From contig CALCKT010000062.1 of NCBI GenBank assembly GCA_937965785.1, positions 27,893 to 91,892 on the forward strand: 64,000 bases of DNA, written 5' to 3'. The notes below the pieces were generated by a model. The model saw nothing but the letters and a program-made list of their open reading frames with translations, searched no databases and was not told the DNA's origin. The position numbers and the translations under genes were made by a program. Each line of letters opens with the position of its first letter. The stretch's first letter is position 1. Of this stretch, positions 1 through 64,000 are shown piece after piece. This DNA is from an uncultured Propionibacteriaceae bacterium (lineage in GTDB: Bacteria > Actinomycetota > Actinomycetes > Propionibacteriales > Propionibacteriaceae).

Positions 1-445
1 CGCCACTGCCGGGAGATTCCAGAAACAAGGGTCAGATGGGTTTGGTAGGTCTACCCTCGCAGACGTGTTGAAGCATTTCTTCGACTAGCGGATATGCCAA
101 GCCTGGCAGCGAGGTTGGCTTGGTCGGCAGGTGGCCGTGGTGGGCGACTCGGGGGTGAAGCATTCCCTCTGGGGCGGCAGCGAGGTTGACCTGGTCCTGG
201 GAGACGGTCAGGTCACCCCTGGGCAATACGGTCGGGGTATCGCAGAGACACCTGTAATACCCGATCCTTGTCCGCGGCTTTACATCGTAAGTTCGGGAGC
301 AAGGTCGGTACGCGTCTTCCTGCTTCCCAACGGGCCTCGTCGCGCATCTGCTGGTGGTCGCGGCGGGGCAGCTCATGGTTTGATCGAGCCGAATCCGCTG
401 GAGCATGGTCGATCACCGCGGGATCCGGCTCGCGAGACCATTACC

Positions 446-459
446 GTTTCACGTGAAAC
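446..459. promoter_or_regulatory. parS: parS centromere site, GTTTCACGTGAAAC
   Basis: Perfect 14-bp palindrome matching the canonical ParB-binding parS core (tGTTTCACGTGAAACa). Confidence 0.8.
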
Positions 460-730
460 ACTTCAATGAGTGGGGTGGTGGAAGCGTCAGGTTTCGTTTG
501 CCGCTCGCGGAGGTACGAAAGAGATTCCTGGGAGCTTGGGACCATTGGGGATCAGATGGTTGAAGGAATGGACGAGGGTGATCGTGATGTATGGCCGATC
601 ATGGGATTGGTTCTCCCCGAGGGACTGGGTGCCGGTCGGGATCGGAAGTTCGCACGAAGGCAGTACTGGTCGATGTTCCTACGGGCGATGAGCGGCCCGT
701 GGAATTTCAGTTGTAATCCTTGCATGGGCG

Positions 731-744
731 TTCCACGTGAAACG
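731..744. promoter_or_regulatory. parS: parS-like site, GTTCCACGTGAAAC (1 mismatch)
   Basis: One mismatch from the parS palindrome. Confidence 0.6.
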
Positions 745-1415
745 CGGTCGAGATCGGACACGAATACCCCGGAAGGGGACGGCTCGGTGAACCTTGGGAT
801 TCCCCGAGGGCCCCCATCCCAGTAACCCCGAGTGATTGGAAGAACTTGCCTCTCACCCGATGGCATGCGGTCCCGTCAGTGGAGAATCAAGTCCTACTGC
901 GGGAGTGCCGTTCGAGCGGGACGCGCCGGGTGGGATGAGGCCCGTCCAGGATGGCGGGGGCATTGAGTTGCCCGGTCCGGTGTGCGGTATGGATCTTCCA
1001 TTCCGCGATCTCGGAACCCTGTACGCAATGGCCAGGACACTCCGGAGGTCGGAGGGTGCGCCGATCATGCGCTACGTGTGCTGGGACTCCTCTTCTGCGG
1101 AAGGGTTTTGCGTGTTCTCGTCGACTGGAGTGGGGACCGTGCTCATTCCGTCAGTTGGTGGTTACCGGCCCGGACCCGGTCTGATCTCAGCTCAGTCATG
1201 CTCACCCGTGAGTGAGAGGGCATACCAGGGGCATTTCTCATCCATTAACAGGTAGGCAGTTTTATCGATATATAAATTAAACCCTGCAAAATGATCGCAC
1301 CCTCCGGGGCGAGTACCGGACCACTGGGTGCTCGGGGATGTGGGCGTGCAGCGAGTGACGTCGCGGGAGGGCCTGCGAGCGACGGAAACTTTGGGAGAGA
1401 ACAAGGGCGCGTGGT

Positions 1416-1455
1416 CTTTCCGTGGTGCGTTTCACGTGAAACGCACCACGGAAAG
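1416..1455. promoter_or_regulatory. parS: parS embedded in a perfect 40-bp palindrome (core 1429-1442)
   Basis: ctttccgtggtgcgtttcacgtgaaacgcaccacggaaag reads the same on both strands; the centre is the parS core. Confidence 0.8.
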
Positions 1456-1723
1456 AGCGATATGCGCCATCCCGAAGATTCAATGAATGATGCCGGGTCA
1501 TCGCCGACCGGATCCATTGCCGGCGGCCCCAGGGGATCTGGTCGCGCCCCTATCGTGCGGATGCAATGGGCCGGAATCCAAAGGGGGACAGCGTCATGCA
1601 CCCCAGGAAAGCGCGGCCATCTCGAAGTCTCCGGTCGCTCGTCCGCCCCCCGTGAGCGCCTCGCCGTACTCCTGCGGGCCCTGCGGCTGTTGGTTTCTGT
1701 CGTCCGCTTGGATTCGTGCAGTA

Positions 1724-1739
1724 CGTTTCACGTGAAACG
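1724..1739. promoter_or_regulatory. parS: parS site (CGTTTCACGTGAAACG)
   Basis: Perfect 16-bp palindrome matching parS. Confidence 0.8.
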
Positions 1740-1803
1740 CCGCGAGGTTTCACTCCATGTCATTGACTCAGGCTAAAGTTGGTGACCGTCAAAGGAGGAC
1801 TCA

Positions 1804-2817
1804 ATGGCCCTGTTCTTTCGCAAGCGCAAGCGTACTCCGAAACACGATGTGGATGCCGAGCCTTGGAAGGAGCACGAGAACGTTTCACGTGAAACGGCCA
1901 TCCAGACCCCCACTGGGCCGCGTCGCGCGTTCTTCGACCGTGCTGATGATGACTGGGTGGCCGACGACGAATACGGCACCGAGTACAAGGACGAGAGCAA
2001 GGTGCCAACCCTGCCGAGCCCGGAGAACCCCCGCGTTTTCGTGGTGGCGAACCAGAAAGGCGGCGTCGGGAAGACCACTACCACCGTGAATGTCGCCACC
2101 GCGCTCGCTTTCGGCGGGCTCAACGTGCTCGTGGTCGACATTGACCCGCAGGGCAACGCCTCCACCGCCCTCGGAATAGATCACGACCCGGGAACCCCGG
2201 GAACATACGAGGTGCTGCTCCGCGGTGAGCGGATCCAGGATCTGGCCAAACAGTCGCCCCATACACCGAACCTGCACGTCCTACCCGCTACGGTCGACCT
2301 CTCGACGGCGGAACTGGAACTCGTGAACGAGCCGGGCCGCGAATCCAGGATGAAGAAAGCGCTGGCCGCCTACATCCAGGAATCCGGGGTCGATTACGTG
2401 TTCTTCGACTGCCCACCCTCCCTCGGGTTGCTCACCCTCAACGCTCTCGTGGCCTCCAGCGAGATCATGGTGCCGATCCAGTGCGAGTACTACGCCCTGG
2501 AAGGCGTCTCCCAGCTGATGCGCACCATTCAGCGGGTCAAGGGGAATCTGAACGATCACCTGCAGCTAACAACGGTGCTGCTCACCATGTTCGACAACCG
2601 CACCAACCTCTCCCACGAAGTAGCCAGCGAGGTGCGAGCCCATTTCGGGAAGGAAACCCTCGAGGTGGAGATCCCGCGATCGGTGCGAATCGCCGAGGCG
2701 CCCTCCTACGGGCAGAGTGTCATCACCTATTACCCCAAATCTCCCGGCGCGGTCGCCTACCTCAAGGCGGCCGAGGAGATCGCCCGCGCCACCACGACCG
2801 AGGAAGGAGCTGCCTGA
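1804..2817 (+). CDS. parA: ParA/Soj chromosome-partitioning ATPase
   Basis: Deviant Walker [10 protein letters not shown], full MinD/ParA-type sequence and parB directly downstream. The N-terminal roughly 80 aa is an extension, so the true start may be later. Confidence 0.9.
1881..1896. promoter_or_regulatory. parS: parS site (CGTTTCACGTGAAACG) inside the 5' end of the parA ORF
   Basis: Perfect 16-bp palindrome. It lies in the N-terminal extension of the annotated parA ORF or in its leader. Confidence 0.75.
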
Positions 2818-3734
2818 TGGCCAGGGGAAAGCAACATGTAGGCCTCGGGAAGGGCCTGGGAGACCTCTTTGCCCGGACGGACGAGGAGAACATCCGCGAC
2901 ACCACCGCCCCATCCGACCGACTCCGCGACGGCTCCTATTTCGTCGAACTGCCGCTGGATCAGATCGTCCCCAACCCCAGGCAGCCGCGTCATGTCTTCG
3001 ATGAGGATGATCTGAACGAGCTGGCCGCATCCATTGGCGAGTTCGGCGTGCTGCAGCCCGTCGTTGTACGTGAAGTCGCACCCAAGCACTTCGAGCTGAT
3101 CATGGGTGAGCGCCGGTTCCGCGCCTCCAAGATCGCGGGCAAGGAAACGATCCCGGCCATCGTTCGCGGGACCGAAGATGATGCCCTCCTCCGAGACGCG
3201 CTTCTGGAGAACCTGCATCGCGCCAACCTCAACCCCCTGGAGGAAGCGCTCGCCTACCAACAGCTCCTGGGTGACTTCAACTGCACCAAGGAACAGCTCT
3301 CCCAGCGGATTCACCGCAGCCGGCCGCAGATCTCGAACACCCTTCGGCTGCTCAACCTCCCCTCCACCGTGCAGACGAAGGTGGCGGCCGGGGTGCTCTC
3401 CGCGGGGCACGCGCGCGCGCTGCTCGGGTTGACGAATCAACGGGCGCAGGAACTGCTCGCCGAACGGATCGTCGCGGAGGGTCTCTCGGTCCGCAGCACC
3501 GAGGAGATCGTCCGGCTCGGCAACGCCCCCACCGAGGAGGAACCCACCCCCCGCGTCCGTCGGCTGCCATCGGAACGTGAGGCCGCCGTAGCGGCGCTTC
3601 TCTCCGACCATTTCGACACCAGGGTGAAGGTCGCCATCGGAAAGAACAAGGGCAGGATCACCATCGAGTTCGCATCCAGCGATGATCTCGACCGGATCAT
3701 GGCCGTGATCGACGGCCGCACCGTCGAGCCCTGA
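2817..3734 (+). CDS. parB: ParB/Spo0J partition protein
   Basis: The ATG at 2817 overlaps the parA stop (ATGA). ParB box GERRFRA and an HTH are present. The track ORF starting at 2481 is an upstream in-frame extension. Confidence 0.9.
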
Positions 3735-3880
3735 CAGGAATCTTCAAACCGCTCTATCGCTTGATCAATAAGTCGATAAAATGGGATGCGGTGGTTGGTG
3801 CTCGGGCCTCTGACAAGGGGTTTTGCCCTAAAAGGAAAATGAGACGTCCAGACGGAGACAAGGTGGTTGTATCCGGGGCG

Positions 3881-4048
3881 GTGGTTTCGACTTCGGGGGT
3901 TGGAAGTTGGTTGAGCCGGCCTGCGAGCGTAAGCGAGTGAGTCGTGTCGAAACCATGGTGACCTGGGTTGAGTATGTTGTTCGGCTGCCGGTGGTTTCGA
4001 CTCGGGTCGCTCGTTCCTCGCGCCCCGGCTCAACCAGCTTTGGAAAGG
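3881..4048. repeat. Long imperfect hairpin repeat, family 1, between convergent parB and ddl
   Basis: Arms ggttgagccgg..cgagcg..gtcgaaacc and ggtttcgac..cgctcg..ccggctcaacc. 3941-4045 is near-identical to 40196-40305, with related copies at 34833-34965 and 36640-36800. Confidence 0.7.
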
Positions 4049-4055
4049 GACCCCG

Positions 4056-4994
4056 TCACTGGTTGCGGCGGCGCGCCTGCTCCACGAGGGCGGAGAACAC
4101 CTCCCCCATGTCGAGGCCGGCGGCCTCCAGGGCGAGGGGCGTCAGCGAGGTGTCCGTCAGGCCGGGTGCCACATTGCTCTCCAGGAACACCGGGACGCCG
4201 TCGCGCACGATCATGTCGGTGCGGGAGAGGTCGCGGTGGCCGAGCACCTGGTGGGCGCGGACCGCCAGCCCCCCGGCCGTCTCCAGCACGTCGTCGGGCA
4301 GCTCGCCGGGGGTGAGGAAACGGGTGGCCCCGGCGGTGTAACGGGCCTCGTAGTCGTACACCCCCGAAGCGGGCCTGATCTCGATTGGCGGCAGCGCCCA
4401 CGGGCCGGTCCCGTCGTCGATGACGGTCACGGACAGCTCCGTGCCCTCGACGAACTCCTCCACCACCGCGTCCTTCCCGTAGGCGAAGGCCCCGACGAGG
4501 GCCGCCGGCAGGTCTTCCGCGGAAACCACCTTCGTCGCCCCGAGTGCCGAACCCGACCTGGCGGGCTTGACCATGAGCGGGAACCCGATCCGCTCCCCGA
4601 TGGCAGACATCAACGCCTGGGCGCCCAGCTCCCGGAAGACGTCGTCGGGCAGCGCCACCTGCTGCGGGGTCGCCAGGCCCGCGGCTCCGACCAGCCGCGT
4701 CGCCACCGACTTGTCGAAGGTGCGCCGGGCACTGGCGCCGTCGCTCCCGACGAAGGGCACCCCCAGCGTCCACAGCACCTCGCGCAGCGCGCCGTCCTCG
4801 CCGAGCCCGCCGTGCAGCACCGGGATGGCGACGGGGTCCTCGTCCTTGAGCAGCCTGGAGATCAGGTCGGCGTTGACGTCGGTCTCGACCACGGCGTGAC
4901 CCCTTCTGCGGAGCGCCCCCGCCAGGCGCTTCCCGGAACGCAACGAAACCTCCCGCTCGTGGCTCAGCCCACCGGCGATCACAAACACAGTCAT
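4056..4994 (-). CDS. ddl: D-alanine--D-alanine ligase
   Basis: Full-length ATP-grasp Ddl-like sequence (VLHGGLGEDG..., GFPLMVKP, ESNVAPGLTDTS). Confidence 0.9.
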   Translation of the reverse strand: MTVFVIAGGLSHEREVSLRSGKRLAGALRRRGHAVVETDVNADLISRLLKDEDPVAIPVLHGGLGEDGALREVLWTLGVPFVGSDGASARRTFDKSVATRLVGAAGLATPQQVALPDDVFRELGAQALMSAIGERIGFPLMVKPARSGSALGATKVVSAEDLPAALVGAFAYGKDAVVEEFVEGTELSVTVIDDGTGPWALPPIEIRPASGVYDYEARYTAGATRFLTPGELPDDVLETAGGLAVRAHQVLGHRDLSRTDMIVRDGVPVFLESNVAPGLTDTSLTPLALEAAGLDMGEVFSALVEQARRRNQ

Positions 4995-5022
4995 GGCATC
5001 AGTCTTTCACTCAGGATGCGGG

Positions 5023-6321
5023 TCAGCTCAGGTTCGGCCCCGGTCCCTTGGTCGGGTTGGCGTGCGACGGGGTGTGCATGCCGAAGGTCCGCAGCATCTC
5101 CAGCTCGCTCCGCACCACGTGGGCGAAACGCTCCACCCCCGTCGCGATCCGGTCCGGCGGCGGGAAGCAGTAGGACAGCCGCACGTTGCGGGAACCCTGC
5201 CCGTCGGCGAAGAACGCGGGCCCCGGCACGAAGGCCACGCGGGCACCGACCCCGCGCGGCAGCATCGCCGATGCGTCCACCCCCTCGGGCAGCGTCACCC
5301 AGACGAAGAACCCGCCCGCGGGTCGGGTCCAGGAGCAGCCGTCGGGCATCTCCCGTTCCAGGGTGGCGAGCATGGCGTCGCGGCGGGCGCGGTACATGTC
5401 GCGGAAGACCCCGATCTGGCCGCGCCAGTCGCAGTTCTCCAGGTAGTTGCTGATCGCGAACTGCGAGAACACCGGTGGGCACAGTGTCGCCGACTCCTGG
5501 GCCAGCACCAGCCTCTCTTTCACCCCGTGCGGGGCGCAGACCCAGCCGACGCGGAATCCCGGCGCGAAGGTCTTGGAGAACGACCCCAGGTAGACCACGT
5601 TCGTCTCGAGGGAGCGCATCGCCGGGAGCGGGCCGGAATCGAGGGCCAGCAGCCCGTAGGGATTGTCCTCCACCACCAGCACCCCGGCCTCTGCACAGCT
5701 CTCGATGACCCGGCGTCGCCGCTCCACGGGCTGCGTCACCCCCGAGGGGTTGTTGAAGTTCGGGATCGTGTACAGGAACTTGACGCGCTTGCCCTGCTGC
5801 TTCAGGCGTTCGGTGGTCTCGGTCAGGGCTTCGGGAATCAGCCCCTCGGAGTCACAGGCGACGTGCACCACCTCGGTCTGATAGCTCTGGAAGGTGCCGA
5901 GCGCCCCCACGTAGGACGGCGACTCGGCCAGGATCACGTCCCCCGGGTCGCAGAAGATGCGGGTGACGAGGTCCAGACCCTGCTGGGAACCCGCGGTGAT
6001 GACGATGTCGTCAGGGTCCGCGACGCTGCCCTCCTCCGCCATGACCTCGCAGATCTGCTCACGGATGCGCGGCTCGCCCTGCCCGGAGCCGTATTGCATG
6101 ACCTGCGTGCCGTGGTCGCGGATCATGCGGGCGATGTGGTCGCCGATCTCGTCCAGGGGCAGGTCCTTGATGTTCGGCATCCCGCCCGCCAGCGACACGA
6201 TCTCGGGCCGGTTGGCCACGGCGAACAGCGCCCGGACCGCGGACACCCTGAGTCCCTGCGTGCGGGTGGCGTAGTGCTCGACGAATGGATCGAGGCGGGT
6301 GTCGCGTCGCGTGGCCTTCAT
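5023..6321 (-). CDS. PLP-dependent class I/II aminotransferase
   Basis: SFSKTFAPGFRVGW lysine-region motif. The likely start is MKATRR at 6321, whereas the track ORF extends to 6588 through low-complexity sequence. Confidence 0.75.
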   Translation of the reverse strand: MKATRRDTRLDPFVEHYATRTQGLRVSAVRALFAVANRPEIVSLAGGMPNIKDLPLDEIGDHIARMIRDHGTQVMQYGSGQGEPRIREQICEVMAEEGSVADPDDIVITAGSQQGLDLVTRIFCDPGDVILAESPSYVGALGTFQSYQTEVVHVACDSEGLIPEALTETTERLKQQGKRVKFLYTIPNFNNPSGVTQPVERRRRVIESCAEAGVLVVEDNPYGLLALDSGPLPAMRSLETNVVYLGSFSKTFAPGFRVGWVCAPHGVKERLVLAQESATLCPPVFSQFAISNYLENCDWRGQIGVFRDMYRARRDAMLATLEREMPDGCSWTRPAGGFFVWVTLPEGVDASAMLPRGVGARVAFVPGPAFFADGQGSRNVRLSYCFPPPDRIATGVERFAHVVRSELEMLRTFGMHTPSHANPTKGPGPNLS

Positions 6322-6437
6322 TCTGTACACGTTATCCGAAGGACGACGAGATTGGACGCGGATACGCAGCATCAAAGAGTGTTTGGAGCGCTCCAAATAG
6401 CTTTGGGGCAAGTTGCGTGCTGCGCAACCGTGAAAAT

Positions 6438-7280
6438 CTAATGCTGCTTCCTGATCGTGCTGTAGGCGGTCTCGATCAGATCGGCCAGGGTTTCGTTGTC
6501 CTGGCCGTCGAGCCCCATGACCATGATCAACGTCTTGTCGATGACCCGGGCGCACACCGGTTTCTGTTGGTTCTCGTAGATGCCGCACGAGGCGTCGTGC
6601 ACCGAGGTGATGTTGGTGATGCCGGAATCGGACAGGTAGGAATTCAGCTCCGGGGCCGGGCGTTGCAGCAGCAGCATGAACTGGGAGGCCCCGTCGGAAT
6701 AGTTGGAACGCAGAATGGTGCCCGCGCCGCTGGGGGCCGCCGACTCCTTCACCCCGTCATTGGCGAAGTCCCGGATCTGAGTCGGCAGCTTCAGGGCCCA
6801 CGTCGGCGAGGCTTCCGCGCTCGGTTTTCCGAGCCCGCCCAGGGTCATGCCCAGCCAGCCCGCGATCACGAGCAGCACCACCGCCGCGACCACTCCCATG
6901 ACCTTCACGAATCCGGGGATGGGTGGGATGTGGTGTCGCGGCGGTCTGGTGGGAATCTCGTCCTCGGCGTCGTCCTGCGGAACTTTGTGCCACTCGCCGG
7001 GTTCCCGGCCGGGTGTTTCCGGCGAGGCGGCCGAGCGGCGCGCAATCGGTTCCGTGACGCGTCGGAAAACCGTGGTCGTGTCCGGACTCGCGGGGCTGAC
7101 GGGGGTGGTCGAACTGGTGGGGGTTGCTGCGCTGCGGCGGGGCCCGGTGAACCTGGGAGGGGTCGGGGCGCTTTCCGCCGTTCGCCTCGGGGCGGGGAAC
7201 GCCGGTTCCAGGGGGGATTCGGGACTGCTCGCGCTACGGCGAGGTGAATCCTCGCCGTAGCGCTGGGAACGGTCGGTCAT
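6438..7280 (-). CDS. Membrane-anchored hypothetical protein with Pro-rich N-terminus
   Basis: Pro/Ser-rich disordered N-terminus, one TM helix (VMGVVAAVVLLVIAGWLGM) and a C-terminal globular domain. No recognisable family. Confidence 0.5.
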   Translation of the reverse strand: MTDRSQRYGEDSPRRSASSPESPLEPAFPAPRRTAESAPTPPRFTGPRRSAATPTSSTTPVSPASPDTTTVFRRVTEPIARRSAASPETPGREPGEWHKVPQDDAEDEIPTRPPRHHIPPIPGFVKVMGVVAAVVLLVIAGWLGMTLGGLGKPSAEASPTWALKLPTQIRDFANDGVKESAAPSGAGTILRSNYSDGASQFMLLLQRPAPELNSYLSDSGITNITSVHDASCGIYENQQKPVCARVIDKTLIMVMGLDGQDNETLADLIETAYSTIRKQH

Positions 7281-7600
7281 CAGAGGAGCTCGTCGACGGC
7301 CTTCTTGAGTGCGTTCTTCGACTTACCCCCCGACAGAGTTTTCTCCACCTTTCCGGATTTGTAGAACTCCAGGGTGGGGATGCTGAGGATGCCCTTCTCG
7401 GAGGCGAACGCAACCTCGGCATTGATGTCGAGCTTCACGAATTTCACCCGGCCCTCGTAGTCGCGGGCCAGTTCCTCGATGATGGGGGCCATTTGTTTGC
7501 AGGGTCCGCACCACGTGGCCCAGTAGTCCACCACCACTGGAACCGGCGACAGCAGCACCTCGTCGGCGAAGGTCGCCTCGGTCACATCGACAACGGCCAT
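7280..7600 (-). CDS. trxA: Thioredoxin
   Basis: WCGPC active site in a 107-aa thioredoxin fold, with the ATG at 7600 preceded by GGAGAG. Confidence 0.9.
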   Translation of the reverse strand: MAVVDVTEATFADEVLLSPVPVVVDYWATWCGPCKQMAPIIEELARDYEGRVKFVKLDINAEVAFASEKGILSIPTLEFYKSGKVEKTLSGGKSKNALKKAVDELL

Positions 7601-7634
7601 TTCACTCTCCTTGTTCTTCTTGGCGAGTCTACGA

Positions 7635-8567
7635 TCACGCCTCGCCCGCTGCCAGCCAACGCTCGGCATCGAGGGCGGCCCGGCAGCCGGAACCGGCCGC
7701 CGTGATGGCCTGACGATAGGTGTGATCCACCAGATCACCGCAGGCGAACACCCCCGGAAGGTTCGTCGCCTGGGAACCGGCGGCGACCTTCACGTAGCCC
7801 GCCTCGTCGAGCTCCACCTGCCCCTTGACCAGCGCGCTGCGCGGGTCGTGGCCGATGGCGACGAACACGCCGGAGACCTCCAGCAGGCGGGTTTCCCCCG
7901 TCACGGTGTCGCGCAGGGTGACGGATTCCACTCGCGCATCCCCGTTGATGGAATCCACCACCGAGTTCCACGCGAAGTCCAGTTTCGGGTCCTTCTCGGC
8001 GCGGGATGCCATGGCCTTTGAGGCACGCAGCTCGTCACGCCGGTGCACGAGGGTGACGCGGGATGCGAAGCGAGTCAGGAAGGTGGCCTCCTCCACCGCG
8101 GAGTCACCGCCGCCGATCACGGCTATGGGCTTGTCGCGGAAGAAGGCGCCGTCGCAGGTGGCGCACCAGGAGACGCCGCGGCCCGAGAGCCGTTCCTCCC
8201 CGTCGACGCCCAGCTTGCGGTACCCGGAACCCATGGCCAGGATCACCGCCTTCGCCTCCCAGACCTTGCCGGTGGAGTCGGTGACCTTCTTGATCTCGCT
8301 GGTCAGGTCGACGGCCTCGGCGTCGTCGGTGATCAGCTTTGCCCCGAACCTCTCCGCCTGGGAGCGCATCTGGCCCATCAGGTCGGGGCCCATCACGCCT
8401 TCGGGGAATCCGGGGAAGTTCTCCACCTCGGTGGTGTTCATCAGCGCGCCACCGCCGTCGAAGGCGCCCTCGAACACGACGGGTCTCAGCGCGGCGCGGG
8501 CCGCGTAGATGGCTGCGGTGTACCCGGCAGGGCCGGAGCCGATGATGATGAGTTCGTGGACGGTCAT
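7635..8567 (-). CDS. trxB: Thioredoxin-disulfide reductase
   Basis: [19 protein letters not shown] motif, CATC redox centre and GGGDSA NADPH motif. The likely start is the ATG at 8567. Confidence 0.9.
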
Positions 8568-8688
8568 GGTTCCCCTCAGGTCGTCGTGGTGCCGATCCAG
8601 TGTAGATGCCCATGGAAGGTGGGCGGGTCTGGTGCGGTTTCGCGACCAAGACCTAGTATTGGTCGCCAAGGAGTCAGGAAGGAATCGA

Positions 8689-9291
8689 GTGCCGAAGATC
8701 GCAGCCCCCACCGTTGCTCAACACCGTGCGATGGTTCAGCGCCGGCTGATCGACGCCGCTGAGGAGATCATGCGCTCCGGCGAGCCCGAGAAGCTGACCG
8801 CCGGAGCCGTGACCGCAGCCGCCGGGATCGCCCGCAACAGTATTTATCGCTATGTCGATTCCGTGGATGACCTGCGTGGTCTGGTCCTGGCTCGTCACCT
8901 GCCCGCCTGGATCGACGCGGTCGCCGCCGAGCTGGAAACCGTCGAGGCGCCCGCCGAACGCATCGTCGTGTGGGTTCGCGCGAACCTGCAACAGGCCGCG
9001 CGCACCGGGCACGGCTGGCTGATGGGGTTGAGTCGCTCCATCACGCCGTCGCCCGCCACCGCGAAGGTGATGGACGACTCCCACGCCGTCATGCGCGACT
9101 CGATCGCCCAGGCGTGGGCGGCCCTTCTCCAGGATCCGGTGCAGCTGCGGATCGCGGCCGGACTGACCCGTGGCCTGCTGGAGGCCGGGTTCCGGCAGCT
9201 CGACTCGGGCATGCCCGTCGAAGTGGTGGTCAGCCTCGGTGAAAAGGCGGCACGTGGTCTCGTCGCAGGGATCACGGGCGGGAATCTTTGA
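8689..9291 (+). CDS. TetR-family transcriptional regulator
   Basis: TetR-type N-terminal HTH ([21 protein letters not shown]), with a GTG start at 8689 after AGGAAG. Confidence 0.7.
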
Positions 9292-10004
9292 CCGCGGAAA
9301 CCACCGCCACGTGGCGGATGGCGCTTTCCGTCAGCGTCGCGACGGGGGCCTACGGGGTGTCCTTCGGGGCATTGGCCGTCGCGGCTGGGCTCGATGTCTG
9401 GCAGGCGATGGTGCTGAGCCTGCTGATGTACACGGGTGGGTCGCAGTTCGCCTTCGTCGGGGCGTTGGCGGGCGGCGGACTGCCCGCAACCGGGGCGGCA
9501 GTGCTCGTCGGGTTGCGCAACGCCGTCTACGTGACTCAGGTGAACTCGTGGTTCCATCCCGGCAGGGTGCAGCGGGTCCTGATGGCGCACATCACCACCG
9601 ACGAGTCGACCGCGGTGGCCGCGGCCCAGCCGGACCAGCGACTGCGGAGGCTGGGTTTCTGGGTCACCGGAGTCGGGGTTTTCATTTTGTGGAATGCGAT
9701 GACCCTGGCCGGGGCGCTGCTGGGCAACCTGCTGGGCGACCCGAAGGCCTGGGGACTCGACGGTGCCGCCCTCGCTGCCTTCTGCGGGCTGCTGTGGCCC
9801 CGCCTGGTGACGCGCGACGCCGTGGCCACCGCGATCGTCGCGGCCGTGGTGACGGTTGCGCTGGTGCCGGTGCTGCCCGCCGGGTTGCCGATCCTGGCGG
9901 CCGTCGTGATCGGAGGTGGCGTCACCTGGTTCCGGCGTCGACGTGCCGTCAGCAATGACTCCTCCCCCGGGGACGAGAGCCCTGACGGCGAAGGGGTGCG
10001 GTGA
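9288..10004 (+). CDS. azlC: AzlC-family branched-chain amino acid permease
   Basis: AzlC-like polytopic membrane protein. Its start overlaps the upstream stop and azlD follows. Confidence 0.75.
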   Translation: MTAETTATWRMALSVSVATGAYGVSFGALAVAAGLDVWQAMVLSLLMYTGGSQFAFVGALAGGGLPATGAAVLVGLRNAVYVTQVNSWFHPGRVQRVLMAHITTDESTAVAAAQPDQRLRRLGFWVTGVGVFILWNAMTLAGALLGNLLGDPKAWGLDGAALAAFCGLLWPRLVTRDAVATAIVAAVVTVALVPVLPAGLPILAAVVIGGGVTWFRRRRAVSNDSSPGDESPDGEGVR

Positions 10005-10312
10005 TGTGGGGCTGGGTGCTGGTCGCGTCGCTGGCGTGCTGCGCGACCAAACTGGCGGGCCTGCTGGTGCCCCGCCGCCTCCTCGACGACGAACGCACCG
10101 TGCTGACCATGGCCGGAATGACCGTCGGGGTGCTGGCCGGGCTGATCGGGGTCTCCACCTTCGCCACGGGCAGTGTCGTCACCGTCGACGCGCGGGTGGC
10201 GTCGCTGGTGGTCGCGGTGGTGGCCCTGCGGTTACGGGCACCGTTCCTGCTGGTCGTGGTGCTGGGTGCGGCGGCCGCCGCTCTGGTCAGGGTCGCGGGA
10301 GTGGCAGGGTGA
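10001..10312 (+). CDS. azlD: AzlD-family branched-chain amino acid transport protein
   Basis: 103-aa hydrophobic AzlD-like protein, translationally coupled to azlC. Confidence 0.7.
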   Translation: MMWGWVLVASLACCATKLAGLLVPRRLLDDERTVLTMAGMTVGVLAGLIGVSTFATGSVVTVDARVASLVVAVVALRLRAPFLLVVVLGAAAAALVRVAGVAG

Positions 10313-10336
10313 AGCCGGGGTGCGCCTCCTCGTCGT

Positions 10337-10422
10337 GGTTCGCTTGCCTTGTGGTCATTTGCTTGCGCTGTAGCGCTGGCGTTTGTCCATAAGGCTGGCG
10401 TTCCCGTCGGGTAGGCAGGCGG
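10337..10422 (+). repeat. Structured intergenic repeat, family 2, copy 1 (long variant)
   Basis: ggttcgcttgccttgtggtc.tttgcttgcgctgtagcgctggcg...ggcaggcgg, with related copies at 29753-29816, 32663-32727 and 50144-50227. Confidence 0.7.
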
Positions 10423-10506
10423 ATGACGGTAGGGCTGGCGGACGACGATAGGGCCAGCGAGCCGCGGGAAGGCCAGCGGGGTGACCGGGGCGGGGCGTGG
10501 TGTCGG

Positions 10507-12624
10507 TCAGCGGCCTATGGTGCGGTGGAGGAAGCTCCAGATCAGGGCGTTCATCCAGGCGCGCTGGGCGTTGTCGGCCGCCCCTCCGTGGCCGCCCTCC
10601 GTGTTCTCCCAGTAGCGGACGTCGGCGCCGACGGCCTCCAGGGCCGCCGTGAACTTGCGGGCGTGGCCCGGGTGGACGCGGTCGTCGCGGGTGGATGTGG
10701 TCACCAGCGTCGCCGGATAGTCCGCCGACTCGTCCAGGAGGTGGTAGGGGCTGAAGGTGCGGATGTAGTCCCAGTCCGCGGTGTCGGGGTCGCCGTACTC
10801 GGCTATCCACGACGCGCCCGCCAGGAGTTTCGTGTAGCGGCGCATGTCGAGCAGCGGAACCTGGATCACCACCGCCCCGAACAGGCCCGGGTACCGGGTG
10901 AGCATGTTGCCGGTGAGCAGGCCACCGTTCGACCCACCCAGGCACGCCAGGCGCTCCCGGGTGGTCACGCCACGGGCGACGAGATCCCGCGCGACCGCCG
11001 CGAAATCCTCGTAGGCGCGGTGCCGGCGCTCCTTCAGCGCGGCCTGATGCCAGGCCGGGCCGTACTCACCGCCGCCGCGGATGTTCGCGACCACGTGGGT
11101 GCCGCCCCGCTCCAGCCACGCCTTGCCCGTCAGCGGCCCGTACTGCGGCGACATCGACACCTCGAAACCGCCGTAACCCCCGAGCAGGGTCGGGTTCTCC
11201 TCGGCCGGGGGCAGGTCGCGGCGACCGATCTGGAAATACGGCACGCGCGTGCCGTCGTCGCTGATCGCGAAGTGCTGGCTCACCTCGAGGCCCGTGACGT
11301 CGAAGTGCGACGGCTCCGCCTTCATCTTCACCAGCGGCGACGGATCCCCGCCCTCCAGCAGCGGCGCCAGATCGCCCAGGTACAGCGTCGACGGCTGGAT
11401 GAAACCCGTGGCCGTGATCCACAGCTCATCGCCCTCGACATCGTCGACGGCCGACGCCCACACCGTGCCCGGCAGGTCGCGGTGAATCCGGCGCGACTGC
11501 CACTGCTCGCCGTCGTGGTGGAACGCCAGCAGGTAGGTTCGGACATCCTCCTGGGCCGTGACCACGATGAAGTTCCGGGTGACGAAGAAGTCCGCGATCG
11601 AAGTCGACTCCGACGGGGCGAACAACACCCGCACGCGCGGCCCCTTCCCCTCCCAGCCGGGCAGGAACGACTCCAGCCGCGCCACCGCGAGGGATCCCGC
11701 GGGCACCAGCACGTCGTCGACCTCCCAGTCGGTGCGGGGCGTGAGCAGCAGCAGGTCGCGGTGGGGTGCGGCCGTGCAGTCGGAGGGGACATCGATCAGG
11801 CTCAGCGAGTCGTCGGGGTTCAGCAGGAACAGGTCGTAGTCGTAGAAGCCGCGGACCCGGTAGACCCAGTCGCGCACGAAATCCGGCACGTGATCGCGAC
11901 CCGCACCGACCTGCATGTCCGTCGGCTCACCCCGGTAGACGAGATCCGCCTCCGGCATTGGCGTTCCCCGGCGCCAGCGACGCACCTGCAGCGGATACCC
12001 GGAGCTGCTGACGCTCTCGGGTCCGAAATCGGTGGCGACGAAAACCGTGTCGGCGTCGATCCAGCTGAGGCTCCCCTTCGCATCGGGCCGTTCGAACCCG
12101 CCCTCGGATGCCGGCACGAATTGTTTGGTGACCAGATCGAACTCGCGGGTGACGTCCGCGTCGGAGCCGCCGTGGGACAGGGCGACCAGGGCGTGCCGCC
12201 ACGGCTGGCCCTCCTCCGGGCGCAGCACGCTGGCGCCGTGCCACACCCAGTCCTCCTGCTCCGCCTCGTTGAGGGCGTCGACGTCGATCAGCACCTCCCA
12301 GTCGGGCTCCTCGGTGCGGTAGGAGTCCATCGACGTGCGCCGCCACAGCCCCCGCGGATGCTCCGCGTCGGTCCAGAAGTTGTACAACTGGCCGCCGCGG
12401 CGCACCACGTTCGGGATGCTCGCCGGGGAGTCGAGGATCGCCTTCAGCTCCGCAGCCAGGGTCCTTGCCCCGCCGTCCGCGTCGAGTTCCTCCTCGGCGC
12501 GCGCGTTGTGTTCGCGCACCCACCCCAGCGCGTCCTCGCCGGTCACTTCCTCGAGCCACAGCCACGGGTCGGTGGAGCCGTCGCGGGCGGGCAGGCCGGG
12601 ATTTCGGGACTGGTCATCGCTCAT
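10507..12624 (-). CDS. Prolyl oligopeptidase (S9A family)
   Basis: GGSNGGLL catalytic serine motif, an N-terminal beta-propeller and a C-terminal alpha/beta hydrolase domain, total 705 aa. Confidence 0.85.
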   Translation of the reverse strand: MSDDQSRNPGLPARDGSTDPWLWLEEVTGEDALGWVREHNARAEEELDADGGARTLAAELKAILDSPASIPNVVRRGGQLYNFWTDAEHPRGLWRRTSMDSYRTEEPDWEVLIDVDALNEAEQEDWVWHGASVLRPEEGQPWRHALVALSHGGSDADVTREFDLVTKQFVPASEGGFERPDAKGSLSWIDADTVFVATDFGPESVSSSGYPLQVRRWRRGTPMPEADLVYRGEPTDMQVGAGRDHVPDFVRDWVYRVRGFYDYDLFLLNPDDSLSLIDVPSDCTAAPHRDLLLLTPRTDWEVDDVLVPAGSLAVARLESFLPGWEGKGPRVRVLFAPSESTSIADFFVTRNFIVVTAQEDVRTYLLAFHHDGEQWQSRRIHRDLPGTVWASAVDDVEGDELWITATGFIQPSTLYLGDLAPLLEGGDPSPLVKMKAEPSHFDVTGLEVSQHFAISDDGTRVPYFQIGRRDLPPAEENPTLLGGYGGFEVSMSPQYGPLTGKAWLERGGTHVVANIRGGGEYGPAWHQAALKERRHRAYEDFAAVARDLVARGVTTRERLACLGGSNGGLLTGNMLTRYPGLFGAVVIQVPLLDMRRYTKLLAGASWIAEYGDPDTADWDYIRTFSPYHLLDESADYPATLVTTSTRDDRVHPGHARKFTAALEAVGADVRYWENTEGGHGGAADNAQRAWMNALIWSFLHRTIGR

Positions 12625-12680
12625 GGGACACGAGCCTAGTCTCGGAAGAGCCGCGACGGTACTCCGCGAGGGTATTCCCG

Positions 12681-13598
12681 TCAGTAGGAGAACACCTCGT
12701 CGACGACCCGGGTGGGCACGTCCTCCAGGGTGGCGTAGCGCCAGGCGGGCTGGTTGTCCTTGTCGATCAGGAGCGCGCGCACGCCCTCGACGAAGTCGAC
12801 GGGGATCATGTGTTCCGCGAGGCGCAGGTCCTGGTGCAGCACCCCGTTCAGGTCGAGGGTGGCGGCCCGCCGCAGTGCCCGCAGCGCGATGTGAACCGAG
12901 AACGGTGAGCGGGCCCGCAGCTCGCGACCCGCCTGCTGGGCGGCCGGGTCGGGGTGTTCCTCGAGCCGACGGGCGATCTCCACCGGATCATCGCCGGTGT
13001 AGCACTCCTGGATCCAGACGGCCTCCGACAACGGGGCGGGCAGGTCGCCGTCGGCCGACTCGTCGGCCAGGTTGATGCGCAGGGCGTCGCCCCCGCCGAT
13101 CGTGCCGGAGGTCAGCGCCATGTGGGTGCCCAGCGCCCCCGCCCGCGCCAGCCAGTACATGACGCCCGCGTCCGGGAAGAAACCGATCTTCGTCTCCGGC
13201 ATCGCCATCAGCGTCGATGAATCGACTATTCGCCGGTCGGCGTTGACCGTCAGGCCCAGGCCGCCGCCCATGGTGATGCCGCTGAGATGGGCGGTGACGT
13301 GTTTCGGGAACTGGGCGACGATCAGGTCGAGCAGGTACTCGACCTCCAGGAACCGCAGCCAGGGTTTCCCTTCGCTGATGGCCTGCGACAGCTCCCGCAC
13401 GTCGGCGCCCGCGCTGAACCCGCGCGTTCCCTCGCCTCGGAGCACCACCTCCCGCACCGAGTCGTCGTGGGCCCACGAGGTGAGGATTTCGCTTGCTGCC
13501 TGGAACATCTCCAGGGTGAGGGAGTTGATGACGTTGGGACGGTTGAGGGTGAGAGTCGCGACCCCGTCGTCCAGGGTGGTGACGAGCAGATCAGTCAT
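12681..13598 (-). CDS. Enoyl-CoA hydratase / 3-hydroxyisobutyryl-CoA hydrolase family
   Basis: Crotonase fold with a GFSAGADV oxyanion motif. Confidence 0.75.
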   Translation of the reverse strand: MTDLLVTTLDDGVATLTLNRPNVINSLTLEMFQAASEILTSWAHDDSVREVVLRGEGTRGFSAGADVRELSQAISEGKPWLRFLEVEYLLDLIVAQFPKHVTAHLSGITMGGGLGLTVNADRRIVDSSTLMAMPETKIGFFPDAGVMYWLARAGALGTHMALTSGTIGGGDALRINLADESADGDLPAPLSEAVWIQECYTGDDPVEIARRLEEHPDPAAQQAGRELRARSPFSVHIALRALRRAATLDLNGVLHQDLRLAEHMIPVDFVEGVRALLIDKDNQPAWRYATLEDVPTRVVDEVFSY

Positions 13599-13664
13599 GA
13601 GGACAGCCTATGAGGTTCACGAAGCGCATCCGAACCGGAAACGGGAATCAACTGTCCGGAGGAT

Positions 13665-14636
13665 CTAGTCGAGTCGCAGCCCGGGGCGCATCTCGTGCAG
13701 CACCGCGAGGGCGGTTTCCTCGTCGATCACCAGATCCGTCGCGACTCCGGCGCGCAGCGCACCCAGCACCGGCACCGCCTTGCCCGTCCCGCTGACCACG
13801 CAGATGCGACGGGGAATGGTTCGCAGCTCCGCCGGGGTCATGCCGGTGGCGCGGGAGTTGATGGGGAGGTCGCGCCAGGACCCGTCGGCCCGCAGCATCA
13901 CGGTGCAGACATCGCCCACCACACCCTCCGATTTCAGGCAGGCCAGTTCGGAGTCGTCGAGGTAGTTGGCGGAGTACACGTGCGACTGCAGGTCGGCGCC
14001 GAGTCCCCCCACCCCGAAGATCGCCTTCGTGCAGGAGGCCCGTACCTGGAGCATGTGGCGGGTGGAACGTTCCGCCCACATGGCGGTGCGGGTTCCGGGA
14101 TTGTCGAAGAAGGCCGGCAGCGCCAGGAACTGTTCCTCGCCGTGGAACGCGGCGGCGAAACGCTGCAGGATGGAACCCACGTAGGGCAGTCCCGTGGTGC
14201 GGTGGTTCGCGCCGCCGTTCAGGCTCACCACGGTCACCCCGGTCAGGTCGCGGGGTCGCAGGTGCTGGGCTACCGCTGAGACGGTGGTTCCCCACGCCAC
14301 CCCGACGACGTCGTTGTCGGTGACGATCTCGTCGAGGAGCCGGGCCGCCACCTTCGCGACCTGTTCGAGGCGCAGCACATAACTGGAACCGGGACGGACG
14401 TTGACCAGATGCGCCTGGACGCGGAAATTCTTGCGGAAGATCTCGGCCAGACGGGTCATGGGGCGGTCGGGGTCGGTGATGGTGACGCGCACCAAGCCCC
14501 GGTCCTTGGCATCCTTCAGCAGCCGCGACACCGTGGAACGGGAAACCCCCAGGTGGTGGGCGATCGCCTCCATGGTCTCGGACTGGATGTAGTACATGCG
14601 CGCAACCCGGAGCAACAACTCGGTGTCGCGTTCCAT
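13665..14636 (-). CDS. SorC/DeoR-type sugar-binding transcriptional regulator
   Basis: N-terminal HTH (IAHHLGVSRSTVSRLL) plus a C-terminal sugar-phosphate-binding domain. Confidence 0.75.
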   Translation of the reverse strand: MERDTELLLRVARMYYIQSETMEAIAHHLGVSRSTVSRLLKDAKDRGLVRVTITDPDRPMTRLAEIFRKNFRVQAHLVNVRPGSSYVLRLEQVAKVAARLLDEIVTDNDVVGVAWGTTVSAVAQHLRPRDLTGVTVVSLNGGANHRTTGLPYVGSILQRFAAAFHGEEQFLALPAFFDNPGTRTAMWAERSTRHMLQVRASCTKAIFGVGGLGADLQSHVYSANYLDDSELACLKSEGVVGDVCTVMLRADGSWRDLPINSRATGMTPAELRTIPRRICVVSGTGKAVPVLGALRAGVATDLVIDEETALAVLHEMRPGLRLD

Positions 14637-14746
14637 GGCGCTCCTTCGGGACAGGGCCGATGCATGATGACTGCGCCAGCGTATCCCTTGATGGAGGTCG
14701 AGCAGGTGCGGGAGGACGGATTGCTCGACCCGGCCGCGGAATTCGG

Positions 14747-15319
14747 TTACAGCAGGCCGAGCCCTTCCAGCAGAATGCGGGCCCCGATGATGATCAGCAC
14801 CACACCGCCCAAGAACTCGGCGGGCTTGCGGAACCTCACCCCGATCCGGTGTCCGATCCCGACCGCGGCGAACGAGGTCACCAGCGTGATCAGGCCGATG
14901 CAGAGGACCGCCAGGAGGATGGAGACCTCCAGCATCGCGAAGGACACCCCGACGGCCGCCGCGTCGATGCTGGTCGCGATCCCCAGGATCAGCAGGTGAC
15001 GCAGGTCGAGCCGGCCTCCCTGCCCGCCGTCGTCCTCGTCATCGTCGGCCTGGAACGCCTCCCAGGCCATCTTGCCGCCGATGATCGCGAGCAGAGCGAA
15101 GGCGATCCAGTGGTCGAAGGGATCAAGAATGCTGGTGAAGTTGGCTGCCAGGAGCCACCCGAGCAACGGCATCGCGGCCTGGAAACCCGCGAAGGTGAGG
15201 GCGACTAGCAGGGCGTGCCGGTAGTTGAAACGAGCCATCTTCAAGCCTCTGGTGAGAGAAGCGGCGAACGCGTCGGCGGACACCCCGAATCCGACCAACC
15301 AGATGGACCAGAGAGACAT
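14747..15319 (-). CDS. mntP: Manganese efflux pump MntP (DUF204)
   Basis: Duplicated DUF204 halves (FGVSADAF... / ATSIDAAAVG), with an ATG at 15319 after GGAAGG. The track ORF is extended upstream to 15610. Confidence 0.8.
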   Translation of the reverse strand: MSLWSIWLVGFGVSADAFAASLTRGLKMARFNYRHALLVALTFAGFQAAMPLLGWLLAANFTSILDPFDHWIAFALLAIIGGKMAWEAFQADDDEDDGGQGGRLDLRHLLILGIATSIDAAAVGVSFAMLEVSILLAVLCIGLITLVTSFAAVGIGHRIGVRFRKPAEFLGGVVLIIIGARILLEGLGLL

Positions 15320-15596
15320 CGTCAGACCTTCCAGGGTTCCTGTGGGAATTGAGTTGCGATGACCTCGTTTCCCGGGGAAATCCAACTCGTGAAACCACTG
15401 TGAACCCGCCGGTCGTGGTGTGTCCACGGGTAACTGAAAGTGTGTCTGACCACACCTTTTGCGACACCCGTCACCCTGTTGAGACGCGTCGCGGTTTCGG
15501 GAAGAATCGTCGTAGCGGGTGGAGACGCGACCCGCGACGAACAGCCTGCCGGGTGCGGTGACGGCCGCCGGCAGGACGACCCACCCGGAAGAAGGA

Positions 15597-16280
15597 ATGA
15601 TGACGGCCACCGGCGCTGACGTGACCCGGGTCGCGGAGGACTACCTCGCGCTGATCTGGAAGGCCTGCGAATGGCCCGACGACGGACGTCGTCCGAACAC
15701 CACCGACCTGGCCGCCGCCCTCGGTGTCACCCCCTCCACGGTCTCGGCCAGCCTGAAACGCCTGGCCAAGGAGGGAATGATCAAGTACCGCCCCTACGGC
15801 AACATCGAACTGACCGAGGAGGGCGAACGGATCGGGCGTGCGGTGGTGCGGCGTCACCGCATCATCGAGACCTACCTGGTCACGTCGCTGGGCATGCCCT
15901 GGGACCAGGTCCACGACGAGGCCGACCGGCTTGAGCACGCCGCATCCGAGGCGCTCGTCGACCGGATGGACGAGATCCTCGGCCACCCGGAAGCGGATCC
16001 GCACGGCGACCCGATCCCGAGGAGCGGCAACACCAACCACCTGGGGGTGGTGCTGATCGCCCACGTCGCAGCGGGCGCCAAGGTGCGGGTGGCGCGGGTC
16101 TCGGACTCCAACCCGGAGATTCTCCGGTTCCTCACGGAACGCGGCATAGCCATCGGGACACGCCTGGAGGTGCTGTCCGGGCTGTCCGGGATGGGGCTGA
16201 TGGCCGTCGGCCACGAGGGAACCGAGATCGAGCTCAGCGCGCCGATAGCCGAGGCGATCCACGTCGCGCCCGTGGGTTGA
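15597..16280 (+). CDS. DtxR-family metal-dependent regulator (MntR/IdeR-like) with C-terminal SH3-like domain
   Basis: DtxR N-terminal HTH and metal-site residues, and a FeoA/SH3-like C-terminus. It is divergent from mntP. Confidence 0.8.
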   Translation: MMTATGADVTRVAEDYLALIWKACEWPDDGRRPNTTDLAAALGVTPSTVSASLKRLAKEGMIKYRPYGNIELTEEGERIGRAVVRRHRIIETYLVTSLGMPWDQVHDEADRLEHAASEALVDRMDEILGHPEADPHGDPIPRSGNTNHLGVVLIAHVAAGAKVRVARVSDSNPEILRFLTERGIAIGTRLEVLSGLSGMGLMAVGHEGTEIELSAPIAEAIHVAPVG

Positions 16281-16286
16281 GGTTTC

Positions 16287-17639
16287 CTACCGCAGCAGGT
16301 CGTCGTGGTGGCCGACGTGGACCAGTTCAATGGTGCCGTCCGGGTACTGCCACCAGGTCAACCGCGCCGCCCCGGGGGCCCCGCGCTTGACATACGTCCG
16401 CCACGGAACGGCGCCCTCGGGAATGGACTTCTGGATCACCGACCTGCCCGGAATGATGAATTGGTGGGTTTTCCTCCGGTCCCAGGCGTGACCGGATAGA
16501 ACGTCAACCACGACCTGGATGATTTTCGCCCTGCCGCGCAACAGCTCCGCTTCCATGGAGTCGAGGAATCCTTCGCCGATGATGTAGGGACTCAGCGATT
16601 CCCCGCGTTCTTCCTCCGGGTTTCCGGTCAGCCATTCATATTCCACTTCCCAGCGGAATTGTTTTTCCGGGTCGCTGTAGACCCGGGGATATCCGCGACG
16701 TTCCTCCTGATCGGCCATTCGGCGGCGCAGGTGATCCAGTTCCTCCTCCGCCGCGTCGGCGCGGGAACGTTCCCTCGCCAAGGATTCGTGATCGCTGTCG
16801 AGAAGCAGCATGAGGTCGTCGATTATGGAACTGCGAAGCTTGTTCGCAATCCGCTCCGTCTGGGTGTCCAACAGGTTTTTCAGTTCGGTGGCGCTGAGTC
16901 CCGTGACGGTTGATTCGGGTGGCGCCGGGGCCGGTTCGGGGGTGGCCGGCGCAGGGGCCGGGCGAGGGGGTCCCGGTTTGGGAGCCGGCCCCGGTTTCGG
17001 GGCACGCGAACTCGGTGGTCCCGGTTTCGGGACCTTCAGGGCCCGGGCGGGGGCGGATGGCGCGACGTCCAGGGAGGACCTGAATCGGTTGAGAGCGGCC
17101 ATCTGGTCCTCGGACAGGGCCTGTGGTGGGGTGCTCGCGCCGACCTGACGTGGGCCTCCGATCCCTTGGTGGGATTTGACGTAATCCGCTATTTCGAGGC
17201 AGGCGCTGTCGGCGTCGTCTCCCGGATAGACCCGGAACAGTCGGTGTCGTCGCCAGTGGTCCGTTCTGGCGGCCCCCGCGAGGATCACCCGGATGCCGCC
17301 GCCATAAACCTGGAATTGAGGATCCACGGTGTCCGATAGTCGCTCGGAGGCGGTCATTGAATCAAGGACGGCCAATTCGGTTCCGGGAACCAGGTGCTGG
17401 GCCAGTAGCTTGGAATCGATCCGGGGTCGGTTCGTGTCGCTGGCAGGAGACACCACCACCAGGGCGCCGTCGCGTGACGAATCGAAAATCCTGCTCACCA
17501 GAATTCCGACATCGTTGACTCCGACCCGCCACTCGGAAACCACAATCCCTCTCCCTTGACACAGCCCGTTTCGGTCGACAAGCAATCGCTGCCGCCACCC
17601 CGACGCGAAGTAGTCGCCAGCGATCCGGCTACAACCCAT
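16287..17639 (-). CDS. Hypothetical protein (450 aa) with Pro-rich linker
   Basis: No clear family. The C-terminal about 40 aa (ARLTWWQYPDGTIELVHVGHHDDL) resembles the C-terminal strand pattern of RelE/ParE toxins. Confidence 0.5.
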   Translation of the reverse strand: MGCSRIAGDYFASGWRQRLLVDRNGLCQGRGIVVSEWRVGVNDVGILVSRIFDSSRDGALVVVSPASDTNRPRIDSKLLAQHLVPGTELAVLDSMTASERLSDTVDPQFQVYGGGIRVILAGAARTDHWRRHRLFRVYPGDDADSACLEIADYVKSHQGIGGPRQVGASTPPQALSEDQMAALNRFRSSLDVAPSAPARALKVPKPGPPSSRAPKPGPAPKPGPPRPAPAPATPEPAPAPPESTVTGLSATELKNLLDTQTERIANKLRSSIIDDLMLLLDSDHESLARERSRADAAEEELDHLRRRMADQEERRGYPRVYSDPEKQFRWEVEYEWLTGNPEEERGESLSPYIIGEGFLDSMEAELLRGRAKIIQVVVDVLSGHAWDRRKTHQFIIPGRSVIQKSIPEGAVPWRTYVKRGAPGAARLTWWQYPDGTIELVHVGHHDDLLR

Positions 17640-17888
17640 TGTTGCAGAGTCCGCAACAGGACCAAATACGACGAGCCGGCGGGGTGTTCGTCGCCCGAGA
17701 ATCGTGCAAAATTAGAAGTTTCGGCCAGGGAGGGGCGACGGGGGCAACGTGGATGTGATGCTTCCTTGCTCCCTTCCTGAGCTCGGTCGCGTCGGATCGT
17801 GTCTTGTGGCGTGCATCACGAATGCAGCAGCTGAGTTGACGAAGGCCCTCCGGCCAGGTGTCTTCCGTGGTCAGAGGGCCTTTCACAG

Positions 17889-17964
17889 GGTCGGGGTGAC
17901 AGGATTTGAACCTGCGGCCTCGTCGTCCCGAACGACGCGCGCTACCAAGCTGCGCCACACCCCG
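17889..17964 (-). tRNA. tRNA-Pro (anticodon CGG)
   Basis: The reverse complement CGGGGTGTGGCGCAGCTTGGTAGCGCGCGTCGTTCGGGACGACGAGGCCGCAGGTTCAAATCCTGTCACCCCGACC folds as a cloverleaf, with the anticodon loop TTCGGGA. The terminal A of CCA is not encoded (genomic ...ACCC). Confidence 0.85.
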
Positions 17965-18041
17965 GTGGCTCGTCCGAGCCAGCGGAAAGAATATACCAGC
18001 GCAGGCGCGCGGGTGAAATCGTCGCCCGGGTCGCGGTTTCC

Positions 18042-19322
18042 TCAGGTGGCGGCGTCGATCCTTCCCAGGATCACCGGGTCGGGGGTGACCGGGTTCCCGG
18101 AGTAGGTGACAGCGCCGTCGAGGGCCTCCAGGGCGCGGTCGAAGCGCTCCGGTGTGGCGGTGTGGAGGGTGAACAGCGGGGCTCCCCGGGTGATGTGGTC
18201 GCCGGGTTTGGCGTGCATCTCGAGGCCCGCGACCGCCTGCACGTCGTCCTCCTTGCGGGCCCGGCCCGCCCCCAGCCGCCAAGCCGCAACCCCGACCGCC
18301 ATCGCGTCCAGGCGCGCGACGTACCCGTCGGTTTCCGCGGCGACGACGTGGGTGTGCTCCGCCACCGGCAGGGGCGCGTCGGGGTCGCCGCCCTGCGCCG
18401 CGACCATGCGCCGCCACACGTCCATCGCGCGGCCGTCCTGCAGCGCCGGGGCCGGGTCGACGTCGGGTTTGCCGGCGGCGGCCAGCATCTCGCGGGCGAG
18501 TCGCACGGTCAGTTCCACCACGTCGCGCGGGCCGCCGCCCGCCAGCACCTCCAGCGATTCGCGGACCTCGAGTGCGTTCCCTGCGGTCCGGCCGAGGGGG
18601 GTGTCCATGTTCGTCAGCAGCGCGACGGTGTTGACGCCCGCGTCCGTTCCCAGCGCCACCATGGTGCGGGCCAGCTCCTCCGCGCGGTCGCGGGTCTTCA
18701 TGAACGCGCCCGAACCGACCTTCACGTCCAGCACCAGCGCCCCCGTGCCCTCCGCGATCTTCTTGCTCATGATCGACGACGCGATCAGCGGGATGGCCTC
18801 GACGGTGCCGGTGGCATCGCGCAGGGCGTAGAGCTTCTTGTCGGCCGGCGCCAGGCCGGAACCGGCGGCGCAGACCACCGCTCCGACATCGGCCAGCTGC
18901 GCCAGCAACTCCTCGTTGTCCAGGGCGGCGCGCCAGCCCGGGATGGCTTCCATCTTGTCGAGGGTGCCACCCGTGTGCCCCAGGCCGCGTCCCGACAGCT
19001 GCGGCACCGCCACGTCGAAGGCCGCCACCAGGGGAGCCAGGGGCAGGGTGATCTTGTCGCCGACCCCGCCCGTGGAGTGCTTGTCGGCGGTGGGTTTGCC
19101 CAGCGACGAGAAGTCCATGCGCTGGCCGGAGGCGATCATCGCGGCGGTCCAGCGGGCGATCTCGTCGCGGTCCATGCCGTTGAGCAGGATCGCCATCGCC
19201 AGCGCCGACATCTGCTCGTCGGCCACCACCCCGTCGGTGTAGGCCCGGATCACCCAGTCGATCTGGTCGTCGCTGAGCCTGCCGCCGTCGCGTTTGGTGG
19301 AGATGACCTCTATGGCGTCCAT
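18042..19322 (-). CDS. deoA: Thymidine (pyrimidine-nucleoside) phosphorylase
   Basis: KHSTGGVGDK phosphate-binding motif and full-length homology. The start is the ATG at 19322. Confidence 0.85.
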   Translation of the reverse strand: MDAIEVISTKRDGGRLSDDQIDWVIRAYTDGVVADEQMSALAMAILLNGMDRDEIARWTAAMIASGQRMDFSSLGKPTADKHSTGGVGDKITLPLAPLVAAFDVAVPQLSGRGLGHTGGTLDKMEAIPGWRAALDNEELLAQLADVGAVVCAAGSGLAPADKKLYALRDATGTVEAIPLIASSIMSKKIAEGTGALVLDVKVGSGAFMKTRDRAEELARTMVALGTDAGVNTVALLTNMDTPLGRTAGNALEVRESLEVLAGGGPRDVVELTVRLAREMLAAAGKPDVDPAPALQDGRAMDVWRRMVAAQGGDPDAPLPVAEHTHVVAAETDGYVARLDAMAVGVAAWRLGAGRARKEDDVQAVAGLEMHAKPGDHITRGAPLFTLHTATPERFDRALEALDGAVTYSGNPVTPDPVILGRIDAAT

Positions 19323-19370
19323 GTTGATGAGTCTAGGACCCGTTCGGTGAAAGGTTTCGTCGTGGGTGTG

Positions 19371-19418
19371 GAGGATTTTGTACCGTGTACGCCACAAAAT
19401 CTTTCACAATGACATAAT
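19371..19418 (+). promoter_or_regulatory. Conserved 47-bp motif A (hairpin GGATTTTGT...ACAAAATC plus CACAATGACATAAT)
   Basis: About 80% identical to 45785-45831. It sits immediately upstream of the MFS transporter RBS. Confidence 0.5.
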
Positions 19419-19425
19419 CCCGGAG

Positions 19426-20601
19426 ATGAGTGCTGACGCCCGGCGGGCCCGGTGGGGTGTCGTCATGCTGTTCTGGTTGAACGGGGTGGCGTGGTCGTCG
19501 ATCCTGCCCAGATATCCCGAGATCAAGGAGTCCCTGAGGCTCGACGACCAGTGGTGGGGCATCGCGGTGGCGATCGGTCCTATCGGCGGCCTGGTCGCGG
19601 GCCTGGTGACGGCCGCGCTGATCCGGCGGTACTCGTCGGCGTGGGTGTCGGTGGTCTCGCAGGTGGTGGGGATCGCCGTGCTGAACCTCATCGGCAACGC
19701 CCCTGCGGCCTGGGTGTTCGCGGTGGGGGTGTTCCTGATGGCGAGCCTCGACACGCTGACCGACATCTCGATGAACGCCCACGGACTGCGTGTCCAGGAA
19801 CTCTACGGCCGCCCGATCCTCAACAGTTTCCACGGTTGGTGGTCGATCGGCGCGGTGTGCGGGGGTTTCATTGGTTCCGCCGCTCGGCAGGCGGGGATTC
19901 CCGTCTGGGCGCAGTGCATCGCGGCGACGGTGGTTTTCGGTGGGATGTCGCTGGGTGCGAAGACCTTGCTGCTTCCCGGCCTGGACCACGACCCGCAGGC
20001 CGAGAGGAGCCGGCAACAGCGACGGCGGCGTCTGACTGCCGGTACCTTCGTGCGACTCGCGGCGCTCGGACTGCTCGGCGCCTCGGCCGGGCTGATGGAG
20101 GACACCGGTTCCACCTGGGGTGCGATCTACCTGGACCGGCAGTTCGAGGTCATCCCGTTCGTGGCGGGCATGGCCTTCGTCGGGTTGCAGGGGGCGCAGC
20201 TGATCGGCCGGTTCACCGGCGACGCCCTGGTGTCGCGGATCGGCCCGCGACTCGCCGTCGTGCAGGGCGGCATCATCGCTTTCATCGGCATGGGATTGTC
20301 GCTGATCTGGCCGTCGCCGACCACCGCGATCCTGGGTTTCGCCTGCGTCGGCTGGGGTGTCGCGACGGCGATCCCATCGGCCATGCACGCCGCCGACGAG
20401 CTACCCGACATGAACCACGGCGACGGGCTGATGATCGTCACCTGGATGATGAGGATCGGATTCTTCGCGGGTCCGCCGCTGATCGGCTCCTTGTCGGAGG
20501 CCACCGATCTGCGCCTGGCGCTGTGGGTGGTCCCGGCCTTCGCGGTCGTGATCCTGGTGCTGAGCCCGTCGCTGGGCCGGGATGTCGGTGGGAGGCGGTG
20601 A
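19426..20601 (+). CDS. MFS transporter
   Basis: 12-TM major facilitator architecture, with the ATG at 19426 after GGAG. Confidence 0.75.
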   Translation: MSADARRARWGVVMLFWLNGVAWSSILPRYPEIKESLRLDDQWWGIAVAIGPIGGLVAGLVTAALIRRYSSAWVSVVSQVVGIAVLNLIGNAPAAWVFAVGVFLMASLDTLTDISMNAHGLRVQELYGRPILNSFHGWWSIGAVCGGFIGSAARQAGIPVWAQCIAATVVFGGMSLGAKTLLLPGLDHDPQAERSRQQRRRRLTAGTFVRLAALGLLGASAGLMEDTGSTWGAIYLDRQFEVIPFVAGMAFVGLQGAQLIGRFTGDALVSRIGPRLAVVQGGIIAFIGMGLSLIWPSPTTAILGFACVGWGVATAIPSAMHAADELPDMNHGDGLMIVTWMMRIGFFAGPPLIGSLSEATDLRLALWVVPAFAVVILVLSPSLGRDVGGRR

Positions 20602-20646
20602 CACCCTCTCGGTTTCCGGTCAGAGGTGTGAAGTAGAGTGTGAAGC

Positions 20647-21459
20647 ATGACGAGGGAGAGATTTCGCCCATTCACGGGAGACGCGGCGTCACGTGTGAAC
20701 CTGGAGAAGAATGCGCTGGCCTTGGTGCTGTGCCAGGTGCGTTGGCCGGATCTTCGGAACCTTCGTGATCCGGAGCAGCTCGGTGCACTGGTCAGATCCT
20801 TGGATGAAGCCTTCACGGACTATCCCGAGGTACGGGAGGGGCAGGAGCTGGCTTTCAACATCACGCCGGTCGGTGTCGCGCCCGTTCCGGGGGAGCAGAC
20901 GCATGATTGGCTCTCGGGGGACGGGGCCTGGATCGCAACGTTTTCAAAACACTCCTTTTCGCTGTCCTGCCTCCGCGGTTACACCCGCTTCGAAGAATTC
21001 ACCGAGCGCCTGCAACCCCTTCTCGACAGCGTCCTCGCGGAGGTTCGCCCACCCAGGCTGGAACGTGTCGGGGTCCGCTATGTCAACAGGTTCTCGGATG
21101 ACGACGTGCTGACGAACCCTGCGGCGATGTTTCACGGTTTCGGGCAGCCGCTCACGGCTGCGGATGATTCCGTGCAACTCCTCAACGCCACCCAGCAGTG
21201 CACGTACAGGATCGACGACCTGCTGCTCCAAGTGCGATCCGGCTATGTGCCCCCCGAACAGACGGTCGACCCGATGATCCCCCCAGTGGCAGGAAACAGC
21301 TGGGTCCTTGACCTGGATTCCTTCAAACAGGATGCCACCGTCGCCGATTCCGGGACGGTTATGGCAGTGGTTCAGAAACTTGCGGACATCAACTACGACT
21401 ATTTCAAGCATGCGGCCACCGACGCGTTCCTCGAGGTGCACGGTGGAGGAGGATCATGA
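20647..21459 (+). CDS. TIGR04255-family hypothetical protein
   Basis: Reads like the sporadically distributed TIGR04255 family. It is first in a translationally coupled trio. Confidence 0.5.
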   Translation: MTRERFRPFTGDAASRVNLEKNALALVLCQVRWPDLRNLRDPEQLGALVRSLDEAFTDYPEVREGQELAFNITPVGVAPVPGEQTHDWLSGDGAWIATFSKHSFSLSCLRGYTRFEEFTERLQPLLDSVLAEVRPPRLERVGVRYVNRFSDDDVLTNPAAMFHGFGQPLTAADDSVQLLNATQQCTYRIDDLLLQVRSGYVPPEQTVDPMIPPVAGNSWVLDLDSFKQDATVADSGTVMAVVQKLADINYDYFKHAATDAFLEVHGGGGS

Positions 21460-21968
21460 TGGCTTCCCAGATGACGGCTGTTGCCGTGCCCTTCCTGATG
21501 CCCTTCGCACTTGCCGGCGGGGTGAGTGGAATGCAGGGGACATTCACATCCCTGCCCACCATGTCGGCGGTGGTAGATCGCGTGGTTGTCGCCGTTCCTG
21601 CAGGTGACCGGGGTCTGCCCCTCCGGGTCGGAAATCCGGAGAAACAGCGACCCCTGCCGGAGCGTGTGTCGAGGCTGCGTGATTCCTCCGGACTGAGCGC
21701 GCAGCAGCTTGCCCGACTGTTCGGTGTGTCGCGGCGTTCCATCAATCACTGGCTCAGCGGGAAACCCATGGCCGACGAACACGCGACCCGGCTCGGCAGG
21801 CTTGAAACCGCTATCGCTCAGCTCCCTGAAGGGGCTGGCATCGAACGTCGTCGAGCATTGTTGGCGGGCGATGGGGGGCCGAGCCTTTATCAGAAGCTCT
21901 GCGCCGAGGTTCGTTCCCCGGACCCGCTCCAGGGCGTTGGCCTGACCGTGGAGGAGCAGGTGCGGTGA
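21456..21968 (+). CDS. HTH (XRE-like) domain protein
   Basis: LSAQQLARLFGVSRRSINHWLSGK helix-turn-helix. ATGA overlaps the upstream gene. Confidence 0.55.
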   Translation: MMASQMTAVAVPFLMPFALAGGVSGMQGTFTSLPTMSAVVDRVVVAVPAGDRGLPLRVGNPEKQRPLPERVSRLRDSSGLSAQQLARLFGVSRRSINHWLSGKPMADEHATRLGRLETAIAQLPEGAGIERRRALLAGDGGPSLYQKLCAEVRSPDPLQGVGLTVEEQVR

Positions 21969-22600
21969 CATCCGTGGTTGGGTCGGATCCTGAGGGGCAG
22001 GAGATGATGCAGGGGGACTGGGTGCGGTTGGCCGCTCCCTTTCAGTTACCGGCATGCCCAGACGTCCCCGTTTCCAATGTCGTGATCATCAGTCAGACCT
22101 GCGATGTCGTCCAGAAAACGCGGAAATGCATACTGATCGCCCCGATCGCACAGGCATCTGAGGACGAGTACCGGGAAGCCGTCAGAGGCAAACGCCCTTT
22201 GCTGCTGGCCTTTCCCGCTCAGGACGATGCTCCTGTCGTGCTGCTGGAACACGCGACTTCCGTTCCCAAGACCCTGTTGGCTGACGCAGCTTTGGTGCGG
22301 AGACTGTCCCATGAGCCAGCTTCTCACGCCGCCCGGGACTTCGCCCGGAGGGTTGGTTCCGCCCATTCACGGTTCCCCATACCTGACGAAGCGGTTCCTG
22401 CTCTCAGTAAGTTCACGGACCGGATCCGCAAAGAGGCCCCGAAAGACAGATCCGTCGGGCGGGTACTGAAACGTGTCAGGGAGATCCGCGTCGAGTCGCG
22501 GACTGCTTGGAGGGCTTGGTCCGACCGGATGATGTCGTCACGAGCTGCGAGGTCGAGGCGATCTCTGAGGATGATTTCTCATACGCGCAGTACCGGGTAA
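21965..22600 (+). CDS. Hypothetical protein
   Basis: GTGA overlaps the upstream gene. No recognisable domain. Confidence 0.45.
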   Translation: MTSVVGSDPEGQEMMQGDWVRLAAPFQLPACPDVPVSNVVIISQTCDVVQKTRKCILIAPIAQASEDEYREAVRGKRPLLLAFPAQDDAPVVLLEHATSVPKTLLADAALVRRLSHEPASHAARDFARRVGSAHSRFPIPDEAVPALSKFTDRIRKEAPKDRSVGRVLKRVREIRVESRTAWRAWSDRMMSSRAARSRRSLRMISHTRSTG

Positions 22601-22878
22601 GTGAGAGCCTCAATTTTGAGGCAATGTCGGTCACGCCCGCGCGTCCCGAAGGTAAGGGGTGAAGCGTCCAGCAGGATCTAAGCGCGGCAACTGCGGGAGT
22701 GCCGTCCACCAGTTGACACCAATGCTCTGAGTGCATTCACGCCGGGTTTCAATCCTCGATTGGGTGCCGCACCCCGAGCGAAATCCAACGGGAATGGAAA
22801 CAAATCGAGATGGCAGCCTAACCCGTAATCCAAGGTTTTTCGCCACTGTCTACAAAACCTACAACAGCCCGGTTTTCG

Positions 22879-23913
22879 TCAGGACAGCCAGGAGACCAGT
22901 GCCACCAGCAATGTCGACGGCACCGTCACCAGGGCCAGGCCCAGCCCGTAGGCCTTGGGTGATCTATGCACCACCGCCACGAACTCCCGCAACATTGCGC
23001 TGGGCCAGTAGTACCACGCGGTACGCGCCCCCAACACCTGGATGCCCGTGCCCAGGTCATGGGCCAACAGCGCGGCACGCATCGCGTGGTAATTGCTGGT
23101 GACCGCGATTCCCGTGGCCTGTGGTCCCAGACGCGGCTCGGCCCGGACCAGATCCGTCGACATCTGGAAGTTCTCCCGGGTGGTCGTGGAGTGGTCCTCC
23201 AACACCAGGGCGGCTTCCGGGATACCCTGCTCCAGTGCGTAGTCAGCCATTGCCCGGGCTTCACTGACGGGTTCATCAGGACCCTGCCCACCACTCATCA
23301 CCAGCAGCGGACGCCGTCCAGCATCAACCTCACCCCGCCACACCCCAAGGGCCCGGTCAATGCGTCCGGCCAACAGCGGGGTGACCTTCCCGGAAGGAAC
23401 CCCGGCACCCAGCACCATGATGAAATCCGGGTGGATTCTCCGGACTATACGTTGGTAGAACCAGGAGTACCCGACGAAGCAGAAGAACATCAGCGCCACC
23501 CAGCCGGTGGTGAACATGATGAACGTCGGGACGGGAAAGGCTCGTCTTTCCCCGGTAAGAACCACGGCGATACAAACAACCATTGCCGCAACCAGCCCGA
23601 CGCCAGCGAGCAGGGACAACGAGTGGGCCAAGGAGAAACGTTCTCTGCAGAGCATGACCAAACCGTTGAGGATGAGGAAACCCGCCAAGCCGATGGCCAG
23701 CAGGGGGGACATGAGCACAAGGAAACCCAGCCCCACCAGTGGGGCCGCGAAACCGAGGACCGCCAGCGTCTGGATGCCGAGCAGCAGGGTGGCGGTGATC
23801 CACCCGGCATTGGCCAGTCGCCGTGGTTCCTGGCGGATACGTCGCCATGTCGCCCACCCCACGATGAGCAAGGCCACCAGCAGTATCAATCCGATCAGGG
23901 TGCTCAAATCCAC
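22879..23913 (-). CDS. DUF218 (YdcF/ElyC/SanA-like) membrane protein
   Basis: An N-terminal polytopic membrane region plus a C-terminal DUF218-like domain (VLGAGVPSGK..., LVMSGGQG). Confidence 0.7.
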   Translation of the reverse strand: MDLSTLIGLILLVALLIVGWATWRRIRQEPRRLANAGWITATLLLGIQTLAVLGFAAPLVGLGFLVLMSPLLAIGLAGFLILNGLVMLCRERFSLAHSLSLLAGVGLVAAMVVCIAVVLTGERRAFPVPTFIMFTTGWVALMFFCFVGYSWFYQRIVRRIHPDFIMVLGAGVPSGKVTPLLAGRIDRALGVWRGEVDAGRRPLLVMSGGQGPDEPVSEARAMADYALEQGIPEAALVLEDHSTTTRENFQMSTDLVRAEPRLGPQATGIAVTSNYHAMRAALLAHDLGTGIQVLGARTAWYYWPSAMLREFVAVVHRSPKAYGLGLALVTVPSTLLVALVSWLS

Positions 23914-24065
23914 ACTGGCACGATAACCACACCATCAGAATAAAAATGCCGCTGGAGCCGTGATTCCGGGAACACTCGGGGTGATCTCAGGGACGCCGGT
24001 CAGCCCGTGGTCGCAAGACTCTTTCCGGTGTGACGAACCCAGGTCCGCTGCCCGGAGCTACCGGT

Positions 24066-24869
24066 TCACCTGGCTTCGTGATCCCCCACATGGGTCTGGC
24101 CGGGTGGCTCGAAGGCCTCCTTGATGAATGGGTCGACCAGTCCGTGGTAGGTCTCCGGGGCGTCCCGCCGCACGCAGTGGCCGACACCGTCGATCAACAC
24201 CAGGCGCACGAGCGGGTTGGTCACCTCGGAGGGGTCCGGGGCCATGTCGCCGTGGCGGGGTGCGAGGTACAGCGTCGGTATCGTCAGCTGGTTGACTGCG
24301 CTGACGAGGTCGGCCTCGCCGAGATAGGTGCCCTCGCGGATGAAGCGGCGGTCGACCTGCTCCTTGCACCTCGCCCACTCCTCGATCTCGGCATCACTCC
24401 ATGAGGTCTCGCGCCGCATCCGTTCCCGCTCGGCCGGGCCGCCATCGGCGACGAACGCGTCCAGGAACCGCTCCTGGTGCTCCACGAACCAAGGAGCCGG
24501 ACCCCAGTGCCCGGTGGGACGCGCGACGTCCTCCAGGACCAGTGCCCGAACCAGGTCGGGTCGGGCCACGCCCACTCGCAGCGACATGAGCCCTCCCAGG
24601 CTGTGCGCCACGACGACCGGTGGCTCTGGAAGCGAGGAGATCACCCGCTCAAGGTCTTCCTGCATGGTCTGCGGTGCCCGGGCCAGGGAGTCGTCGCCCC
24701 ACCGTGGGGACATCCCGTGCCCCCGCAGGTCCACTGCGAGAATGTGATACCGGGAAGACCAGCGGGCCACCGCGTCGGGCCAGGCGGCGGCCGATTCCGT
24801 CAGGCCGTGGACCAGAAGCAGGGTTGGAGCCGTGGGATTCCCCCACTCGCGCAGTGCAAGCATCGTCAC
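24066..24869 (-). CDS. Alpha/beta hydrolase
   Basis: HGLTES..., GHSLGG nucleophile elbow and a C-terminal His. Confidence 0.75.
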   Translation of the reverse strand: MTMLALREWGNPTAPTLLLVHGLTESAAAWPDAVARWSSRYHILAVDLRGHGMSPRWGDDSLARAPQTMQEDLERVISSLPEPPVVVAHSLGGLMSLRVGVARPDLVRALVLEDVARPTGHWGPAPWFVEHQERFLDAFVADGGPAERERMRRETSWSDAEIEEWARCKEQVDRRFIREGTYLGEADLVSAVNQLTIPTLYLAPRHGDMAPDPSEVTNPLVRLVLIDGVGHCVRRDAPETYHGLVDPFIKEAFEPPGQTHVGDHEAR

Positions 24870-25080
24870 CTCGGCGACTGTAACACCAGGGTGTTCGGAA
24901 GCGTCGTGGTGGAGGGGCTGTGCCCAGGATTCTTGGTGCTCGATCGGGGTGGCACAATCCTGTGGAACGGGCGGTTCCGTCGGGTGGGGTGGCTTCTGCG
25001 CGGAGGGTGTCCGACCTTGTCAGGCTGGCCTTCCTAACGTGTGGATGGGTTTCCTTGAGGGTGGACATAATGTTGAAACC

Positions 25081-25578
25081 ATGAGTACCGAGACCGTGAA
25101 CACCCCGCATGTGACCCTGTCCTTCACCGCATCCGCTGCGCTGCGCGACAGCTTCCAGCGCGTTCTGGTGAACCTCATCGCCCTTGAGCTGGTCGGCAAG
25201 CAGGCCCACTGGAACATCGTCGGCCCGAACTTCCGCGACCTCCACCTGAACCTCGACGAGGTCGTGGGCATCGCCCGCACGGGTTCTGACGATGTCGCCG
25301 AGCGGATGCGCGCCGTCAACGCCACCCCCGACGGTCGTCCCGCAACCGTCGCCGCCTCCGCCACGGTGCCCGCTGCTCCAGAGGGCGAGGTTCTCACCAC
25401 CGATGCCGTCGCCTACATCGTCTCCGCGATCGAGGCAGTCGTCGCGACCCTGCGCGACGTGCACGACACCATCGACGGGGAGGATCCCTCCTCCTCCGGC
25501 ATCATCGAGGACCTCACCGTCCAGCTCGAGCAGCAGGCGTGGTTCCTCTCCGCGGAGATCCGCAAGCCCGTCCGCTGA
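25081..25578 (+). CDS. dps: Dps (DNA protection during starvation) ferritin-like protein
   Basis: Dps signature (LVNLIALELVGKQAHWNIVGPNFRDLH), with the ATG at 25081. The track ORF is extended upstream. Confidence 0.85.
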   Translation: MSTETVNTPHVTLSFTASAALRDSFQRVLVNLIALELVGKQAHWNIVGPNFRDLHLNLDEVVGIARTGSDDVAERMRAVNATPDGRPATVAASATVPAAPEGEVLTTDAVAYIVSAIEAVVATLRDVHDTIDGEDPSSSGIIEDLTVQLEQQAWFLSAEIRKPVR

Positions 25579-25597
25579 GCCCGGCCAGGCTCTCTGC

Positions 25598-25632
25598 GAC
25601 CCCCGGCACGTCCGGGGGTCGCTTTCTGTTTC
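25598..25632 (+). terminator. Rho-independent terminator after dps
   Basis: GACCCCCGG-cacgt-CCGGGGGTC stem followed by the T-rich GCTTTCTGTTTCC. Confidence 0.7.
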
Positions 25633-25683
25633 CCCGCGGCGTCGTCCTTTTTGTCCACGCACACCCTCACTCTGGCGCATAGC

Positions 25684-25702
25684 TTAGGTTTGCCTTACCA
25701 TT
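25684..25702. promoter_or_regulatory. Candidate DtxR/IdeR iron box upstream of the siderophore ABC operon
   Basis: TTAGGTTTGCCTTACCATT matches 13 of 19 positions of the IdeR consensus TTAGGTTAGGCTAACCTAA, about 20 bp before the SBP start. Confidence 0.4.
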
Positions 25703-25719
25703 GCTGGGCCATTCCCGAG

Positions 25720-26781
25720 ATGAACGGAGCCCACGTGCTTTCCAGAAGGACCTTCGTCGCGATGCTCGCCGCGACCGCAACCGTTGGCATCGCCGCCTGC
25801 TCCAGCAATTCGACGCCCCAGGGCACCCCCCCGGCCTCAGGAAACGGTGGTTCCTCCCCCGCCGCCGGAGACGCCTTCCCCATCACCATCAAGCACGCCC
25901 TCGGTGAAGCCGTCATCGAGAAGAAACCTGAACGCATCGCAACACTCGGGTGGGCCAACCACGAGGTGCCGCTGGCCCTTGGCGTGGTGCCCGTCGGCAT
26001 GAGCAAGGCCAACTGGGGTGACGAGGACGGCGACGGCCTGCTGCCCTGGGTCAAGGAGAAACTCGACGCCCTGGGCGGCCAGACCCCCGTCCTGTTCGAC
26101 GACACAGACGGCGTCCCCTTCGAGGCCGTCTCCAACACCAAACCCGACGTGATTCTCGCCTCCTATTCCGGCATCACCGCGGAGGACTACGCGACCCTCA
26201 GCCAGGTCGCGCCCGTCGTCGCCTACCCCGAGGCAGCGTGGATCACCACCATGGACCAGATGATCGAGCTGAACTCCCAGGCCATGGGCCTGGCCGCCCA
26301 AGGCAAGGCGCTGATCGCGGACCTGGACAAGCGGGTCGCCGCGGCCATGGAGCAGCACGCCGGTCTCAAGGGCAAGAAGGTGCTGTTCTCCTTCCTCAAC
26401 GCCAGTGATCTGTCCAAGGTCGGCTTCTACACCACCCACGACCCGCGGGCTGGGTTCCTCGTCAAGGCCGGGCTGGGAACCCCGGAGATCGTCGAGAAGG
26501 AATCCGCGGCTTCCAAGGCGTTCTGGAAGGACATGTCCTCGGAGAAACCGGAGCTGTTCAACGACGTCGACATCCTCCTGACCTACGGGCCCGCGGACCC
26601 GACACCGCTGAAGGAGGCCATCAAGGCCGACGCGCTGCTCTCCCGCATCCCTGCGATCGCCAAGGACCACGTGGTCTTCCTCGGGCAGGACGCCCTCTCG
26701 GCCTCCGCGAACCCGTCGCCGCTGTCCATTCCGTGGGGCATAGAGAAATACGTCGCGAAACTGGCCGAAGGTCTCGAGTGA
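25720..26781 (+). CDS. Iron-siderophore ABC transporter substrate-binding lipoprotein
   Basis: Tat-type/lipoprotein signal (SRRTFVAMLAATATVGIAAC) and a FepB/FhuD-like periplasmic binding fold. Confidence 0.8.
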   Translation: MNGAHVLSRRTFVAMLAATATVGIAACSSNSTPQGTPPASGNGGSSPAAGDAFPITIKHALGEAVIEKKPERIATLGWANHEVPLALGVVPVGMSKANWGDEDGDGLLPWVKEKLDALGGQTPVLFDDTDGVPFEAVSNTKPDVILASYSGITAEDYATLSQVAPVVAYPEAAWITTMDQMIELNSQAMGLAAQGKALIADLDKRVAAAMEQHAGLKGKKVLFSFLNASDLSKVGFYTTHDPRAGFLVKAGLGTPEIVEKESAASKAFWKDMSSEKPELFNDVDILLTYGPADPTPLKEAIKADALLSRIPAIAKDHVVFLGQDALSASANPSPLSIPWGIEKYVAKLAEGLE

Positions 26782-27821
26782 CCGCTGACGGGGTTCTGAC
26801 CCGGCCGGATGTCGAAGTCATCAAACGCTCGGCCGGACGCCGTCTGCTGTGGCTGGCGGTCCTGGTAGTGGTCCTGCTGGTGATCGTGGTGGCCTCTGTG
26901 ATCTTCGGGGTGCGGGCCGTGTCCTTGGACGATGCCTTGGCCGCGCTGTCCGGTGGAACCGCGACGGCCGAACAGGCCGCCGCGGCCGGTCGCCTGCCCC
27001 GCACGGTGCTGGGGCTGCTGGCCGGGATGTCCCTGGCAATCGCGGGTGGCGCCATGCAGGCCGTCACCCGTAACCCGCTGGCCGATCCCGGCATCTTCGG
27101 GGTGCTGTCGGGGGCCTCCCTCGCGGTGGTGATCGGTCTGGCCTTCCTCGACCTCTCCCACCCCTACGCGCAGCTGTTGATCGCGGTGCTCGGGGCCGGT
27201 GTGGCGGCTGGGTTCGTCTACGGCGTCGGGTCGCTGGGACGCGGCGGCGCGACACCGCTGAAACTGGCCCTGGCCGGTGCCGCGACATCCGCGGCGTGCT
27301 CGTCGCTGGTCTCGGCGATCCTGCTGCCCCGGGTGCGGGTGATGGACTCGTTCCGGTTCTGGCAGATCGGTGGGATCGGCGGCGCCACCTGGGACCGGGT
27401 GGGACTGGTGGCCCCGTTCCTGATGGCCGGCGCCCTGATCTGCCTGTTCTCGGCGCGCGGCATGAACTCCTTGGCGCTCGGCGACGACGTCGCCACCGGA
27501 CTGGGTGAGAACGTGATGCGCACCCGGCTGGTCGCGTCCATCGGCGCGGTGATCCTGTGCGGGGTGACGACGGCGGTGTGCGGGCCGATCGCGTTCGTCG
27601 GGTTGATCGTGCCGCACCTCTGCCGGCTCCTCGTCGGCACCGACCACCGCTGGATGCTGCCCTTCGCGGGCCTGGCGGGTGCGTGTCTGCTGCTCGCCGC
27701 CGACACCCTGGGGCGGGTCGTCACCCCCAACTCCGAGATCGACGTCGGCATCATCACCCCGTTCCTGGGGGCCCCGTTCTTCATCTGGATAGTCCGACGC
27801 CAGAAGGTGCGTGAACTATGA
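26778..27821 (+). CDS. FecCD-family ABC permease
   Basis: FecCD polytopic membrane protein, with a GTG start overlapping the SBP stop. Confidence 0.8.
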   Translation: MTADGVLTRPDVEVIKRSAGRRLLWLAVLVVVLLVIVVASVIFGVRAVSLDDALAALSGGTATAEQAAAAGRLPRTVLGLLAGMSLAIAGGAMQAVTRNPLADPGIFGVLSGASLAVVIGLAFLDLSHPYAQLLIAVLGAGVAAGFVYGVGSLGRGGATPLKLALAGAATSAACSSLVSAILLPRVRVMDSFRFWQIGGIGGATWDRVGLVAPFLMAGALICLFSARGMNSLALGDDVATGLGENVMRTRLVASIGAVILCGVTTAVCGPIAFVGLIVPHLCRLLVGTDHRWMLPFAGLAGACLLLAADTLGRVVTPNSEIDVGIITPFLGAPFFIWIVRRQKVREL

Positions 27822-28858
27822 GCGCTGCTGCCATCCCCGACGTCAAGGCTCTGCGCGTCGCACGCTCCCGCCGCATCCGGGCCCAGGTCCTGGTAGTCCT
27901 CGTGCTGGCGTTCTTGGTAGTGGGTTTGTGGGCCGCGTCGCTGATGTTCGGTGAGAGCTTCTACGGACCCTCCGAGGTGTGGAGGGTCATCGCGGGTGAG
28001 CGGGTGCCGGGCGCCAGTTTCACCGTCGGTACGCTGCGGCTGCCGCGCGCCACCCTCGCCGTGCTGGCCGGACTGGCCTTCGGGTCTGCTGGCGTGACCT
28101 TCCAGACCCTGCTGCGCAACCAGCTGGCCTCCCCCGATGTCATCGGCATCTCCGCGGGGGCCAGTGCCGCCGGGGTGATCGGCATCGTGATCCTGGGGTT
28201 GAACGAGACCACCGTCTCCCTGCTCGCCCTTGCCGCCGCGATCGGTACCGCCGTGGCAATCTACGCCCTCAGCTACAAGGGCGGTTTCGCAGGAACCCGG
28301 CTGATCCTGATCGGCATCGGTGTTTCGTCGATGCTGGGGGCGGTGGTCACCTACACTCTCGCGCAGGCATCCGCGTGGGACCTGCAGGTCGCGACCCGCT
28401 GGCTGACCGGATCGCTCAACAGCGCGGGGTGGCCGAGGGTGGCGCCGCTCGCCGCCACCTGCGCGGTGATCCTGCCGTCGATGTGGGTGAACTCCAGCAA
28501 GCTGGCAGCGATGCGTTTCGGCGACGACACCGCCTCCGGGTTGGGCGTGAAGGTGTTCTCCGTGCGGGTCTGGACCATCGTCGCGGCCGTCACCCTCGTG
28601 GCCGTCGCGACCGCCTCCTGCGGGCCGATCGCGTTCGTCGCGTTCATGTCCGGGCCGATAGCGGCGCGGATCAGCCGCTCCGCCTCCTCCTTGGTGCTGC
28701 CGGCCTCCCTGGTCGGCGCGATCCTGGTGCTGGCCTCCGACCTGATCGGTCAGTTCGCCTTCGGCGCCCGCTATCCCGTCGGCATCATCACTGGTGCTCT
28801 CGGCGCCCCGTTCCTCGTCTACCTCCTCATCCGCTCCAACCGGCAGCGCCGGAACTGA
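27818..28858 (+). CDS. FecCD-family ABC permease
   Basis: Second FecCD permease, translationally coupled. Confidence 0.8.
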   Translation: MSAAAIPDVKALRVARSRRIRAQVLVVLVLAFLVVGLWAASLMFGESFYGPSEVWRVIAGERVPGASFTVGTLRLPRATLAVLAGLAFGSAGVTFQTLLRNQLASPDVIGISAGASAAGVIGIVILGLNETTVSLLALAAAIGTAVAIYALSYKGGFAGTRLILIGIGVSSMLGAVVTYTLAQASAWDLQVATRWLTGSLNSAGWPRVAPLAATCAVILPSMWVNSSKLAAMRFGDDTASGLGVKVFSVRVWTIVAAVTLVAVATASCGPIAFVAFMSGPIAARISRSASSLVLPASLVGAILVLASDLIGQFAFGARYPVGIITGALGAPFLVYLLIRSNRQRRN

Positions 28859-28872
28859 CCCCCGGAGACCCA

Positions 28873-29679
28873 GTGACCGCGAACCATTCCCTCACAGCCG
28901 TCGGACTCGGGCTCGCCTACGGCGACCGCACCGTCATCGACAACCTCGACCTGACCGTCAAACCCGGGGCCATTACCTCCATCGTCGGCGCCAACGGCTG
29001 CGGCAAGTCCACGCTGCTGCGTTCCCTCGCCCGGCTGCTGCAACCCAGGCACGGACAGGTGCTCCTCGACGGCAAATCCCTCCACGAACAGCCGACCAAG
29101 GAGATCGCGAAGGTCCTGGGCCTGCTGCCGCAGTCGCCGACCTCCCCGGAGGGCATCGTCGTCGCCGACCTCGTGGGTCGCGGACGCCACCCCCACCAGG
29201 GGATGCTCGGGAGGTGGAGCCCCCGCGACTACGAGGTGGTGGCGGAATCCCTCGCCGCCACCGACACCACCGAGCTGGCCGACCGTCCCGTCGACGAGTT
29301 GTCGGGCGGTCAACGGCAGCGCGTGTGGATCGCGATGGCGTTGGCGCAGGAAACCGACGTCCTGCTGCTGGATGAACCCACCACTTACCTCGATGTCGCG
29401 AACCAGCTCGAGGTGCTCGACCTGCTGATCGACCTCAACGCCAGGAGGGGCACCACGGTCGTGATGGTGTTGCACGACCTTGGGCTGGCGGCCCGCTACT
29501 CCGACGAGCTCATCGCGATGCACTCCGGCAGCATCCTGGCGCAGGGCGCCCCGTCGGATGTGGTGACGGAGGAGACGGTAAAGGAGGTGTTCGGGATCTC
29601 CTCGAAGGTGGTGCCGGACCCCGTCTCCGGGGCGCCGCTGGTGATGCCCATCGGCCGGCACCGGGTGAAGGGGAAGTGA
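28873..29679 (+). CDS. Iron-siderophore ABC transporter ATP-binding protein (FepC-like)
   Basis: Walker A GANGCGKST, signature LSGGQRQR and Walker B LLLDEP. The GTG start is at 28873, and the track ORF is extended upstream. Confidence 0.8.
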   Translation: MTANHSLTAVGLGLAYGDRTVIDNLDLTVKPGAITSIVGANGCGKSTLLRSLARLLQPRHGQVLLDGKSLHEQPTKEIAKVLGLLPQSPTSPEGIVVADLVGRGRHPHQGMLGRWSPRDYEVVAESLAATDTTELADRPVDELSGGQRQRVWIAMALAQETDVLLLDEPTTYLDVANQLEVLDLLIDLNARRGTTVVMVLHDLGLAARYSDELIAMHSGSILAQGAPSDVVTEETVKEVFGISSKVVPDPVSGAPLVMPIGRHRVKGK

Positions 29680-29752
29680 CGCGGGCAGCTCCGCAGATCG
29701 TCGTCCCGTCGTCCGGTTCGCCTGCCTTGCCGCCGCTCGCCTGTCCTGGTCC

Positions 29753-29816
29753 GGGTTCGCTTGTCTTGTGGTCGTCTGCTTGCGCTACAGCGCTGGTGAA
29801 TGACGTGTAGGCAGGC
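29753..29816 (+). repeat. Structured intergenic repeat, family 2, copy 2 (short variant), preceded by a partial duplication at 29713-29727
   Basis: ggttcgcttgtcttgtggtcgtctgcttgcgctacagcgctggtgaatgacgtgtaggcaggcg. Confidence 0.7.
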
Positions 29817-29914
29817 GAAAGGGGGCGCGGCATCGCCGTTGGGCGGACGGGGTGGGTACAATCTGCCCAACCTGATGTGTCGTCCGGGCTCAATGAGGAG
29901 AGACGAGGTCAACT

Positions 29915-31894
29915 GTGTTGAGGTCATTGATTCGCGGGATGGCTGTCGTGACCGTCGTGATCGTCGCTGTCCTCTCCTACCTCCAACTGTCGCTTGTGGA
30001 GCAGGAGTACCCCTTGGGGACGGATCGTTCTGGGACAATCCTCTTCAGCAGTTCCAATCTGGCCAAGGAACAGATCCTGGACGGAATTCAGGAAATCAGT
30101 CGCAATCATGACATCGATGTCTATCTGGGGGCTCCTAGTAAGGATGATCCGTTCCATGGGTTGGATCTTTACGCACTGGGTGACAGGCAGCCGGCCGGCG
30201 CCACGGACATTGTCTGGATTGATTTCCTCAGGCACGGCAAGCTGTATCCGGCGAAGGAGCTGGGAGACACCAGTCTCTCGGCGGTCTATGCCCTGAAGGG
30301 CCCGGCGGCCGGGGTTGAGGAATTTGAACGATGGGCACAGGACAACGGCGCGACCGTTTCTTGGGCCCAGGGAGGTCCGTTGGCGATGTTCGCCGCAGGT
30401 CTCGTCTACGGAGGTGCGGGGATCCCGCTAATCGCGCTGGCGGTGCTGGGCGTCACCGTGGTGTTGGCTTGGTATGCGGCGCGTGCTGAATCACGTGCCG
30501 TCAGGCTGCTAGCGGGCACTTCGGATCTACGGATCCAGGCGCAGGACATGCTCGGATGGCTGCGTTTGGCGGTACCTATCGCGCTGATGGGCGTGCTGCT
30601 GCTGGGAATACTGTTCGGTGTTCTCAAGGGATTCGGCGGTGCGCTGGCCCTGATCGCGGTCGTCGGACTGTACCTCTGCCTGCTGGGTGGGATTTCTGTT
30701 GTCTTCGGGGTGGTTGCATCCCTGGTCACCGCGCCATCGGTCAAATCACTGGCCCTGCGACGACCTCCGGAGGCCAGGTTCGAGTTCCCCAGTCAACTCC
30801 TCAAGGCTGTGGCCCTGACCCTTGGGTTGGCCGCCCTGCCGGCCATGCTGTGGCAGGTGAATTCGTCTCTCGATCAGGCCGATATCCAGGGCAGGGCGAT
30901 GCCGCTGAAAGGCTACGTCTCCCAAGCGGTCGGGGGACTCACCAATGAGGAATTCGAGAACAGCATCGGCGTCCTTGGCCGCTTCGTGGGTGCCGTTGAC
31001 GAGACCGGCACCGTGGCATATGCCTCCATTGTGAACAGGGAGGATCCCGGCCCCGAATTCTCCGCCGAAGGGTTCGACGGTTTGGCCGTGATAAACAAGA
31101 AATATGCGGAAGAACTCGGTCTGGGGCTTGTCCCGGGGCAGGGAAGAAGGACCTTGGTCCCGGTGCCCGGGGAAACCGTGGAAAGGCTTCTGAAATCTTT
31201 GGAGGGACGGAACGTCGGTGGGATCTCCGGGAGAGTCGGAAAACAGAATGCCACAGCTCTCGAAAATGGACTCACCGCCTACCGTTTCGAAGATTCTGAG
31301 GGGATCATCGCGCCCACCGGAAGCGGATTGGGTTTCAAACGGTCCAAGCGTCCCCTGCTGCTGGTCTCGGAACGGATCACCGCGAGCTTCAACGACGACG
31401 CCATCGTGTCTGCCATGACCAACGGGGAAATCATGTTCGGTGACACCGGGGTGCTGGAACAGAAAGCCCGGGAACTCGGGGTGACGAGCATGCTCCTGAG
31501 CCGCAGCCGGGTCACCGATTCCGCGTTGCTGTCCGCACAGTTCGCCAACCAGACAGCGTTGACCACCGGCACCACCATCGTGATCCTGCTGGCCGCCATA
31601 GCCGTGAGCGGCTGGTTGTCCGCCCGGGTCTATGCCACCAACAATGCGCGATTCATCTACCCCATGCTGACCTATGGACGCGGCTGGTGGAGCGTACTCA
31701 GAAACCGGATTATCATTGAAGGTGTTATCATCGTATTGACCTTCGTGATCGTGTCGATCGCCTACTTGGCATTTGGCCTGTCCTGGTCGCCCATCCTAAT
31801 GCTCGGGGTCTTGGTCTATCTCCTATATTCCGGATTGTGTCATCAACGAGCGGCATTCAACGTCGTTGCTCGCGTCACCCAACGAGCCCACTGA
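29915..31894 (+). CDS. Large ABC-associated integral membrane permease (FtsX-like / DUF1430-type)
   Basis: 659 aa with an N-terminal TM, a large extracytoplasmic domain, and a TM bundle around 430-560 and at the C-terminus. It is followed by its ABC ATPase. Confidence 0.6.
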   Translation: MLRSLIRGMAVVTVVIVAVLSYLQLSLVEQEYPLGTDRSGTILFSSSNLAKEQILDGIQEISRNHDIDVYLGAPSKDDPFHGLDLYALGDRQPAGATDIVWIDFLRHGKLYPAKELGDTSLSAVYALKGPAAGVEEFERWAQDNGATVSWAQGGPLAMFAAGLVYGGAGIPLIALAVLGVTVVLAWYAARAESRAVRLLAGTSDLRIQAQDMLGWLRLAVPIALMGVLLLGILFGVLKGFGGALALIAVVGLYLCLLGGISVVFGVVASLVTAPSVKSLALRRPPEARFEFPSQLLKAVALTLGLAALPAMLWQVNSSLDQADIQGRAMPLKGYVSQAVGGLTNEEFENSIGVLGRFVGAVDETGTVAYASIVNREDPGPEFSAEGFDGLAVINKKYAEELGLGLVPGQGRRTLVPVPGETVERLLKSLEGRNVGGISGRVGKQNATALENGLTAYRFEDSEGIIAPTGSGLGFKRSKRPLLLVSERITASFNDDAIVSAMTNGEIMFGDTGVLEQKARELGVTSMLLSRSRVTDSALLSAQFANQTALTTGTTIVILLAAIAVSGWLSARVYATNNARFIYPMLTYGRGWWSVLRNRIIIEGVIIVLTFVIVSIAYLAFGLSWSPILMLGVLVYLLYSGLCHQRAAFNVVARVTQRAH

Positions 31895-31907
31895 ACTCAG
31901 GAACATC

Positions 31908-32594
31908 ATGCGGATAACAGCCCACGACATCAATTTCACGATCGATTCCCGTACCATTCTCGATGGTGTTTCGCTCGATGTTCCATCCGGAACCGCGATG
32001 GCGCTCACCGGCCCCAGTGGCTCGGGCAAGACGACGTTGCTCAACTGCCTCAGCCTGCTTCTCCCGGTCAGCCGGGGGGAGATCTTGATCGACGGTACCG
32101 AGGTGACGCGCCTGTCGGAGGGGCGACGGCGACGGTTCTGGCGCGACAGTGCCGCATTCGTTTTCCAGGACTACGGGTTGGTGCCGGATGAGAGCGTCGG
32201 GTTCAACGTCTGCATGGAATCCTCCCCGCTGTTCCGCAAACCGAAGAAGTGGGGGGCCGGGGTGGAGGACGCGCTCAACAGGGTGGGCCTGACAGGCCGG
32301 GCCTCCGAGCAGGTCGCCAAGCTCAGCGGTGGGGAACGGCAGCGGGTCGGTATTGCGCGCGCGATCCACAAGAAGGCCAAGGTCATCTTCGCCGACGAAC
32401 CCACCGCCTCACTGGACGCGGGCAACCGGCAGATCGTCCACGACCTGCTGCTGGGTGAGAAGGCCCGCGGGGCGACCATCGTCATCTCCACCCACGACGA
32501 CCACCTTTCGTCCGCCTGTGACGTGGTGTTCCGCCTGGCCTCTTCTGAGTCCGAGTCGGCTCGCCTGCCGAAGCGCGGTTTGTCTGCTCTGTAG
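31908..32594 (+). CDS. ABC transporter ATP-binding protein
   Basis: Walker A GPSGSGKTT, signature LSGGERQR and Walker B IFADEP. Confidence 0.8.
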   Translation: MRITAHDINFTIDSRTILDGVSLDVPSGTAMALTGPSGSGKTTLLNCLSLLLPVSRGEILIDGTEVTRLSEGRRRRFWRDSAAFVFQDYGLVPDESVGFNVCMESSPLFRKPKKWGAGVEDALNRVGLTGRASEQVAKLSGGERQRVGIARAIHKKAKVIFADEPTASLDAGNRQIVHDLLLGEKARGATIVISTHDDHLSSACDVVFRLASSESESARLPKRGLSAL

Positions 32595-32662
32595 AGCGAA
32601 TAAACGGCACCTCGGCAGGTGGGCAGGCGCCAAGGTCCGTGAGAAACAGAGGGCCACTGCCC

Positions 32663-32727
32663 GGTCCGCCTGCCTTGTGGTCGTCTGCTTGCGCTACAGC
32701 GCTGGCGAATGACGTGTAGGCAGGCGG
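32663..32727 (+). repeat. Structured intergenic repeat, family 2, copy 3 (short variant)
   Basis: Perfect 9-bp outer stem CCGCCTGCC...GGCAGGCGG around ttgcgctacagcgctggcgaatgacg. Confidence 0.7.
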
Positions 32728-32806
32728 AAGGGGAAATGTGAAGCCTCTTGATGCGAGAAAGTATCTCCTGAGGTGATCGCTAGCATTTCTGTTGGGAGGT
32801 GTAAGC

Positions 32807-33049
32807 GTGTCCACCATCACGATCCGAGGGCTCAGCGACGAGGTGCGCGATGAGTTGAAACGTTTGGCGGCTTTGAACAATCGCTCCATGGAAGCCGAGG
32901 CGCGTGAGGCTCTCACCAGGCACACTCTCGCCAACTCCGTTCGGGCGCGGGCCGATGCGATTCTTGCCGCGGGCTGGCGTCTCCGCGATGCGGGTGGTCC
33001 GGTGCTCACGGATGACGACCTTTACGACGAGACGGGTGCGCCCAGGTGA
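32807..33049 (+). CDS. Ribbon-helix-helix antitoxin (FitA/VapB-like)
   Basis: VSTITIRGLSDEVRDELKRLAALNNRSMEAEAREAL is a typical Arc/MetJ-type VapB N-terminus. The GTG start follows GGGAGG. Confidence 0.65.
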   Translation: MSTITIRGLSDEVRDELKRLAALNNRSMEAEAREALTRHTLANSVRARADAILAAGWRLRDAGGPVLTDDDLYDETGAPR

Positions 33050-33099
33050 TCCTCGACACCTCGGCCATCAGGGACCCGTCTGGTCCTGAAGCTCCTTGA
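33046..33099 (+). pseudogene. vapC (PIN toxin) remnant, only 17 codons
   Basis: GTGA-overlapped ORF encoding VILDTSAIRDPSGPEAP* (the canonical PIN N-terminus is ILDTSA). The rest is replaced by the convergent TetR gene. Confidence 0.55.
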
Positions 33100-33784
33100 A
33101 GCTGCGGTGGGCCAGTTCGTCCAGGAACGCCGCCCCGTTCTCGACGCTGCCGACGTAGTGACCGAACAGTTCCATGTTGATGCAGCCGAACAGTTCGGTC
33201 CAGCCTCGCAGGACGATGAGGATCAGCTCGTCGGGAACATCGCCGGGCATTCCCTGCTCACTGATCCAGTGACGCACCCTCGCGAGGTCCTCCCGCAGTG
33301 CCGGGGCCGGTTCCGGTGAGTCCGGCAGCGGCGTCGTCCCCGCCTGCGACCTCATGTCCGAGGCGATCCGGGCCAGCAGGATCGAGATCCGGGACGCGGC
33401 CGGGATGGTCTCCGGCGGGGCCTGGTAGCCGGGCACCGGGGTGCCGTAGATGAGGCCGTACTCGTTGCGGTGCTCCAGCGCCCAGGTGCGGGTGGCGCGC
33501 CACAGCGCCACCCAGCGACCCTCGTGGTCTCCGCGCGGGATCCTGCCCTCGGCCTCCTCGACGGACCGTCCCAGCGACTCGTAGGCGTCGACGATCAACA
33601 GAGTCAACAGGTCGTCGCGGCTCTTCACGTAGCGGTACAGGGCGCCGGGGGTGACCTCGAGGTCGCGCGCCAGGGACCGCATGCCCAGCCCGGAGGCTCC
33701 CTGCTCGACGAGGTGCCGGTGTGCGACCTCTAGCAGTCGCCGCGTGAAGGCGTCGCGGGCCTGGCGGCGTGGGATGGGGGTCAT
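33068..33784 (-). CDS. TetR/AcrR-family regulator
   Basis: TetR HTH (MRSLARDLEVTPGALYRYV), start at MTPIP (33784). Confidence 0.75.
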   Translation of the reverse strand: MTPIPRRQARDAFTRRLLEVAHRHLVEQGASGLGMRSLARDLEVTPGALYRYVKSRDDLLTLLIVDAYESLGRSVEEAEGRIPRGDHEGRWVALWRATRTWALEHRNEYGLIYGTPVPGYQAPPETIPAASRISILLARIASDMRSQAGTTPLPDSPEPAPALREDLARVRHWISEQGMPGDVPDELILIVLRGWTELFGCINMELFGHYVGSVENGAAFLDELAHRSFKELQDQTGP

Positions 33785-33818
33785 GGTCCCAGTCTCGCAC
33801 GACACGAAGAACAAAACC

Positions 33819-33856
33819 GTGAACGCTGTTTACAAAATGGCGTGAACGGTGTTTAC
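33819..33856. promoter_or_regulatory. Tandem palindromic operator GTGAACG(C/G)TGTTTAC x2 between TetR and oxidoreductase
   Basis: Two copies (33819-33833, 33842-33856) of an imperfect palindrome in the divergent promoter region. Confidence 0.55.
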
Positions 33857-33887
33857 TGTTCTTGGGGGCGACAGAATCGGAGGAGAC

Positions 33888-34832
33888 ATGGAACACATCA
33901 CCGTCATCGGAGCAGGACCGCTCGGCAGGGCCGCGACCCGCTCGCTCGTGGAGGCCGGGCACCGGGTCACGGTCGCCACCCGCAGCAGCACGCGGCTGCC
34001 CGGAGCGCAGGCCGTCAGGGCCGATGTCGTCACGGGCGACGGCCTGGAGACGCTCGCGCCCGGGGCAGCGATCGTCGCCTGCTGCGGCATCACCTACACG
34101 ATCGCCGGGTGGCGCCGCGACTGGCCCCTCGCCATCGACAACCTCATCAAGACGGCGGAGCGGCAGGACGCGACCCTCGTGGTCACGGGGAATTACTACT
34201 CCTACGCGCGCGGCCGGATGCCGATGCGCGCCACCGATCCCCTCGACCACCCGCCGTCGGCTCTGGGTGAGGTCCGGGCCGAGGTGTCCCGCAGACTGTT
34301 CGCCGCCCACGAACAGGGGCGCATCCGCGCGGTCGAGGTGCGGGGGTCGTCCTACCTCGGGGCCGACGCGGGGCCGGGCGCCTACCTCGGGCCGCGGTTC
34401 GTGGATCCGCTGCTGGCCAAGGGGGCGACGAGCGTCCTCGGCGATCCCGACCTGCCCTACACCATGACCGCCATCCCCGACTTCGGGCGTCTGCTGGCCC
34501 GCGCCGCCACCGATCCGGAGATGCCCGGCCGGGCCTGGCACGTCCCCAGCGCCCCGGCGGTCAGCGTCCGCGACCTGGCCCGGATGTTGCTGCGTGCCGC
34601 CGGTCGCGACGACGAACCGAGGTTGCGCACCATGCCGGCGTCGTTGCTGCGTGCGCTGGGCTGGTTCTCCCCGACGCTGAGGGCGGTTAGGGAAACCCTC
34701 TACCAGAACACCGAACCCTTCGTCGCCGACGACACCGACACCCGCGAACTGCTCGGCGAGACCCACACGCCGCTGGAGGAAACGGCGACGGACATCGTCG
34801 CAGCCCGGGGTGGGGGTGGGAAAGCTGCTTGA
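33888..34832 (+). CDS. NAD(P)-dependent epimerase/dehydratase-family oxidoreductase
   Basis: N-terminal Rossmann VIGAGPLGRA. The ATG at 33888 follows GGAGGA. Confidence 0.7.
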   Translation: MEHITVIGAGPLGRAATRSLVEAGHRVTVATRSSTRLPGAQAVRADVVTGDGLETLAPGAAIVACCGITYTIAGWRRDWPLAIDNLIKTAERQDATLVVTGNYYSYARGRMPMRATDPLDHPPSALGEVRAEVSRRLFAAHEQGRIRAVEVRGSSYLGADAGPGAYLGPRFVDPLLAKGATSVLGDPDLPYTMTAIPDFGRLLARAATDPEMPGRAWHVPSAPAVSVRDLARMLLRAAGRDDEPRLRTMPASLLRALGWFSPTLRAVRETLYQNTEPFVADDTDTRELLGETHTPLEETATDIVAARGGGGKAA

Positions 34833-34965
34833 GTCGGACTGCTCGCTAGTGGGTGGGTCTGCTTGCCGGGTGCGGGTGGTTTCGACTCAGCCGTTCGCTG
34901 GCGCTCACGAGCTGGCTCAACCAGTTTCGGAAGGGAGAGGCGCTCACGTGCTGGTTCAATCGGCT
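34833..34965. repeat. Hairpin repeat, family 1, diverged copy
   Basis: ggtggtttcgactcagccgttcgctggcgctcacgagctggctcaaccagtttcggaaggg plus a partial duplicate. Confidence 0.6.
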
Positions 34966-34993
34966 GTGAGAGCGGGGCGTCTACTGTGGGGGC

Positions 34994-35719
34994 ATGACCG
35001 CACATGCCGTCACCCGCCACGAAATCTTCCAGACCAGCCTCATCTCCGCCCTCGTCCAGGGCGTCTACGAGGACGAGATGACCCTGGCCGAGCTCCTCGG
35101 CCACGGTTCCTTCGGCATCGGCACCTTCAACGGGCTCGACGGCGAGATGATCATCCTGGGTGGTGTCTGCTACCGACTGCGCGGTGACGGGTCCGTGACC
35201 GTGCCCGAGTTGACGGAACGCACCCCCTACGCCGTCGTGACCAATTTCGTGCCGAGCCTGAGCCGCTCCGTGACGGGACCGATGACCCGGGAGGAGTTCT
35301 CCCGGGCCATCGACGCCTTCGTACCGAGCTCGAACTACATGTACGCGCTCCGGGTGACAGGCCGATTCGCATGGGCAAGCGCACGCACGGTGACGAAACA
35401 GGACCGTCCCTATCGGCCCATGATCGAGGCCACCGACGGCGAGGAGGTCGCCCGCCACGAGGACTTCAATGGGACGATCGCCGGTTTCCGCACACCCCTT
35501 TACGAGTCCGGCATCTCGGTGGCAGGCTGCCACGCCCACATCATCGACGACGACCGCACCTGGGGTGGACACCTGGTGGATTTCGTCCTGGAGGAGGGCG
35601 AGGCCGAACTGTGCCTGGGCACCGACTTCCGCATGCGGCTGCCTTTGACCGAGGAGTTCCGCACCGCCGACCTGTCGGAGGACAAGACCGAGGAGATCCG
35701 CCGGGTAGAGCACCACTGA
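34994..35719 (+). CDS. budA: Alpha-acetolactate decarboxylase
   Basis: ALDC family pattern (LISALVQGVYE..TLAELL.HG.FGIGTFNGLDGEMIIL, HAHI). Confidence 0.75.
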   Translation: MTAHAVTRHEIFQTSLISALVQGVYEDEMTLAELLGHGSFGIGTFNGLDGEMIILGGVCYRLRGDGSVTVPELTERTPYAVVTNFVPSLSRSVTGPMTREEFSRAIDAFVPSSNYMYALRVTGRFAWASARTVTKQDRPYRPMIEATDGEEVARHEDFNGTIAGFRTPLYESGISVAGCHAHIIDDDRTWGGHLVDFVLEEGEAELCLGTDFRMRLPLTEEFRTADLSEDKTEEIRRVEHH

Positions 35720-35889
35720 ACCGTGGGCATGGTCAGTTCCCCGTCCTCGGGAGTCCCGGTTTCAGGGGTGATTTCGATGGAGGGGTGGGGTCGGCAGCTC
35801 GGGCCGAGGGGAGCGTTCCCAGTGTGAGCAGAAGCGCGATCATCAGAATGAGCGGTGACTTGAAGTGATCTCTTCCCTTCGTCTTTCTC

Positions 35890-36378
35890 TCATTGGTGGA
35901 AGATGCTGGTGTAGAGAGACGCCCCGGGATATCTGCTGTAGGTGTTGGTTTCGGAGATGATCAATGTGACTGATAGTGAATCGATTATTTTGGATGCTCC
36001 AGTCGACCGAGGTGAACCGATGGCTGGATCCTCGGTCCAGCCATCCTTGGTTGCTGTCTCCAATATCAGTCTACGAGCATCTTCCGGGGGAATCGTGAGC
36101 TTGTAGAAGTTCGTGATGTTTGGTTGCTTAGGTTCGAATCCTTCATATTTTGTTTCTTCAGTAGCCAGCAGCTCTATTCCGGGCCATGAGGTTTTCATAA
36201 TGCTTTGGTCTCGGAGGGCTTGCATTCTGCTGTGCCAGACTCGGCCGGACGCATTGAGCTGCTGGTGTAACCAGATGCCGGTCCCTGTCGCGGCAATCAG
36301 AAGCATGATTGCCATGGTGATGCATCCGTACTTGACGTATTTGGTTTTTATTGCGATCTGTTTTTCGCCGTGGCTCAT
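35890..36378 (-). CDS. Hypothetical membrane-anchored protein in a low-GC islet
   Basis: About 50% GC against a 68% background. One N-terminal TM, no family. Confidence 0.5.
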   Translation of the reverse strand: MSHGEKQIAIKTKYVKYGCITMAIMLLIAATGTGIWLHQQLNASGRVWHSRMQALRDQSIMKTSWPGIELLATEETKYEGFEPKQPNITNFYKLTIPPEDARRLILETATKDGWTEDPAIGSPRSTGASKIIDSLSVTLIISETNTYSRYPGASLYTSIFHQ

Positions 36379-36639
36379 CTGGAAGCTGCCTCACCAAGGT
36401 TTCTGCGGCGAAGACGAATTGAATTTTCCACGACCGTCTTGGTGTTGCATGCCGGCCTCCTTGCTCGGTGCTGGCAACGCTACGTCACGCGGAGAGCTGA
36501 TGGCAAGAGATCTGGTGGAAATAGCTACGGAATTCCGGGGCGATTGATGCGTTGTTGAATGGCACATGGGCTTTGACAAGGGGTTTCGCTGCGGTGTGCC
36601 TGTTCACGTCGCTCAAGCCTGTGTGATGGCACCGACGTT

Positions 36640-36800
36640 TGACCGACGGGTCGGCTTGCGGTGGACGGGGGGTTTCGACTCGGACTGCTCCTTCGTCGCA
36701 GTCCGGCTCAACCAGCTTCGGAAGAGGAGGGGTGCTCACGTGCCGGCTCAACCAGCTTCGGAGGGGGGGTTCGGCTCGGCCTGTTCCCTCCCCGAAGAGC
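36640..36800. repeat. Hairpin repeat, family 1, diverged copy with internal duplication
   Basis: ggtttcgactcggactgctccttcgtcgcagtccggctcaaccagcttcggaag... then ...cggctcaaccagcttcggaggg. Confidence 0.6.
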
Positions 36801-36825
36801 GCTGCTTTCCGCGGGGAAGGTGGGG

Positions 36826-38016
36826 TCAGGCCAGGTCGCCGTGCATCTTGTGAACCTTCTCCAGGGTCGTCTCCAGTCCGCTGGAGTGCATGTAGTCAGC
36901 GACGTACTTGGGGTTGTACTTCTCCAGTTCCGCTTCTCGGGTGACGATGTCCTGGTACAGGGCCTCGCGTTCCTCGTCGGTGTTGTGGTACTCGGTGTGC
37001 AGGTAGGAATGGGCCCGGCGGTCCAGGCTGCGGATGGCGCTTGCCACGAGACCCTTCCGGCTGAGTAGGGAGACCGCGACGGTGATCGTCAGGATGGTGA
37101 GGATCACGATCAGCGAGTCGATGTCACCGATGTCCCACACGTCGACGTGATGGCCGCCGTTGATGAACGGCACGTTGTTCTCGTTGAGGGCGTGGAGGAT
37201 CAGTTTGATGCCGATGAACCCGAGCACCGTGGTGAGCCCGTACTTGAGGTAGATCAGGCGGTCCAGGAGGTCGTCGATCAGGAAGTACAGCTGCCGCAAC
37301 CCCATCATCGAGAACGCCGTCGCCGTGAACACCAGGTACACGTTGGTGGTGACGCCGTAGACGGCGGGAACTGAGTCCAGCGCGAACAGCAGGTCGGTGC
37401 CGCCGATGGCGATCATCACCAGCAGCATCGGGGTCAGCACCTTGCGGCCGTTCTCGATGGTGAACAGTTTGTCGCCGTCGTAGTGGTCGGTGGTGCGCAG
37501 GTACTTCTTCGCGATGCGGATGACGAAGTTGTCGGCGTCGCCGGACTCCCCGTCCTCCGGGGCCAGCATTCGCCCGGCCGTGATCATCAGGACCAGACCG
37601 AAGATGTAGAAGGTCCAGCTCCACGCCTCCAGCATCGCCTTGCCGAGCGCGATGAACCCCGACCTCGTAAGCAGCGCGAAGACGATCCCGAACAGCAACG
37701 CCTTCTGCTGATCCTGCCTGGGTACGGCGAATGACCCCATGATCACCAGGAAGACAAACAGGTTGTCGACGCTCAGTGCCTTCTCCAGCAGCCAGCCGTT
37801 GAAATACTGGGTGCCCATCTCGACGCCGCCGAAGACGGTCACCGCGACCCCGAAGAGGATGGCCAGACCCACGTAGATGATGGACCAGACGGTGGCTTCC
37901 TTGAGGGTGGGGGCGTGCGCCCTGCGGACGTGGACGAAGAAATCGAAGGCGAGCAGGCCCGCTATGAGCAGCAGGGTCAGGACCCAGATCCAGAAAGGGA
38001 CGGACAACCGGTTCAC
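36826..38016 (-). CDS. TerC-family integral membrane protein with C-terminal cytoplasmic extension
   Basis: TerC/Alx-like TM core (LSVDNLFVFL... / DSVPAVYGVT). Confidence 0.8.
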   Translation of the reverse strand: MNRLSVPFWIWVLTLLLIAGLLAFDFFVHVRRAHAPTLKEATVWSIIYVGLAILFGVAVTVFGGVEMGTQYFNGWLLEKALSVDNLFVFLVIMGSFAVPRQDQQKALLFGIVFALLTRSGFIALGKAMLEAWSWTFYIFGLVLMITAGRMLAPEDGESGDADNFVIRIAKKYLRTTDHYDGDKLFTIENGRKVLTPMLLVMIAIGGTDLLFALDSVPAVYGVTTNVYLVFTATAFSMMGLRQLYFLIDDLLDRLIYLKYGLTTVLGFIGIKLILHALNENNVPFINGGHHVDVWDIGDIDSLIVILTILTITVAVSLLSRKGLVASAIRSLDRRAHSYLHTEYHNTDEEREALYQDIVTREAELEKYNPKYVADYMHSSGLETTLEKVHKMHGDLA

Positions 38017-38208
38017 TCCTCGATAGAGATTCGAAGGGCAGTCGCGGGTCGATCCGGGAAAGCGATCTGGGCGACCTCATCAAGGGTACCCGTCCCGGCC
38101 GGGGGCAACAATCGTCATCCACTCCGTGCCGTGAACCTCCCGTCGGTTGTGATGGTGGGCCCCGGTAGTCTCGTGGCAGCGAAGTTGTGGAAGGGAGCCG
38201 ACGTGACC

Positions 38209-40101
38209 ATGAAGACCCCCCGGAGGGCTGTGTTGGCCGCCGTGACGGCCTCGGCGCTGCTGTTCACCGGGTGCTCCCCCGGCGGTTCCGGGCAGGAACG
38301 CGACACCCCACCCGACGGGGTGCCGGCCGCTGACGACGTGGTGGCGGGGCTCGCCGCGGGAATCCAGAAACTGGACCTCACGGGCGTGGCGCTGTCCACC
38401 CCGCCGGCCGACGCCACCACCGAGCTGAAGACCATCTTCGCGGGCATGGACGACATCACGCCGACGGTGGAACCTGCGGGAATCCGCTACGCGGCCGACG
38501 GCAAAACCGCCACCGCGCACCTCAACTACACCTTCCCCGTCGGCCAGGAAGGCTGGAAGTACACCACCACCGTCCCCCTGGAGAACGCGGACGGCAGCTG
38601 GCAGGTGACGTGGTCGCCGACGGTGGTGCACGAGAAACTCTCCGCCACGACCCGCCTCAGGCACCAGCGCAGCTGGCCGAAACGCGCCGCCATCAACGAC
38701 CGCGACGGGGTGGCGCTCGTCGAGGAACGCACCGTCTACCAGGTCGGAATCGACAAGTCGAAGTCCGAGGAGTCCACGTGGCAGGCGGCCGCCACCCAGC
38801 TGGCACAGCTGCTCAAGGTCGACGCCGCCGAGTACACCCAGAAGGTCCTGGCGGGTGGCCCCAAGCAGTTCGTGGTGGCCAAGACCGTCTCCCAGGACCA
38901 GATTCCCTCCACGGTTTCCAGCATTCCCGGGGCCTTCGTGAAGGAGTCCACCGCCAGCGTCGCGCCGTCGGACACGTTCGCCATCGGCCTGCTCGGTAGG
39001 GTCGGGAACCCGTCGAAGGAACAGGTGGAGAAATCGGGCGGTGCCCTGATGACCTCGGACATGGTCGGGGTCAGCGGCCTCCAGCAGCGCTACGACGAGC
39101 AGCTGCGTGGGGCTCCGAAGGTAAACATCGACGTGGTGGGGCGTTCGGGCCAGAACGTCGATCCCGTCTCGTTGTTCTCCCAGGAGGCAAGCGTCGGCAG
39201 CCCCATCCAGCTCTCGCTGGACCGCGCCATGCAGGAGAAGGCGGAATCGGTGCTCAACAGCCACGTCAGTTCCGGGATCGCGTCCCTGGTGGTGCTGGAC
39301 GTCAAGGACGGCGGGGTGCTCGCCGCCGCCAACTCGACGGGCGCGGGTGAATACCCCTACGCCACCTTCGGGAATTATGCGCCCGGGTCGACGTTCAAGG
39401 TCGTCTCGTCGCTGGCGCTGCTGCGCGAGGGCCTGCGCGCCGACTCGGTGGTGCAGTGTCCCGCCACCATGCAGATCGGCAATCACACGCTGAAGAACTA
39501 CGACGGCTACCCGGCCGACAAGACCGGCAGCATCACCCTGACCCAGGCGGTCGCGAACTCCTGCAACACCGCATTCGGGACCAACGCCGACAAGGTATCG
39601 CAGGAGAAACTGCAGCAGGCCGCCGCCACCCTCGGGGTGGGCACCGACTACGACGCCGGGTTCGCCTCCAACTTCGGGAAGGTGCAGTCCGCCAACGCCC
39701 CGCTGGACCTCTCGCTCAGCATGATCGGGCAGGGCAGCATCGAGATGTCGCCGCTGGGCATGGCGGCGGTCTCGGCCAGCGTCGCCTCCGGTGAGACGCG
39801 CATCCCGTGGCTGGTGAAGGGACACGAGGCGAAGTCGACGGCCACACCACTCAGCCCCGACGAGGCCTCGCAGCTCCAGACGCTGATGAAGGCCGTCGTC
39901 ACGGAGGGGTCGGGCAACGTCCTCCAGGGAGTCATGACCGGCGCCAAGACCGGCACCGCCGAGTTCGGCGACGCCGCCGCCGACACCGCCCACGCCTGGA
40001 TGATCGCCTGGAACGACAAGTACGCGGTGGCGGCCTTCGTCCAGGACGGCCAGTCGGGATCCGGGACAGCCGGGCCGCTCATCAAGGCCATGTTCAGCTA
40101 G
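38209..40101 (+). CDS. Penicillin-binding protein (transpeptidase) lipoprotein
   Basis: Lipobox LFTGC and the motifs STFK, SCN and KTGT. The ATG at 38209 follows GGAAGGGAG. Confidence 0.8.
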   Translation: MKTPRRAVLAAVTASALLFTGCSPGGSGQERDTPPDGVPAADDVVAGLAAGIQKLDLTGVALSTPPADATTELKTIFAGMDDITPTVEPAGIRYAADGKTATAHLNYTFPVGQEGWKYTTTVPLENADGSWQVTWSPTVVHEKLSATTRLRHQRSWPKRAAINDRDGVALVEERTVYQVGIDKSKSEESTWQAAATQLAQLLKVDAAEYTQKVLAGGPKQFVVAKTVSQDQIPSTVSSIPGAFVKESTASVAPSDTFAIGLLGRVGNPSKEQVEKSGGALMTSDMVGVSGLQQRYDEQLRGAPKVNIDVVGRSGQNVDPVSLFSQEASVGSPIQLSLDRAMQEKAESVLNSHVSSGIASLVVLDVKDGGVLAAANSTGAGEYPYATFGNYAPGSTFKVVSSLALLREGLRADSVVQCPATMQIGNHTLKNYDGYPADKTGSITLTQAVANSCNTAFGTNADKVSQEKLQQAAATLGVGTDYDAGFASNFGKVQSANAPLDLSLSMIGQGSIEMSPLGMAAVSASVASGETRIPWLVKGHEAKSTATPLSPDEASQLQTLMKAVVTEGSGNVLQGVMTGAKTGTAEFGDAAADTAHAWMIAWNDKYAVAAFVQDGQSGSGTAGPLIKAMFS

Positions 40102-40112
40102 GCCCATCCCAC

Positions 40113-40300
40113 ACCAAGCTGATTGAGCCGATCCTCGCGAGCGTGAATGAATCCGAAGCTGGTTGAGCCGATCCTCTCGAGCGTCAGCGAGTTGGTCGTG
40201 TCGAAACCATGGTGAGGGTGGATGGGCCTGGTTTTGGGTGTCAGATGGTTTCGACTCGGGTCGCTCGTTCCTCGCGACCCGGCTCAACCGGCTTTGGGAG
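40113..40300. repeat. Hairpin repeat, family 1, best-preserved copy
   Basis: The right arm is nearly identical to 3975-4045. It lies between convergent PBP and rhomboid. Confidence 0.7.
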
Positions 40301-40302
40301 GG

Positions 40303-41208
40303 TCAGCCCGCGACCGTCACCACTCGCAACGCGATGGCGGCGACGGTCAGTGCCGCGACCAGACCCAGCAGTGGCCACTGCCAAAGTCGTCGTTGCTCAC
40401 GGGGAAGCCAGATCAGGGCGGCGGTGACGGCCATGCCGCCGAGCAGGCCACCGAGGTGCCCCTGCCAGGAGATGAAGCTGGATCCCACGAAGGTGATGGC
40501 CACGTTCACGCCCAGCCAAACGAGGATGGTGCGCACGTCGCCGTGGTGTTTCCAGGCGATCAGCAGCACCGCCCCCATCATCCCGAAGATCGCCCCGGAA
40601 GCGCCCATGGTCGTGGTGTAAGGGGCGGAGAACCACACCACCGCCGCCGACCCGGTCAGCGCCGAGACCAGGTAGAGCGCCAGGAACCGGGCCCGGCCCA
40701 GCACCATCTCGAGCTGCGGGCCGAGCACGTAGAGGGCCACCATGTTGAAGGCGATGTGGATGACGTCGAGGTGGGTGAAGGCATTGGTCAACACCTGCCA
40801 CCAGGCCCCGGATGCGACGCCCTCTGTCCACGTCGCCCCGAGAGCGGCGCACTGGGCGGGGGAATCCACCGCGAGGATGTAACGCTCCGTCGCGCAGAAT
40901 CCCTGGGTCTGGATCGCCAGCATCCTGAACAGGGGGCTCTTCTCGCCTCCGGTCAGCAGGATGGCCAGCCAGATCACCGCGTTGATACCGACCAGCACCT
41001 GCGAAGTCAGGGCGGGTCGGGTGCTGCGGGCGCCACCGTAGGGCAACTGCCCCTGACGGGTCTGCCTGCGACCCGCGGCGACGCAGTCCGGGCACTGGAA
41101 ACCGACAGAACCCGCCACCATGCACCGGGGACAGATGGGACGGTGGCAGCGTTGGCAGACGATCCCCGTGGCCTGGTCGGGGTGCCGGTAGCAGACGCTC
41201 TCTAGCAT
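40303..41208 (-). CDS. Rhomboid-family intramembrane serine protease with N-terminal zinc ribbon
   Basis: CxxC...CxxC N-terminus, a GASGAIFG catalytic serine and a TM6 histidine. An alternative upstream start lies at 41328. Confidence 0.75.
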   Translation of the reverse strand: MLESVCYRHPDQATGIVCQRCHRPICPRCMVAGSVGFQCPDCVAAGRRQTRQGQLPYGGARSTRPALTSQVLVGINAVIWLAILLTGGEKSPLFRMLAIQTQGFCATERYILAVDSPAQCAALGATWTEGVASGAWWQVLTNAFTHLDVIHIAFNMVALYVLGPQLEMVLGRARFLALYLVSALTGSAAVVWFSAPYTTTMGASGAIFGMMGAVLLIAWKHHGDVRTILVWLGVNVAITFVGSSFISWQGHLGGLLGGMAVTAALIWLPREQRRLWQWPLLGLVAALTVAAIALRVVTVAG

Positions 41209-41297
41209 GGCCGCAAGGCTACCCGCCGGGATCGTTGCCCCGCGCGATCCGTTTCGAAACGGTGTGGGGCCGGACCCGCCGAGTATCGTGTTTTCCC

Positions 41298-42524
41298 ATG
41301 GGCGCAGGGCATTCGCATTCTCATTCAACGGAGGGACTGGAACACGTCGGGGTGAACTGGACGGCGCGCAACGTCCTGATCGGGTTCCTGGCGGTGATCG
41401 GGGTGCTCGCGGTTGCCGGGCTGATCTGGCTGTGGCCGTCGGGACAGGACCTCTCCTCGATGGTGAAGAAGGTCTACGACGCCCAGAACCTGACCCACGA
41501 GACCGCCACCATCACCGAGATCAAGGACGGTTGCGACACCCAGCAGGTGGGGCAGGCGAAATGCCTGACGGCGACGATCACCGTCAACACCGGCGAGGAC
41601 GCGGGCAAGTCGGTGGAGATTGCACTGCTAGGCCCGCAGGCGCAGTCCGGGTTGAGGGCCGGGGACGTGGTGGAGGTGAACCGCATCAACGCCGGTGACG
41701 CGCCCGTGTGGTCCTATTCGTCGGCCAACCGTCTCCCGGTGCTGGGGGTGCTGGCCGCGCTGTTCGTCGTCGTGGTGCTGGCGGTGGCGCGCTGGAAGGG
41801 ATTGTTCGCGCTGCTGGGGCTCGTGTTCGCCGGGGCGGTGCTCGTCGGATTCATGCTGCCGGCGCTCATCACCGGCAAACCGGGTATCGTCGTGGCGCTT
41901 GTCGGGGGTACGGCGATCATGTTCGTGGTGCTCTACGTGGCCCACGGTGTCTCGATCCGGACATCGACGGCCCTCGCCGGGACGCTGCTCGGGCTGGCGG
42001 TCACGGTCGGGTTGGGGGCGCTGTCCGCGGAATTCGCCCGGTTGTCGGGTTTCGCCGACGAGAACGAGTACGACCTGGCGCAGCTCCTGCCCGGGATGAA
42101 CTTCCGGGAGCTGTTGATGGTGGGCATCATCGTCGGTGGGCTCGGTGTGCTCAACGACGTGACCATCACGCAGAGCTCGGCGGTGTGGGAGCTGCGTGCC
42201 GCGGCCCCGGCGATGGGTCGCGGGAAACTGTTCGCCGCCGGCATGCGGATCGGTCGCGACCACATCGCGTCCACCATCTACACCATCGTCTTCGCCTACG
42301 CGGGTGGTTCCATGGCGGTGCTGCTGCTGCTCTACTTCACCGACCGTCCCGCCACCGCCCTGCTGAACGCGGAAATGTTCGCGGGCGAGATCGTCCGCAC
42401 CCTCGGCAGCGCCATCGGCCTGGTGCTGAGCGTCCCCATCACGACCGGCATCGCGGCCCTGACCGTCGCATCCCCCGAACCGGAACCGCGGGGACGGCAC
42501 GCGGTGGGTGTCGAGGTGGGGTGA
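41298..42524 (+). CDS. YibE/F-family membrane protein
   Basis: YibE/F-like polytopic membrane protein. The start could be as early as 41235. Confidence 0.65.
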   Translation: MGAGHSHSHSTEGLEHVGVNWTARNVLIGFLAVIGVLAVAGLIWLWPSGQDLSSMVKKVYDAQNLTHETATITEIKDGCDTQQVGQAKCLTATITVNTGEDAGKSVEIALLGPQAQSGLRAGDVVEVNRINAGDAPVWSYSSANRLPVLGVLAALFVVVVLAVARWKGLFALLGLVFAGAVLVGFMLPALITGKPGIVVALVGGTAIMFVVLYVAHGVSIRTSTALAGTLLGLAVTVGLGALSAEFARLSGFADENEYDLAQLLPGMNFRELLMVGIIVGGLGVLNDVTITQSSAVWELRAAAPAMGRGKLFAAGMRIGRDHIASTIYTIVFAYAGGSMAVLLLLYFTDRPATALLNAEMFAGEIVRTLGSAIGLVLSVPITTGIAALTVASPEPEPRGRHAVGVEVG

Positions 42525-42546
42525 GGGAAGGTCGGATCCTCGCCCT

Positions 42547-43806
42547 TCAGGACAGCAGTCCTAGGGGAATGACCGCGACCCCGTCGTCGCGACGGTAGGC
42601 GTATTCGCCGGTGGTGACGACCACCTTGTCGACGAGGCGCCCACCGATGCGATCGCCCAGCCAGTGGAGGTGCCGCACATCGGCATCGTCGGGGTCGCGG
42701 GCCAGTTTGACCTCGATGGCCACCACCCTGCCCGCGGTGTTCTCGACGATGAGGTCGATCTCGTGGTCCCCGTTGCGGGTCCGCAGGTGCGATGTCCGCA
42801 GCCCGGCGGCCGTGGCGCGCGCCCTCACGCACAAGGTGACCAGGGACTCGAAGAGCTGCCCCAGGATCTCCCCCGAGCCCGGGGAGCCGCTGAGCAGCTT
42901 CGCGGGGGTGACGTCGAGGAGACGAGCCGCCAGCGCCGGGTCGAGCAGCTGATGCTTTGGCCCGGTTTTGAGCCTGGCCAGTGGGGCCAGCGATGTGGTC
43001 CAGCCCGGGACGGGGTCGAGCACCCAGATCCGGGTGAGGAGGTCGCGGTAGGTCTGGGTTGCGCCGCGGCTGGGTTTGTCGGTCTCGCCGGCGGTTGCCG
43101 CCCCCAGGATTGCCGTGTAGGAGGCCGTCGTTGATGTTGCGGCGGCGTAGGCGGTGAGCCAGGCCATCAAGGCCTGAGGGCGCCGGACCAGCACCCCCTC
43201 CTCGGGAAGGTCGCGGTCGACGATGCGGGCGAGATAGCTGTCGAGCTGGAGGCCCAGGGCGGCGGGACGGATGCCGCGCAGGCCGGGCAGCCCGGAGGCG
43301 CATATTTCCTCGGCGTAGTCGGGCAGTCTGAGCGGGCTGTGTCCCTCGATCGTCGCTTCGCGTTTCAGGAGCTTGGCGACATCGATTCCGCCCGGGGCGA
43401 CACCGCGTTCGGTGAGCGACATCGGTCGCATGACGAGGGATGCGATGCGTCCCGCGCCGGAATGGCTGGTGGTGCCGGGCCGTGGGGTGGCGCTGCCGGT
43501 GAGCAGGACGGCCAGGTCGCGGCGACGGTCCACCGCGCGACGGATGCGATCCCACACCGGCGGATAATGCTGCCATTCGTCAATGAGGACCGTTTCGTCG
43601 ACGCCGAGCAGGGCATCCGTGTCGGCACGCAGCGCTGCCAGGGTGTGTGGGTCGTCGAGTTCAAGGACACGCTGCACGCGACGGCGTGCGGTCTCGGTCT
43701 TGCCAACTGCCTTTGCCCCCTCGATCGCGATGGCGGGCACGTCGGGGAAGACCTCGTCCAAGAAGTTGTCCAAGGCTCTGCGCAAGTACTTCACAAGCCC
43801 TACCAT
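42547..43806 (-). CDS. COG1373 ATPase (AAA domain + DUF4143)
   Basis: Walker A GAKAVGKT and the family-typical order. It is a paralog of the 50332-51582 gene. Confidence 0.7.
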   Translation of the reverse strand: MVGLVKYLRRALDNFLDEVFPDVPAIAIEGAKAVGKTETARRRVQRVLELDDPHTLAALRADTDALLGVDETVLIDEWQHYPPVWDRIRRAVDRRRDLAVLLTGSATPRPGTTSHSGAGRIASLVMRPMSLTERGVAPGGIDVAKLLKREATIEGHSPLRLPDYAEEICASGLPGLRGIRPAALGLQLDSYLARIVDRDLPEEGVLVRRPQALMAWLTAYAAATSTTASYTAILGAATAGETDKPSRGATQTYRDLLTRIWVLDPVPGWTTSLAPLARLKTGPKHQLLDPALAARLLDVTPAKLLSGSPGSGEILGQLFESLVTLCVRARATAAGLRTSHLRTRNGDHEIDLIVENTAGRVVAIEVKLARDPDDADVRHLHWLGDRIGGRLVDKVVVTTGEYAYRRDDGVAVIPLGLLS

Positions 43807-44627
43807 ACAAAACGCAGGATTCCTACTGGTCAAAACGCATGATTTCTACCAGCCAAAACGCCGAACCGTGGCAGGTCGGGACGAGCGGTGGAGATCCTCG
43901 TCCGCAGCGTCGAGCAGGATTCTTCCCTGGGAGGCCGCCCGTTCCTCGGCGCGCCGCAGCAGTCCTTCGTCCAGCGCGATCGTGGCGTGCGTGGTTGCAT
44001 CAAGGCATTCGGCGTCTACATCAGGGCAGGTTTGTGGTCGTTGGCTCTTCCCAAACGCAAAGGACCGGCCCTGGACTCCCGCCGGAGCGGGCAGCGGAAC
44101 CGGTCATGTTGATGCCCAAGGTAGCACAGGCCACACCGGGCAATGGGCGTAGTCCGCAACCCCTGTGTCGGGGTGGTAGCTACGGTTGTCATCGACGCTG
44201 GATGCGCCAGTGCCGATGTAGAGGTGAAGTATGACACGGCGACTCTTTCGATTCCGATGGTCCGCTCTTCGAAAGTGCAACAACAGGGTTTGAGCTTCCC
44301 CTGACGCAAGGGGAAGTCGATTCGCTAATTTCCGTGATAGAAGCAAGAGTAGGCCGTCTGCCATTGATTCGAGAGAACTGAAAATAGAGGTGCGTCTAGA
44401 GGCTTGTTCGTAGGGTGCATGCTACTTGACGAACCCTTTCACGGAGCAGAATTGAGGATGGTTGAGAACGGGCTGCTTGCTGATCATTCAGCGATCTATT
44501 AAATCTCTGATTTGACGTGAATCAAAGACGGTTTCTATTGAAACTGGAGTTGGGATTAATTCGAGAGTTAAATAACTTTTCTGGTAACATTGTCCGAGGC
44601 TTCTGTGGAGTCAAAATTTCCGGTGTT

Positions 44628-45032
44628 TCAAGATCGTTTTGCTGTTATTTTCGTGCACTCATTGAGCCAATTTACCAAGCCGGCGTAGTCCAGAAGGCGC
44701 TGGTCGTCCTTGTCTCGGGTTCCGAGGGCTCGTATGACGTGGGCGGCCTCATCTTGGTCCACATCTAGTTCCACGCCGTTTAGCTTCAAGAAAATCATTG
44801 CGATAAGCCAGGCGAGGCGTTTGTTGCCGTCTTGGAACGCCTGAGCCTCGGCGATGCCGAAGGTCAGGCGCGCGACCTTCTCGATGAGCGTGGGATACAG
44901 ATCGGCGCCACCGAATGACTGAAAAGGCTGCACCAGTGCGCTTTCGAGCTTTTCTCGGTCACGAAGAGGACCGGCATTGACCTCTTGCCCGTAGATTTTC
45001 AAGCAGAGGTCAATGCCGATTAGCGTCGTCAC
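44628..45032 (-). CDS. Doc/Fic-family toxin homolog with Gln replacing the catalytic His
   Basis: AQAFQDGNKR aligns to the Doc motif HxFx(D/N)(A/G)NKR (P1 Doc has GHIFNDANKR). ATGA overlaps the upstream antitoxin, and GC is lower than the surroundings. Confidence 0.7.
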   Translation of the reverse strand: MTTLIGIDLCLKIYGQEVNAGPLRDREKLESALVQPFQSFGGADLYPTLIEKVARLTFGIAEAQAFQDGNKRLAWLIAMIFLKLNGVELDVDQDEAAHVIRALGTRDKDDQRLLDYAGLVNWLNECTKITAKRS

Positions 45033-45553
45033 TCGGCCAAGAGAGCCAAGGTGCGGCTCCAGCGCTGGCCCAAGCGGGCTGCGAGGTCCACTGCATGGTC
45101 GGGATCCGCATCCTGCAGGGGCGTCGAAGGCCGCACCGGGCCGGTGCCGTCCAAGCTTTGACGCGTGTACTCACGACGCATGGAGTCGTGAGTGATTTCG
45201 GTGGTACCACGGGCATCGTCGGGAAGGTCGCCCCGGGCCTCGCGCCAAGGCCGTTCGGCATGGCTCAGCACGGAGAGTTCCTCACCGGTCTTCTCGCCGT
45301 AGTGCGTCAGCACCGCATCGGCGATGGCCTTCTGGCCGGCGTCCAGGTCGCCGGCGGGGTGGGACTTCTCGTGCCAGACATCGCTGACGACCGGACCATT
45401 GACCCAGGCCTCGATCCGGTCCTCGAACAGAGGCCTGCCCGTCCAGGCCAGCGACCAGGCCTGTGCGTAGTAGAGCAGCTTTTGCTTCTGAGTGCGTCCG
45501 TCGAGGTGCTGCCTGCTCTCCATGTAGCGCAGCACGTCGCTCGCCCATGTCAT
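45029..45553 (-). CDS. Panacea (DUF4065, SocA-like) domain antitoxin
   Basis: QKQKLLYYAQAWSLAWTGRPLFEDRIEAWVNGPV is the hallmark Panacea N-terminal region. The ATG at 45553 is preceded by GGAGGAGG. Confidence 0.65.
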   Translation of the reverse strand: MTWASDVLRYMESRQHLDGRTQKQKLLYYAQAWSLAWTGRPLFEDRIEAWVNGPVVSDVWHEKSHPAGDLDAGQKAIADAVLTHYGEKTGEELSVLSHAERPWREARGDLPDDARGTTEITHDSMRREYTRQSLDGTGPVRPSTPLQDADPDHAVDLAARLGQRWSRTLALLAE

Positions 45554-45784
45554 CCAAATCGCCTCCTCCACGTCACTTGACAGTCTGTATCCGACTCCCT
45601 GACTTCATCATAGGTCGCGACACCCACAAGCTCGTAGAAGCCCATCAGCGCTGTGCGACTTGCCCGCTCATGGCGTCTTCAACAACCGTGTCCACGGGGC
45701 CAGGCGATCAACGGGTCATGCAGCAGGAAGGTCGGGATGCGGGGCCGGAATGACTCTCGGATGAAAGATTTTCGCGACGCCGTG

Positions 45785-45831
45785 GAAGGTTTTGGAGCGT
45801 GCACGCCACAAAACCTTCCACATGACATAAC
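45785..45831 (+). promoter_or_regulatory. Conserved 47-bp motif B (paralog of motif A)
   Basis: gaaggttttggagcgtgcacgccacaaaaccttccacatgacataac, about 100 bp upstream of the beta-helix gene. Confidence 0.5.
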
Positions 45832-45932
45832 GACACGTTCGGCGACGGGCAGGGCCCGCCGGGGGGTGACCCGTGGCCTGGGAGGGGGATAGGGTCGGGG
45901 TAGTCCAACACTCGAAGACGAGAGGCGACCAC

Positions 45933-46022
45933 ATGCGTCGAGTACTTGCGATGATGTCCGTCCTGGCCCTGGGGGCCGCGGTGTCATTGCAGAACGAGGC
46001 GGCAGCGGACGGGGGACCGTGA
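45933..46022 (+). pseudogene. Detached signal-peptide ORF of the beta-helix protein (frameshift)
   Basis: Encodes MRRVLAMMSVLALGAAVSLQNEAAADGGP*. One extra G in the G5 run at 46011-46015 would fuse it in frame to the 46019 ORF. Confidence 0.6.
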
Positions 46023-48028
46023 TCCACGTCTCGGTCAGCAGCGGCTCCAACTCTGGGGACGGCTCTGCCACCAGTCCTTACAAAACGATTTCAACTGCCC
46101 TGACGAAGGCCTCCGACGGCGACACGATCGAGCTCGCCGAGGGCGTCTACCAGGAGGGTGAGCTGATGGTCACCAAATCGGTCACCATCACCGCCGCATC
46201 CGGGGCCAAGCCCGTGATCTCGGGCGCGAAGAGCCCCGACACGTGGAAGGACGCCGGCAACGGCACCTGGGCCACCGCCAACGATACGGTGCGGTTCTGC
46301 GACGTCTGCACCACCAACGCCGACCCGTCCGTCGAGGGCATGGCGGCCCATCCCGAACAGGTTTTCGTCGACGGCCAGCCCCTGACCCAGGTGGCGACGA
46401 GGGCCGAGGTCACCGCGTCCACCTTCTTCGTCGACGATCCCGACCCCGTGACCCTGAAGGATCCGAAGAACAACCGGGCCGGCTACAACGTCAAACCACA
46501 CACCGGAACCTCCTACGTAATCGGCGTCAACCCCGCCGAGCACAAGGTGGAGGTGGTCCAGCACTCGCGGGCCCTGACCGTCACGACGGACAGGGCCAGC
46601 CTCAAGAACCTCACGGTCGAGAAGTACGCGCCCGTGCAGGCCTGGGACTACAAGGACCCCCAGATCGGCACCCTGAGCGGTGGCGCCATGGTGCTGGCCG
46701 GCGGCCAGGGCCTCAGGGTCGAGAACTCGGCCTTCCGCTACGCATCGGCCGCCACCGCCTTGGCCATCACCGACGCCAAGGAGGCCACGATCAGCGGGAA
46801 CACCATCGAGAACAACGGGGCCGTCGGGTTCGGGATCAACCGGTCCAGCAACGTCAACGTCGAGAAGAACCGATGGACGTCGAACAACACGGCGGGCTTC
46901 AACACCACCTCCTGCGGCGCCTACTGCACCATCGGCGACACCAAGATCACGCACTCGGAGGGTATCCGCTACGCCTACAACACCGTCGACTACTCGAACG
47001 CCGGCACCGACGTCTCCAAGCCCGATACCTACAAGAATGACCAGCGGGCCGGGGTCTGGTTCGACGAGGGGGTCATAAACTCCCAGGTGATCGGCAACTA
47101 CTTCGTCAACGTGCCGGTGGCGATCTTCAACGAGGTCTCCTCCAAGAACATGATTGCCTCCAACATCATCGAGGGCGCGGGCATCGGCATTCACGTCTCC
47201 GGATCGGACAACACCCAGATCTGGAACAACACCATCTCGCATGCGCTGACCAGCATCGCGATCCGGGAGGACTCGCGTTCCAAGGGTTGCAACGCCCGCA
47301 AGGAGGACGGCAGCTGCGCGGCCGAGGAGAAATGGAGCATCGAACACGGATTGTCGTGGGACACCACCGGCACCGAGGTGTTCAACAACATCCTCTCCTC
47401 CGAGCAGTCCAGCGCGCTGGCCGACGACAAGTGGCGCTACTCGGCGACGCTGCAGGTCGTGGGTGGCAAGAACGACGACGGCTCCGGCGCCTTCTACGCC
47501 AACGAAATGGTCGCGGGCATCGACCACAACGCCTACTACCGGGCACCCGCGCAACCGGAGGTGCCGAACACCACAGTGATGTGGAACTGGGGACCGGACA
47601 GGTTGAAGGAATCCGTCAATGCGGAAACCCTCTCCGAGTTCACCAACAACGAACACGTGATGGTCTCCGATCGTGAGGCCAACGGCCTGGACCTGCGCGG
47701 CACCCGCGAGGAGAACCCGCTCTTCGTGAGGGAAGCGGCGGATCCGACGGCGTGGAAGACCTCCGACTTCCACCCGAAGCCCGGCGGTCCCGCGGTCGCT
47801 TCGGGCCGGCCGCTGCCTGAGAACGTCGCGAAGGCCCTCGGAAGGCAGGCCGGGGTGGCCGTGGACCGCGGCGCCCTGTTCAACGCGGCCTGGCAGGACG
47901 GCGAACCGTTGGCCCCGACGTCGTCGCCCACCCCAACCTCATCCGATACGCCGACGCCCAGCGACCCCCGCGGCGGCAAGATGAAACCGGGGCTCCCGAG
48001 GACCGGGATCCCGGCCCGGACCGCCTGA
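46019..48028 (+). CDS. Secreted right-handed parallel beta-helix (pectate-lyase-like) repeat protein, N-terminally frameshifted
   Basis: Repeated NNxxxG/Ixxxxxxx beta-helix rungs and a Pro/Thr/Ser-rich C-terminus. The signal peptide is in another frame. Confidence 0.65.
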   Translation: MIHVSVSSGSNSGDGSATSPYKTISTALTKASDGDTIELAEGVYQEGELMVTKSVTITAASGAKPVISGAKSPDTWKDAGNGTWATANDTVRFCDVCTTNADPSVEGMAAHPEQVFVDGQPLTQVATRAEVTASTFFVDDPDPVTLKDPKNNRAGYNVKPHTGTSYVIGVNPAEHKVEVVQHSRALTVTTDRASLKNLTVEKYAPVQAWDYKDPQIGTLSGGAMVLAGGQGLRVENSAFRYASAATALAITDAKEATISGNTIENNGAVGFGINRSSNVNVEKNRWTSNNTAGFNTTSCGAYCTIGDTKITHSEGIRYAYNTVDYSNAGTDVSKPDTYKNDQRAGVWFDEGVINSQVIGNYFVNVPVAIFNEVSSKNMIASNIIEGAGIGIHVSGSDNTQIWNNTISHALTSIAIREDSRSKGCNARKEDGSCAAEEKWSIEHGLSWDTTGTEVFNNILSSEQSSALADDKWRYSATLQVVGGKNDDGSGAFYANEMVAGIDHNAYYRAPAQPEVPNTTVMWNWGPDRLKESVNAETLSEFTNNEHVMVSDREANGLDLRGTREENPLFVREAADPTAWKTSDFHPKPGGPAVASGRPLPENVAKALGRQAGVAVDRGALFNAAWQDGEPLAPTSSPTPTSSDTPTPSDPRGGKMKPGLPRTGIPARTA

Positions 48029-48049
48029 CGACGGACGGGAAACAGCGGA

Positions 48050-48090
48050 AAACGGGTGCCGACCAAAGGTCGGCACCCGTTTCATCTGAT
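48050..48090. terminator. Bidirectional rho-independent terminator
   Basis: ACGGGTGCCGACC-aaa-GGTCGGCACCCGT flanked by A-run and T-run, between convergent genes. Confidence 0.75.
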
Positions 48091-48092
48091 CT

Positions 48093-48566
48093 TTAGAAAA
48101 GCGCAGCGACCAGCCAGGTGGCACCGATCAAATACAATGCGGCATAGACCAGGTGCAGCGGCAGGTTGAGTTTCGTGTAGAGGTCGATTTCTGGTTCCGT
48201 CAATTCTTTTCCGCTCGCCATTTTCTCCTCGACCTTCCCGAATCCCGTGACGACGTGTATCGTCAGGAAGATCGGGAGGATGGCCAGCGCGTAGACCTGC
48301 GCGGGCAGCGGATGGGTGGAGTGGTTCAGCAGCAGCGAGACTGCGGCGAACACCACTTGGAGTGCGAAACAGATTCGGTAGAGAGCCTTCGTGTTCGAGT
48401 CGGTGCGGAACGGCGCATAGCTTGCCTGGAGCTCCTTCACCCTGCCAGTTCTCAGCATGTAGGTGTAATAGGAGCCCAGCGTGATGACGTAGCTGGTCAG
48501 GTACCCGATCAGCACGGCACAGAGAATTGTGTTCGTCAGATACGTGAATTTTCCGATGAATTCCAC
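48093..48566 (-). CDS. Hypothetical small membrane protein (4 TM)
   Basis: Hydrophobic 157-aa protein with moderately reduced GC. Confidence 0.5.
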   Translation of the reverse strand: MEFIGKFTYLTNTILCAVLIGYLTSYVITLGSYYTYMLRTGRVKELQASYAPFRTDSNTKALYRICFALQVVFAAVSLLLNHSTHPLPAQVYALAILPIFLTIHVVTGFGKVEEKMASGKELTEPEIDLYTKLNLPLHLVYAALYLIGATWLVAALF

Positions 48567-48613
48567 GGCTTCATCCTAGGAGCTGTGTCAACAGGGTCCC
48601 GGGTCATTCCTCG

Positions 48614-49521
48614 TCATTCCTCGAAACCGAAGCGTTGCGCCAGGGCCGCGGCGTGGGCGAGCCAGTCGTCGCGGTCGGCCGGGTCGCAGTCCGCGTAGCT
48701 GCGGGCCGACAGGTGGGACAGGCGGGCCAGGCCCGGGTGCCCCGGCTGGATGGCCAGGGCGTCGCGGAAACTGGTGGCGGCCCTGCGCCACATCGCCCGG
48801 TGCTCGGGATGCTCGGGCGATATCAGCTCGCCCAGGCGTGCCGACGTGGTGCCCAGGTCCAGGCGGATCCGTCCGCTGTCGTCGCGGTAGTGCTCCGCCA
48901 GGAACTCGGTGATCTCCAGGGACTCCCGGTAGTGGGCGAGCGCCTGGGCGGGATCGGTGTCGCGCAGCATCCTGCTGACGTCGTTCAGGGCGACGGAGGT
49001 GTCCCGCTTGAGCTGCGGGTCGGCGGGGTGCTGTCCCGCGAGGTCCCGGGTGATCTCCAGGGCGCGCCGGTAGTGGGTCAGGGCCGTGGGCGGGTCGGTG
49101 GTGTGGAGGGCGTCGGCCAGCCTGGCGTTGGCCTCGGCCTCGGCCCGGGTGCCGGTGCCGGCCAGCTTGATGCAGGCGTCCAGCAGGATGGTCCTGAGCC
49201 GCGTGTCCTCGGGGGCGGCCAGCGCGACGCTCCGGAGGAACTGGGGAAGCTGCGTCACCAGACCGGGGTTCGAACCCAGCGGCCGGGACAGGACGCCCAG
49301 CAGCGCGTCGACCTCCCACGGCTCGGGGAAACCCGCCTGATCCTCCGCGACCTGCTCGGCGCGGTCGATGACGTAGGTCGATCGTCGCGTCCTCGTCGGT
49401 CAGCAGCGGGACGGCGGCCTCGGCGACCTCCTGGCCGAGCGTCCCCGTCGTCCCGGGAGGACCCGGGGGCGGTGGGCTCCAGCTCGTCGAGGACGGTTTT
49501 CAGGTCGAGCGGTGCTGGCAT
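48614..49521 (-). pseudogene. TPR-repeat protein disrupted by two single-base frameshifts
   Basis: The ATG at 49521 gives MPAPLDLKTVLDELEPTAPGSS. The protein-like sequence then continues in the +1 frame (LGQEVAEAAVPLLTDEDATID) and again in the TPR frame (YVIDRAEQVAEDQAGFPEPWEVDALLGVLS...) that ends at 48614. Confidence 0.55.
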
Positions 49522-49573
49522 GGTCGGCTCCTGTCCGTTTCACCGCCCAGTCTGGTCACTCAGAGTGCAGAAG

Positions 49574-49996
49574 TCACCCCTCGTGGGAGAGTTGGCCGCC
49601 GAAGCGTTTCTTGAGAGCGGGGCCGTCGCTGTCGGCGGATTTGAGCATGCCGATGGCGGCCCAGGTCAGCGTTTCCGCGGTCAGGTTCTTCACCATCAGG
49701 GTGTGCCGGAACTCCAGCACCAGGGAGCCGTTGAGGTCCTCGAGGTACAGGTGCCCGAGCGCGTAGGAGTTGTCGAAGGCGACGAACTTCAGCAGGTCGG
49801 GGGTGAGTCTGAGATCCCTCAGCACCGGGATCTCGATGGTGACGAACGAGGCGTTGTCCTCGGTGTTGACCCAGATGAAGGCCCGCGCTGACCCGTAACG
49901 CAGGGTGAAGGTGTTCTCGTCGGCCTTCTGCAGGTTGCTGTCGATCTTGAGCAGCAGGTTCTGCACCTTGAAGAGGGCTGCGGGGTCGGGCTTCAT
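49574..49996 (-). CDS. YbjN-like (T3SS chaperone-like) domain protein
   Basis: YbjN-family pattern (FIWVNTEDNASFVTIEIPVL.., YALGHLYLED). The start is the ATG at 49996. Confidence 0.55.
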   Translation of the reverse strand: MKPDPAALFKVQNLLLKIDSNLQKADENTFTLRYGSARAFIWVNTEDNASFVTIEIPVLRDLRLTPDLLKFVAFDNSYALGHLYLEDLNGSLVLEFRHTLMVKNLTAETLTWAAIGMLKSADSDGPALKKRFGGQLSHEG

Positions 49997-50143
49997 GGTG
50001 ATCCTTCGTGGTCGTGTGCCGGGCTGTCTTGGAACGATTGGAGTCGTAGTCAACATACTTGCCGACCGGCGATCCCGGCATCCCGGGCCGGGATGTTTCG
50101 CGATCGCCCGGTCGTAGTCGCTGCTTCCGTCGCTTCTCCCCGC

Positions 50144-50227
50144 GGTTCGCTTGCCTTGTGGTCGTGTGCTTGCGCTGTAGCGCTGGCGTTTGTCCGTAAG
50201 GCAGGCGTTTCCGTCGGGAAGGCCTGC
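50144..50227 (+). repeat. Structured intergenic repeat, family 2, copy 4 (long variant)
   Basis: ggttcgcttgccttgtggtcgtgtgcttgcgctgtagcgctggcgtttgtccgtaaggcaggcgtttccgtcgggaaggcctgc. Confidence 0.7.
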
Positions 50228-50331
50228 ATATTCATCGGGAAAGGGTCGGAGGAAGGCGCGAACCTACGAGAATCCTGCTGCAAAACTACGAAAAATCACC
50301 TGCGAACCTACGAACCGAGTAGGTTTGGGGT

Positions 50332-51582
50332 ATGTCTGGTCTGGTCGAACGACATGCGTTGCCGGTTGGGCGGGAGTACTTGGCCGCCTTCCCCGTGACG
50401 GTCATCGAAGGTGCCCGGCAGGTGGGGAAGACCACCTTGGCGCAGCAGCTCGTCGCGGGCACCGAGGCGACCTACGTAACCTTGGACGACGAGGAGCAGC
50501 TGGCAACCGCACGCGACGACCCCAGGGGCTTCCTGACGCAGGGCGGGGAGGGCACGCTCGTCATCGACGAGGCCCAGCTGGCGCCCGAGCTGACCCGGGC
50601 GCTGAAGGCCGACGTCGATCGCGACCGCCGCCCGGGCCGGTTCATCCTGACCGGCTCCTCCGATCTGCTGCGGATGCCCGGGCTGGGGGATTCACTGGCG
50701 GGCCGGGCGGTCACGTTGCGGCTGCGGGGTTTCAGTGTGGGGGAGGCCGAGAATCGGTATGACGACTTCTTCACGGCGCTGCCCGCCCTGTCCGATGCCC
50801 GCCGCTGGGAGACGACCTGGACCCGCACCGACTACGTGCGGGCCCTGGCCAAGGGTGGCTTCCCAGAGGTGCGGCTCCTGAACGGGAGAACCCGGAACGC
50901 GTGGCTTGACGGCTACGTCGCCCGGGTGCTGAACCGGGATGCGGTGCTGTTGCAGTCGGGGCATCAGTCGGCGCGACTGCAATCGTTGATCCGGTTGATC
51001 GCGGCCAACCAAGCAGGCGAGCTGGTCAAAGCGCGGTTGGCCGAACAGGCGAACCTTCCCGCCACCTCCATCACCGCCTATCTCGACGTGCTGGCGGGGG
51101 TGTTCGCGCTGGAGGAACTACCGCCGTGGTCGCAGAACCTGACCAGCCGGGAAACGGGACGCCGGAAGGTCGCGGTCAGCGATTCCGCTCTGGCCCTGCG
51201 CTTGGCCTGGTTGACCGAGGCGCGGCTTCTACCCGTCACCGCCGAGGCCCTGGGTGGTCCCTTCGAGGCGTTCGTCGCCACCGAACTGTTGAAGCAGCAG
51301 ACCTGGAGCGAGCAGGAGTTCCGCCTCTTCCACTACCGCGACCGCGGCGGCGTGGAGGTGGATGTCGTCGCCGAGTTCGACGACGGCACCGTCGTGGGCA
51401 TCGAGGTCAAGACCTCCGGCACCTACCGCTCGGAGCATTTCAAGGGCCTGCGGTTCCTGCGCGACAGGCTGGGGGACCGGTTCCGCTGCGGGGTGGTGCT
51501 GGGCATGGCCGATCGAGGGCACGTCATGTCAGACCGGCTCGTCGGGTTGCCCGCCTCCGCCGTGTGGGAACTGGGAGGCTGA
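50332..51582 (+). CDS. COG1373 ATPase (AAA domain + DUF4143)
   Basis: Walker A GARQVGKTT and Walker B LVIDEAQ. It is a paralog of 42547-43806. Confidence 0.7.
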   Translation: MSGLVERHALPVGREYLAAFPVTVIEGARQVGKTTLAQQLVAGTEATYVTLDDEEQLATARDDPRGFLTQGGEGTLVIDEAQLAPELTRALKADVDRDRRPGRFILTGSSDLLRMPGLGDSLAGRAVTLRLRGFSVGEAENRYDDFFTALPALSDARRWETTWTRTDYVRALAKGGFPEVRLLNGRTRNAWLDGYVARVLNRDAVLLQSGHQSARLQSLIRLIAANQAGELVKARLAEQANLPATSITAYLDVLAGVFALEELPPWSQNLTSRETGRRKVAVSDSALALRLAWLTEARLLPVTAEALGGPFEAFVATELLKQQTWSEQEFRLFHYRDRGGVEVDVVAEFDDGTVVGIEVKTSGTYRSEHFKGLRFLRDRLGDRFRCGVVLGMADRGHVMSDRLVGLPASAVWELGG

Positions 51583-51617
51583 GCGGGATCCGCCGGCCAG
51601 TGCCCGCGCCGGATCCC

Positions 51618-53162
51618 CTACAGGATCACCACCCTGCGACCCGCCGGGGCCGCTGGTACGTTCGAGGCGACGTGGCGCGCCGCCGGGACGCATCGGCTGC
51701 TGCCCCAGGACCGGATCGCCGATAGATCCTCCGGGTTGGTCTGGGAGAACGGCACCACGTTGGTGAAGAACTTCTTGATCTCCGGTTCCGGCGGCAGTCC
51801 GGGCAGCCGGTCGACGTAGACCTTGGTGGCGATGTCGTGGATCACCGCGTCGATGTCCGAACCCGAGAACCCGTCCGTCAGGGTCACCAGGTCGGTCAGC
51901 AGTTCCTGTGACGGCTCCGCCCCGAGGTATTTGCGGAAGTACAGGCCGATGATCTCCTCCCTGTCCGGCGCCTCCGGCAGGTCGACGAAGAACAGCTCGT
52001 CGAAGCGTCCCTTCCGCAGCAGCTCCGGCGGCAGGGTCGACACGTCGTTGGCGGTGGCCACCATGAACACCTTCGCCGTCAGCTCCTGCATCCAGAACAG
52101 GAACTGCCCGATCAGGCGACGGGTGGTGCCGCCGTCGGAGCCCTGCGCCAGGCCCTTCTCGATCTCGTCGATCCACAGCACGCACGGTGCGACGCGCTCC
52201 GCGGTCGCGAGGGCCTCCCGCAGTCTTCCCTCCGACTGCCCCACGTACATGCCCAGCACGGAGGCCATGTCCAGGCGGTACAGCGGCAGCCCCCACTGCG
52301 AGGCGATGGCCTTCGCCGACAGCGACTTGCCGCACCCCGGCACCCCCACCAGCAGCACCCCTTTCGGCGGGTGCAGCGGGGTGTCCGTCAGGTCTGCCTT
52401 CATCAGCTGTTCCCGCGGCCGCAGCCAGTCCTTCAGGTTCCCCAGCCCGCCGACGGTGAAGTTCTCCCGCAGGGGGATGCGCTCGATGCCGCTCAGGTCC
52501 CCGAAGATCCGGTCCTTGAAGAAGCTGAGCTCCGCGAGGTCCTCGTTCCGCACCATCCCTTTGGCGACGAGGCTCGCCACCACGTTGATGGCCTCCATCT
52601 CCGTGATACCTGCGAGGATCTCGGCGGCGCGCGTGACCTCCGTGTCCTGCCACTCGATCTGCACCACCTGCCGGTGGTCGTCGATCATTCCCGCCACCAC
52701 CAGGCGCATCTCGTCCTTGTTCGGCAGCTCCAGGGCGACGCTCATGCCCAGCCGGGACAGCCCCGTCCACACCGGGGACGAGGAGATCAGGATGATGGTG
52801 CCCTGCCGCGACTCGGCCAGCCGCACCAGTTCCGCGAAGTAGCGTGACATGGAGCTCTCCTGGTCCAGGTCCTCCACGTCGGTGAAGATGAAGTTCGCGT
52901 TGGCGCGCGACTTGAACGTGGAACGCGCCTGCTCCATCGCCAGCGCCAGCGACGTGTCCTCACTGTGAAGCTGCCGGGTCAGCAGTTCCCTGATGCCGTC
53001 GCTCAGCGAGTGTTCGAAGAACGTCAGGGCGCGCATGTTGTTGGCGCACTCGGTGATCAGCGACATCACCCGCGTGGGTTCTATCGACTGGATAACGATC
53101 AACGGCACCCGGGCGCTCAGGTAGCGCTGCACGAGGTTCTGGGTCTCCAAGAAGTTGGGCAT
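51618..53162 (-). CDS. AAA+ ATPase (classic-clade C-terminal AAA module behind a degenerate AAA-like N-domain)
   Basis: Walker A GVPGCGKS, Walker B VLWIDEIE and SRH ATANDVSTLPPELLRKGRFDE. The N-terminal 260 aa look like an inactive AAA repeat. The start is the ATG at 53162. Confidence 0.75.
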   Translation of the reverse strand: MPNFLETQNLVQRYLSARVPLIVIQSIEPTRVMSLITECANNMRALTFFEHSLSDGIRELLTRQLHSEDTSLALAMEQARSTFKSRANANFIFTDVEDLDQESSMSRYFAELVRLAESRQGTIILISSSPVWTGLSRLGMSVALELPNKDEMRLVVAGMIDDHRQVVQIEWQDTEVTRAAEILAGITEMEAINVVASLVAKGMVRNEDLAELSFFKDRIFGDLSGIERIPLRENFTVGGLGNLKDWLRPREQLMKADLTDTPLHPPKGVLLVGVPGCGKSLSAKAIASQWGLPLYRLDMASVLGMYVGQSEGRLREALATAERVAPCVLWIDEIEKGLAQGSDGGTTRRLIGQFLFWMQELTAKVFMVATANDVSTLPPELLRKGRFDELFFVDLPEAPDREEIIGLYFRKYLGAEPSQELLTDLVTLTDGFSGSDIDAVIHDIATKVYVDRLPGLPPEPEIKKFFTNVVPFSQTNPEDLSAIRSWGSSRCVPAARHVASNVPAAPAGRRVVIL

Positions 53163-53170
53163 GGTTCCTT

Positions 53171-53734
53171 TCAGAGGATGCGGCGATGCGACCAGCGGTT
53201 CGCGGGACGGGTGGGAGGGGCGGGAGGTGCAGGCGGGGACGCGGCGGGTGGCGGGTCGGCGGCGAGCACGGCGGTGATCGGGTTCTGTTTCACCACCAGC
53301 AGCCGCGCCCCCCAGAACGTGGCCTGCCCCGGTTCCTGCGCCGCCATGTCGCGCATCTGCTGTTCGAGTTCCCCCTGCATGCGGGTGACATCCCGGGTGC
53401 ACCCGTCGTCCAGGACCTTGCGGAGCGCCTCCGGGAGTCCCGGATGCCGGGCCAGTTCGACGCGCCGGCGCAGGTATCGCCGGGATCCCGCCAGGGCCCG
53501 GGCCAGCTCGAAATCCGTCCGCGCCTCCTGTGTCGTCCTGCTCAGGTTCTCCTGCCAGGCGTCGGTGACCGCCTGGATGGCCTCGGTGATGTGGTCAACC
53601 AGCCTGGAGAAGGCCTCGGGCGACAGGTCCTCCTCGCTCAGGGCGGGCAACCCGGTCAGGTCCTGCTGCGGGTTGGTGCGCCAGTCCCGCAGGGTCAGCA
53701 CCCAGGTTTCGTAGTCGGAGCGTCCCGGGATCAT
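53171..53734 (-). CDS. Hypothetical protein (187 aa, Pro/Ala-rich C-terminus)
   Basis: Tightly packed (4-bp overlap, 8-bp gap) in the AAA+ operon. No family. Confidence 0.5.
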   Translation of the reverse strand: MIPGRSDYETWVLTLRDWRTNPQQDLTGLPALSEEDLSPEAFSRLVDHITEAIQAVTDAWQENLSRTTQEARTDFELARALAGSRRYLRRRVELARHPGLPEALRKVLDDGCTRDVTRMQGELEQQMRDMAAQEPGQATFWGARLLVVKQNPITAVLAADPPPAASPPAPPAPPTRPANRWSHRRIL

Positions 53735-53979
53735 TCCGATCCCCGGGTGACGAACAGCTCACCGGGCGGCAGCGGCTCCCACTCGGGCAGGTCGCCGGCT
53801 ATGAGCCGTTCCCGGCCGGTGAGGGTCCTGCCCTTGTCGCGGCCGGGCCGCAGCACGTTGCGCTGCACCAGCGGGGCCTCCGGGGGCGGGGTGTCGCCGC
53901 GTGGCACGAAACGCGACGCGGCCGGGCGGCGGACGACGGCGGGGGTTTCGGGCGGGATCGGGGTCGTCGGTTCGGACAT
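53731..53979 (-). CDS. Hypothetical small Pro-rich protein (82 aa)
   Basis: Overlaps its neighbours by 4 bp at the 3' end and lies 1 bp from the upstream gene. Confidence 0.4.
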   Translation of the reverse strand: MSEPTTPIPPETPAVVRRPAASRFVPRGDTPPPEAPLVQRNVLRPGRDKGRTLTGRERLIAGDLPEWEPLPPGELFVTRGSE

Positions 53980-53980
53980 G

Positions 53981-55714
53981 TCAGTTCTCCTTGATGGTGG
54001 TGGGCCAGCCGTCGATCAGCTCCAGCAGGGGGGTCTCGAAGGCGTCCAGTTCCTTGTAGGTCAGGTTCGCGTCGGTGAGTTCGGCCATGGCGTTGCGGTA
54101 GAGCTGGACGGAGTGGTCGTAGGCCTCCTGCCTGGCGTGCTCCAGCGCCTTGACCTCCTGGGCGGCGGCTTTCTTCTTCTGCTCACCCAGGTACCAGACG
54201 ACCCCCGCGCCGATGAGCGCCGCGAGGATCCCCGCGATCGGGTTGATGACGAGAAGCACGACCGCGATACCGGCGGCGATCAGGGCGGGTTGCAGGTAGT
54301 ACTTGTTGTTGAAACGGGCCCGTTCGATCTGCGGGTTCATGGTGTTGCCCCAGGCCTCCCGCAGGAGCCCCTCAGCGGCCTGCTGACCGGAGTTGACGTG
54401 AACCTTCGCGCCGACGAAACCGTGGACGGCGGCGTGGTTGGAGTGTTTCGCGTCGAAATCGAGGACGATGTCGGTTTCCTCCTTCGCCCGGTAGCCGCTG
54501 CAGTAGCGGCCGACCGCGGTGCGGAAGTCGTCCCGGGCCACGCCGATCGCCATCTTCTGGGTGTTGACGCTGATGCCGAGCAGTTCGGGGCTGATCGCGC
54601 CCATGGTCTGGATGGTCACCACGTCGTTGGTTTCCTCCAGCGCCTCCTGCAGCAGCTCCGCCTTCTTCTCCGCCCGGTTCAGGTCCCCCCGTTCCTCGAT
54701 CACGGCCTCGTGGTAGGTGACCTCGCGTCTGAGGGGCAGTTCCTCGGCGTCGAACTCCGTCACCAGCGTGTCAAGGATGTCGTCGAGGAGGTCCTCCAGG
54801 GATGTGGGCGGCGGTGCCTCGTGGTCGCGTACCTGCCGGTACTTCGCCAGCACCTCGGGCAGCGCCGAGGCCGCCTCCATGTTTCCCCGGATGGTGTTCC
54901 ACTGGGTGCACAGGTGTCGCAGGGTCTGGTACTCGTTGCCGCCGAGCTGGAGCTGGTGGGATGCCAGCTCGGAGGTCCAGCGCCCGACCTGTTCCTCGAC
55001 GGCCTCCGGGTGCTGCCGGAGCTGCCCGGACCACTCGGACAATTTCGCGGAGAGCAGTTCGTTGCCCTCCGGGCCGAAGGCGTTGCAGGAGCTGGCCTCG
55101 AGGATGACCGCGAACTCCCGGGTCAGCGCCGACGGGTCGAGCGAGGCCACGTAGTGGCGCAGCCAGCGCACCGAACCGGACATGCGTCCTTGGCGGCGCA
55201 GCACCAGGGTGAAGAACAGGCTGGTCTTGTGGCGGTCGCGGGAGAAGGCCTCCCGGACCGACTTCTCGGCGATGTCCTGGCGGTCGTGGGACCAGGCCGC
55301 CAGGGCCACCAGGGCCGGGGCCAGCCAGTAGCGGGGGGTCTGGATCATCAGCTCCTCGGCGACGTTGGTCGCCACGGCGTTGGAGATGTTGCCCACGTCG
55401 AAGCCCTGCAACAGGCCGACGGATGTGCGGCGGACCACGGAGTAGTGCCCGAACTCCCGGTCCAGCTGTGCCTTGAGATCCACGACCTTCACCTGCGACT
55501 GCTGCACCGCGGCGACGCGGGCGGCCTCCTCGACGAATTGCCGGAACTCCTCTCGGAGTCCGGCCAGCTCCGTGCGGGTCAGCTGCAGGTCGTTGCGGAC
55601 GGTGCCGAGATTTGCCTGGACACCGTCTATCTGGTTTCCGAGGTTGTTTATGATCTCGCGTCCCACTTCGTCGATCTGCCGGGACAGGGGGGTCAGGTCG
55701 ATGGATGTTGACAT
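53981..55714 (-). CDS. Hypothetical 577-aa coiled-coil protein with C-terminal TM helix
   Basis: Long N-terminal heptad-rich region and a TM segment YLQPALIAAGIAVVLLVINPIAGILAALIGAGVVWYL near the C-terminus. Confidence 0.55.
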   Translation of the reverse strand: MSTSIDLTPLSRQIDEVGREIINNLGNQIDGVQANLGTVRNDLQLTRTELAGLREEFRQFVEEAARVAAVQQSQVKVVDLKAQLDREFGHYSVVRRTSVGLLQGFDVGNISNAVATNVAEELMIQTPRYWLAPALVALAAWSHDRQDIAEKSVREAFSRDRHKTSLFFTLVLRRQGRMSGSVRWLRHYVASLDPSALTREFAVILEASSCNAFGPEGNELLSAKLSEWSGQLRQHPEAVEEQVGRWTSELASHQLQLGGNEYQTLRHLCTQWNTIRGNMEAASALPEVLAKYRQVRDHEAPPPTSLEDLLDDILDTLVTEFDAEELPLRREVTYHEAVIEERGDLNRAEKKAELLQEALEETNDVVTIQTMGAISPELLGISVNTQKMAIGVARDDFRTAVGRYCSGYRAKEETDIVLDFDAKHSNHAAVHGFVGAKVHVNSGQQAAEGLLREAWGNTMNPQIERARFNNKYYLQPALIAAGIAVVLLVINPIAGILAALIGAGVVWYLGEQKKKAAAQEVKALEHARQEAYDHSVQLYRNAMAELTDANLTYKELDAFETPLLELIDGWPTTIKEN

Positions 55715-55729
55715 GGTTCTCCTGTGTTC

Positions 55730-56188
55730 TCAGGTGACGGGGTTGCCGTCGGGGCGGACGGGGATCACGGCGCCGTCGCTGTAGACCTCGATGAAGGCGT
55801 AGGCGTCGTTACGGGCCAGGGGGCGGGCCATGGCGAACTCGGGTGGCACGGGTTCGTTGTGTTTGAAGTGCCGGACGATGTCACCGGAAAAGGTGAGGAT
55901 GTGATCCAGGTACGGTTCCCCGAGCCAGCATTTTGCGAACAGACCCACCGGGATGCCGCCACCGGAGTCGTTGTAGAGGCCCCCGATGAAGTCGAGCAGT
56001 TCCCGTTTGGTGCGTTCGTCGGTGGCGGTGTCGAGTTTCCGGATCGCGTCCAGGAGTTCGCCGGTACGTCGCCTGGCCCGGTTGGTTCGCTCGTAGGGGG
56101 TGGCCAGAGCGTCGCCGTGTCTCTTTCCGGCGGTGGTTCCGGGGGGCGTGACAACGCGGCGGCTGCTGGGCCGTCTGATGAGTTCCAT
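55730..56188 (-). CDS. Hypothetical protein (152 aa)
   Basis: Operon member with no recognisable family. Confidence 0.45.
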   Translation of the reverse strand: MELIRRPSSRRVVTPPGTTAGKRHGDALATPYERTNRARRRTGELLDAIRKLDTATDERTKRELLDFIGGLYNDSGGGIPVGLFAKCWLGEPYLDHILTFSGDIVRHFKHNEPVPPEFAMARPLARNDAYAFIEVYSDGAVIPVRPDGNPVT

Positions 56189-56227
56189 CGGTTTCCTCCT
56201 GGTCTGGGATCTATGACGGACGAAAGC

Positions 56228-57211
56228 TCAGCCGGCCGTGTCCAGGTCCTTCAGGATGGTGAGGATGTCGGGGGTGACCCGGTCCGGGGCGTGGCCTCCG
56301 ATCCTGTCGGCTGCCAGCTGGAACGCCCTCGGTCGCGACAGGCCACCGGTGCGCAGGTGTTTGTAGAGGGAGACGAGCTGTTTGCCGAGTACCACGGACG
56401 TGAGGTCGGTGTCGGTTGCGGCGTGCTCCTCCCGCAGCTCCTCGAACGCCCCGTTGCTGAGCAGCGGGATCGTCAGATTCTCGTGAACCCAGCGCGGCCC
56501 CAGGGTTTGTCTCGCGATGTCCGTGACGAACGCGATGTCCTTCCTGATCTCCTCCCGGCTGGGGATGTGGCCGTCGGGTAGTTTGGCGCGTTCCTCGACG
56601 AGCCCGTCGACGGGCCAGCGCCCGGGGACGTGGGCGGGGGTGAAGGGGTAGGACCGCATGATCCGGAACAACCTGGTCAGCCATTCCCGGCGGAGGTCGC
56701 CGAGGCCCTCGAACCGCGCCATCACGCGACCCGCGGCGCCGTCGTTGCGGGTGGGTTTGGCCTGGGCCCCGATCCGGACCCGTTCGGCGCGTTTCTGTTC
56801 CGAAAGCTGGCTTCTTGCCACCCGGGCCAGGTAGGCGGGGAGGTTCTTGACGGTGCGCTCCGGGTGGCGGCTGTCGTACCGGGTGAGCTGGTTCACCATG
56901 CGTTCGATCAGGTCGTGGTGGAGATCCAGGCATCCGGTTTCCTGACAGGCGGGGTGCAGTCCCGTGCCGTCGGGGTCCTTGCGGCCGTAGGGAGCCGTCC
57001 GGGTGGGGCAGTTCGCCAAGCGGTGGAACCGGGCCGATCTCTCAGCCCGGGCGACGTGCCAGGCCGCCTCTGCCACGGGGGCGATGTCGATGCCGCGCCA
57101 GCCCACATCCTTGGTTGTTCCGGCTGCGGCTTCCCCCGTCATGACCAAAAGTTTTTCGCAACCACCCGACGAAGATGAGTGGAGGGCGCGAAACTGGCAC
57201 AGAAATGACAC
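56228..57211 (-). CDS. Hypothetical protein (about 300 aa) with Cys-cluster
   Basis: First gene of the operon. C..C...C..C.HH cluster (ANCPTRTAPYGRKDPDGTGLHPACQETGCLDLHH). An alternative start lies at 57142. Confidence 0.5.
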   Translation of the reverse strand: MSFLCQFRALHSSSSGGCEKLLVMTGEAAAGTTKDVGWRGIDIAPVAEAAWHVARAERSARFHRLANCPTRTAPYGRKDPDGTGLHPACQETGCLDLHHDLIERMVNQLTRYDSRHPERTVKNLPAYLARVARSQLSEQKRAERVRIGAQAKPTRNDGAAGRVMARFEGLGDLRREWLTRLFRIMRSYPFTPAHVPGRWPVDGLVEERAKLPDGHIPSREEIRKDIAFVTDIARQTLGPRWVHENLTIPLLSNGAFEELREEHAATDTDLTSVVLGKQLVSLYKHLRTGGLSRPRAFQLAADRIGGHAPDRVTPDILTILKDLDTAG

Positions 57212-57657
57212 AGGCCGGACCCTGCGCGCAGAGCCGACCGCACGGCACAGCCGAGATGATCAAGAGTCTAGTTACCGGAAGACCCCACCCGCAGGGGGCG
57301 TTGTGTCGGCTTTCTGGCGGACACGTCCATGACGTGTGGCCGTCCGTCATGAAGAAGCGAACAGGAAGGAACCCGGTGGAATCATCACGAGAGCAACTGC
57401 ACGACGAACGGAGGTGCGCCCTTTTGGGGGTGATGTGGGTCGCGCGCAGATGTGAGGGGTTCCGGTGCGGGCCCCGCGGTGGTGCGTGGTCCGCATCCCG
57501 GATGCCCGGCGACGAGGCCGGTGCGAGGTGTCCAAGCGGACCCACCCACCGGGGGGAACGGCAAATCCGGGGGTATCGTCTTGCCTCCCGGGAAGACGAC
57601 CTTCCGGAACCCGGGTGGATTCTCGGGTACGTGGCGGGGAAACGGGGGTGAGCATCG

Positions 57658-58605
57658 ATGGAAACCGAACGGTCGCCGATCCGCCACGTCGGCCTGGGAA
57701 TGGTGTTGATCGGACGCGAACCCGTCGCGCCCGCCGGTGCGGTCGTTATCAACCTGCCCGGTGCCGTACTGGATTTCGACCCGGCGCGCCCCGACCTCAT
57801 GCCGTCGTGCTTGGCGGGGGATGCCGAGCTGGCCGTCCCAGGGGTGGAGCAGATCTTCGGGAGGGCGTCCGCCAGGGGACTGTTGGACGTGGCCTTCGAG
57901 GAGGGATGCGAGTCCGGGATCTGCCAGGTGCGCGAGGGTGAGGTTCTGGGGTTGCTGCGCGGGCTGGCGGAGATCCGCTGGTGCCGAGACAACTCGGATC
58001 TGCTGCTCGACTCCCTGCTGCTGGACCTGGAGGAACTGACCCTTCTGGGGCGCCTCGCCGGCCGGATCGAGGTGGACCGGGAGTGGCGGGAACCGCTGCT
58101 GGCCCTGCTCGGCTGCCTGACGCAGAGCCCGGAGATGCTGGCGCGCGTCCAGGGGCATCCGGAGTCGAGGAATCTGCTGCTGGATGCCGCCGATGTCCTG
58201 GCGGGGACTGCGATCCCGGATCCCGCGCCGGTGGGGCGGCCGGAGGTGCTCCGGTACGCGCTGGCCGCGGGCGGGACCGAATCCGAGGAAGGTGAGGAAG
58301 AGGCGGGCGAGGAAACCGAACCCTGCCCGCCGCTGAGTTCCGGTGGGGTACCTGCCGTGAATGATGCGCGGTACCTGACCGCCCAGGGGGTGTTCGACCT
58401 GCGGCTGTACGTCGTCACCGGCGGCCGGGGGTTCTTGGAGACGGGGCTCTCCGCGCTGGAGACCGCGACGAGGACCTGGCGGGCCGACGGGGCCCGGGCG
58501 GAGGCCGTGGCGGTACGGGAACTGCTCGACCTGGCCCGGGATCCCGAATTCCCCGCGAACTGGCCCGTGCGTCCCAGCGTCGCGGAACAGGTGCTTTGCG
58601 ACTGA
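57658..58605 (+). CDS. Hypothetical acidic protein (315 aa)
   Basis: Divergent from the AAA+ operon and convergent with the giant-protein pair. No family. Confidence 0.45.
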   Translation: METERSPIRHVGLGMVLIGREPVAPAGAVVINLPGAVLDFDPARPDLMPSCLAGDAELAVPGVEQIFGRASARGLLDVAFEEGCESGICQVREGEVLGLLRGLAEIRWCRDNSDLLLDSLLLDLEELTLLGRLAGRIEVDREWREPLLALLGCLTQSPEMLARVQGHPESRNLLLDAADVLAGTAIPDPAPVGRPEVLRYALAAGGTESEEGEEEAGEETEPCPPLSSGGVPAVNDARYLTAQGVFDLRLYVVTGGRGFLETGLSALETATRTWRADGARAEAVAVRELLDLARDPEFPANWPVRPSVAEQVLCD

Positions 58606-58618
58606 GATCCGGGATGGG

Positions 58619-61174
58619 TCAGTACCTGCCCTCCTCGGGTTCCGGCCAAGGGGTGGCTTCCGCGGGCAGCGGCTCCAGCAGCCGCTGGTAGATGCGGGTG
58701 TGTGAGGTGATCACTTCCCGGGTGGCCCCACCCCGGTCCGGGGAGACCGACAGGCCTAGGGAACCCGCTCGGTCGGGAACCGGGGGTCGCTGGTAGGTGA
58801 GACCCGGGATGTGATCCGGAACCTCCACGCGTCCCAGGAAATCCCCCAGCCCCAAGGGGGAGTTCCCCTCGGGGTCAACGGGGTCGTCCGATGTGAGCAC
58901 CCGTTCGCGCAGCCGCCGCCCCAAGTCGTCCACCCGTTCGTCCAGCAGCTCGGCCCAGAGCCGGTCCACGTCCCTCGCCAACCACTCCAGCGGGCCGTCC
59001 GGCAACCCTGGGTCCTGCCACAGCGCCGAGAGATCCTCGCTGCCGGGTCCGTGGTGGCGGTTCAGGATCTCGTCGAAGGCGTGCCGCCGCCACGGCGACC
59101 CGGTGGCCTCGGCAGCCAGCCAGGCGCGCAGCTGCTGTTCGTCGTGGCCGGGATGCACCAGGGTCCAGGAACGGGGCACCGAGACCGGGGGTGTGGTCGC
59201 AACGCACGCCGGTTCGACGTCACGCAGCGGGTAGATGCCGCGGAGCACCTGCGACCAGAGCCGCACCACGCGGTCGGCGTTCGCCAGTCTCAGGTGCTCG
59301 TCCATAGCGGTGATGGCCTGGAGGAACATCAATTTGCGGGCCTCCGCCTGCCTGATGGAACGGGTCCGGTACTCGTTGAAGTGGTTGAAGAACCACACCA
59401 CGGGACCGGCGACGAACAGCGTTGAGAATCCCCCGACGCCGCCCCACACCTGACCCCCGGTCAGGGCGATGCCGATCCGGGAGAACAGGTCGATGATCGT
59501 TCCCGGCCAGAACAGGTTCGCCAGCACCATGGCGGCGGTGGCGGCCAGTCCCGTGCAGAACCAGAACCAGAACCGGGCCGGGCGCAGCGGGATCAGGCCG
59601 CCCAGCTCCCCGACCGCGATCCGGTACCAGCGGTCCGCGTCCAGCCGCGCGGCCACGCCGTCCGCCAGAACCGATGCCCGGACACGGTCCAGGAACGATA
59701 GCCCGTCGACGGGGGTGGCCTCGCCGCAGCCGGCGAGCTGCTCCTGGCGGATCTCGGAGTCCTTCCCGGCGATCTCCTCCGCCAGTTCATGGGTGACCCT
59801 GGAGCCCCGCCGCCCGGTCCCGGTCAGTTTCGCGCCCGGGGCCCCCAGGTGGCGGCGCACCGCTGACTCGGCGGTGGCCTTCACCGCGGCGGAGGCGGGC
59901 GCGTGCCGGATCCCGGCGATTTCCCCCTCCTCCTGCGGCACCGACGGCACCAGGTCGCCGTCAGGGGTGGCGCAGCCCAGAACCGGCAGCGGCTCGATGA
60001 TGCAGGGGCGGCCGTGATGGTCCGGGCGTTCCAGCCCCGGGGGTAGGTCGCTGGCGTCAATCATCCCGTTCGTGGCGGTGGTGAGGGCCTGCAGGGCCTC
60101 GGGGGAGGGAAGATCCCCTGAGGCGTGACGACCGTTCTCCCAGCACCGCTGGAGCAGTCCCCGCTGCTCCCGGTCCAGGGCGAACGCGTCGATGACCGGG
60201 ATGATGCCGGGTTCCTCCCCGGATCGTTCGATCTCCCAGCCCGAGTTGGCGCGCTGCAGCCTGTCGGCGAGGACATCGTGCATCCTGCCCCGCCACGACA
60301 CCGGCCGGCTGTGTAGAAACAGGAAGTCGACGAACCCGGAGAAATTCTCCAGCAATCCCCGGAAGGTGATCCGCCGGTTCTCTTCGAAGGCCAGGTACCC
60401 GGGGTCGAGTTCGAGGCGGCGCAGGGGACTGCCCCCGGCGTTGACGACGTGCCGGTGAGCCCGTTCCATGAGCAGCTCGCCCCGGCTGCGGTCGAATCGG
60501 CCGGGGCGCACCATGGAGGCGTCGGCCCACGGCAGTTCCAGCTCGTGGTGGTCGCGGGCGGCGGCGTCCAGCCGGGTACCTCCCACGACGGTGCTGGTGT
60601 AGGCGGTGGCGCACACCTCACCCTGCCCCCAGCCGGCCTCAACCAGTACCTCCGGGGGGTGCGGCTGGTTCCCGCAGATCACCCCGCCCAACCCCAGGGC
60701 GGCGTGCAGCAGGTCTGCGGCGGGGTCCCTGACGGAGGCATCCGCGCCGCCCGGGACGATGGCCTCCTCCGGTCCCAGCACCACCCGCGACCACTCCGGG
60801 GACAGCTGCGGGAGGCGCACCTGCGGCTGCCCGGGGGCGGGGAAGACCGCCACCCCGGTGAGGCTCTGCTGGCCGAGATGGCTACGGAGTTCCTGCACGG
60901 CGTGCAGGTTCCACGGGTGCTGCGGGTCGGGCTGTCCGGATGTGACGCACCAGATCAGCAGGACCTTCTCCAAGGCGGTCTCGGCGGACAGGAAATCACC
61001 GAGCGGGCCGATCTCCTCACCGGGGAGGCGACGGGCCGGTGTCAGGACCACGTCGCCGACCGGCCCGCCGGGCGCCACCAGCCACAGGCTCTCGCCGACG
61101 AGTCCCGCCCCGGCCCAGGCCAGGGCTCGTTCCCACAGCGGCTCGTCGCAGATGAAGATGCTGCGGTGGCTCAT
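58619..61174 (-). CDS. Hypothetical 851-aa protein with central TM region
   Basis: Long uninterrupted ORF with TM segments around residues 520-590. It lies 4 bp downstream of the 931+-aa gene. Confidence 0.55.
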   Translation of the reverse strand: MSHRSIFICDEPLWERALAWAGAGLVGESLWLVAPGGPVGDVVLTPARRLPGEEIGPLGDFLSAETALEKVLLIWCVTSGQPDPQHPWNLHAVQELRSHLGQQSLTGVAVFPAPGQPQVRLPQLSPEWSRVVLGPEEAIVPGGADASVRDPAADLLHAALGLGGVICGNQPHPPEVLVEAGWGQGEVCATAYTSTVVGGTRLDAAARDHHELELPWADASMVRPGRFDRSRGELLMERAHRHVVNAGGSPLRRLELDPGYLAFEENRRITFRGLLENFSGFVDFLFLHSRPVSWRGRMHDVLADRLQRANSGWEIERSGEEPGIIPVIDAFALDREQRGLLQRCWENGRHASGDLPSPEALQALTTATNGMIDASDLPPGLERPDHHGRPCIIEPLPVLGCATPDGDLVPSVPQEEGEIAGIRHAPASAAVKATAESAVRRHLGAPGAKLTGTGRRGSRVTHELAEEIAGKDSEIRQEQLAGCGEATPVDGLSFLDRVRASVLADGVAARLDADRWYRIAVGELGGLIPLRPARFWFWFCTGLAATAAMVLANLFWPGTIIDLFSRIGIALTGGQVWGGVGGFSTLFVAGPVVWFFNHFNEYRTRSIRQAEARKLMFLQAITAMDEHLRLANADRVVRLWSQVLRGIYPLRDVEPACVATTPPVSVPRSWTLVHPGHDEQQLRAWLAAEATGSPWRRHAFDEILNRHHGPGSEDLSALWQDPGLPDGPLEWLARDVDRLWAELLDERVDDLGRRLRERVLTSDDPVDPEGNSPLGLGDFLGRVEVPDHIPGLTYQRPPVPDRAGSLGLSVSPDRGGATREVITSHTRIYQRLLEPLPAEATPWPEPEEGRY

Positions 61175-61178
61175 CGGG

Positions 61179-64000
61179 TCAGTACCGTCCTTCGGTGGAT
61201 CGCGTGCCGCTCTCCAGCTCCGTCAGCGCCCCCTTCAGCAGGTCGATGATGTCGAGGGTGGCCAGGTGGTGCGGGTCCCCCTCGGGAGCCATCGAAACCA
61301 GTTCGTCCAGGCTCGTGCGCAGGTCCGCGAAGGCCTTCCGCACCTTGGCCTCGCGGTCGGCCCGGTCGGAGGTATTCTCGAGCACGAACGGATCCCGGGT
61401 GCCCGGGATGTCACCTCCCGCGTCGATCCACCGCTGCAGCGGGTACGGGTAGGAGGTGTGTTCCTGCCCGAGGGCGTGCAGTTTCTGGAACGGCAGCAGG
61501 GGTTCGAGGGAGCTGAGGCGGAAGGCCTCCACGAGGCTGGTGATGTAGCTTTCGAGGAAACGTCCCGGGTAGTCCCGGTGCGGTGCGGTGCGGTGCCTCC
61601 CCCGGAGCCCGGTCAGGTCCACCTCCCACCAGCCGCCGGTCCCGTTGCGCACCAGCAGCGAGTTCGGGCCCGGGTACTGGGGGGTCAGTTCCACCTCACC
61701 CATCAGGCGCCCGACGAACAACCCCTGAAGCAGGCGGGTCTGCGTCTCCGGGGAGAGAGGCACGTACTCGGCCAGCGGGCGGCTGCGACGATTCAGCCAG
61801 CCGGTGGCTGAGACGGCGTCGGCGGCCTGGCTGATGGGACCGAGGATGCTGTCGGCGACCACGAGGTTGAACGGGGAGGCGGTGGTCGAGAGCAGGGTTA
61901 TCGACGGTGATGGTGCGCCGTCGGTGTTCAACCGGCCGTTCGGCAGCAGCTGCTGGGCCTCGGCCTGCAGCCGCTGGGTGAGCGGGGCGGTGCCCAACCG
62001 GGTTTGGATCACCGGGTCCAGGGTCGGCACGTCGATGGCCCCGAGTATCAGGTTGATCTGCGGTTGCGGGGCGTGCACCTGCGCGTACAGCGCCAGGTTG
62101 AGCCTGACCAGAGGTTCCGCTGCCACGAGGAGTTTGGCGAACTGCGTCACCATCTTGTCGTGGCGCCGCCGGATTTCCTGGTCGGTGACGGTGTTGGGGG
62201 CGGGGTTGAGGTATTCGCGCAGCGTGCAGTCGAGGAATCTCCGGGTGCTGGCGTTCGGGTCGTTGAGCCAGTCGATCACCCGGTTGTCGATGTCCTCCAG
62301 TGTGAACGCCAGCCGCACCACCGCATCCCGGGCGCGGGATTCGTCGCGCAGCCTGGAAACCCAGTTGTCGACCTGCGAGACAACCGGGGATGCGGTCCAC
62401 GCGACCCGGGTGCCCGTGGTGGCGTCGTCCCGCATACCCGTGATCATGTCGCGGACGGCATCCTTGAGGGCCTGCCGCTGCATCTGTTCCGGGCCGGCGA
62501 GCTGGGTGGACAGGTCATCCATGTCCCGCGGCATTCGGGAGGCGATCTGTTCCCGGAACAGCTGCGGGAAACCGGAGACATCCTCAAGGGTGAACTCGAC
62601 GGCGCTTGGCCGCAGGTAGGCGGGCACCCCGCCCGTCTCGGAGGGCCACATGGTGCGCAGGGTGCCGCCGCCGTCGAGGGTCATGTCGACTCGCTCCCGG
62701 AGTCCGTCGCGCGCACTCCGGAGGGAACGCAGCCACGGGTCGACCAGCCCGGTCGCCATGTCCGCGACGAGCCGGCCGGTCTTGCGCAGTTCGTCGGAGT
62801 AGACCATCACGTCGATGGGCTGGCCGGCGTCGGTGACGATGTCGCGGATGGTGTCGTAGTCGTCGCGGCGGAAGCTCCGGACCATGCTCGCCCGGCCCCG
62901 TTCCAGGTCGTCCAGCATCAGGTGGGCGTTGGTCTCGTACTTGTCCGCCTGGTCCTTCAGCTGCGCAGCCGCCTTCAGTAGCTGGTCGTGCAGGAGTTCC
63001 AGCATCTTGATCACCACAGGAAGGCCGAAATCGGCCACCTGCTCGGGGAGCAGCTGCCGGAGCCGCTGCGCGACGTCCAGTTCGAACTTCTCCAAGCCCT
63101 TCATGAACAGGTGGTGGGCCCGGTTCCGGAGCGGATTGTAGGTGCCGCTGTCGGCGGCGACCTGGTTGATCTCGAGTTTCGCGGCGGTGTGGGCGACCCG
63201 GAGCGCCTCCTGGGTGGAGACCTTGCTGCCCCTGCCGATCGCCTCGATGTCGCTCATCAGGCGGGAGGCGAACTCCGTGTTGAGGCTCTTGTACTCCTCC
63301 GTGCCGCGGATGGAGACCTGGTTGTAGATGTCGTCGTTCTGTGTGGTGGCGAGGTCCAGTTCGTTGAGCTGCAACTCCCAGATGAACCCGGTGTAGTTGC
63401 GTTCGACGGCCTCGTTGAGGAGCACGTCGTCGCTCTTGTCGCGTTCGGAGGCCGACACCTCAAGGTGCGCCTCCAGGAGCTGCTCCGTGACCAGGCGCAT
63501 CAGCCGGTCGTGGGCGTACTGGGCGAAGAACTCGCGACCCACGGAGAGCCGCCCGAAACCGAGACCCATCAGGTTCGGGTTGTCGTGGGTCTCCCGCGAC
63601 GTGATGCCCAGGTGGTCGGGGGCGCTCTGCTTGGCTGTGGGGAAGTTGGTGAGCAGGTAGGCGTCGAGGGAGTCGAGTAGGGCCGGGTTGAGGGCAAGCT
63701 CCGCGTACATGCTGCCCACCACCCGGTACACGTCCTGGGGCCGGGAGAACACCGTCCCGCGCTGCGAGGACGCCCCGACCAGGTAGTAGGCCTCGGCGCC
63801 CCCGACGACGGCGCTGGGCAGGTGCTGTCCGCTGAAGATGGCGTGCCGGGTGTTCATGTAGACCCCACCCGCGGTGCCCTGACCGGGGTCGTAGTCCTGG
63901 GCGATCAGCTCGCAGATGGTGGTCAGCGCGTTCGGTGCGATGCCGGCGTTCCCGGCGCCCAGGCCTGCGTACACGTCGGGTGAGAAGAGGTTCGTGACCA
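61179..64000 (-). CDS. Hypothetical giant protein (over 931 aa, 5' end beyond window)
   Basis: The ORF stays open to the window edge (upstream codons translate ...VTNLFSPDVYAGLGAGNAG...). Contains a Gly-rich GQGTAGG segment, with no confident family. Confidence 0.55.
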   Translation of the reverse strand, partial: VTNLFSPDVYAGLGAGNAGIAPNALTTICELIAQDYDPGQGTAGGVYMNTRHAIFSGQHLPSAVVGGAEAYYLVGASSQRGTVFSRPQDVYRVVGSMYAELALNPALLDSLDAYLLTNFPTAKQSAPDHLGITSRETHDNPNLMGLGFGRLSVGREFFAQYAHDRLMRLVTEQLLEAHLEVSASERDKSDDVLLNEAVERNYTGFIWELQLNELDLATTQNDDIYNQVSIRGTEEYKSLNTEFASRLMSDIEAIGRGSKVSTQEALRVAHTAAKLEINQVAADSGTYNPLRNRAHHLFMKGLEKFELDVAQRLRQLLPEQVADFGLPVVIKMLELLHDQLLKAAAQLKDQADKYETNAHLMLDDLERGRASMVRSFRRDDYDTIRDIVTDAGQPIDVMVYSDELRKTGRLVADMATGLVDPWLRSLRSARDGLRERVDMTLDGGGTLRTMWPSETGGVPAYLRPSAVEFTLEDVSGFPQLFREQIASRMPRDMDDLSTQLAGPEQMQRQALKDAVRDMITGMRDDATTGTRVAWTASPVVSQVDNWVSRLRDESRARDAVVRLAFTLEDIDNRVIDWLNDPNASTRRFLDCTLREYLNPAPNTVTDQEIRRRHDKMVTQFAKLLVAAEPLVRLNLALYAQVHAPQPQINLILGAIDVPTLDPVIQTRLGTAPLTQRLQAEAQQLLPNGRLNTDGAPSPSITLLSTTASPFNLVVADSILGPISQAADAVSATGWLNRRSRPLAEYVPLSPETQTRLLQGLFVGRLMGEVELTPQYPGPNSLLVRNGTGGWWEVDLTGLRGRHRTAPHRDYPGRFLESYITSLVEAFRLSSLEPLLPFQKLHALGQEHTSYPYPLQRWIDAGGDIPGTRDPFVLENTSDRADREAKVRKAFADLRTSLDELVSMAPEGDPHHLATLDIIDLLKGALTELESGTRSTEGRY

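What the first reader, a model, noticed from the sequence alone, without database searches (positions are those of the whole stretch)
44628..45553. Panacea (DUF4065) antitoxin coupled to a Doc-like toxin whose catalytic His is Gln
The upstream gene has the Panacea/SocA hallmark KQKLLYYAQAWSL...PLFED.IEAW.NGPV and an RBS-supported ATG. The downstream gene overlaps it by ATGA and aligns to Doc across the kinase motif, but reads AQAFQDGNKR where Doc has the catalytic histidine (H66 in P1 Doc, HxFx[DN][AG]NKR). Either the toxin is inactivated (a domesticated or decaying TA pair) or it is a Doc variant with altered chemistry. The pair sits in a locally lower-GC stretch, consistent with horizontal acquisition.
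Basis: partly seen in the sequence, partly recalled or inferred. Interest (0 to 1): 0.55.

Follow-up and report, generated by a model that had tools for sequence, protein, structure and literature searches.

The report
Panacea antitoxin with Gln-type Doc toxin
This is an intact two-gene toxin-antitoxin module (a Panacea-domain antitoxin and a Doc-family toxin) whose glutamine at the usual catalytic histidine marks a large, conserved and already described Doc subfamily, so it is not a sign of decay, and the locus is a fairly ordinary new member of known kinds.

Summary
On the minus strand, 45029-45553 encodes a Panacea/SocA-domain protein (Pfam E 2e-18). 44628-45032 encodes a Doc-family protein (Pfam Fic E 1e-12; the AF2 model best matches P1 Doc). 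Its motif AQAFQDGNKR puts Gln64 exactly on P1 Doc His66. One correction: the overlap is GTGA, not ATGA.

The interpretation needs revising. Gln is not a lesion. It is invariant in the 36-leaf clade around this gene and in 52 diverse Gln-type proteins chosen by motif, and the rest of the motif (DGNKR) is kept. dN/dS is 0.32 for the toxin and 0.17 for the antitoxin.

Gln-type Docs are abundant. They made up 96 of 260 retrieved homologues, and scans found more than 150 further environmental or viral loci. Most sit behind small Phd-like antitoxins. Khater & Mohanty (2015) already described this group in silico as Doc clade D2. PanA(Panacea+Phd-C):Doc pairs were validated experimentally in Corynebacterium doosanense (PNAS 2022, 2023). 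The antitoxin here carries the same kind of C-terminal tail.

His and Gln have interchanged repeatedly, including within the PanA-linked lineage.

Verdict: a new member of known kinds. I found no test of what a Gln-type Doc does biochemically. Interest is low to moderate.

The parts
45029..45553 (-). panA: Panacea-domain antitoxin gene, 174 aa (stop codon 45029-45031)
   Evidence: Pfam SocA_Panacea E 2.2e-18. PHROG 1281 E 5e-27. Full-length homologues of 173-187 aa occur in Propionibacteriaceae and other Actinobacteria. AF2 pLDDT 92.
45152..45553 (-). Globular Panacea core (residues 1-134; the Pfam match covers residues 24-103, nt 45245-45484)
   Evidence: AF2 secondary structure and pLDDT of 87 or more through residue 134. 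Invariant K25 Y28 Q31 W33 W37 F43 A49 W50 G53 P54 V55.
45032..45133 (-). C-terminal extension of PanA (residues 141-174): a linker followed by helix 151-173 ending ...RWSRTLALLAE. This is the inferred Phd-C-like toxin-neutralising element.
   Evidence: W165, L169, L172 and A173 are conserved in 36 PanAs. hhalign of the last 32 aa of PanAs against the last 32 aa of small antitoxins found upstream of Gln-type Docs gives prob 86%, E 5e-6, in register to the C-terminus. The same kind of tail occurs on Phd- and RHH-type antitoxins of His-type Docs. The C. doosanense PanA Phd-C (residues 155-188) is the neutralising part (PMC10440598).
45562..45569 (-). Shine-Dalgarno GGAGGAGG for panA, 8 nt upstream of ATG 45553
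   Evidence: Read from the sequence. Conserved in P. massiliense.
45554..45680 (-). Conserved 5' leader and putative promoter region of the operon
   Evidence: Part of the 92.5% identical block 45680-44605 shared with P. massiliense L083. The sigma-70 consensus scan found no site, so the promoter itself is not located.
45029..45032 (-). GTGA overlap: the toxin GTG start overlaps the panA TGA stop, which implies translational coupling
   Evidence: Read from the sequence. The same -4 overlap occurs in L083, L207, L209, L092 and L093.
44628..45032 (-). Gln-type Doc-family toxin gene, 134 aa (stop codon 44628-44630)
   Evidence: Pfam Fic E 9.7e-13. PHROG 577 'Doc-like toxin' E 4e-20. AF2 pLDDT 91.9 with top Foldseek hits to P1 Doc 3dd7/3kh2/3k33, TM 0.63-0.78. 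dN/dS 0.32 against the P. massiliense orthologue.
44817..44843 (-). Active-site motif Q64-A-F-Q-D-G-N-K-R72, with Q64 (CAG) in place of the catalytic His
   Evidence: Gapless alignment to HIFNDANKR of P1 Doc. Q64, G69, N70, K71 and R72 are invariant in 52 Gln-type Docs of 31-85% identity chosen by motif.

Best explanation
A functional, selection-maintained type II toxin-antitoxin operon of the PanAT kind.

The toxin is a single-domain Doc-fold protein of the conserved Gln-type subfamily (QxFxDGNKR). The antitoxin is a Panacea domain followed by a Phd-C-like C-terminal helix.

Shown:
- The family and fold assignments.
- The Gln at the His position.
- Its strict conservation, together with the phosphate- and Mg-binding DGNKR residues.
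- Purifying selection on both genes.
- Constant pairing of the two genes across chromosomal and prophage contexts.
- The conserved C-terminal tail of PanA, which resembles the tails of other Doc antitoxins.

Inferred:
- The PanA tail lies in the Doc groove and blocks the active site, as Phd does and as the C. doosanense PanA Phd-C does. The Panacea core would then be an accessory or sensor part.
- Once freed, the toxin still binds NTP and acts as a phosphotransferase that arrests translation, by homology through EF-Tu. Gln64 would orient the acceptor hydroxyl rather than deprotonate it, with the transferred phosphate acting as base. This would probably make it slower than a His-type enzyme.
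- The likely biological role is stabilisation of mobile elements and/or abortive-infection phage defence.
For: Family, fold and motif.

Conservation of Gln:
- All roughly 28 close homologues down to 47% identity carry AEAQA[FY]xDGNKR.
- The position was tallied in two searches that imposed no motif: His 98 / Gln 71 / Pro 1, with a further listing. Pooled over 260 homologues it is H 139, Q 96, P 1.
- Full-length proteins with a degenerate rest-of-motif are as rare among Gln types (P0164) as among His types (P0063, P0338).

Other points:
- No other alignment column separates Gln types from His types.
- dN/dS is 0.32 for the toxin and 0.17 for PanA.
- PanA lies immediately upstream of the toxin in L081-L085, L086/L087 (there frameshifted), L088, L090/L091 (Micropruina prophage), L207 and L209 (Cutibacterium avidum).
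- In 112 further loci holding a Gln-type Doc, most of those with an upstream ORF have a small one ending in a Phd-C-like ...LRKLAQ tail. That is the organisation expected of a toxin that needs neutralising.
- Tail homology is supported.
- Experimental precedent for PanA(Phd-C):Doc covers toxicity, translation inhibition, complex formation and neutralisation by the tail (PMC8832971, PMC10440598).
- Disrupted toxin alleles that remove the motif region exist in natural populations. This fits a toxin that is costly when unneutralised.
Against: - His66 is required for P1 Doc toxicity. The H66Y mutant was used for crystallography (PDB 3dd7), and PMC4454073 states that the His is essential. Gln cannot act as a general base.
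- I found no experiment on any Gln-type Doc.
- A Doc from Waddlia whose motif is not conserved was non-toxic in E. coli. Expression was not verified, and I could not obtain the residue concerned.
- In L086/L087 the panA gene is frameshifted while the Gln-type Doc is intact. This could mean the toxin is tolerated without a full antitoxin.
- The complex was not modelled here.
Confidence: 0.55

Rival explanations
1. Pseudo-enzyme or attenuated toxin. The Gln-type Doc has lost phosphotransfer and is kept for a non-catalytic role. Candidates are stoichiometric binding of EF-Tu or another target, acting as co-repressor of the operon, or serving as a partner or decoy for the Panacea sensor.
For: - The catalytic His is essential in P1 Doc (PMC4454073 as read; H66Y in 3dd7).
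- panA is frameshifted next to an intact toxin in L086/L087.
- Decayed copies exist in a complete genome: P0037 with PanA fragments P0394/P0395.
- A motif-divergent Doc from Waddlia was non-toxic in E. coli.
Against: - A role that needs only binding would not require strict retention of D68, G69, N70, K71 and R72, yet these are as conserved as in His-type Docs.
- Gln itself is fixed rather than drifting, with only one Pro among the Gln-type sequences, and that in a fragment.
- Neutralising antitoxins are retained throughout the subfamily.
Confidence: 0.22
2. Altered chemistry. Gln-type Docs are active enzymes with a different reaction or substrate from the EF-Tu Thr kinase of P1 Doc. Examples are an acceptor that needs no general base, NTP hydrolysis, or another translation or nucleic-acid target.
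For: - Small changes in the Fic motif are known to switch chemistry: AMPylation versus phosphorylation versus phosphocholination (PMC4454073, PMC10440598).
- Gln types also occur in unusual fusions: Doc(Q)+DUF6941, and a viral protein of at least 1100 aa with a weak Acb1/2H-like region.
Against: - Apart from position 64, no residue distinguishes Gln types from His types.
- His and Gln interchange between close relatives that share the same kind of antitoxin (64% identity P0042/P0029; L207 versus L090). This argues for near-equivalent function rather than a new one.
Confidence: 0.18
3. Decaying or domesticated remnant. This was the first reader's alternative: a broken toxin that persists by chance beside its antitoxin.
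For: - The toxin gene has lower GC than its surroundings.
- Truncated and deleted alleles exist in related metagenome contigs.
Against: - The ORF is full length, its AF2 model has pLDDT 91.9, and dN/dS is 0.32.
- The motif is identical across species at 47-96% identity.
- The module is retained syntenically in P. massiliense and independently in C. avidum, Micropruina prophages and others.
Confidence: 0.05

Closest known systems
Corynebacterium doosanense PanA:Doc (PanAT 'T7' Fic/Doc cluster; Doc_D6:PanA_Phd-C), Kurata et al. PNAS 2022 and Ernits et al. PNAS 2023
   Same: - The gene order is antitoxin then toxin, overlapping or closely adjacent.
- The antitoxin is a Panacea core plus a C-terminal extension of about 34 aa (188 aa there, 174 aa here).
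- The toxin is a single-domain Doc.
- The host is an actinobacterium.
- The inferred neutralisation is by the C-terminal tail.
   Different: - The authors state that the active-site residues of their Doc match P1 Doc. Here the first motif residue is Gln.
- I could not retrieve WP_018022804.1 to check that statement.
- Nothing has been tested experimentally for the present pair.
Doc clade D2, consensus Qx[F|Y]x[D|E][G|V]NKR (Khater & Mohanty, Sci Rep 2015, PMC4454073)
   Same: Gln replaces the catalytic His while the rest of the Doc motif is kept. The proteins are single-domain and bacterial. Those authors also argued that selection retains the variant.
   Different: - They reported 45 sequences forming one clade and did not analyse the antitoxins.
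- Here the Gln type is far more abundant: 96 of 260 nearest homologues, plus more than 150 environmental or viral loci.
- It appears to have arisen or reverted many times.
- In this lineage it is partnered with Panacea instead of a small Phd/RHH antitoxin.
Phage P1 Phd-Doc (PDB 3k33, 3dd7, 3kh2)
   Same: The Doc fold (TM 0.63-0.78), the xxFxDxNKR motif in register, an antitoxin encoded upstream, and a helical C-terminal antitoxin segment as the neutraliser.
   Different: - About 19% sequence identity.
- His66 becomes Gln64.
- The antitoxin's globular part is Panacea, not the Phd/YefM DNA-binding fold, so autoregulation, if any, must work differently.
SocAB of Caulobacter (type VI TA; the SocA Panacea protein is a ClpXP adaptor)
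   Same: The antitoxin contains the same Pfam domain (PF13274).
   Different: - The NCBIfam SocA equivalog scores 36.9 bits against a cutoff of 190, so this is not an orthologue.
- The partner toxin is Doc, not SocB.
- There is no evidence of adaptor-type neutralisation.
PanA-Doc pairs of Mycobacterium abscessus prophages prophi68-1 / GD04-1 / GD12-2
   Same: The same two-gene architecture with a -4 overlap. The PanA tails are ...EWSETLEWLATR and ...RWRGVLDLLAER. The pairs lie at the prophage end beside the integrase.
   Different: - Those Docs are His-type (ANHPFHEGNKR, SAHAFFDGNKR).
- The GenBank records label the Panacea gene 'GepA-like toxin' and the Doc gene 'antitoxin', which appears to be reversed.

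Membership tests
Fic/Doc superfamily, Doc subfamily | Significant match to the Pfam Fic/DOC profile PF02661 above the gathering score | tested here: met
   49.2 bits against a cutoff of 24, E 9.7e-13
Fic/Doc superfamily, Doc subfamily | NCBIfam DOC_P1 (TIGR01550) score above the curated cutoff | tested here: not met
   37.7 bits against 38.65, a marginal miss. Close homologues are nevertheless named 'death-on-curing family toxin' by NCBI.
Fic/Doc superfamily, Doc subfamily | Compact all-helical Doc fold | tested here: met
   AF2 pLDDT 91.9, six helices. The top five Foldseek PDB hits are all P1 Doc chains, TM 0.63-0.78.
Fic/Doc superfamily, Doc subfamily | Doc-type motif ending (D/N)(A/G)NKR, with Lys where Fic AMPylators have Gly | tested here: met
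   D68-G-N-K-R72, aligned without gaps to DANKR of P1 Doc
Fic/Doc superfamily, Doc subfamily | Catalytic His as the first motif residue | tested here: not met
   Gln64 (CAG), with no His within the motif helix
Fic/Doc superfamily, Doc subfamily | Kinase activity on EF-Tu and growth arrest | not testable with these tools
   Needs expression and biochemistry
Gln-type Doc (clade D2 of Khater & Mohanty 2015) | Motif Qx[FY]x[DE][GV]NKR in a single-domain bacterial Doc | tested here: met
   QAFQDGNKR in a 134-aa single-domain protein from a Propionibacteriaceae-like contig
Gln-type Doc (clade D2 of Khater & Mohanty 2015) | Phylogenetic placement inside one monophyletic D2 clade | tested here: inconclusive
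   Their tree is not available to me. My NJ tree of 396 domains gives about 24 His/Gln changes, against 131 in shuffles. The window gene sits in an all-Gln clade of 36 leaves whose neighbours are mixed. Short-domain NJ trees are noisy.
PanAT (type II TA with a Panacea-domain antitoxin) | Antitoxin matches Pfam SocA_Panacea PF13274 above the gathering score | tested here: met
   67.7 bits against 25.7
PanAT (type II TA with a Panacea-domain antitoxin) | Conserved bicistronic arrangement with a toxin-like gene across genomes | tested here: met
   GTGA overlap here. PanA is immediately upstream of the Doc gene in L081-L091 and L207-L210, in different neighbourhoods. In L086/L087 the panA gene is frameshifted.
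PanAT (type II TA with a Panacea-domain antitoxin) | For the Doc-linked class: a C-terminal Phd-C element that carries neutralisation | tested here: met
   A conserved C-terminal helix ...RWxxTLxLLA. Profile-profile match to the tails of other Doc antitoxins: prob 86%, E 5e-6. This is sequence-level evidence only.
PanAT (type II TA with a Panacea-domain antitoxin) | Direct complex formation and neutralisation of toxicity | not testable with these tools
   Only single-chain prediction was available, and no complex model was made
SocA (type VI antitoxin, ClpXP adaptor) | NCBIfam SocA_antitoxin equivalog NF047745 above cutoff | tested here: not met
   36.9 bits against 190, and only residues 24-62 match

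The most novel reading that the evidence does not exclude
Gln-type Docs are not merely tolerated variants. On this reading they form a second catalytic class of Doc toxins. Either Gln orients the nucleophile for substrate-assisted phosphotransfer, or they act on a different acceptor. The repeated single-nucleotide His(CAY)/Gln(CAR) toggling would then be an evolutionary dial for toxin potency or specificity. It is seen even between related prophage-borne PanA-Doc modules.
Probability: 0.2. Interest if true: 0.6.

Novelty: new member of a known kind. Interest (0 to 1): 0.3.

Why it matters
For this locus the matter is mainly one of correct annotation. It is an intact PanA-Doc toxin-antitoxin module in a human-associated Propionibacteriaceae genome. 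It lies next to a variable spot that holds a candidate defence gene.

The wider point is that a very large share of Doc-family toxins carry Gln where the textbook mechanism requires His. They keep the rest of the active site and they keep their antitoxins. I could not find any biochemical test of them.

Showing what they do would either extend the Doc kinase mechanism or reveal a new toxin activity. The PanA-linked lineage contains close His and Gln relatives, so it would be a convenient system for that test.

Tried and rejected
1. The genome-contig scan used an alignment that mixed His and Gln types.

2. I tried to obtain the C. doosanense Doc sequence (WP_018022804.1) to see whether the experimentally toxic PanA-linked Doc is His or Gln. 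None of these attempts produced it:
- the supplements of both PNAS papers;
- plasmid and phage tblastn searches;
- a third profile search;
- a cluster look-up;
- a guess at P0244, which proved to be a PanA-ParE pair.

3. I looked for a compensating catalytic residue specific to Gln types. No alignment column other than position 64 discriminates them.

4. I tested whether Gln types pair specifically with Panacea. This is rejected: none of 112 scanned Gln-type loci has Panacea nearby, and His-type Docs with PanA exist.

5. Regulatory scans gave nothing: no sigma-70 promoter and no terminator for the operon, and no credible RNA family.

6. The Panacea model and profile have no significant match among solved structures.

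7. The low-GC argument for recent transfer is weak. The dip is confined to the toxin and the spacer, and it is shared with the syntenic P. massiliense orthologue.

8. Literature searches for H66Q or Gln-type Doc biochemistry found nothing relevant.
Full report
**What is there**

Both genes lie on the minus strand.

The upstream ORF is best started at ATG 45553 (MTWASDV...). A GGAGGAGG ribosome-binding site sits 8 nt upstream, at 45562-45569, and homologues start at the same aligned position. It scores Pfam SocA_Panacea at E 2.2e-18, 67.7 bits against a cutoff of 25.7. It scores far below the NCBIfam SocA equivalog cutoff, 36.9 against 190. It is therefore a Panacea-domain protein but not a SocA orthologue.

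The downstream ORF (44628-45032, 134 aa) starts with GTG, and that GTG overlaps the upstream TGA. The overlap is GTGA, not ATGA. The ORF scores Pfam Fic/DOC at E 9.7e-13, NCBIfam DOC_P1 at 37.7 bits against 38.65, and PHROG 'Doc-like toxin' at E 4e-20.

phmmer against PDB sequences aligns AEAQAFQDGNKR without gaps to ARGHIFNDANKR of P1 Doc and to TKHCFYNANKR of an Enterococcus Doc. Gln64 (CAG, 44841-44843) therefore sits on the catalytic His. The only His in the protein, H98, is not conserved.

An AF2 model built from 65 homologues has pLDDT 91.9. Its five best Foldseek matches in the PDB are all P1 Doc chains, with TM 0.63-0.78.

**Origin and synteny**

The exact toxin sequence occurs on a 134.6-kb human-metagenome scaffold. 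An orthologous pair lies at the same chromosomal site in Pseudopropionibacterium massiliense, between a beta-helix surface protein and the YibE_F / rhomboid / PBP genes. There the toxin is 85% identical and the antitoxin 95% identical in amino acids.

The module, window 45680-44605, is 92.5% identical in nucleotides between the two, and the flank 42627-41001 is 92% identical. Between them the window carries about 2 kb that P. massiliense lacks.

The low-GC signal concerns only the toxin gene (0.553) and the spacer 43834-44627 (0.548). The antitoxin is at 0.665 and the window as a whole at 0.662. The same contrast is present in P. massiliense.

**Is the Gln a lesion?**

No. All close homologues down to 47% identity carry AEAQA[FY]xDGNKR. 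They come from Pseudopropionibacterium, Arachnia propionica, Micropruina, Cutibacterium avidum and many metagenome contigs.

Two searches imposed no motif. An exhaustive HMMER search of 1.84 billion representatives gave 4263 hits, and I tallied the position over its best 150 together with the set: His 98, Gln 71, Pro 1, the Pro being in a truncated fragment. Pooled with the profile search, the count over 260 homologues is H 139, Q 96, P 1.

In an alignment of 52 Gln-type proteins chosen by motif, 31-85% identical to the query, Q64, G69, N70, K71, R72 and A74 are invariant. Full-length proteins with a degenerate remainder of the motif are as rare among Gln types as among His types.

NG86 dN/dS between the window and P. 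massiliense is 0.32 for the toxin and 0.17 for the antitoxin. More distant pairs give 0.1-0.4 with saturated dS.

No alignment column other than position 64 separates Gln types from His types. There is thus no obvious compensating catalytic residue and no sign of a remodelled site.

**How common, and with which partners?**

In 112 of these loci that hold a Gln-type Doc, none has a Panacea gene nearby. Most of those with an upstream ORF have a small one of 40-130 aa ending in ...ELLRKLAQ...TLRRLAK or similar.

The closest His-type Docs in species-representative genomes (80 loci) likewise have Phd/YefM- or RHH-type antitoxins. These end in ...KNxxAYEELAK or ...KNAELYRRLA, and none of those loci has Panacea.

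Conversely, Panacea-linked Docs can be His-type. Three Mycobacterium abscessus prophages show this. So does a phage-like metagenome contig, L207, whose Doc reads AHAFQDGNKR and is 50% identical to the window toxin.

Gln at the catalytic position and a Panacea partner are therefore independent traits. This locus simply combines them.

**His/Gln switching**

I built an NJ tree of 396 non-identical Doc domains, 216 His and 180 Gln, with the motif column removed. Fitch parsimony needs 24 state changes, against a mean of 131 (minimum 116) for shuffled states.

The window gene sits in an all-Gln clade of 36 leaves. The next nodes mix His types (P0042, P0045, P0046, P0310, P0311, P0327) and Gln types (P0027-29, P0307, P0321).

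P0042 (His) is 64% identical to P0029 (Gln, from a Micropruina prophage) outside the motif column. The PanA that partners the His-type L207 Doc is closer to the window PanA (56%) than the C. avidum PanA is (46%).

His (CAY) and Gln (CAR) differ by one third-position transversion. Short-domain NJ trees are noisy, so 24 is only a rough figure, but several recent switches are well supported. This pattern argues that both residues are compatible with the protein's selected function.

**The antitoxin**

AF2 (pLDDT 92) gives a globular core at residues 1-134, a lower-confidence linker, and a long C-terminal helix at 151-173.

Across 36 full-length homologues the C-terminus is ...RWxxTLxLLA(E/Q), with W165, L169, L172 and A173 conserved. 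Shorter PanAs of about 145 aa that pair with other toxins lack it.

A profile of the last 32 residues of 39 PanAs aligns, in register to the very C-terminus, with a profile of the last 32 residues of 52 small antitoxins found upstream of Gln-type Docs. hhalign gives prob 86% and E 5e-6.

This matches the published dissection of C. doosanense PanA, which has Panacea at 1-154 and Phd-C at 155-188. There the tail contacts the Doc active site in the model. Its removal abolishes neutralisation, and a SUMO-tail fusion neutralises without the Panacea domain (PMC10440598).

No solved structure matches the Panacea part.

**What is already known**

Khater & Mohanty (Sci Rep 2015, PMC4454073) described Doc clade D2. 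[quoted passage not shown] They argued from its retention that it is probably not dead.

Kurata et al. (PNAS 2022, PMC8832971) listed 32 Fic/Doc-like partners of Panacea, many of them in Actinobacteria. They validated the C. doosanense pair for toxicity, translation inhibition and complex formation. The 2023 paper says that this toxin's active-site residues match P1 Doc. I could not obtain the sequence to verify this.

I found no biochemical study of a Gln-type Doc. One report found a motif-divergent Doc from Waddlia non-toxic in E. coli, but expression was not verified and I could not obtain the residue concerned.

**Most likely mechanism**

Shown:
- A conserved, co-inherited, translationally coupled PanA-Doc operon.
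- A toxin with the Doc fold and an intact phosphate-binding motif, with a fixed Gln at the base position.
- An antitoxin tail of the Phd-C kind.

Inferred:
- The tail occludes the Doc groove, and the Panacea core is accessory or sensory.
- The free toxin remains an NTP-dependent transferase that arrests translation. Gln would position the acceptor rather than deprotonate it.

Rivals:
- A non-catalytic or attenuated toxin. This is supported by the essential His of P1 Doc and by L086/L087, where panA is frameshifted beside an intact toxin.
- A changed reaction or substrate.
- Simple decay, which the conservation data contradict.

**Verdict**

The locus is a real, intact member of two known kinds: a PanAT module and a Gln-type Doc. 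The combination is unremarkable given how freely both parts recombine. The only open question of wider interest is the untested chemistry of Gln-type Docs.

Noticed in passing
window 42547-43833 (-), within the insertion 42628-44604: A 428-aa AAA_14/DUF4143 ATPase gene lies just downstream of the toxin. It matches the PADLOC candidate defence family PDC-S01 over its full length (E 2.9e-70). P. massiliense has this gene type elsewhere in the locus and has only about 380 bp at this spot. The TA module therefore borders a variable, possibly defence-related, insertion point.
   Followed up: partly
window 43834-44627: About 800 bp of unusually low-GC sequence (0.47-0.55) lies between the toxin stop and the ATPase gene. 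It has no convincing ORF, RNA family or terminator. Only two short patches (44189-44235, 43920-43952) resemble the region of an 80-aa ORF downstream of the toxin in P. massiliense.
   Followed up: partly
window 45782-45821: A 40-nt near-perfect palindrome (GTGGAAGGTTTTGGAGCGTG/CACGCCACAAAACCTTCCAC) lies in the divergent intergenic region between panA and the beta-helix gene. It is conserved, with changes on both arms, in P. massiliense. It could be an operator or a structured element, and its function is unknown.
   Followed up: partly
L086 and L087, 3466-4003: Two independent metagenome assemblies share the same sequence here. The panA gene is split by a frameshift near residue 60, and conserved core residues are altered (LLCY, GTVV). 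The downstream Gln-type Doc gene (139 aa) and the PanA tail reading frame (...RRWSRTLALLAE) remain intact, next to an rve integrase.
   Followed up: partly
Proteins P0022, P0024, P0032, P0033, P0043, P0152, P0167 (close relatives of the window toxin): Natural disrupted toxin alleles exist. One type is a deletion after ...AQAFQDGN that fuses to DNA matching window 43830-44003. Others are in-frame losses of residues 7-70 or of the motif itself, and frameshifts right after AEAQ. A complete genome (3.14-Mb contig) has a truncated Doc (P0037) with fragmented PanA (P0394, P0395).
   Followed up: partly
L092 (MW584157.1) and L093 (MW584207.1): The M. abscessus prophage records annotate the Panacea gene as 'GepA-like toxin' and the Doc gene as 'antitoxin'. 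By domain content the roles appear to be reversed.
   Followed up: yes
P0097, P0150, L096 1976-2860, L100 899-1858; L123 2686-6000 and L205 2710-3936: Gln-type Doc domains also occur as N-terminal parts of longer proteins. One form is a Doc(STQxF)+DUF6941 fusion of 270-320 aa; L096 shows only the Fic match. Another, in viral contigs, is an ORF of at least 1100 aa with a weak Acb1/2H-phosphoesterase-like region (E 1e-3, below the cutoff).
   Followed up: partly
L088 6264-6995: In one Gln-type PanA-Doc locus, a second and larger Fic-domain gene (243 aa) lies 1.8 kb downstream, next to a PrsW protease gene and a dynamin-like gene.
   Followed up: no
window 46019-48028 (+): The divergent neighbour encodes a 669-aa right-handed beta-helix protein (Beta_helix / Pel9A-like). 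It has a Pro/Thr/Ser-rich C-terminal region ending in LPRTG, which looks like a sortase-anchored surface protein. The P. massiliense counterpart is shorter, at 518 aa.
   Followed up: no
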